Source: Schmidtea polychroa (taxonomy: Eukaryota). From it: 64,000 bases of DNA. Positions within the stretch are counted from its first letter, which is position 1; every line of letters begins with the position of its first letter. Of this stretch, positions 1 through 64,000 are shown piece after piece. Where the stretch lies: contig CM097885.1 in assembly GCA_044892525.1 (NCBI GenBank), positions 35,218,001 through 35,282,000 on the forward strand, written 5' to 3'. Both the position numbers and the translations under genes were made by a program. A model generated the notes under the pieces. The model saw only the letters and a program-made list of their open reading frames with translations, did not search any database and was not told the origin of the DNA.

Positions 1-326
1 TTCTTCTGCGTTTTCTTTGATTTCTTTCAGAATGACTATCAGGATGGTTTTCACTGGATTCTTTTTCTTTATCCTGCCACTCTAGTTCTTTTATTTTTTG
101 TTTTTTATCTTCTAACTCTTTCAATTTTGCTTGCTCATTGAAATCTTCCAACTCTTTTATAGCTTTAATTGTTGGCCCCTGTTGTTGTGTTATTACCTCA
201 TTTAATATTATAGATTCAGCATGTTGAGTTGTATCTTTTTTATTATATTTATCTTGTTCTGATTGTAATTTTTTTAAAAGTGCTAATCATTCTTCATATA
301 CCATTTTAATGGTATCAAAAATGGTA

Positions 327-920
327 TCATAGTTCGAAGGGCTTCAAGTATAATCCTTTACCATTTTTAGTTTTACAAAGGCATCCATTCTTTAAAGATT
401 TACATATTTTTTTTAAATCTTCTTTATCTTTTGAAGATAAAGATTCAGATGTAGAAATTTGATTTTTTAAAAAATCATTTAAACCTCTACCTTTATAAGG
501 ATCAAGATAGAGACCTTTGCCCTGAGACTTTTGCCGACTCCCCTCATATGGATTAAGATAGAGACCCTTTCCAACGGACACTCCCCCTTTAGCTTGCCCT
601 ACCTTCTTCATTGAATCGATTTCAGTTTGTAGTTTTTCTTTTTCTAGGTCTGTCTTTTGAGATTCTTTAGCTTTTTGAACTGTAGTTGCAATTCCTCCAG
701 CTATTCCAGCAGCACCTGATAAACCAGCAATGATTGCAGGTATTAAAGCAGCTAATGGAAGAATGCCACCTTCTTTAGCTTCGTGGAGCTTCGCTCTAAC
801 TTGTTCTTTTACATGTTTTCCAATAAAATATTTTTTACCATCAATTACTACTGATTTATTTTTATTTGAATTTATTAATTCTTGCAGAGATTCTTCAGTA
901 GAGGAACTCTTCGAGGTCAT
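327..920 (-). CDS. Adenovirus pX/mu-like virion core or membrane-active protein of the Polinton
   Basis: KEGG-ILPLAALIPAIIAGLSGAAGIAGG resembles adenovirus pX (GG-ILPLLIPLIAAAIGA) after a GG adenain-type cleavage site; three GKGLYLxP(Y/F) repeats. Confidence 0.65.
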   Translation of the reverse strand: MTSKSSSTEESLQELINSNKNKSVVIDGKKYFIGKHVKEQVRAKLHEAKEGGILPLAALIPAIIAGLSGAAGIAGGIATTVQKAKESQKTDLEKEKLQTEIDSMKKVGQAKGGVSVGKGLYLNPYEGSRQKSQGKGLYLDPYKGRGLNDFLKNQISTSESLSSKDKEDLKKICKSLKNGCLCKTKNGKGLYLKPFEL

Positions 921-935
921 TTTATAATAAACAAA

Positions 936-1726
936 ATGGATATTTGGAAACCAATTTTAAATAGACATAAGAGTAAATTTAATAATAAAGTATTTCCTGA
1001 TAATTTTAGATTATTAATTGTTGGTTCTTCTGGATGTGGAAAGAATGTACTTGTTTTGAGAATGTTACTTGAAGATGATTTTTTAGATTATAATAATTTA
1101 ATCTTTTATTCTACAACCATAAATCAACCAGAATTACAACTTTTGAAATGTGGATTTGAAAATAAATTAACTAAAAAAGCAATAATTGATATTTTTAAAA
1201 ATCAACATTGGTGTCCTGAAGAAGTTTTTCAACCTTGTGATATGGTTGATTGGTATAAGGAAAAGATTTTAGAATCAGATATTAGTAAAAAAATGATTAT
1301 ATTTGTGAAGAAGGGCAGGAGGCAATTCAAGTTTTATTCTCTAATAAACCTGAAGATGTTTTACATTGTGATTTACTTCCTAAAGATAAAAAGAATCTAG
1401 TTATATTTGATGATGTTGTTAATATGAAAAATCAAGAGATTCAAAAGAGTTACTTTACACGAGGTCGACATAATAATTGTAATGTTATTTATATATCTCA
1501 AACATATTATGCTTTAGATAAAAATTCAATAAGAAATAATTCCAATTGTTTTATATTTTTTAAATTAGATCGCCGTGATAAGAATATGATTTATAATGAT
1601 TTATTTTCAAATGTTGAACCTGATAAGCAAATGTTTGATATGTTTGTTGATAATCATTGGAAAGAAAAATATAATTATATTTATTTGGATAGAGAAGAAG
1701 GTGAAATATGGAAAAGTTTGTTTTAG
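936..1726 (+). pseudogene. Polinton DNA-packaging ATPase (A32/FtsK-HerA class) with one frameshift
   Basis: Walker A GSSGCGKN. Adding one A to the A7 run at 1287-1293 gives ...KDKKNLVIFDDVVN (Walker B) continuing into the 1424-1726 ORF with RGRH, ISQ and IRNN motifs. Confidence 0.88.
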
Positions 1727-1737
1727 GGCTTGTCGAC

Positions 1738-3123
1738 TTAAAAATCTGTTTTCTGTAGTTCATTATTATAAAATCTACCTAATATTTTTTCATTATTTAA
1801 ATCAAAGATGCTATATGTTATTGGAGTTGTATAATGTATTTTATTTATAATAAAAATTTCATTTGTCCATTTTGCTGTGAATCCTTTTTCAAATTTATTT
1901 TTATATTTAAATATTCTTACTCGGTCACCAATTTTAAACTTTGGTTTTTCAATAACATCATTTTCAATATTTACCACTTTAATGGTTTCAGGCTTCATGG
2001 AAGCATTTAAAGGTGTTAATTTTATAGAACTATGTACATCATTATTATATTCATTTACAATCTTTTGTAACAATTCATTGTTCCATTTTTGTTTTCCAAT
2101 AGCAGTAAAATATTTCCACATTTTATTTTTTAATGTTCTATTTAATCTTTCAACCACGACTGCTTTTCCTTCGTTTTCTGTTGAATATAATTTAATATCA
2201 TTTTCATTTAAAAACTTTGTAAAAACTTTGTTATAAAATTCTGTTCCTTTATCACACCATAAATATTTTGGGATTCTTTGATTTTCTTCAAATATATTTT
2301 CAAATGCTTCTGTAATAGAATATCCTGTTTTATTTTCTAAACATCTTGCAAAAGCAAATCTTGTATATAAATCTATTACAGTTAAAATTATTTTATATTT
2401 TTCAGGGTCTGATGATTTGGGCATAAAGACTAAATCTGCAGACCATGTTTGATCTTTTTCATGTACTTGAACTTTTAAATATTTTTTATTTTTTCTAAAT
2501 TCATGGTGTAATTCCTTTGCATATTTTATTTCTGATTCTGTTGGGGTTTGTAAACTAGTCTTGGCTGTACTCTCGAGGGATCTTTCAATCTCTGCTTGTT
2601 CGATAATCTTTTTATAAGCAACATCTTTTGCTTTCCTAGGAAGTCTTGCACCCATGGTGATCGGACTGTGTCCTAAGCCTATGAAAATCTTACCTTTCAT
2701 TGCTAATTTAACTAGAGCTCTTTGAATCTTTTCTTGGGTTGATGGATTTTCAATATTATTTAAATCATGAATTAAATTTACATCTGCTACATGTCTATCT
2801 CTAAGATTATTTGAGTTGTATGCAATGTCATGTTTTAAAGCTGCTTGATCAATTCTATTAATTGGTTCTTCTCCAGGTTTGGGATTATTATTTTCATCTA
2901 ATCTAATATCCAATCTTGTTCCTGGTCCAGTATAGTTGTGTTTGAATAAATGTCTTTCACCTGGATATTTTTCAGTAGTAAAGGGTTTTAATATTGAAGA
3001 TGTTGTTTTTGAAGATTGTAGATCGCCTCCTGTATGTTTTTTAGTTTTTAAATGACTTGCTTTATGATGTCTTGTAACTTGACAATTACAAGTTTCACAT
3101 CTCCAATATTTATTTAGAGACAT
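1738..3123 (-). CDS. Fusion ORF: C2H2-type zinc finger, parvovirus-VP1u-like phospholipase A2, rve/DDE integrase
   Basis: CETC..H..H; NYTGPGT and DQAALKHDIAY (Ca-loop and HD dyad); WSADL, WCDKGTEF and VERLNRTLK (DDE); KFKIGDRVRI..W C-terminal domain; no chromodomain. Confidence 0.88.
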   Translation of the reverse strand: MSLNKYWRCETCNCQVTRHHKASHLKTKKHTGGDLQSSKTTSSILKPFTTEKYPGERHLFKHNYTGPGTRLDIRLDENNNPKPGEEPINRIDQAALKHDIAYNSNNLRDRHVADVNLIHDLNNIENPSTQEKIQRALVKLAMKGKIFIGLGHSPITMGARLPRKAKDVAYKKIIEQAEIERSLESTAKTSLQTPTESEIKYAKELHHEFRKNKKYLKVQVHEKDQTWSADLVFMPKSSDPEKYKIILTVIDLYTRFAFARCLENKTGYSITEAFENIFEENQRIPKYLWCDKGTEFYNKVFTKFLNENDIKLYSTENEGKAVVVERLNRTLKNKMWKYFTAIGKQKWNNELLQKIVNEYNNDVHSSIKLTPLNASMKPETIKVVNIENDVIEKPKFKIGDRVRIFKYKNKFEKGFTAKWTNEIFIINKIHYTTPITYSIFDLNNEKILGRFYNNELQKTDF

Positions 3124-3152
3124 TTTAAAATGTTAAAATATCAGGGATTATA

Positions 3153-4445
3153 TTAAGAATCTCCCCTAACATTTTCGATTATTGAAATCTTTCCACCATA
3201 TAATTTCATTTCTATTTTCTTTTCTTCTAATATTAATGTATATACTTTAGCTTTAAAATTAGAATCCTTTGTTACATGAAGTGTAACATCAACATTATTT
3301 ATGTTTAATCGATCATCTTGGTCTGATACATTTATACAAAATATAGAATATAAATTTTTGAAATCTTCTAAACTTAATTGCGGTTCAACTTTGAAATCAT
3401 AACATGTTTCAATATAATTTAGATATGGGAATATGTTTTCATTATTTTCAATATTAAATTCCATTCTATTTATTGGATAATAAGAACTATTTAATTGAAT
3501 TTGGATTGTTTTTAAATTATCATCTCCAATCTTTTGAATAAATAGATTGTTATTTTTTTGGAAAGATGAATCTGTTTCTTTGAATCCAATCAAGATATAT
3601 CTTGGTCGGTATGCTAAATTTGCTACCTTTATAGAATATGTTGAACCCTCTGTCATACTAAATTCACTACAGATTCTATTTAAATAATTTACATTTATAG
3701 ACTTGTTGGAATTTAATCTTTCAAGGAGTTTAATCTCAGAATGTGGGTTTAATGTCCATTCAGGTATATGTAATTCAAGTGTTGATAATTTTAATTTAGC
3801 TTTTGTATCTACAGCTCCATAGAACAATCTTTTATCACCTTCTACTCTATTACAGATGAATTCTATAAAAACATTATGAAGTATACGATTATAGTTTTGA
3901 AGGAATCCAAACAAGTGTTTTAATTCAAAATAACCTTCAAATTTTTTAGATTTATAAAGTTCAGCTCTTTTATGGTAACCATGGTTTACATCTAAACCAT
4001 CTTTATCTAAATCCCCTTTATTAACATCAGGAATCCAACCTGTTAATTCACCATATTCGTTTTTATAATCACAACCAGTCAAAATAAAATTTAACATTGT
4101 AGAATATACTCCCGGATGCAAAACAGTTTCAATTTCTGATGATCCTAGTTTTAATCTCATGTTGGAGAATAAATTTGGAAAGAAATTATTTTCTAGGGTT
4201 ATATCTTTGTTTGCTTCAATTTCTAATTCTACTTTGTAATATAATTTGGCATTACAAATATCTATTGGGTTTGATGTTTGAAGAGATTGAAAAACTATAT
4301 CACCCCTACGATTTAAGTTTGCAATAGATCCTGAAGTTGGGGAGATTTTAAGTACATCATTTTTCTTGATTTCATGAGTAAATTCTTTATTATAATCAAG
4401 ATTTAATTTATTTTTTTCTTGAATTTTAAGATTTATATTATTCAT
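3153..4445 (-). CDS. Polinton major capsid protein (double jelly-roll, hexon-like)
   Basis: Intact 430-aa beta-rich ORF with LNxxGDIxF, LENNFFPNLFS, ELKHLFGF and PRYILIGF motifs; lies next to the integrase and ATPase. Confidence 0.8.
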   Translation of the reverse strand: MNNINLKIQEKNKLNLDYNKEFTHEIKKNDVLKISPTSGSIANLNRRGDIVFQSLQTSNPIDICNAKLYYKVELEIEANKDITLENNFFPNLFSNMRLKLGSSEIETVLHPGVYSTMLNFILTGCDYKNEYGELTGWIPDVNKGDLDKDGLDVNHGYHKRAELYKSKKFEGYFELKHLFGFLQNYNRILHNVFIEFICNRVEGDKRLFYGAVDTKAKLKLSTLELHIPEWTLNPHSEIKLLERLNSNKSINVNYLNRICSEFSMTEGSTYSIKVANLAYRPRYILIGFKETDSSFQKNNNLFIQKIGDDNLKTIQIQLNSSYYPINRMEFNIENNENIFPYLNYIETCYDFKVEPQLSLEDFKNLYSIFCINVSDQDDRLNINNVDVTLHVTKDSNFKAKVYTLILEEKKIEMKLYGGKISIIENVRGDS

Positions 4446-4501
4446 TTTTATATATTAAAATTTACACACACACAATAGGATTAATTAAATATATTTTGTA
4501 A

Positions 4502-4583
4502 GCCATTATAGCGGAGTGGGAATAGGCTTCAATTTTATCACCGGGAGTACCGGGTTCAATTTTCGATTTTGGTCAATTTTTTT
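4502..4583 (+). ncRNA. tRNA-like Pol III unit 1 (degenerate)
   Basis: A-box TAGCGGAGTGG at 4509 (tRNA position 8), B-box-like GGTTCAATT at 4553, ~73-nt body, T7 terminator; the anticodon arm does not pair. Confidence 0.5.
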
Positions 4584-4744
4584 CGATATTTTTTTTCAAC
4601 GGAATCTGATTCAGCGTACTGATTTTAGTATATATTTAAATTTTCAGATGGATCTGAGTGGTAGTTGTCGAGAAAATGAATAATTAATTATCAATTTCAT
4701 CAATAAATAGTCACACATTAACAACTTATTTTATATTGAGTATA

Positions 4745-4825
4745 GCTCTAATAGCTTAGTGGTAATAGCACTCGACTGCATTGCCAATACCAATGGGTTC
4801 AAATCCCATTTCGGTCATTTTTTTT
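4745..4825 (+). ncRNA. tRNA-Cys(GCA)-derived Pol III unit 2
   Basis: A-box TAGCTTAGTGG at 4752, perfect T-arm ATGGG-TTCAAAT-CCCAT (4793-4809), AGCACTCGACTGCA resembling tRNA-Cys, T8 terminator; acceptor and anticodon stems imperfect. Confidence 0.7.
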
Positions 4826-4988
4826 CAAATTTTTTTTTTAACAAAATATTGATCAGCATACTCGATTTAGTACTTGTACAAATTTTTAATGAGATTGGTC
4901 AACGGCAACTCTTGGAAATTTAAGATCAAAAACGTTTTAACTTAAGCTACCAAAAATTAATATATCCAATAAAAAAATATTTATAAAA

Positions 4989-5288
4989 ATGGATGAGTTA
5001 AAAGAAAGAATGAGAAATGAATTGAATGAAGTTAAACATAAGAGAATGAAAAGAAGAGAAGAAGAACCATTAGAATACATCAAAGAGTTGATGGTAGATA
5101 ATGAAAAGTATCGACATTTTTATATGAAGGCTGTAGATGTTGCTGATATAAGATTGAAGAAAATGAAACAATTACAGGAAAGAGTTAAAGAACTTGAATC
5201 GATTATTTATAGTCTAAAAAATGACAAAAATTCAAACCTTGATGGCGCAGTGGGAATAGACTGGCACAGTGGTTCAAATCACATCTGA
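4989..5288 (+). CDS. Small charged coiled-coil protein of the Polinton, function unknown
   Basis: 99-aa ORF with AAAAATGG start context and E/K/R-rich heptads. Confidence 0.5.
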   Translation: MDELKERMRNELNEVKHKRMKRREEEPLEYIKELMVDNEKYRHFYMKAVDVADIRLKKMKQLQERVKELESIIYSLKNDKNSNLDGAVGIDWHSGSNHI

Positions 5289-5302
5289 GGTTAGTTTTTT
5301 TT
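5235..5302 (+). ncRNA. Short tRNA-like Pol III unit 3 lacking an anticodon arm
   Basis: A-box TGGCGCAGTGG at 5243, B-box-like GGTTCAAATC at 5271, terminal stem AACCTT/GAGGTT, T8 terminator; overlaps the end of the 99-aa ORF. Confidence 0.55.
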
Positions 5303-5968
5303 CAACATAAAATAATATTAAAAATTTGAAAATAATATTGAAAATAGTGTGGGTATCTTATATTTATAAAGTACTTGTATATTTTATTTTATTTATTTTA
5401 TTTTATTTTATTTTTTTTTAATTAATTATTTTTTAAACATAAATATGAAAAAAAAAATATTGAAACGGGTGATGGTGGCGAACCGGTAATTATCGCCACC
5501 AGTCTTTCGAACACCCCCGGATCGATCCCGGTAATGTGCACATTTATTTCTCAGTTGTTTTCGGACCTCTTTCGAATTCACTTTCGAATTCATTTGTACT
5601 TTCGAGCAGCACACTTAAAACGCCGATGAAATCGTATTCGAGCGAGAAGCGAATAATAAGGTGTGCTGCTATTATCGAATTGATTCTGATGTATGAGTCT
5701 GGCCAGCTTGTATATTGGAAGAGATTTGATAAACGAAAGAGGTTGAATAAAAAAAAAATGATCCGGATCAAAAAAACTGTTGAGGGGACAGTGAAAAAAA
5801 AAAAAAAAAATACCACTGTCCTCTCAGAGCAGTTTTACTATTTCATAAAATTTTTTATTTTTAAAACTTTCAAAACCTTAAGGTGATCAGGCGACCTAGA
5901 TCATTATGAATTAGGTAATCTGATATTCTTATAACATTAAATCCTTATAACATTAAATCCTTAAGACC

Positions 5969-6216
5969 AAGTAGTGAGGAATCTATGCACCCCGTTACCT
6001 TTTCTCGGAATTACTAATCTATAAATACATCTATTCCGAACTTTTTTACTTTTAAAGGAAGAAATTAAGGGTTAATGGCAATAGGGGACAAAGTTTAAAA
6101 GTTAAAAAAAGTGAAGAATATGGGGTAAAAAAGCATATAAATGTGGAAAATATGGGTCAATAGCGCTGTTTTTTTTGAGGGTGGGGGTGCTTGGGTGCAT
6201 AGATTCCTCACTACTT
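5969..6216. repeat. Perfect 24-bp inverted repeat containing the Polinton-type terminus AGTAGT
   Basis: AAGTAGTGAGGAATCTATGCACCC (5969-5992) and its exact reverse complement (6193-6216). Confidence 0.85.
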
Positions 6217-6860
6217 TCTTAACAAAGATTTTTTCTTTTATGAAGTTCTATATTACGCCGGAAGTGCACTACGTAAACAATTTGAATTAATAATGGCGCA
6301 TAATAAAAGTTTTAATGTTTTGTGGCATTTCCGCAACCTCTTAACAATGAGTGAAAATGAGATTTTAAGAGGGTGTAAAAAATTAGAACATTTACTTGCT
6401 GATAGAGTGGAAAAAGATATTTCAAATATAGAAATGCAATATTTTAGAAATAGTTATAATAGTGAAAAATTATCATCAATGCAATTACCAAACTATATTT
6501 GCGAGAAAAATCTGTCAGTGTCTCTTCAAATTTGTTTTATTGCGTTGCGAATACTTGTAACTCTTCATTTGTCAGTAGTAAGCACAGAGCGTAATTTTTC
6601 AAAATTAAAATTAATTAAAACACATTTCAGATATAGGATAGATTAGGCGATTTATCAACAATTTCAATCACGCGAAGTTTATTAAAAAAATTAACATGGC
6701 TAATTTAATAGATACATTCGCTCAGGCAAAAGCTCGAAAATTTAAATTCATGTAATATTTTTTATGCAACAATAAAACAAATATATTTATACCTTAAGAT
6801 TTTAGGGCAGAAGTTGAAGAATTGGCCTAGGGGGCGCTCTATACCCATGAACTGGCCCAG
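6217..6860 (+). mobile_element. hAT transposon 3' remnant (dimerisation domain)
   Basis: ALRILVTLHLSVVSTERNFSKLKLIKT...FAQAKARK, followed by a GC-rich hAT-like end near 6825-6860. Confidence 0.75.
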
Positions 6861-6928
6861 ACTATAACCAATACTTTCGCAGGATTCTATTTGTATTCTC
6901 GCTATTTAAGTTTAGTTTTTTTATTAAG

Positions 6929-9900
6929 ATAACTACATCAAAAGTGCATCATCCAGAACCCAATTTCGGTATTCTTGATAATTTAGGTTGGGGAAATTTG
7001 GATCCGTCAGAAAAATTCATTGTCTCAACTAGAGTTAGAGTGGGAAGGACAGTCCAAGGATTCGCTTTTGCTCCACTTATAACAAAAACAGAAAGAATGG
7101 AACTTGAACAAAGAGTAATACATCTTAATTATTTTCAAAATGATATTTACTTCATAGTTTTATTAAGATAGTTAAAGCTTTCAATCAAATGTCGGAAGAA
7201 CTTAATGGAAATTATTATCCACTTTCTACAATGAACCGGTACACTTATGATAAATTGGTGGCAGATCACTTTTTGTTTAGAGATGATGACAGGTAAATTT
7301 GTTTTCAGATACTACTATACAGGTGTTGATAGGGAGTTCTCGGAGTCAGGGTCATATAATAATTTCCATAACATTTTGGTCACAGAAATATCCACTCTTA
7401 CTCTCATTTTAAAATTTTCCAATCACGGAGTCAAGTCTTTTGATGTATAATGGATGTTACGGATATTCAAATAACTAATTTATAAATAAAATATATATTG
7501 TATTATAAGTATCAAATACTATTATATAGTAAAAGCATAATAAGTATAAATGCTGGCACGCATTATTATCATTATTAATTAATTAATTAATTCGCCATTT
7601 AAATCGGTGGTTTGAATATAACCAATTATTACGCAAGCAATTTATATTTGAATATATCTTTAAGCAATTAGACTTACATTATTAATATTTACGACGGTAG
7701 CGTCGATTTAGAAGTTTTTATTGGAGAATACAAAAGGTATTTCCAATTATGTGGACTAGAACAATCCAGTCAAAGTATGATGATCAAATGTTTGATCGCA
7801 AGAAAGTGGTTGCTGATTTATGAATCAATAGAAGAAAATGAAATTTGTTTCGAAGACAGATTGAAAAAGGCTTCCAAGAACCCAACGACGTTGATAGGGG
7901 ATTTCCTAAAAACCATTTGAGTCTAACTTGATAAAAGAGCTTTCAAATAATCACAATATACAGCTACAATTTTCTAGCCCTTATCATCATAACACTAATG
8001 GTTTGATTGAAAAACAATTTTGAACAATACGAGATTTTATCAGGACATCATTAAAAGATAAATTTAAGAGGAATTGTGTTAAAGTGTTACCCGAAATTGA
8101 GTTTACTTTAAATGCTACTATTCAAAGTAGAATAGAAAATAGTCCATCAGAAACAGTATTTGGTTTCCGGATATCTATAGAATGGAACAATAATAAAAGA
8201 ATATACGATAGAAGTAAAATAGTGAAAGAAGTGCAATAAAAACAAATAAATTTAAATTATAAAAATGAGAACCGGATACACTGAGAATTTGATATAAATG
8301 AAGAAGTTTTAGTTAAAGTATATGTCAGAATAAAAAAGAAGACCGATATATAGGACCTTTTTTCGTTGTTAAAAAGATCCATGCAAATATTTATGAATTA
8401 CGAGACAGAGATGGAAAAATTATAATTCGCAACGTTGAATGGTTAAAACCTTTAAACAGGAAAGATGTTAGGGATATTTAAATAACTAATTTATCAATAA
8501 AATATATATTGTATTATAAGTATCAAATACTATTATATAGTAAAGGCATAATAAGTATAAATGCTGGCACGCATAATTACCATTATTATTAAATTAATTA
8601 ATTCATCATTTAAATCGGTTGTTTGAATAATACCAATTATTATGCAAGCAGTTGATATTTGAATATATCTTTAAGCAATTAGACTTAAATTATTAACAGT
8701 GGATGAGTTGGATCATAATTTGAAATATCCAATAGATTGTCATTGATCATTTCAAGTAAAAGAAAATTTAACTTACAATTTTTAATTTCAAGAAAAAATC
8801 TGTATCGCCCGCTGCAATATTGATTATACAATTTAATTGGTTTCTATATTTCTGTAATTAAACATACTGCAACTAATACATTCTAAGTTTTGATAAATCA
8901 AGTACAGATTGACCAATATAGCTTGGCTTATCTAAACACACCACATCTTTATGTAACAATACAGCAAAGAAGTCTTCCGCAATCTTGATAAATTTTCGAA
9001 AAGTTGGCTCAGATGCGTACTTAACGAACTTTTAAGCAGAGTCGTATAATGTGAGATTCATTCGCTTCTTTAAATTTTCCCATATAAACTTCAACAATTT
9101 ATTATAGTTTTTATCTAATGTATTTGTTGATTTGACTCACAATTCAGTGTTTGCTTCCACATATTTCTTGAAAGTGGGTGCTTGTTTAAACCGGCAACGT
9201 ACTACATAATTTTTTTAGGATATGATGATGGTTTACGAACTTCAAAATACCGTGGATAGAAACTTCATAGAAATTATAATTTTGGTTATATCACTTTAAC
9301 ACTACAAAATCGACAAACTTTCATCACTTAATGGAATATATGATTTAGTAATCAAAGAAGACTTATATAACTTAATGCTTTCCACCCTTTTCAACAAATG
9401 TCAACTTTTTAAAATTTAAAGAAATTATTTTATTCTTTATTCATTCTAAATGTTTGCCTTTAGCAAAGTTAATATAAATGTAATTATTATTTATTATAAT
9501 TATAATATTAATTATTAAGCATTATTTAATATTATCAATAAATAAATAACATATAACAATTTATTGAAATTAAAATTAATTTATAAAATTTAATATGCAA
9601 TAAAATGTATTTTTGAAAATTTAAATTTCCAAAAATAAATTTTAAAACAATACGTGATTAAATTGAATATGCATCATTCAACAGAGAAAAGCTGATTTTT
9701 AGATAACAGTGAAATTAATATATTATGTGATTAAAAATAAAAGCTATGATAATATTTTAATTTCTATATAATATTTTAATTTTACCTATATATATTTTTT
9801 ATCTATTTTTAATGAATAATGAAATGAATGGCTGGTAGACAGATCTGGCGTTTTATATTACGTTATTATTTTATAAAAATAATACATACGTTAATGTATT

Positions 9901-12900
9901 CATTTATTGTATAAATACTTTTCTCACAATATTCATTATCTGATTCTAAATAAATATTAAATTTTTTAATATTTTTGAAATGCGCATTTTAAGGTAAAAT
10001 TTGGACTCTGATTTTTGTTCTATCCTTCATGTAACCATTGACACAATACATTGGAATTTAATTCAATATTTTGTTTTTCATTCAAAAACTACCGTATTAG
10101 CCCAAATATAACGCGACAATTTTTAACATTTTATTTTTATTAAATTTTGGTTTAAATTAATTAAATTTATTGACATGAATGTATTACTTTAAATTACCTA
10201 ACCAAACGCTTATCTGATTGAATTTCCCTTAATTTTAATTTTTTATGAGTATTTTTTTTCTAAATTCTAATACGGTATTTTCTTTATAATATTTCTTTTA
10301 AAAATAAATTAAACTGAAAATGAAAATAGACTCGATTGAAATTTATTTATTTGCATTGCAAAAGACTTATTTTATAATACAAATAAAATAACTTTCAGCG
10401 TTTTGCGAGATGCTGGGGGTTATCGAGATTGGCCATCAGGCAGGGGCATATATCTCAATCACAAAAACAATTTTCTTGTTTGGGTCAACGAAGAAGATCA
10501 TTTAAGAATAATTTCAATGGAGGCTGGAGGAGACTTAGCGAAAGTATATCGTAGACTTGTCAAAGTATTTAACATAAATTAAAATTAAATTTCTAATCAA
10601 GAGTAGGGAATCAAAACTATGGAAGATAAATTAGGATTTGCTAGACATGAAAGATATGGATATTTGACCTTTTGCCCGTCAAATCTTGGGACAACTATGC
10701 GTGCAAGTGTGCATGCCAAGATTCCTATGTTATCGACACTTCCAAATTTCAAAGTTTAAATTTTTCTTATTTACATCTTTAATATATATACTGTTTTCAG
10801 GAAATCTGTCAGAAATACCAACTTCAAGCTAGAGGAACATACGGTGAGCATACAGAGTCACTGAATGGTGTATATGATTTGAGTAATCAAAGAAGACTTG
10901 GATATACTGAAATAGAAGCCGCTAATGAAATGGCTATAGGTGTAAAAGCTATTGTTGAATTGGAAGCTCTGCTGCAAAGATTTAATGTAAACATTCCAAG
11001 TAAGAAAAAAATTTTTTAATATATCGTTCATAACGTTCATAATTTTAAGAAAGTTTATCTTTAATTCTATAGAATCTTGATTTAAACTCTTTTATCATAT
11101 TTTCAAAGGATTATTTGAATGTAAACATCAATATTGAAGACTAGAGCGACCAAAGAAAAATTTCTAGAGGGGCAAAGTTTCAAATAAATAATTACATCAA
11201 TAAAATTTAATTTAATTTATTATATTTTGGGTTTCTGTTTTATAAGTATATAATAAATATATTATTGAATTAATAAAAAGTTACACAATGTATATATTAA
11301 TTTACTATACTTAACATCTAGTAAAATATTTATTAGTAATTTGTAAACAAATATGGAATAATTAATATTTATTCAACCAAATGCACGAGCTGCTTGTTTT
11401 ACTATTATTTAAATGAAGTGCCTGTGAAAAATAATCTAAATAACAGATAACTCCTAATAGTATCGCCAGACCTAATAGTATAATTTTTTCAATAATTTTT
11501 AGTGATACTTTTTTAATACCATCACTATCCTAATAGTATCATTTAAAAATTTTTCATGCCGAAGTTTATTTATGCAAATATATATATATATATATATATT
11601 AATATATCAATAAAATTTATAAGTATTTTATTTGAATATACGGCATTAATGCTTTTTTAATTTATAAATTTATGAATTTATGTTCAATAATGTTCAATAA
11701 CGTCATCAATAATGTATTCTCTCATTTTTTATATTGTTATTTTAATTGTATTTTATAATTTAATTTTTGGGGGTAAGATAACACAGAAGTACCAAGAAGT
11801 CTTAGGATATATAGATCAAAGGAAACCTCCCCATACAAATCAGCGTAATACTGGATGAACTCGGACATTAACTTTCTAAGGTGGAACAAGAAGCTAAGCC
11901 AAAAATATATTTTAAATATTGCCACACTGAGTAATAAATAACTCTAATATTATATAAGAAAAATCATAAATAATGAAATAAAAAACTTAGCATAGGTGGC
12001 ATAATATTCATCATATACTGAGGGTGAAAGAGCAAAAAAATATTAATGAATGGAAAAAAAGAAACTTATTTTAAAAGTATCTGTGTATTCTGCACACAAT
12101 CTAAAATGGTCAAACCGAAGCAGTCAATGAAATGAAGAAGATAACACTATAAGAATAGTTTGAACAGCAATATGAAAGGAACGGTGCACATCAATTTAAA
12201 AAAAAATATGACGCTGAAGAACATAAAGGTGCAAATGCCACTTATTGATATGTAGACTATGATGATCATACTACTTGAAGTATATTAGATGATCTTATGC
12301 AACAAATTTTGATAGACCATTGACCAGAACAAGTTTTTTAAAAAGAGTAAATGTAAAGAAGATTCATAAAAAATCATTACAACCAAAGGCTTATGTGATT
12401 GGAAAAATATGTAATCAATTATATGAGTACATGAGGAAAGCAGTGAAAATTTAAAGAATTTCTGTAATAAAATGAATTTTAACTGCGACCACGACGCAAC
12501 AATTGATAGAGACTATTTGCGTCTTATAATTTTTCTTGGATTACGTGAGAAATTGCGCACATTCGGGAATAGAAACTAAATAATTGTGTTGATAAATTAT
12601 TATGATTTAATTATATAAATTTTGTAACTGAAAATCATGGTGCCTATAAATTATTAGATATTTTAGAAATCAAATACATAATAGTTAGCTGCAAAAATGC
12701 AGTGAAGGAGGAGCAACCCGATTAATTTTATCGTTGAGGTCGCCACAACTTGAAAAATGTTATCAAGGGGTCACACTACCAAAAATGTTGGGAACCGATG
12801 ATCTACAATATTAGGAAGAGATATGAATTTAAAATTAATGTGAATCTCTCAACTACATGTAAAATTAATAATATCATAGTCGTCATTAATTTGTTTGTTT

Positions 12901-15900
12901 GTTTGTTTGTACGTGTGTCAGATCAAATCGATTAATAATATAATATTTAATATTTAATATAATATAAATATTATATAATATATAATCTTTTTAAACGACT
13001 CGGTTTTCTCACATGGACAACTCTACTTAGCTTTATTGAGATCAAGGAATTGCGACAACATAAAAATATTCATCACTCCAAGGCCACAACAAGGAAATTT
13101 GCTAAAAAATAGAAGGAGTTTTACTCACAATATAGTTTATAAGGAAATATTTGACATGTAAAATTTAACTTAAAGTTACTTGAAAAATTGAAAAATTAAA
13201 TTTACAAAAATTTATCTTTATTTTTATTATCATATTAATTTTTCCCGCCATGCTTCACGGGGGATTATACTAGTTATTTCAATTGCCTGGAGATAATTTT
13301 ATCTCTGTCGCAAATGAATGTGAAATCGTGAAAGGAATACCTCAGAATACCTCAATTCTAATAATGTCGATTGGAAAAGAATTGAATCAAATCTTATAAA
13401 GTAAGACGGCTGAAATTGAACAATAGCAAATTGAATCAAATCAAATCAAGATAGACTAAAAGAAGTTATAAACAGAATCTTGAGGTACTTTTTAAGCCTT
13501 CTCCAATCTATACAGAACAATTTTGTTGTTTTCTTTCTTTTGTAAAAAATTACTCTTATTTGTCAAAAATATTAGTAATTTCCTTATCCGTTTATTAATC
13601 TTTTGAACAATTACCATTTTATTAAAATATTAATTCTAGAATTTTTTTCAAACTGAAAATTATAAGTATATTTATTTTTGTTTATTTGCATTGTTAATAT
13701 ATTTTTATTAATATAATCATATGAAATATTATTTATTCATTATTACATTATATTATATTTTTAAATATCTCTTTCTATTGAAAATAAGCTTGTCTTATTC
13801 ATTTCAATAATTATTTCAAATGTTTTAATAAAAAGAATTACGAATAATTTTATTTACAGAATATTTGATGGTAGTTGAACCTTTAGAGTACATGTATACT
13901 TTACTAAATGTTCCAGAAAATAAGAGTCTTACAAAGAAATATTTAACAATGGATATAGTAAAGAAATATAAAGATCTTAGAACGAGTAAAGGCACTTCAC
14001 TGGCTCATTGTGTCAGGAACTGTAAGCATTACTATAAATAAATATTAATTTAATTTATTTTAGGTGCATATAATCCACGAGCTCTATGCCCAAGAACTGG
14101 AGATGTAGAATGCTATTCTTTGTTTCAAGAATATTTAGATCTAATAATCATGGATTATCATTTAGTTCTCGAGAAAAATTTCCAGCATCCTAGTCCTCAT
14201 TTTGGAGATATTTTTAAATTACCATTTCATGACCTAGATTCATCTGGTAAAGGAATCGGTTCGATTCGCTTTTAAAAATTTATATCCATATTTCAGGAGA
14301 TTTCGTAATATCAACTCGTGTAAGAGTAGGAAGGAGTATCAAAGGTTTTAACTTTCCCCCTACAATAGATAAGGCACAACGGCTTCGATTGGAAAGTGTG
14401 GTCAGTGATATTTTAATGGGGCTCCAGGGTGATTTAGCTGGTAATTATTATCCTTTGGCTGGAATGGATGAAAAAACTCAAAAACAACTAATTGACGATC
14501 ATTTTCTTTTCAAAGATGATGATCCGTAATTTTATTAATTTTTTAGAATTCATATTAATCAATTAAATTTTATTTTTATTTCCACTCATTTAGAATAATT
14601 TTATTTTTCTATGATATTTGTCATTAATGTTATTTATTATAAACTCGCATTAATATACTTTTATAATATAAACTAGCTTCGCTACGATTATATTTTTAAT
14701 TAATTAATGTTTTAATAAATTACTAAGTTTCATTTTTCACATAATTTATGATTAGCATAATATTAATAAAAACAATAAAATGATAATTTAAGGCTTTTGC
14801 TGCGAATAATGTATTTAATGAAAAAATTTTCGACTATAAGATAGTCCTTGATATGTTTTGGTGTTTCATTTTGAATTTTAAATTTTAAAGGATATTTAAT
14901 TTTAATTTTAAATAAAATTTTTAAGAATCCAGAAAAAGAAAGTATATCATTATATTATATTTTTAACCAATGAGAAGTAAGAAAAAAAAATTTAAGAAAG
15001 ATCGAGAGGTGTGTTCGGGTAGGAGATTGCTAAATTCCAGGAGATTGACAAGGACTACCTTATAGTCGAAAATTTTTCATTAAATACATTAATCGCAGCA
15101 AAAGGCTTAAATTATCACTTTATTGTTTTTAATAATATTTACAATATAAAATATAAAAAGAGTTTGTCGTTTTTGAGGTTTAATATTGTGAAGCAATACT
15201 ATTGAATCTCCCTACTTGAAATAAAGTGTGGAGTAATTTAAGTTAAGGGTATACAAAAATTCATATGTTACCATTGTTCAGATGCTAACTTCATTAATAA
15301 TAAATGGTTCATAATTACTGCATGTCTTTAATGCTCAAGTTCCTAAATTCCCGGTCAATTCCCTCAGTTAAAATATTAAAATAACAAACTTCCTAACATA
15401 TTTCGTTCATAAAATTAAATTTTCCGTCCTCCTCTTCAAATTATCCATTTCATCCTTAATAAAACTAAATAATTCAGAAAACTTGTATACCCTAATAGCT
15501 AGACGCAATTAAATCATTTGAAAAGCTAAAATTTGTTAAGAATCTGAGAAGCTTCCTAGGAATATGCGATTAATACAGAAGATTTATAAAAGAATACGCA
15601 AAAAGGGTAAGAGTTTTTAGAAGGGCTATGCGGGTTAAACAACGAAAAATTAATTTAGACTGTCGGATGCGACATTGTATTCGAAAATATGTAAAATGCT
15701 TTAATGTCCTCACCTATTCTAGGATTTCCAGATTTCGAAAGAGAATTCATTCTGAATATTGATGCGAGTTTTGACACAATTGGAGCAGTATTATCATAGA
15801 AAGACGACAACGGATGCGAAAAGGTTATATCATAAGGTTCTCAAGCAATGAGCAATCATGAAAAGGGATATTGCATAACAAGGAAAGAGTTGCTGGCAAT

Positions 15901-18900
15901 CTATTATTTTTGTCAATACTTCAATCATTATTTATATGGAAAACGGTTCATTTTGAAAACAGGCCATAAAGCTATTATGTTTATGTTATCCACAAAGAAA
16001 CCAATGACAGCGCAATTTCAGACATCGATTAACTACCTCAGTAGTCTGGATATTAAAATAGAGTATCGAAAAGGTACGGATCATGCAAATGCAGATATGT
16101 TGTCAAGGAGTACATGTGGAACATGCAGACAATGTTTATTTAACCCATGAAGACGCGAAAGTTGAAAGAATGAAAACCCGAAGAATAAACACGATTGAAA
16201 AAGCTGAAGATTATAAGTGGCAAAAAGTTAATACAGAAATAGAACAAATAAAAAAGAAATAGCACAGGGTTCAAGTTGGAAATTTATACTGGTAGACAAT
16301 GTGGTGAAAACTATAGAGGGTAATATATGGATACCTAGAGAAAAAAGACAAGAAATGATAAAGAGTATGCATATTTTGCTATCACACGCAGGAGCAGAAA
16401 AAGGGACAAAATATGTAGCGGACAATCACGATATGGGAGACATAAGAGAATCAGTAAAAGAAACAATTGGACAATGCGAGGCATGTCAAAGAACGTAAGT
16501 TGTGACAACAAAGATGAAGGAAGAGACAATAAAACTGACAGCAGAGGAGCCGTGTGAGAAAGTGTGCATTGATATATGTGGCCCATTACAGGAAACATTC
16601 AGAAAGAAAAGATATATAGTCGCAATGATTGATCAATTTAGCAGATATATCTATCTGACTGCTGTCACTAAACAGGATGAAGAAACGGTTAAGGAAACAA
16701 TACTACAAAAATGGATTCTTAGATTTGGAACACCAAATGAAATTCACACAGATTGTGGAAAAGTATTTGAATCTAAGACGATGAAAGATTTTTCAAAATC
16801 AATGGGAATTACACTATGCTTTTCAAGTCCATATCACCATAATACAAATGTTATGATAGAACGTCAATTCAGGACAATAAGAGACTATATAAATGCATCA
16901 TTAAAAGAAAAAAAGTAGAACAGATTGGGCAGAGATCAGTCCAGAGATTGAATTCACCATGAATGCAACATTTCAGAAATCAATTAGGCGAAGTCCCGCA
17001 GAAGTAATATTTGGAAGAAAAATAGCTCGAGAACAATTTCATAGTAAAGCGCTGATTTCACAAAAAGAAGACACACAAGAAACAACACAGACAAAAAGAT
17101 CATTCAATATTGGAGATGAGGTTCTGGTAAAAGTAGAATCATGAACGAAAGACAAGAAAAGATACGAAGGGCTATACAGAATAATGCAGAAGATCCATAA
17201 CAGAATTTTAAATTTTGTATAAAAATTATATGAATTTGAAAATGATTTAAAAGTGTGAGATTTTGCATATAAAAGATTTATACTAAAATCTATGTTTTTA
17301 TGGGTTGACATTTTGTTACTATCTACATCATTAGCTTTTAATAAAAGTTTATCCTGTTTAAAATAGGACGAAGGGATCCCAACTTCCAAGGTCGCCAACA
17401 TATATGTTTAATCTTTATTTCATTATTTGACTAGCTACCAATTCATTATCAAAAATAACTGGCAGCTACAATTGCACAATTTCCCTCTTTACAGAACCTT
17501 GCAAGTAATATAACATTTTTCATTTGCATTGTAATAGTGATTGTAATTTGATATCAATACATCAAATAAATTGTGGCAATTTGTTGACAGGCACCCAATG
17601 GACATTCAGAGTTGAGATAATCAATAAAAGTTTATTTATCCTATTTATTTAAAAGCCCAATACATTTGTCTGTCAAATTGTGAAAATCTGTATTTTGATA
17701 CTCTTTACTAAGCAATAACTCAAAACATTTATTTCAAATTTATCTTAAAACAATTTTCATTAAAGAAATCTTTATTTTATTATTTAATATTATTGCTCCA
17801 AATAGAGTTCTTCGAGATGCAGGTGGTTACAGAGATTGGCCAAGTGGAAGAGGAATTTTTCACAATACAAAGAAAACCTTTTTAGTTTGGGTTTGTGAGG
17901 AAGACCACATTCGAATTATTTCAATGCAAATGGGAGGAGATCTTATGCAAGTCTATCAAAGATTAGTTTTGGTATGCATAAAAGTTTTTAATTTAAAACT
18001 TTTATTATCATCTAAATGAGTCAACAGACAGACTTCTCAAACAGAGGAATAAATAAATTTTAGCGAGATTTAAAATTTTGTAATTGTGAGTGTAGTGCCT
18101 GCTGAAACACTATTTTTTCTTTATATTATATTTAATATTAAATTGCATATTAAATTTGATTCTAGTGTAATTTGTTTGAATAATATATAGTTTGAAAAAC
18201 AACATGCCTACCTTACTAGCAGCAACAGGCAAAATTCCACCATATTCAGATTTCACAGTTAAATAACAAATCCATCAGCAACAGCGATAAAGCCAATTCA
18301 GTCAACAACTTGGAACAGAATACAAACAAGCTCATGGATACAATTGCAAATAACTATGCAAATTTTATTATCGAAGCTTTTAAATGGAATAAAAATTTAT
18401 ACTATGTTGTACTTACAATTCATCTATCTTTCCGATTATTAGCTTGCCGTGAGGATAGCTCCTCCATGACAGTGAGGTGTTTTTAATAACTTATATTAAA
18501 TTATTATTGTATGTTGTATGAAAGTATAATTGTATGATGACATTTTTATTCATTAATTATTATTTTAGAAAACTCAAACAAATTTACGATTTGTTTTAAG
18601 ATTGTTGATAAATAAATATTATTTGAATATGAATTGATATTATAGATTCAATTGACACTAGAAGGACTGTGACTAATAGTAATTGTGTTGCATGTTAATT
18701 TTTTAATTTTTATTGTGTTCATTATGATTTTTGGAATGATTGTTATAATTTTTGAAAAACATTAAATATAACTTACAAAACAGACATTTAATCGAAAGCT
18801 ACATTCAGGGTATAAAAGCCATAGAGGAAAAAATTGCATTTGCTCACATGAAGAAATATGGGTATTTAACATGTTGCCCAAGTAATTTAGGAACGACAAT

Positions 18901-19178
18901 GAGAGCTAGTGTTCACATAAAGATCCCAAAACTGAGTTCTGATAAGGCAAAGTTCAACGAGGTCTGTGACAAGTATCATCTACAAGCAAGAGGTTAATAT
19001 TTATATATTTATTAAATATATAATCATATGAAAAGGCTTTTATGGAGAACATACTGAATCTGCCGGGGGCATTTATGACATCAGTAATAAGCATCGCCTC
19101 GGTTTAACAGAACTTGACGCGGTCACTGAAATGGCGACTGGGGTCAAAGCTATCATTGAAATTGAAATGACCTTATAA
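6929..19178 (+). CDS. Two-domain phosphagen kinase (taurocyamine/arginine kinase, flatworm type); 5' exons outside the window
   Basis: GT-AG exons joining in frame: 6929-7114, 7168-7292, 10399-10564, 10607-10753, 10801-10999, 13860-14021, 14064-14246, 14297-14525, 17806-17971, 18809-18992, 19036-19178 (TAA). Motifs [29 protein letters not shown] and DLSN/DISN each occur twice. AATAAA at 19311. Confidence 0.93.
7455..8698 (+). mobile_element. Internally deleted Ty3/Gypsy LTR element in a kinase intron
   Basis: Diverged ~233-bp LTRs at 7455-7687 and 8466-8698; flanks ATGGA/GTGGA; purine tract before the 3' LTR; integrase remnant [12 protein letters not shown]. Confidence 0.85.
12802..13273 (+). 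mobile_element. Non-autonomous Helitron-like element
   Basis: A|TC start, internal (GTTT)n, 3' hairpin CCCGCCATGCTTCACGGG followed by CTAG|T. Confidence 0.55.
14770..15140. repeat. Inverted pair of an ~90-bp repeat (Penelope-end-like); further copies at 51661-51755 and ~52940-52985
   Basis: Shared CAAGGACTA..TAGTCGAAA..CATTAAATACATT..GCAGCAA..GCTTAAA sequence. Confidence 0.65.
15500..17200 (+). mobile_element. Degenerate Ty3/Gypsy pol fragment (RT thumb, RNase H, integrase), same lineage as the 24402-29418 element
   Basis: [26 protein letters not shown] and SSPYHHNTN motifs broken by stops and frameshifts. Confidence 0.9.
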
Positions 19179-21562
19179 TCCTTTTAATATTTTAAATTTA
19201 CTATCCAATGATCTCATTTTTAATTTTAAAAGAATTATTTTTAATATTTATTTTTTATTTCTCCCAAACCTAATTTTTGGATTTTTATTTGAAAAACTAT
19301 TTCAATAATTAATAAAAATTTGTTGTCTTTTTGTTCATTGAAAATTGCAAGTTTGACCCGTTTGTCATTTTTTTTCTTTTTTATTGTGATTGTCAATATT
19401 TCCCATACGCTCTCCATCATATGAATAATTAAAGATAATTATAGTTATTCTTTACAAAATTAACACTTTTTTTTGAGTGGCGTACTCAGCATAATTGACT
19501 TCCTCGCTGCAAGTATTATTTTTGAACTTTGTTACATAGTGCATTTTACTATTTTGCATGTAAATTTGTGAGCACTTAAAGCCCATTTTACACCCAAACA
19601 ATATAATGCATTGGAAAATAGGTCTAAAATTTTTTTTTCTAATAATATGCTAATTATAAAGTAATGGAAAATTTCAACCTTTTATTTATTTCTTTTTTTA
19701 AAAATAATATAAACTATATCAAAGCGTGGAAATAGAAAATGTGTCAAATTGGTTTAATGTTTCTTCATTTTGCTAATATTTAGTCTCTTTATTGTGCTTA
19801 TTTGATCTTTTACTTGTTTTTATGTTTACGCGACTTAGGGCAATATGTGCGTGTTGTTTTTGCGCATTTTGAATCAGAATTTCTGATCACAGATCATGTC
19901 GGTTTTGGCATAAAATCAGTTTTTATCCAACTTCATATTATATGATTCATACAGATGAATAATCTATCATTTAATATATTTATTTAATAAAATTCCAATT
20001 TAAAATATTTTTTAAAATTTGTAAAATAATTATAAATTACCGCAAATTATTGAAAATGTCAAAATTATCCAAAACATTAAGTTACAATTAGTATTATAAA
20101 ATGTAAAGTTAAATCTTTTAAGGATTCAGAAATTGATAAAAAGAGATCATAGTCATGGACTAGGGTGAAAATTATTACAATTACATAAAACGATTATTAT
20201 TATTTAAATTATTAGTGGACGCGTTGGGAGATATTTAAAATGTGTTTAAATAAAAATTTAAATAAATACACATAAATGACCTGAAATTCATACAAAATTT
20301 CATTAAAAATATTATCAACATTAAAAATGTATGTTTAATGAAAATTTTGACTTTTAACTTACTGAATGCTCAAAGAATTTATCTTAGTCTCACACTGATG
20401 TAAAAATAAAAGAACACTATTAAGGTATTAATCAGAACATGTTTGTTCACTTTGGCATTTTGAATTACCACAATGGCTTTACATATTTTCGTGAAAAATG
20501 CATTTTAAAAATTGTAAAAATAAAGTATTTTTTACTAAATATGATAAATTAAAAAAAAATTCATTTTCAAAGTGAATTTGTACATATTTTTATTATTCAA
20601 ATACAATTAAATAAATTTTTAAATTATATTTTAAAATTAAATTTAAAAAATAAATAATTTAATACGCACACTTTTCATGTAAAAACAACGCAATTATAAC
20701 ACAGTACTATATGTAACACTTGGAACATTTTCCACTTCGGAATAAATTCTATTGGAACCAGAATCTGTGTAATTAAAAATAGACTCCATCTTGAAGTGTT
20801 CCGCCTAAATTATTAAAATTATTTTAAAATATAATTTAAATTTTTAAATTCACGCACTGAACTAAACGGAGTGATCTCAGGCATTAAAACAACTGTAATA
20901 CTAAATCTTTCATAAAGTATTCACAGCAAAGTTGAAGTAAAAGTGAAGAAAATTTTCTGCCATCTTGCATGTAAATAAAAAATTCCGTCCTCCCAGAACT
21001 TTTTTGGTTTCTGAGAGAAAAATTGTTCTAAGTCAATTTTACATTCTCTCAAATATGTGAAAGATTTTCCATTTAAATAATTTTTGCAAAGATCGAAATA
21101 AATGAAAATTAGAAGGTGCTAAGTCTTGCGAATAAGGTGGATGAGGTAGAATACAACTGATGTTTATATGCAAAACTCGCTATTTTTGCTATATATCGCC
21201 AAAAAACAAAATTACTTTTTACTCAATCAAATATTACAAATAGTCACTACCTAACTAGTTTACAAAATACTATAATGTTTTTCGGGGTAAAAAAGCAATA
21301 GCCTGATTTTACTGTATTTAGACTGGATTTGTTCTGAAATATGCGGAATCCACGAATAATCATTTTGATATTATTCGAAGATTATTACTGAAGCAACATC
21401 TTTGAACTATAGAACGCCCGGAATCACAATGAGTGTTTCTGTTGAATTTTCTGTACTTTTCGTTAAAAGAAATAAAAATATATTACTGGTGTTCAGAAAG
21501 AAAGAAAAAATAACTTTTTGTATACGGATATATTTGATCGATTTAATACAAACATTATTTAA

Positions 21563-21750
21563 CCCCTTAAAGCACATGCCCGAGTGTCACTCGGGTTTAC
21601 GAAATATAAAGTTTTGTTTAAGATTCACTAACGATTATATCTCGGGCAGTGTAATAAATTTACGAAAAAGAATTATCAATAAATTATCAATAATAAAAAA
21701 AATGCTTTATTTTTGCCGTTGTATCAAAAAGAAAAACGTGCGTTAAGAGG
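21563..21750. mobile_element. piggyBac-like MITE
   Basis: TTAA on both sides; imperfect TIR CCCCTTAAAGCAC / GTGCGTTAAGAGG. Confidence 0.6.
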
Positions 21751-21887
21751 TTAATACAAGAGATAAAATAATTAATTATAATACATTAATTATTAATTTA
21801 AAATATATTTCCCAGAAATCGACCAAAATAAAAATTGAAATTTTCCGGAAAATCTTGTTTGTTTTGGGACGATATACCCCTTGACCC

Positions 21888-22556
21888 CATGGCCGTATTA
21901 ATAAGTTTGAGCGCCCTGGGCTAAATAAAATTTTGCATCCCTACATACTTTTAATTTAAAAATTCAATTTTATTTTCAAAAATTCAAAACTTAAATATGT
22001 ATTTACGCAAAACAAAATTCAAAAAATTTATATAAATATGTGAATTAAATATTAATTTTTAATTTAAATATGTCTTTCGCGGCATTTATTTTTAGCAAAT
22101 ATATCTATAATTTTCTTGTGATCCAGTTTCTCAAGGACATCCGATTCTATTGACAAAATACTTAAATTATTTAATTTGTATTGTCCTAAAGATGATCTTA
22201 GATGATTTTTTATTCTCTTGAGAGTTGAAAACGACCTTTCTCCGCTATAATTTGTACAGGCGATACTTAAATATATTCGTAGAGCTGTTGTTATATTCGG
22301 AAAAGTGCATTCAATTTGCGATTCAATCTTTATAGAAGTTAGATCATTAGCATACATGGTTTATATGGATGAGAAAAAATATAACATTGAACACATTACT
22401 AACTTAAATCACGGATACGCTAAATATAAAGAAAATTACTTTTTTTTTAAATTAAAAAAAAGCAATTAAATTTCACCATCTTGTTTTCTTAGCGCCCTCG
22501 GATCGATGGCGCCCCTGGGCTGTAGCCCAATTAGCCCTATGGTTAATGGGGCCATA
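21888..22556 (-). mobile_element. Internally deleted hAT element
   Basis: 8-bp TSD CTTGACCC (21880-21887 and 22557-22564); TIR CATGGCCGTATTAA / TTAATGGGGCCATA; dimerisation domain (ERSFSTLKRIKNHLRS) at 22064-22357. Confidence 0.88.
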
Positions 22557-23035
22557 CTTGACCCTCGCTACTCCACTAGTTACACAGATCCCTGCCTGCC
22601 TCTTATTTCAAATTATCATCAATCTTACAATTTTACTATCATAAACTTTATAGGATAAATGCGCCTTAATTCTTTTATTTGTCTTTAAAAGTTTTTGTGT
22701 TTTCCACCTTTGATCTGATTTCGTTTAAATTTTAGTTTAACTTAATTTCTTCAAGAATTAATGTAAGTTACCTATGTAAATGAAATTCAAAAATGTATGA
22801 CTAACAAACTTTATAGTAAAAAGTAATAATATTTTCCATCATTGGCCAATAAAATTCCGGTAAATTATACGCGGACCAGTAATTTTTGAGTAAATAAAAG
22901 TCACAAAAAAATAAGTTAAAAACAGAATGAAACGGAGTAGGTTTTAAAAGATACTATTTGAGAAAACAATTTGAAGAGCTATGAATAAGATTTAATTTTT
23001 TTCCCAAAAATCTATTAAAAATAATTATTACTTAC

Positions 23036-52506
<29,471 letters not shown>

Positions 52507-53572
52507 TGCATCATGAAAATCGTGTGACAGATTATCAATGATGCGAATCGCAATGGAGAATCAATAATTTAATTCATGCATGAAATTCGGGTTGTTTATT
52601 CAATGCACCAATCGTTTTTATTCGTGTTTGTAACAGACAGCAGAAAATTATAGATATTTTATGATGTTTTTTTTAAGTCAAAAATAAAATTCACGTCATT
52701 CCCGGTGAAAATGTGACTAGATTATAAAGTGAAACATTTTTGGTTTTTTAGAAATTATTGCATGGAATTACCATAGTTAAATAAAAATTTTAAATTATTT
52801 TATTAATTTTCAATTAAATTTCATTCTGTATTTTTTGATAATAATTTTTTTTATTATAATTAAATAATAATAATAATAATATTCATAATAAAAATTTTTT
52901 TATAATTTTATATAAAAAATATTTTCATTTATATTAAATATATTATTCGCAGCAAAATCCTTAAATTATCATTTAATTGTTTAAAATTTAATTAATGCTA
53001 TTACGAAGAAATCATCACTTTAATAATAATAATTAAATATTAAGTGGTTTTGTCTATTTTGAAAAATAAATTAAATTTATTTTCGATTTGAATTTGTCAA
53101 ATAATTTGTTAGGAGGCGACTTATATATCAAAATTATTAAATATAAACGTTAACATAATTTTTTCACAATTTTAGTAATAACAAAATATACATAACAGAA
53201 AAGTGCATAAATATGATAAAATCTTTAAAAAGGTTTTACTAAAACTTAATGTTTTTAAATTCAAGTCTTTTATTTTCATCGGGTTAATAATATTTGAAAT
53301 GTCAATTTCTAGCAAGACATTGTTTAACAGATGTAAATTTTAATTGGTTTTAATTAGGTAAATAGCGTTTTACTATTACGACATTAATAGAAAATGTAAA
53401 AAGACGATAGGCATTGAATTCGATGCAGACATTTCTATTGTATGTGATTTTTAGTTAATTATGCAATATAATTTTTTCTTTCAAAATTATTTTTTTTAAT
53501 TATACAGTAAGAACTTTATATAAATCCAAATGAATTATTTTTATAACCCATAATGAGAAAAATGTCTTATAG

Positions 53573-53802
53573 CAGGGATCGCAAAACTTTCAAGTCTTTT
53601 TGGCAACTTTTGACTAGACTAATTCTATCGGTCTACCAAAGAAATTATTTTAAATATTAAAAATGTGCTTCCAACTGTAATCTATTTATTTTATATAAAA
53701 ACCAAAAAAATTTAGTAAAATTAGTATTTTTTACCTGGTATATGAATTTTTATTTGCGGGTGACTTCCAATAGTTACATGGTCGACGTCTTTACCATCCG
53801 TG
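53573..53802. mobile_element. hAT (Charlie-like) MITE
   Basis: 8-bp TSD TCTTATAG; ends CAGGGAT... and ...ATCCGTG. Confidence 0.7.
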
Positions 53803-53968
53803 TCTTATAGTAATCCAATGACAAATTACTGATTGTAGTGCCTCTGACTAGCACTTTTATCAATTTAATAATTGAACTAAAAATATATTATTATAAAAAA
53901 GACTCAACAACTCACAATGGTACTGCTCACAATGATATTATTAAACAAAGCAATAAAACATACATTTA

Positions 53969-54469
53969 TTAAACAATAAAATAATTTAAAATAAACAATG
54001 GTAATCTAAATATTGATGTATTCATATTTGCAGCAATATTGTTTGAAATTGGTAACGTTGAATTGTTTTTCAGATATTCTATTGTTCCCTTGATTTTTTG
54101 AATTTCGCTTAATAATAATTCAATCTTTCTTAACAAATGATCATGTTTCTTGTCAATAATTTTCATATTCTTTTTATTTTCAACATTTGATTTATTGAAA
54201 ACCTCAATATGATAAATTAATTTAAATTTTATATTTTATATATATTCAAATGATAAGTCATACCTGTTTTCTAAATTCTCCAATCTTTGGGATACTCTTT
54301 TTCCTGGATGCTTTGCCCATTTTGGTTTGTCAAGAATATATAAAATATCCGTCAACTTGGTGGTATTTGGACAAACACATATTGATTTATTAAAAGACTC
54401 CACCGTTATTGTTGTATTGTGCGAGCACACACTCGTTATAATAATTAGCAATAGAAATATAGTATTCAT
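53969..54469 (-). CDS. Putative small secreted coiled-coil protein, probably two exons
   Basis: Signal peptide MNTIFLLLIIITSVCS, CVC motif, donor AACAG|GTATG near 54263, downstream heptad-rich ORF 53969-54166. Confidence 0.4.
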
Positions 54470-54764
54470 GTTGTATCAAATCGAAACTTATATATATTTT
54501 ACATTTATCAACCAATCAGAATCATTTGGTATTAGTATAAATAAAACATTATATTTTAAATTATTGTAAAAATGTCGCAAATAAATTTCATTGAAAACCT
54601 GGTAAATGAAGTAATCAACAAGATCATTATCGAAAGCCTCAGTTTCCTGATCGATCGGACCGAAAATATTATTGAAGGCAACCATAATGATTACGACGAT
54701 ATACTGAATACGGAATGCCTTGAAACAAAATGTTTTATTTTAATAGAATATAATAGAATGTAGA

Positions 54765-54806
54765 ACAGATTTAGGTATTATAATTATAATAATAATAATA
54801 ATAATA

Positions 54807-54857
<51 letters not shown>

Positions 54858-54875
54858 TTAGGTAAAGAATTCTAC
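54765..54875 (+). mobile_element. Tiny Polinton integrase fragment (TDLG|KEFY) with a microsatellite intron
   Basis: ACAGATTTAG|GTATT..(AAT)n(ATT)n..TTTTAG|GTAAAGAATTCTAC, matching 62897-62992 on the minus strand. Confidence 0.7.
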
Positions 54876-57115
54876 TGTAATGTAAAGCGATTTTTGTTAA
54901 TATTTTAGTGTTCACAATTAGGAATTGTGAATACTAAAATATAAAATGCCACCATCTGGGAAATCCAGATTTTTAAAAAAAAAACTATATAGCGATAATT
55001 TACTATAGTAAATTATAGGAAATAAAAAAATCGAAAGAAATTGAATGATTAATTATATGTCTTCAAAACTTCTATTTGTAAGTTCAAATGCTAAACAAAT
55101 TTGATAAAGAAACTGAATTAAGAAATTGAATTAAGAAACTGAATTAAGAAATTGAATTAAGAAACTGAATTAAGAAATTGAATTAAGAAACTGAATTAAG
55201 AAATTGAATTAAGGAACTGAATTAAGAAATTGAATTAAGAAACTGAATTAAGAAATTGAACTAAGATACTGAATTAAGAAATAGAATTAAGGAACTGAAT
55301 TAAGAAATTGAATTAAGAAACTGAATTAAGAAATCGAATTAAGAAACTGAATTGAGAAATTGAGTTAAGAAGCTGAATTGATCCAAGTAGTATTATTTTT
55401 ATTTTGTTCAGTAAACGTGTGATATTATTTGAATATTGTTGAATATTAATTTTGTTTTTTATTTATTATTGTTACATCACATAACACAGCCTGCACCCCG
55501 ATTGTCCCGCCACAAGTTTTAACGGAGACTCTTTCGGGCCCATCAATTTTCTTATTAAACATACAACTTAACAATTAGTGTCAGAAGCAAAGCAAACACA
55601 ACACGACACTCGCATTCGACGTTTTCTTTCAATCACGAAACCGTTCAGTATAGTTATTATAGAACTATAAAGGCTAGTGACACTGTTGGCCGAACACAGT
55701 AGGCCATACCCTTCAAACAAACCACTATTTTTTTCGCACAACAAAGCAATAAAAAAAACAGCAACAAAACAATTGATGGCGTCAAATCAAACAAATCCAA
55801 CAAATATTCCACAAATACCCAACAACTACGATAATACTCAAACACCTGAAAGCACAAATTACTACTACAACCCAAACACCAACCCAGAAAACACACATAC
55901 CATTAATTCAATAATCAACCCAAAAACAAATATCCTCAAATATTTCACAGATGACAACGGAACACCGCAAAAATGGTTAGAATTCGCGAAACTGACCCTA
56001 ACGCTATCGGGAGTTAAGTCAACAAAATCCCTATGCTCCAACATAATAGCAGCACTACCAAGCAACAAATTAAACGAAATCGCCGATCAAATCGATGAAA
56101 TATCAAAAGACGACGACCCTTTCACCAAACTGTGTAACCTATTGACCAACAAAAACAAGGTCAACAGAAGACTCCTGAACAAAATAACAGAACCTGACAG
56201 CTACCCATTACCGATAATAAAAGACATAATAAATCGAATAAACGGCGCAAAATATTTTTCAAAAATTGACATACAAAAAGCATATCATCAGATCCCAATT
56301 AGAAAAGAGGACATAAAAAAGACAGCAATAACAACACCGATCGGCATGTTCGAATACAACTGAATGCCTTTCGGCCTACGAAACGCCGCAGCAACTTTCC
56401 AACGATTCATGGATCAAACAATGAAAAACAACAAAAACACAATCGCTTATCTGGCCGACATCCTAATAACAAGCCCAGGCAAAGAAACACATCTAAAGGA
56501 CGTGGAAAAAGTGTTCGAAACGCTGGACAATGCAAAACTAAAAATAAACACTCAAAAGTGCGAATTTATGAAAACGGAAATAAATTTCCTTGGTCATACG
56601 CTAAACGACAAAGGAACACAACCAATAGAAAACAAAATAAACAATATAAAAAATTACAAATTACCAACAAACACAAGAGAATTGAGAAGATTTTTGGGAA
56701 TGGTAAACTTTTACCATTCTTACATCCCAAATTGCAGCAACCTACTGGCACCACTAAACGACATTATCAAAACCAAACGAAACGTAACAATAAACTGGAC
56801 ACAACAAACAACCGACACATTCAATAAAGCCAAAGAAAGCCTATCAACGGCAACACTACTCGGTTACCCAGATCCAGAACTAGAGTGTCAACTAACTACA
56901 GACTGTTCTGGTTTTGCAATGGGCGCAACAATTTTCCAGGAAAATAAATTCGGCAAACAACCACTGGGATTTTTCTCGAAAAAACTAAAATCACATCAAA
57001 CAAGATACTCAACATTCGACAGAGAACTCTTAGCAATACACGAAGCAATCAAACACTTTCAACATTTAATCGAAGGACGAATCTTCAAGATATACACGGA
57101 TCACAAACCGCTAAC
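54876..57115 (+). mobile_element. Truncated Ty3/Gypsy element: 5' LTR, gag remnant fused by deletion to RT-RNase H
   Basis: TG start; PBS-like TAGTGTCAGAAG near 55578; DSYPLP, KIDIQKAYHQI, MPFGLRNA, YLAD (broken YxDD), TDHKPL; stop at 56361; cut off at 57115. Confidence 0.85.
55108..55380. repeat. Tandem 13-bp repeat, GAATTAAGAAA(C/T)T (26-bp higher-order unit), inside the LTR
   Basis: About 20 adjacent units with alternating C/T and no spacers. Confidence 0.9.
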
Positions 57116-57662
57116 AGTAGGGTAATGTGTGGAGACGGGAACAAAGACATACGACGTCATACCCCCACCCCCGGGGGAGGAGGGGTTTAAAATTTTTTTT
57201 TTAAATTACGTAACAAGGACATATGACTCATCAAGGTCATTGAAACAAAGACATATTGCATAACAAAGGAAAAAATTTTGAACAAAGACACATCATACTT
57301 TTTAAATATATTACGTTGCGGTATTTTAAAATTTAATTATATTTTAATTATTAAATATATTACGTTGCGGTATTTTAAATTTTAATTATATTTTAATTAT
57401 TGAATATATTACGTTGCGGTATTTTAAATTTTAAATTTTAAAAAACTTATTTTGACGATTAAGTTGACAAAATAAAATTATTGCACATACTTTGTATATA
57501 TAGTCTATCAGACAAGATATTCTGTCCCCCTATGGTCACACAAAATGTATAAAAATATTATTAGTGTCCACACATGCAACAAGTTAGTGTTCTCATCGAT
57601 AGCTCATCTTAAAGTCTAGTATAAGATCTATCTATTGATATATTATAATAATAATAATAATA

Positions 57663-57710
<48 letters not shown>

Positions 57711-58042
57711 CTATATACTCCGAGTCTATCCGACAAAATATTTTGTCCCCCTATGGGTACTGCTCACAAGGGTAAAGGTCACAAAGGTAAAGGTCACAAA
57801 TGTACTGCTAAAAATATTCAAGACAAAACTTTAACAAAGATATTATACTTTAAATATACACTAAAATTTATTAACACACTGGGTAAAGGTCACAAAGGTA
57901 ACTAATGTATTATTAAAAATATTCAAAACAAAACTTTAACATATTATTATTACACACAATGTATAAAAAATTGTTCACAAAGTTACTGTTAAAAATATTC
58001 AAGACAATAAGATCAATACATTTATTAAATAATTTAACCACA

Positions 58043-58460
58043 TCATCGAAAATAATCATGTCCAAAATAATTATCATCTGCTGGATCATGGAAATCATCT
58101 GTATCATCTGCTGAGATAGCTTCCGTTGAATCTATAAATATATCGGTGTCACCGCCCCTATAATGGCAATATGCCAAACTTTGATTTTTATCCACCCAAT
58201 TTCGCTTATCATCTCTACATGTCAAGGCTCTTTTATTATTTTTAATACTAAAAAGTTGGTGATTTTTTGACGTTATTCTAAACTGAGGGACTGTGTATAT
58301 TTTATCATTTAAATAACAATCTAGATACGACTGATGTGTTAGTCCAGTATCTTTCATACTTATCCCCTTAGCCTTCATACTTTCCTAATCACCCATCAAA
58401 CTGTAACATTTAGGTCTCAAGAACACCCAATCTTTATATAATAACCCTTTATTCTCGTCA
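58043..58460 (-). pseudogene. Protein-primed PolB C-terminal fragment
   Basis: FLRPKCYS*..KAKG..ITSKNHQLFSIKNNKRAL..DDKR..SLAYCHY. Confidence 0.85.
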
Positions 58461-58520
58461 TAAATGAATAAATCTTCTTTTCATAAGTTTCTTTATAATC
58501 TTCTTTTAATTATTATAATA

Positions 58521-58559
<39 letters not shown>

Positions 58560-59283
58560 ATTGTTTAAAAAACTTAAAAACCTCAAAAACGTATAACAAT
58601 AAATAAATACTTACATTTTCCTCCTTTCGAAAGAAATTTTCCAGCATCAGGACCAGCAGAAGTATTTATTACATTTCCATCTAAAAGCACAATAAAAATA
58701 ATAATGATAATAAGAGTAAACTATTACCATTTATTCTATTCATGTCTACAGCTTGTCCGTCGATATTCATTTTAATTTGTTGATTAGTACCTAATAATCA
58801 TATTAAAAATAATAAATTTACCATTAATTCCTCCAACGATCTTTCCGTCAACTCTTTGAATATTGTTGTTGTTGTTGTTCATGTAGTTAAATATTGTTAA
58901 TAGATTTTTAAAAGTGATGAAAAAATGAAAGTGTAGACTATATAAGAGAGATATTACAGGTTTTATTAACCGACCAATGAAAATAGAGATAGGATAGGAA
59001 AAGACACTACATGTTTGTTTATACAAACCATGACGAAATAATGACCTTTACATGTCTTTATTACTCAGTGCTTTGTTACTTTGCACTGTGCATGCACTGA
59101 ACATGTAATAGTATTACATAATAATTTTAAACATAAAATTTAACAAATAATATTTTAAACATAAAATAATAATATTTAACAAATAATAATAATATTTAAC
59201 AAATAATATTTTAAACATAAAATAATAATGTTTAACAAATAATTAAAATAGTCATCAAATAAAAATCATACAGTATACATTTA

Positions 59284-59630
59284 TTAACCATCAAATTCTT
59301 TATACAACAACCATGCCAAACAGTGTTGACCACATGTTTGAGTCAATGGATTTTGAAACATAGTTTTATTATATACAATAGGTTTCCCAATTGTTTGAAG
59401 TTTTGATATCAATAAAGCAGGATAATAGAAACCCATAGGATCGAATACGAATATATTACTAGGTTTCACATATATAGCTATCAAATGTTCTCCACCAAGA
59501 TGAGACGAATGAGTATTGACAATTATGGTTTGATTATTGCTCAAATAAGGAATTTTATCGAGAGGAAAAACTCCTACAAATTCATTTCCTAATATTTGAT
59601 TTCCAATTCGATTAACCTGCACAGAACTAT
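59284..59630 (-). CDS. Adenain-like cysteine protease
   Basis: FVGVFP, IVNT, GEHL, FDPMG, Q..TCGQHC (H-D-Q-C order). Confidence 0.88.
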
Positions 59631-59696
59631 TTTAATAAAATTAAACAGTAACAAAAAACCTTACTCCATGACACCTTTTTGTGTTTCTGTATACAT

Positions 59697-60919
59697 TTAT
59701 ACTAGCACTGTTCTATTTGCAGTAATTTGAACTTCATTTTCAAATACTCCATATATTATAACATGTACTGGTTCTGTAATGGCCTTTGCAAACTTAATAT
59801 CCAGTCGTAAATTCCCGTTTTGTGGTAGTTGACTCTGATTTAAATCAAAATCGGGAGCTAAAACAAATGTGAAAAATGGATATTTGCTTTTAAATTCTTC
59901 TAGAGTTATTCCGCAATTCAAGTTTTTATCTAAGTAACCCAGATTTCTAACAATACTCTACATATATGTCGCACAGTAATTATCGCTTTCGAAATCTTGA
60001 GTATATGTTTCTCTATAATCAGTATTTTTGGACAAAGTCAATGAAGTAACACCAAAATTTTGAAAATTGAGCTGGAAGCAGTATAAGATCCATTATATTG
60101 CGTTTCACTTTGAAATGTTACCAGAATAAAATTAGGCATTCTTCTGTCACCAAATATTTGTTCTTTATAGAATGATGAAGCACCTTTAGCAATAGCAAAT
60201 TGTACAATTTCCTTTGTTTTTAATGGATAAATTGCATGTTTTGAATTAAGACCCAATTGATGACCAGCTAATACTGACGGGTCTACTCGAACTCTTCTCA
60301 CCAATAATTTTGCATCAACTAATTGGCATATTGGTGCACCAGTTGCACTAGTAAGACATAATGCAGAATCGGACCTTTTCAATCTAATGTGTACATTAAC
60401 TCCTGGTAGCAAATATTTCGGTTGATCCATAATATCAAGTTGTAATGATGAGCACATAGTGAATGATTTTGAGCCTTTAACCCACTTTTTTCTTTCATCA
60501 TCTGTTGCTGCATAACTCATAGGTGTAAGACAGGTATTTTTAGTATCGGAATTGTAATTTAAAATAGTTTCTATCAAAGCCTTGTGAATGAATGTATTAT
60601 TTCCGCCCTCAATCTTAATATTATTAAATCCCAACACTGCATCTTTAAAAAGAGTATGAAACATGAAATTGTTTGGTATTACATCTGCATTGGCATCCAA
60701 AACTTTTCTATCTTTATCTACAACCTTGATCTGAACAGTCAATAAATTATCGTTCAAATCTAAATATTCAGTTTGCGACCCATTAATATAAAACTCGATA
60801 TCATTTCTACTATCGGTAATTGAATTCATAGGAAAAACTTCCTCAAATACCCCAAATTCTATTACAGCTTGAGGCGATGGTCTATCAAATATATATAATT
60901 CGGATTTACCACAAATCAT
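59697..60919 (-). pseudogene. Major capsid protein, frameshifted near 60060
   Basis: KSELYIF..Q, IEFYING..EYLDL, QPKYLLPGV..L.RS and C-terminal GNLRLDIKF..VIIYGVFEN; split over two ORFs. Confidence 0.85.
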
Positions 60920-61278
60920 TTTGCAAATATAGTTCCATGTCCTTTCATTAGTTTGTTTATACGCGATATTCCATGTCTTTTACGTTTTGGAGCTGGGGCT
61001 GGAGGCGTATCTTTTTGAAACATACCAGCAACTCCAGGTCGAACCTTCCCTAACTCAGCTAAAGCATTTGTTTATAGGGATGGTAATATTTTCTGTTCAT
61101 TCATAATAACATCTTTTGCAGTTTTCATACCAAAACTACCAATACGTTTAAGAATAGGAAGTGCAAATCTCCCTATTGTTTTTAACCAACCTGATCCGTA
61201 CTGTTTACCAATAAAATATGGTAATTTACCGCCAGATTGGCTATCACTATATATACTAATAATATCGGAATTAGCCAT
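60916..61278 (-). pseudogene. Cupiennin/pVI-like amphipathic virion protein with a premature stop
   Basis: QSGG..F.G.QYGSGWLKTIGRFALPILK; after TAA at 61072 the frame continues to a basic tail whose stop overlaps the capsid ATG. Confidence 0.65.
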
Positions 61279-62290
61279 CTACTTTACGAAAATGTAGTGT
61301 CAAATGAGTTTTTGAGTCTTTTGGGAAGTTTATAAGTTTTCCACTATCATCACGAATATTTATTTCTATATTGTTTATACATGAGCTTGAAATTGGTAAA
61401 TACATGGGATTATCTATATTTATATTGACAACTTCATCATGTTCATATTTTCCAATCCACACCGATTTCAATAGAGGAACACTGGAATCACCAACAATTA
61501 TAGGCTCAATAATATTAGTATATATGAACATTTGTTGATGATGTTCAAGTATTCTTGGTTTACGTATACCAGCCGATTTTTCCCGATATTGCTGCTTCTC
61601 TAATCCAAGTGTATTTGTCAAATTTTTATCAAATGTAACTTCGCCTATATCATCATTCAAACTGAATGTAAATAACAAATCTTTCACAATGTCCAAACTT
61701 TTAAATATGTGTGAACAATTGTGAACAATATTTAAGTAACACATCAAGTTTATCAATATATAATTCGTCAGCAAAGGTGAATGATTCTTCAACTTCATTA
61801 TTATACGACTCTGATATTTTGATTTCTTCTCTCATTACACTGTTTGCTTCAAATAGATCAAAGCGTAATAAATATTCTGTTTCCAAAACTTCATTTTTCA
61901 ACTTATTGCAACCCAATCGTTTGGCATCTTCAATATAGTCGAATGTTATTGTAAATGGTTTAAAATCACAACTGATATTTAATCCATCCTTGTAAAACAT
62001 AGAGCAATGCTGATCTAATATTTGATTCGGAATATGATATGTTTTATCATAATTACGGATAATAAAGATACCGCTACATGTTTTCATAGCATTCCTTTTG
62101 AAATCAATCTTACATTGACTATAAAATGGGAATGTATTGTACACTAATGTAAAATCTTGCAGTGCAACTTCCCAGTCACCATTTAAAGAAATCGGATTCT
62201 GGAGATTGACCATGAATTTACTGGCTTGATTATCTGGATGAATAAGCGGGCAACTATTGCTTGGTAAAATAGTATAAAAATTCACTTTAC
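61271..62290 (-). pseudogene. Minor capsid (penton-like, single jelly-roll), frameshifted near 61710
   Basis: FYTILPSNS..PDN..S.F..L..PISL.GDWEVAL; MFIYTNIIEP..VGD..VPLL; YLPI..INNIEINIRDD.G. Confidence 0.82.
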
Positions 62291-62914
62291 TAGATCCTTT
62301 TCTGATATACATGATGGGTTTTGATAACTATGCCATTTAACATAATATTGTTTATCCTTGCCGACCTTTTTAGTTTTCAATATCTTTTGAATTCTAAATA
62401 CTTTTGGGGGAGGAATAACTTGTAATTCTTGCTCATAAAACTTTCCTTGTACAATATTGTTATCATAATCACTGATGACATACATTACAGGATTCTGACT
62501 AGTATTTATTTTTGAAATTACAAAGACTTCATCACTCCAATTTGTATCGAAATTTTTAATAAATGGTGATGCACTAATTTTACTAATTCTAACATGGTCA
62601 CCGACTTTATATTTAGGTTTTGCAATTTTTACAGATTTCTTAGAAGTCAATGATGTTTTTGATGTAATATCAACCGGTCTCAATCCATTCAGTCCTCGAT
62701 GTGATGAATGATTATAACTTGTTATTATTTTCGGTAAAGCATTTACCCATTTTTTATTACCTTGATGCACGAATAATTTCTTTAATCTCTCTCTCAATGT
62801 TCTGTTAAATCTTTCAACGTGGGCAGCTTTGTATTGAGAATGTACCGAGTAATGGTTTATTTTCAATTTATTGAGGATTTCCTTGACTTTACTGTTGTAG
62901 AATTCTTTACCTAA

Positions 62915-62982
<68 letters not shown>

Positions 62983-63195
62983 CTAAATCCGTTTGCAAGT
63001 TATTAGGATGTCCATCTTTAAATAAATCATTAACAGCTTTAGACATTTCATCTGCAGATTTTGCCTTGACGGGTATTGCTCTGGCAAACTGACTGAATAC
63101 ATCAATACATGTTAAAATATATTTATACCCATTGTTAATTTTCGAATAGGGTATCATCTCCATCAAATCCATTTGCCATAAATCATGGTAAAATA
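62282..63195 (-). CDS. Polinton rve integrase with C-terminal chromodomain, 5'-truncated, containing a putative 72-nt intron (62911-62982)
   Basis: DLWQMDL, CIDVFS, LQTDLG|KEF, VERFNRTL, FRIQKIL..YYVKW. Confidence 0.88.
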
Positions 63196-63205
63196 TTAGT
63201 TGTCT

Positions 63206-64000
63206 CGCGTCTGTGTGCGCTTTTTTCTTTGTTTTGGTTGTGTGCGCACACAGACGCGTAAAATTAAAATGTAGAAATTTTTAATCCGATCCTCGCGTCT
63301 GTGTGCGCTTTTCTTTTCTTTGTGTTTGGCTGTGTGCACACACAGACGCGAGCAAGAGGTAAGTTGTTAATCTTTTAGATTTTAGATTTTTATCGATTTT
63401 GAATTTGTTAATTAGAGTTGGAATTTTATCGACGTTTGGAATGAATGATGATTAATTTGAATACATGTGGCTATTGCAATAAAGAGAGTTGTTAAAGATG
63501 GCAATGGAACTCGAGTTGTTGAACTCTTATGGATTTGGTTTTTCGTTTTGTATTATGAGCTTCCGATTAAAGATGGCAACATCTAAATATAACGGGGGAT
63601 TGATGGTTCTCGGTGATTTAGTGGCAAGGTTGAATAGAACCCGCAGCAAAATGGAAATAGAAACTATTTGTAAAGACGATGTTATCAGATCTATCAAATC
63701 TATTAAAATTCTGGGTAATGGATTCTCTCTAATCACATTTTCTCGAGACCGGCAATTAGTTCAATCTGTACCTGAGCAAAATGGCCGAATCGATATTGTT
63801 TTGTGTTCAGAAAGGAATAATATGAGATCAAATTTATGTGTAGCTACACAAAGACAGGTTCCAGATAAAATGATTGAGAAGAGTTCAGCTACAAGATTGT
63901 TTAATATTACTGAAAGTACTGGAAGTGTTATGACTGGTATGATCCCTGATTATCGATCTCAAGTATGTCGTGCACAAATGGAAGCAGCTCGATTTAGATA
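63206..64000 (+). pseudogene. Hairpin-leader chimeric unit C: SNF8/VPS22 fragment fused in frame to a proteasome alpha-1 (PSMA6) fragment; runs off the window
   Basis: Two leader hairpins and a donor at 63359. Open frame from ATG 63573: NGGLM..DDVIRSIKSIKILGNGF..LVQSVPE, then VATQRQVPDKM..LFNITE..VMTGMIPDYRSQV.RA..EAA. Confidence 0.8.

What the first reader, a model, noticed from the sequence alone, without database searches (positions are those of the whole stretch)
4502..5302. Three tRNA-like Pol III units inside a Polinton: possible VA-RNA analogues
Seen: three co-oriented A-box, B-box, T7-8 units at 4502, 4745 and 5235, between the capsid gene and the terminus. The promoter boxes and terminators persist while the anticodon arms are unpaired or absent. 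Unit 2 looks tRNA-Cys-derived. Units 1 and 2 head diverged ~243-bp tandem modules. Established: adenoviruses, relatives of Polintons, encode Pol III VA RNAs, and tDNA boxes can act as chromatin barriers. Inference: element-encoded small RNAs (RNAi decoys) or TFIIIC insulators. I do not recall this as a described Polinton feature.
Basis: partly seen in the sequence, partly recalled or inferred. Interest (0 to 1): 0.75.

Follow-up and report, generated by a model that had tools for sequence, protein, structure and literature searches.

The report
Polinton-end Pol III hairpin RNA gene
Two of the three tRNA-like units flagged in this virus-like transposon are a scrap copied from the host's ribosomal DNA spacer, while the third and an overlooked, strongly folded 380-base neighbour belong to the element and likely form a small-RNA gene that would help it cope with host RNA silencing.

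Summary
The three A-box/B-box/T-run units are real and lie in a complete 15.2-kb Polinton, but they are not one system. Units 1 and 2 sit in a 497-nt block that is 93-97% identical to the host rDNA intergenic spacer. It is missing from 19 of 30 element ends picked without regard to flanks: a recent capture. Unit 3 belongs to the element; its 'absent anticodon arm' is a deletion in a minority of copies. Its 22-mer has 2305 genomic copies; 30 of 30 checked lie at Polinton ends. Substitutions shared between copies keep base pairs (13 of 16) far more often than private ones (20 of 67). Best reading: a terminal Pol III cassette whose RNA is built like a gammaherpesvirus TMER and likely engages host small-RNA machinery. 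Pol III transcription and function are untested. Earlier scan notes report the same cassette in other copies of this genome.

The parts
1..6215 (.). Right part of a ~15.2-kb Polinton; the left end lies 9,017 nt before the window
   Evidence: pPolB, integrase and capsid hits; termini AGTAGT...ACTACT with the same 6 nt on both sides
1738..3123 (-). rve integrase with N-terminal phospholipase A2-like domain
   Evidence: PF00665 E 7.7e-12, PF08398 E 1.9e-9
3153..4445 (-). Double jelly-roll major capsid protein gene
   Evidence: PF21738 E 4.8e-27; 98 of 98 scored genomic matches 99-100% identical
4457..4953 (+). Captured block of host rDNA intergenic spacer holding units 1 and 2
   Evidence: 93-97% identical to the spacer ~3.1 kb upstream of 18S, antisense to the rRNA genes; same boundaries as empty-site copies
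4502..4583 (+). Unit 1: degenerate tRNA-like unit (A box 4509, B-box-like, T7), rDNA-derived
   Evidence: same sequence in rDNA units
4745..4825 (+). Unit 2: degenerate tRNA-like unit (A box 4752, B box, T8), rDNA spacer 243-nt subrepeat
   Evidence: Rfam tRNA 32.4 bits; 2-3 tandem copies per rDNA unit
4989..5288 (+). 99-codon ORF, no Pfam hit, accessory; runs into unit 3 in this copy
   Evidence: absent from many element ends
5236..5302 (+). Unit 3: element-borne box-rich tRNA-like unit (A box 5243, B box repeated 1-3 times, T8); this copy has one B-box repeat
   Evidence: 29 of 30 flank-blind ends; variants
5467..5856 (+). Unit 4 (overlooked): tRNA-like head (A box 5476, B-box-like GGATCGATCC about 5519) plus structured body and A tracts, ending at T4 (about 5834) or T6 (5851)
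5605..5670 (+). Hairpin H2 of unit 4 (12-bp stem, large variable loop)
   Evidence: fold; A-U, G-U and G-C states at pair 5613/5662
5672..5732 (+). Hairpin H3 of unit 4: 25 bp, 7-nt loop, pre-miRNA-sized
   Evidence: fold; six shared changes, all keeping pairs
5773..5836 (+). Hairpin H4 with poly(A) loop just before the T runs
   Evidence: z -7.7; A-U / G-C compensatory pair 5785/5822
5841..6215 (.). Right terminal inverted repeat (~370 nt)
   Evidence: 95% identical over 376 columns to the left end
6216..6221 (+). 6-nt target-site duplication TTCTTA
   Evidence: same hexamer before the left terminus

Best explanation
This Polinton carries at its end a box-rich tRNA-like unit (unit 3) and a 380-nt tRNA-headed, hairpin-rich unit (unit 4) that is likely transcribed by RNA polymerase III and would act on host small-RNA silencing, whereas units 1 and 2 are a piece of host rDNA spacer picked up by one sub-lineage. 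Shown: rDNA identity and patchy presence of units 1 and 2; presence of units 3 and 4 at nearly all element ends; structure-keeping variation in unit 4. Inferred: TFIIIC binds the A/B boxes; unit 3 works mainly as DNA (a Pol III landing pad or chromatin barrier ~250 nt upstream of unit 4); Pol III reads unit 4 from about 5467 to the T runs at 5834-5856; hairpin H3 is a Dicer/Exportin-5 substrate that yields a small RNA or titrates the pathway, as TMERs and VA RNAs do. My odds by step: rDNA capture 0.95, unit 4 a selected RNA 0.8, Pol III 0.7, action on small-RNA silencing 0.4.
For: rDNA origin: block found whole in 7 of 10 rDNA places fetched, partly deleted in 1, as an 81-82% diverged variant in 1, absent in 1. 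For the 5' part, rDNA-rDNA distance 0.000, Polinton-rDNA 0.0135, Polinton-Polinton 0.0163 (58 Polinton and 3 rDNA rows). A further tRNA-like unit lies 243 nt upstream in rDNA, outside the captured block, and no other Polinton sequence matches the rDNA stretches. Cassette: 30 of 30 flank-blind unit-4 loci lie at Polinton ends, 12 of them beside a pPolB gene only 66-75% identical to this copy's, 29 with unit 3. Unit 4 folds at z -7.4; + strand z -4.8 versus - strand -2.4. Shared changes at confidently paired sites keep pairing 13 of 16 versus 20 of 67 private ones (p 3e-4); in the flank-blind set alone 8 of 11 versus 3 of 19. The 3 breaks lie in the 5' leader, where a 1-nt indel shifts the alignment and the variants refold with an intact stem. 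Longest T run in the body is 4 or less in 109 of 111 rows while A runs reach 8-27. A box matches in 109 of 111 rows, B-box-like motif in 105 of 111. Weak hint only: contigs of two runs guessed to be RNA (one study) cover unit 4 and unit 3.
Against: No raw reads, strand, ends or polymerase data were available; no listed holder is on record as RNA. Unit 4's B box has A where tRNA B boxes usually have T, and its head gets no Rfam tRNA hit. The most diverged capsid-bearing copy seen (L133, 87% nt) has neither unit at that end, and L081 lacks unit 4, so the cassette is not required at every end. Copies are closely related (mostly above 88% in unit 4), so covariation rests on about a dozen sites that are not independent; the reverse-strand pairing rule also reaches p 0.044 in the large set. 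One copy deletes H2 entirely and others delete parts of H3. No function was tested; the anti-silencing step rests on analogy.
Confidence: 0.55

Rival explanations
1. The whole cluster works as DNA: TFIIIC/TFIIIB-bound boxes spaced about 240-250 nt apart form a chromatin barrier or open-chromatin anchor at the element ends, and any RNA is a by-product. Capture of the rDNA units adds two more such sites.
For: Unit 3 keeps its boxes and T run while both stem strands vary independently; its B box occurs in 1-3 copies and the unit is tandemly duplicated in several ends. A-box spacings cluster: U1-U2 236-244 (8 cases), U3-U4 205-279 in 24 of 25, U2-U3 482-492 (9 cases). The cassette sits directly inside the TIR at either end.
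Against: Does not explain the 300 nt of hairpins behind unit 4's boxes, their pair-keeping variation or the absence of T5 runs.
Confidence: 0.22
2. Unit 4 is a tRNA-derived SINE or a host non-coding RNA gene that a Polinton ancestor captured, as it later captured the rDNA scrap; it now rides along and its fold is inherited from that earlier life.
For: tRNA head + unrelated body + A tracts is the SINE plan (established knowledge). The element demonstrably captures host Pol III-type DNA. L133 lacks the cassette at that end.
Against: 0 of 30 flank-blind loci and 0 of 12 are free copies. Changes that spread with the element keep pairing whereas private ones do not, which points to selection during Polinton amplification. 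No Rfam family matches. A single host gene or a diverged SINE could not be excluded: searches return only the best-scoring or first copies.
Confidence: 0.13
3. The hairpins act in single-stranded DNA during protein-primed strand-displacement replication or packaging, or as the 3' end of a Pol II transcript (for example of the 99-codon ORF).
For: Position beside the TIR; G-T pairs are also tolerated in DNA hairpins; an AATAAA and an A tract lie near 5750, where contigs of the RNA-guess runs have loose poly(A) ends.
Against: Conserved A/B boxes at the head and no T5 in the body fit Pol III; many ends lack the ORF yet keep unit 4; some complete copies, this one included, carry the cassette at one end only (no A/B pair in L031).
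Confidence: 0.1

Closest known systems
Murine gammaherpesvirus 68 TMERs (PMC4337559, passages read)
   Same: Cluster at a genome end; Pol III internal promoter in a non-functional tRNA-like head followed by hairpins; the paper also raises a cis effect of the Pol III promoter.
   Different: Unit 4 is ~380 nt, its head is not predicted to fold as a cloverleaf, it has A tracts, and there is one long unit plus box-only units rather than eight tRNA-miRNA hybrids; processing untested; carried by an integrated Polinton.
Adenovirus VA RNAI/II (PMC7589676, passages read)
   Same: Internal box A and box B; strongly folded RNA; possible Dicer/Exportin-5 decoy; a virus lineage related to Polintons (relation recalled).
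   Different: No terminal stem joining the 5' and 3' ends; more than twice the recalled ~160-nt length; no Rfam match; units 1-3 lack a stable fold.
Bovine leukaemia virus Pol III miRNA cluster (PMC12498455, abstract and outline seen)
   Same: Degenerate type 2 promoters driving hairpins in an integrated viral element.
   Different: In BLV the A boxes lie in the pre-miRNA and the B boxes beyond the terminator; here both boxes lie in a tRNA-like head ahead of the hairpins.
tRNA and other ncRNA genes of polinton-like viruses and virophages (PMC12220804, passages read)
   Same: Polinton relatives do carry tRNA genes (558 Rfam hits in 8,300 genomes; also 3 rRNA and 10 miRNA hits), thought to come from the host.
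   Different: Those are read as intact tRNAs for codon supply; the units here fail ARAGORN and lack a paired anticodon arm.
tRNA-derived SINEs (recalled)
   Same: tRNA head, unrelated body, A-rich tracts.
   Different: No free copies or own target-site duplications seen; always embedded at a Polinton end.

Membership tests
Polinton/Maverick | Protein-primed family B DNA polymerase | tested here: met
   1464-aa ORF, PF03175 E 2.1e-15
Polinton/Maverick | Retroviral-type integrase | tested here: met
   PF00665 E 7.7e-12
Polinton/Maverick | Double jelly-roll major capsid protein | tested here: met
   PF21738 E 4.8e-27
Polinton/Maverick | Packaging ATPase, protease, minor capsid protein | tested here: inconclusive
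   Pox_A32 hit below cut-off (E 0.006) in an ORF that is split in this copy; 154-aa and 254-aa candidates have no Pfam hit, roles guessed from recalled motifs and position
Polinton/Maverick | Long TIRs, AG...CT termini, 6-nt TSD | tested here: met
Functional tRNA gene (units 1-3) | Cloverleaf with paired anticodon stem | tested here: not met
   ARAGORN finds 0 in the window and 0 in five sister loci; unit 2 Rfam alignment has mispaired stems
Adenovirus VA RNA | Internal box A and box B, T-run terminator | tested here: met
   By motif only, all four units
Adenovirus VA RNA | Terminal stem / central domain / apical stem fold and Rfam match | tested here: not met
   No such family among 11 Rfam matches up to E 10; unit 4's 5' end pairs locally; units 1 and 3 unstructured
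Adenovirus VA RNA | PKR or Dicer/Exportin-5 antagonism | not testable with these tools
   needs biochemistry
TMER-type tRNA-miRNA RNA (unit 4) | tRNA-like head with Pol III boxes followed by pre-miRNA-like hairpins before the terminator | tested here: met
TMER-type tRNA-miRNA RNA (unit 4) | Head folds as a tRNA (RNase Z substrate) | tested here: inconclusive
   A D-arm-like stem and a possible T-arm stem are visible in the sequence, but no Rfam tRNA hit and the MFE is not a cloverleaf
TMER-type tRNA-miRNA RNA (unit 4) | Pol III transcription and mature miRNAs | not testable with these tools
   only assembled contigs of runs of guessed type were served
tRNA-derived SINE | Dispersed free copies with own TSDs | tested here: not met
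   Unit 4: 30 of 30 at Polinton ends; unit 2 motif: of 14 loci 3 rDNA, 7 Polinton, 4 rearranged rDNA remnants; samples are the first in chromosome order, not genome-wide
Host rDNA intergenic spacer subrepeat (units 1 and 2) | Near-identical block at a fixed place in rDNA units | tested here: met

The most novel reading that the evidence does not exclude
Animal Polintons encode their own Pol III-made, tRNA-headed hairpin RNA that counters host small-RNA silencing, an invertebrate-side counterpart of adenovirus VA RNA and herpesvirus TMERs. This terminal cassette is swapped between lineages with different polymerases, gains extra TFIIIC sites by capturing host rDNA spacer, and helps explain how the family reached thousands of near-intact copies.
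Probability: 0.3. Interest if true: 0.85.

Novelty: new variant of a known kind. Interest (0 to 1): 0.58.

Why it matters
Polintons are described almost entirely by their proteins, and how a family keeps over a thousand young, largely intact copies in an animal genome is open. A conserved, structure-selected RNA gene at the element ends gives a concrete, testable candidate for a counter-defence or chromatin function, and a possible link to the origin of adenovirus VA RNAs. The rDNA-spacer capture shows the element sampling host Pol III-type DNA, and it warns that tRNA look-alikes inside a mobile element need not be its own.

Tried and rejected
Expression: no RNA holder listed. Six runs were laid as contigs. 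In the two RNA-guess runs of one study, summed word depth was about 1,000-26,000 over most of the unit-4 body, 250-1,300 over unit 3 and 28 or less over most of the rDNA block, while runs X3 and X4 (type unknown) showed no such contrast. The tool states that such depth cannot rank parts, and X1's main contig is of the module-free type, so low cover of units 1 and 2 is not used as evidence and the rest only as a weak hint. Run X10 laid nothing. Parent tRNAs: only host Trp, Lys and Arg were in hand; full-length unit 3 is nearest Trp (44 of 79 columns, z 4.9 versus 3.5 and 3.0), units 1 and 2 nearest Lys of the three: not decisive. The search meant to fetch tRNA-Cys listed only unit-2 copies in its first 100 rows. 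Targets: no hairpin arm has a complementary site within 5 edits elsewhere in the element. The weak Rfam mir-15, mir-392 and mir-1954 matches are far below their cut-offs and were rejected. My first guess that 5971-6215 was a separate MITE was wrong: it is part of the TIR. A first count of 11 of 11 shared changes keeping pairs left out the 5' leader; the fuller 13 of 16 is the figure used.

Full report
Setting. The window's first 6,215 nt are the right part of a Polinton. Pfam finds an rve integrase with a phospholipase A2-like domain and a double jelly-roll capsid protein, with a weak A32 ATPase hit. The neighbouring 10 kb (L031) hold a 1464-aa protein-primed polymerase. The element starts with AGTAGT at L031:984 and ends with ACTACT at window 6215, has ~370-nt TIRs (95% identical) and the same hexamer TTCTTA on both sides; total length about 15.2 kb. 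The family is young and large: 98 of 98 scored capsid matches are 99-100% identical. The host is a eukaryote with an AT-rich 781-Mb genome (eukaryotic rRNAs); I did not identify it.

Observation. A scan for A-box/B-box pairs finds 4 in the 64-kb window, all on + between 4509 and 5476, against 0.13 in shuffles (pattern written after seeing the units). None is a tRNA by ARAGORN; unit 2 reaches 32.4 bits on Rfam tRNA with broken stems. Units 1 and 3 fold no better than shuffles, unit 2 at z -2.8.

Units 1 and 2 come from host rDNA. An earlier scan note suggested this; I tested it. Window 4457-4953 matches the rDNA intergenic spacer at 93-97%, about 3.1 kb upstream of 18S and antisense to it. Of 10 rDNA places fetched, 7 hold the whole block, 1 holds it partly deleted, 1 holds an 81-82% diverged variant and 1 gave no hit. 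In rDNA, unit 1 is followed by 2-3 tandem 243-nt repeats of unit 2 and preceded, 243 nt upstream and outside the shared block, by another degenerate unit. Nothing else of the Polinton matches the rDNA stretches. For the 5' part, the three rDNA rows are identical, Polinton copies differ from them by 1.35% and from each other by 1.63%; for the 3' part the figures are 1.3%, 3.8% and 1.7%, on an alignment with ragged ends. Polinton copies without the block are common: it is in 28 of 30 copies picked with this window's capsid, but in 3 of 18 picked with foreign capsids and 11 of 30 picked by a unit-4 motif (3 of these partial). An old, diversified presence in rDNA and a young, patchy presence in the element give the direction rDNA to Polinton (inference). 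One Polinton end lies about 600 nt from a diverged spacer copy (L160), so contact occurs. Whether the capture helped the sub-lineage is unknown.

Unit 3 belongs to the element. It is found at 29 of 30 flank-blind ends and by BLAST in 16 of 18 foreign-capsid picks. The window's copy lacks 16 nt between two B-box repeats; most copies are 73-75 nt. Its diversity (0.094) exceeds that of the neighbouring segments (0.009-0.060; part of this may be alignment of the deletion). The boxes and T run are nearly constant while the 5' acceptor-side and T-arm-side strands vary independently (A box and terminator were required for extraction). Tandem duplicates with different 3' halves occur, so mosaics between paralogues are the simplest cause (inference). 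This is the pattern of a DNA-level TFIIIC site rather than a folded RNA.

Unit 4 is the main find. From 5467 the sequence has an A box inside a D-arm-like stem, a B-box-like GGATCGATCC, then hairpins H2, H3 (25 bp, 61 nt) and H4, with the first T5+ run 375 nt after the A box, just inside the TIR. It folds at z -7.4; the + strand folds better than the - strand. In 111 distinct rows from 140 of 150 element loci, changes shared by 3 or more rows keep pairing at 13 of 16 confidently paired sites and private changes at 20 of 67 (p 3e-4); the 30 flank-blind loci alone give 8 of 11 versus 3 of 19 (p 0.0045). True two-sided changes occur at 5613/5662 and 5785/5822. The three breaks fall in the 5' leader, where a 1-nt indel variant refolds with the stem intact. 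Against: rows are related, the structure was taken from the window's own copy, the reverse-strand rule reaches p 0.044 in the large set (0.27 in the small one), and single copies delete H2 or part of H3. The body avoids T5 (109 of 111 rows) but tolerates A8-27, as expected of a + strand Pol III template. An exact 22-mer of H3 occurs 2305 times (control 0). The first 30 in chromosome order are all at Polinton ends: 14 beside the capsid gene, 12 beside a polymerase gene 66-75% identical to this copy's, 4 with other element parts. So units 3 and 4 form a terminal cassette that can sit at either end and is shared by diverged lineages. It is not universal: L133, with the most diverged capsid seen, has the TIR directly after the capsid gene.

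Expression. No served run is on record as RNA. Contigs from two runs guessed to be RNA, both of one study, cover unit 4 and unit 3 and show loose poly(A) ends at the A tract near 5750; genomic A tracts vary in length, so this may be priming or an allele. Contigs give no strand, ends or level; I count this as a weak hint only.

Mechanism. Most likely, TFIIIC binds the boxes of units 3 and 4, Pol III makes a ~380-nt RNA from unit 4, and its pre-miRNA-sized hairpin enters or titrates the host Dicer/Exportin-5 route, easing silencing of the element; unit 3 serves as a neighbouring Pol III site or barrier; units 1 and 2 are passengers or extra sites. Only the anatomy, distribution and variation are shown. 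Rivals: a purely DNA-level barrier (0.22), a captured SINE or host gene (0.13), ssDNA or Pol II 3'-end structure (0.10).

Known systems. The layout is closest to gammaherpesvirus TMERs (tRNA-like head plus hairpins from a Pol III promoter; PMC4337559, passages). VA RNAs share the boxes and the decoy idea but have a terminal stem that unit 4 lacks (PMC7589676, passages). BLV miRNAs use degenerate type 2 promoters in a different arrangement (PMC12498455, abstract). tRNA genes are already reported in polinton-like viruses and virophages (PMC12220804, passages), so tRNA carriage as such is not new. Eight further searches (listings only) showed no title or abstract on a Pol III hairpin RNA in an animal Polinton or on tRNA-like units in this kind of rDNA spacer; the library lacks most subscription papers and Repbase entries, and I read no supplements. 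Earlier scan notes describe the same cassette in other copies of this genome and a Pol III hairpin unit in a Polinton of another genome; they are leads, not independent support.

Verdict. New variant of a known kind; interest 0.58.

Noticed in passing
L098:5245-6290 (host rDNA spacer, G000:C1): The host rDNA intergenic spacer itself holds a row of 4-5 degenerate tRNA-like A/B-box units at 243-nt spacing, antisense to the rRNA genes; a diverged spacer variant (L204) keeps unit 2's boxes, GCA triplet and T run. Possible Pol III barrier in rDNA.
   Followed up: partly
window 4509-5476 and L160-L189: A boxes fall at about 240-250-nt steps or twice that (U1-U2 243, U2-U3 about 490, U3-U4 about 249, U3 duplicates 214-232) although the parts have different origins; unexplained.
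   Followed up: partly
window 5971-6215: The outer ~245 nt of each TIR are bounded by their own inverted repeat, so the terminal motif occurs twice per end; sister copies have several unrelated TIR types behind the same cassette.
   Followed up: partly
L197-L200:1289-1500: Four rearranged rDNA remnants on C1 share an unrelated ~210-nt sequence joined exactly into the middle of unit 2; possibly an element that inserts into the tRNA-like unit.
   Followed up: no
window 936-1726: The ATPase-like gene is split into two ORFs in this copy.
   Followed up: no
L033, L034, L209: Host tRNA genes lie in long single-isotype tandem arrays (Lys period 424 nt, Arg 278 nt, Trp 284 nt with 846 motif matches).
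   Followed up: no
window 24402-29418: LTR retrotransposon with two identical 294-nt repeats and gag/pol pieces.
   Followed up: no
L031:5808-6362: 184-aa ORF right after the polymerase that resembles the polymerase's own C-terminal region by eye, a possible partial duplication.
   Followed up: no

Follow-up and report, generated by a model that had tools for sequence, protein, structure and literature searches.

A decayed Polinton/Maverick element in the DNA analysed here, a stretch of 64,000 nucleotides from Schmidtea polychroa that we call the window, has its integrase gene interrupted by an insert of ATT repeats that begins with GT and ends with AG (site A). A second insert of this kind, with the same immediate flanks, lies 8 kb away (site B). 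We think it probable, on balance, that the insert at site A is an intron of a Polinton integrase lineage, lying at a proto-splice site, that its microsatellite content is secondary, and that site B is a patch copied in the course of repair.

The history that we propose would run as follows. A lineage of Polinton integrases would carry a phase-1 GT-AG spliceosomal intron at the AG|GTAAAG sequence formed by the codons for D-x-G-K-E. This intron would originally have been short and ATT-rich, like the other putative introns of the element, and slippage would have homogenised it to (ATT)22 in the dead copy of the window, or in its sub-family; active copies would need the host spliceosome to make their integrase. 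Site B would be a junction patch of about 110 nucleotides, taken from an intron-bearing integrase copy and inserted in unrelated DNA, most simply by templated insertion or by repeat-initiated conversion in break repair. Splicing, the DNA behind the relatives, the succession of these steps and the way in which site B arose are each things that we infer.

The insert and the integrase around it

The coordinates of the features are collected in Table 1. The insert of site A sits in phase 1, inside the glycine codon of the TDxG-KEF motif of the integrase. A stop-free frame, 62282-63280, spans it, and the insert is there translated as 22 isoleucines, a leucine and a glycine: since the frame is open through the insert, there is no stop codon that would make splicing necessary. 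Once the insert is left out, the flanking frame is continuous. A preliminary description of this DNA had reported a 72-nucleotide GT..AG insert next to a catalytic aspartate, with TTAGGTA at both ends. Length and content are exactly as reported; the aspartate ahead of the insert aligns, through the relative P0002, with the ‘LQTD’ aspartate of a solved integrase core; and the repeat, present at each end, is really one base longer, eight base pairs that read TTTAGGTA.

Pfam recognises in the frame an integrase core (rve, E 5.9e-6) and a chromodomain (Chromo, E 6.6e-4), both under the curated cut-offs, and the downstream part of the integrase scores 339 bits against a profile of 119 relatives. 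In AT-rich DNA, the codons for D-x-G-K-E spell the proto-splice site AG|GTAAAG. The 3' end of the insert is T-rich (TTTTAG); its branch candidates are repeat-derived nTnAT words, with no clear branch-point motif otherwise. The insert is unstructured (folding z +3.4), so that its ends would be open.

Table 1. Positions of the features in the window
Feature	Position	Strand	Remarks
Site A insert	62911..62982	-	72 nt, GT(ATT)22TTAG; candidate spliceosomal intron
8-bp direct repeat, donor-side copy	62980..62987	-	
8-bp direct repeat, acceptor-side copy	62908..62915	-	
Integrase, upstream surviving part	62983..63184	-	about 68 codons
Integrase, downstream part	62282..62910	-	remainder of core domain and chromodomain
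Decayed Polinton/Maverick with site A	57116..63184	-	putative left end near 57116, where a Ty3/gypsy RT frame adjoins
Major-capsid-like gene, double jelly roll	59700..60979	-	frame change near 60040 and in-frame stop
Adenovirus-type protease remnant	59284..59631	-	Peptidase_C5, E 7.2e-5
Three stop-free mini-exons, 61, 63 and 66 nt	58615..58882	-	putative polymerase leader, upstream of the polymerase-like remnant
Mini-exon gaps, phase-1 GT-AG	58791-58821; 58681-58727	-	31 nt; 47 nt
Foreign sequence in place of integrase 5' part	63185..63998	+	two-copy palindromic motif and intronless EAP30/proteasome-alpha mosaic frame
Site B patch	54765..54875	+	about 111 nt: 10 nt of integrase-like left flank, insert, 14 nt of right flank

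The host element

The element resembles animal Polinton/Maverick elements of the adintovirus-like kind, in which a retrovirus-like integrase with a chromodomain stands beside capsid-like and protease genes. Inside the 64-kb window, it has one putative Polinton end only. Its capsid-like gene is close to clusters in which 10% of the members carry PF21738 (Atlas 0.98), and matches spider F54H12-type proteins with a tblastn E of 3e-22. A short piece near 58050-58500, for which Pfam gives no match at E<=1, may, judging by its motifs, be a remnant of a protein-primed B-family polymerase.

The two gaps between the mini-exons of the putative polymerase leader each contain five ATT words, the background being 0.05 per nucleotide, and the 47-nucleotide gap starts with GTA and ends with TTTAG. 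A third leader donor lies at 58614, ahead of an (AAT)n tract at 58509-58562.

The site A copy is dead: native sequence gives way to unrelated sequence at 63184/63186, and the copy is thus unable to make a full integrase, spliced or unspliced. Other copies of the family, seen in contigs of four public runs, continue past this point into the native integrase N-terminus. The palindromic motif of the foreign sequence has copies at 63204-63350 and at about 34704-34805. Both at 63185-63998 and at about 34704-36620, the motif and a GT donor are followed by a frame with EAP30 and proteasome-alpha parts, and a Prp19-like piece stands about 1.5 kb further; the database model P0075 has a Prp19-like piece fused to the C-terminal half of an integrase.

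Of 24 public runs listed, 20 contain part of the stretch, and there is no RNA run among those listed as containing it, a listing that says nothing on expression. The integrase family is very abundant, with 11528 contigs in run X1. The comparison of contigs with the window, made on the four runs, bears on sequence outside 62905-62990, the interval that holds the insert and its junction; dips of depth beside site A and contig ends nearby were set aside as uninformative. In the run contigs, copies of the family have many internal deletions, several of them with 10-40 letters of AT-rich filler, which suggests frequent end-joining repair with templated inserts.

Relatives of the integrase

A search with the integrase frame yields 2223 relatives at E<=1e-20. 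Among the 120 near-full-length relatives listed, 119 are continuous through the motif (117 by pattern, two by inspection), the exception being P0075, from which that part of the protein is missing, though such a search selects unbroken records. The exits described below are those of protein records.

The closest relative found, P0134, has 61 of 68 residues identical and is sister to site A with support 92/92. After TDLG, it continues with 17 non-integrase residues and then ends: six of the first eight are isoleucines, a richness found in 3e-4 of the 8-mers when the window is read at random. In P0123, its cluster mate, TDLG is joined directly to the C-terminal tail, which reflects a deletion or else a gene model built on the donor. 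Two further records, P0152 (from JGI) and its cluster mate P0176 (from Logan), end in TDLG-KIII, and P0127 ends in TDLG-N; the three form one clade, with support 99/96. Translation that runs on into a G|GTAA.. donor produces just such endings. The residues after TDLG thus vary from relative to relative (Lys-Ile-Ile-Ile, Asn-end, Ile-Asn-Ile-Ile-Ile-Phe), and, because the relatives start their insert with different residues, the pure ATT repeat of site A is suggested to be secondary.

How often should a record leave the frame at this codon? Of 28 short close rows, one without the aspartate was left out; seven of the remaining 27 exit at most one residue from the motif, where 0.7 would be expected (p 3e-6). 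After collapse to lineages, the count is 4 of 24 (p 0.003), and 2 of 24 lineages have non-integrase residues after the glycine (p 0.12). Among short rows of distant families, 4 of about 52 exit there (p 0.04, computed for 51), and the DxG site may, given these distant exits, be a hot spot of breaks or of gene prediction in general. All these p-values assume uniform breakpoints, a simplification. On a tree of 25 rows, from which P0123 (no different from P0134 in the stretch compared), P0170 and the more distant rows were omitted, the exit label requires 2 changes against 4.7 after shuffling, and one shuffle in 500 is as low; a single origin of the exits is recovered in just 8% of the bootstrap trees. 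In a preliminary quick tree, the sisters of P0154 and of P0170 are both continuous. The endings of P0127, P0152/P0176, P0154 and P0170 may also be contig ends or nonsense changes.

Three Polinton integrases, L007, L008 and L009, are found on short contigs in three prokaryote genome bins, and these contigs are probably eukaryotic contamination. In the DNA of L007 and L008, of which the identity to the query is respectively 63% and 56%, the insert is absent, and L009 is interrupted by other sequence one codon before the DxG site. A pattern scan of metagenome contigs for an insert of 55-85 nucleotides between duplicated ends gave six loci, all of them in unrelated bacterial genes, and three scans of viral contigs gave no relative.

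Further away, 10 of 146 distant representatives leave the integrase at the DxG codon. All belong to one family, and seven of the eight looked up are spider gene models: a splice-site model therefore sees a donor at this codon. The source of these seven is Trichonephila clavipes. The models that join the DxG donor to other sequence (P0203, P0210-P0212, P0217, P0223, P0229, P0248, P0259 and P0305) reach capsid-like, protease-like, ATPase-like and other downstream Polinton genes. The idea of an adenovirus-like splicing from a common leader, which these models bring to mind, was set aside: they are annotation models only, and probably prediction artefacts.

We favour an intron of the lineage because of the isoleucine-rich exit of P0134, the clade of P0152, P0176 and P0127, the excess of exits and their clustering on the tree; because the putative leader of this element contains two GT-AG gaps, both of them phase-1 and ATT-rich; and because the DxG site is donor-like in distant Polintons and the insert of site A is unstructured. 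The claim that the insert is inherited within the family, made in the preliminary description, is thus backed by the exits of P0134, P0152/P0176 and P0127 and by the leader gaps. It finds no backing at site B, which is no copy of the integrase.

Site B

The insert of site B, 54775-54861, is 87 nucleotides long, with GT...AG ends, an interior of (AAT)7/(ATT)16 and the same 8-bp repeat as site A. The two sites agree at 9 of 10 nucleotides on the left flank and at 14 of 14 on the right. The chance of both matches is about 1e-15 (12 trials, base frequencies of the window), and coincidence is excluded. The sites differ by the wobble base of the threonine codon and by the content of the repeat.

The preliminary description saw here a second integrase fragment. 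Its 87-nucleotide GT..AG insert, with repeat content of its own and common flanks, is there, and the integrase is not: tblastn at the site finds six integrase residues only, with an E of 53, and comparison with the profile of 119 relatives gives -4.2 bits, no significant match. Beyond the common core, the right flank has no likeness to site A above controls (a score as good is reached by 487-517 of 1000 window segments). On the left, a weak likeness extends over about 40-90 nucleotides (5-26 of 1000 window segments, and 14-46 of 1000 shuffles, score as well). That the lengths of both inserts, 72 and 87, are multiples of 3, as had been remarked, is true and counts as one observation instead of two, since slippage of a trinucleotide repeat would preserve length modulo 3.

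Site B lies just past a plus-strand frame of 63 codons, for which the Atlas has no match, and about 300 nucleotides upstream of a gene on the minus strand whose start resembles a signal peptide. A position inside an intron of this gene was considered and dropped: the gene seems to start at the signal-peptide-like methionine near 54470. Contrary to site A, site B folds back on itself (z -5.4). In this fold, a 6-nucleotide word to the left of the common part pairs with the last six common bases on the right, possibly the trace of a template switch.

From its sequence, site B reads best as a patch copied out of an insert-bearing integrase copy, a very old integrase remnant being a possible alternative. 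An error of assembly or polishing, in which misplaced repeat-rich reads would have given one site the insert or the flanks of the other, seems to us very improbable. In its favour, the common part consists of a microsatellite and 10-14 nucleotides, and the sites are 8 kb apart. Against it stand the differing wobble base and repeat content, the absence of these flanks at the five other AAT/ATT tracts examined, and the independent record P0134, with its isoleucine-rich exit at the same codon.

Three tracts in or near the element, 54776-54857, 57641-57708 and 58509-58562, change from AAT to ATT units. This switch makes them form fold-backs, which the other AAT tracts examined mostly lack. Between site B and a gypsy element, at 55107-55379, lies a 13/26-bp tandem array of 21 units.

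Origin of the 8-bp repeat

There is nothing unusual in the microsatellite itself or in the 8-bp repeat. The latter is not diagnostic of a duplication, since an exon junction TTTAG|GTA around an intron with the ends GTA and TTTAG reproduces it; the 47-nucleotide leader gap of the same element has exactly such ends. Gain of the intron by duplication of an AG|GT site around an (ATT)n insertion, as proposed in the preliminary description, is therefore possible without having support of its own: any GTA...TTTAG intron yields the same repeat.

In its full form, that proposal makes the insert a young intron, spliced and inherited, and site B a decayed member of the family. We find it doubtful. It accounts for the 8-bp repeat and the pure repeat filler, for the degenerate run of isoleucines with which the read-through of P0134 opens, and for the weak likeness of the left flank at site B, and its mechanism is established in principle, going by the available text of PMC3443670. 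However, integrase at site B is limited to about 8 codons, and the right flank drops from 14/14 to background. In relatives at 74-81% identity, the frame is already broken at this codon and what follows starts differently, so that the insert looks older than its pure repeat. The same text also tells that, in Drosophila, gained and old introns are equally often flanked by repeats (PMC3443670), and the repeat does not discriminate between the two.

There is also the possibility, which we regard as unlikely but worth weighing, that the insert is never spliced. Eight base pairs would have been duplicated by a staggered break, or by a non-LTR element of which nothing but the (TAA)n tail is left, leaving repeat filler in a dead copy or in a non-autonomous sub-family; GT..AG ends follow automatically when an AG|GT is duplicated, and the other exits at the codon would each have arisen by an accident of its own, at a site prone to breakage or resembling a donor. 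Of 10 microsatellites examined, only those of sites A and B have a perfect 8-bp repeat flush with the ends of the tract, three others having matches of 5-6 nucleotides only, set back from the ends. The death of the site A copy, the deletions with filler letters in which the family is rich and the continuity of the majority of relatives through the motif fit such an accident, and new inserts in Daphnia are described, in the accessible part of PMC4202315, as bordered by staggered-break repeats of 4-12 bp. On the other hand, P0152 and P0176, diverged and from different sources, have a common KIII ending and group with the differently ending P0127, which an inherited, diverging intron fits better; other intron-like gaps exist in the same element; and the splice consensus predicts the 8-bp repeat too.

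A last conjecture, bolder and in our view improbable, would have the intron both born and spread within the family: an ATT seed at AG|GT would have become spliceable, then moved by repeat-initiated conversion through a family of thousands of Polinton copies, spilling exon-intron-exon patches such as site B into host DNA.

Taken as a whole, the preliminary description was accurate in what it observed at site A and mistaken about integrase at site B; of its interpretation, sharing within the family gains support and an origin by duplication is left without evidence of its own.

Comparison with known systems

Intact vertebrate Mavericks are described as devoid of introns, as far as the text at hand goes (Barreat and Katzourakis 2021, PMC8097293). 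Contrary to them, the lineage of site A appears to have an intron in the catalytic motif of its integrase, as well as a putative spliced leader of the polymerase. Ginger1 DNA transposons are another known case: the portion of Bao et al. (2010, PMC2836005) available reports gypsy-like integrase genes with 1-4 introns, mostly GT-AG, at positions common among families. Here too the integrase gene of a DNA transposon is interrupted by a GT-AG insert, but Ginger1 elements are simple cut-and-paste transposons, with no capsid or protease genes.

That introns can be gained at AGGT proto-splice sites, through tandem duplication, through the insertion of a transposon or in break repair, is presented as established in the excerpts available (Yenerall and Zhou 2012, PMC3443670; for Daphnia, PMC4202315). 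As in the known gains, the insert of site A lies at AG|GT, is surrounded by a short direct repeat and leaves the coding sequence otherwise unchanged. Contrary to them, its filler is a pure trinucleotide repeat, its gene is of viral type, and its direct repeat is inseparable from the splice consensus. Introners have been found in maverick-polinton-like proviruses of dinoflagellates, according to the consulted part of PMC11957031. The likeness, within that same text, is that host-type introns enter Polinton-like elements after integration. Introners differ in being mobile families at many unrelated sites, while sites A and B both keep integrase-derived flanks: within the 64-kb window, no copy of the insert was found at an unrelated target, the sole other occurrence, site B, having the same flanks. 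As for length, modal introns of about 32 and about 58 nucleotides are given for one flatworm in the available pages of PMC4040987. De-repression of Polintons in PIWI knock-down libraries of planarians is reported in PMC8532177.

The accessible portions of PMC10748475, PMC8502044, PMC12220804, PMC9356565 and 10.64898/2026.07.28.741278 report no spliceosomal intron in a Polinton integrase. More broadly, a literature search over main texts, with few subscription papers, gave no intron at the DxG motif and no microsatellite-derived Polinton intron; entries of the Repbase type could hold one.

If the intron is real, this Polinton lineage needs the splicing machinery of its host to produce its integration enzyme, and gene callers blind to introns would record the integrase as two broken halves, as the fragments in databases suggest. 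A family with a very high number of copies in one genome would let the gain, loss and transfer of an intron be mapped on a tree. If birth and spread within the family were true, the gain and transfer of an intron could be read from one copy to the next, with the output of integrase tied to host splicing.

Neighbouring elements

The window contains other mobile elements. A Ty3/gypsy gag-RT element with an internal deletion occupies 55671-57125, and its RT/RNase H frame abuts the putative left end of the Polinton near 57116. Another Ty3/gypsy element, at 24402-29418, has breaks in its frame, yet its 294-bp LTRs are 99.7% identical, so that it must have been inserted recently. A second, different Polinton, at 327-4454, has a pVII-like frame, a frameshifted packaging ATPase (Pox_A32) and a double-jelly-roll capsid; its integrase carries an N-terminal phospholipase A2-like domain, and its DxG motif is without insert.
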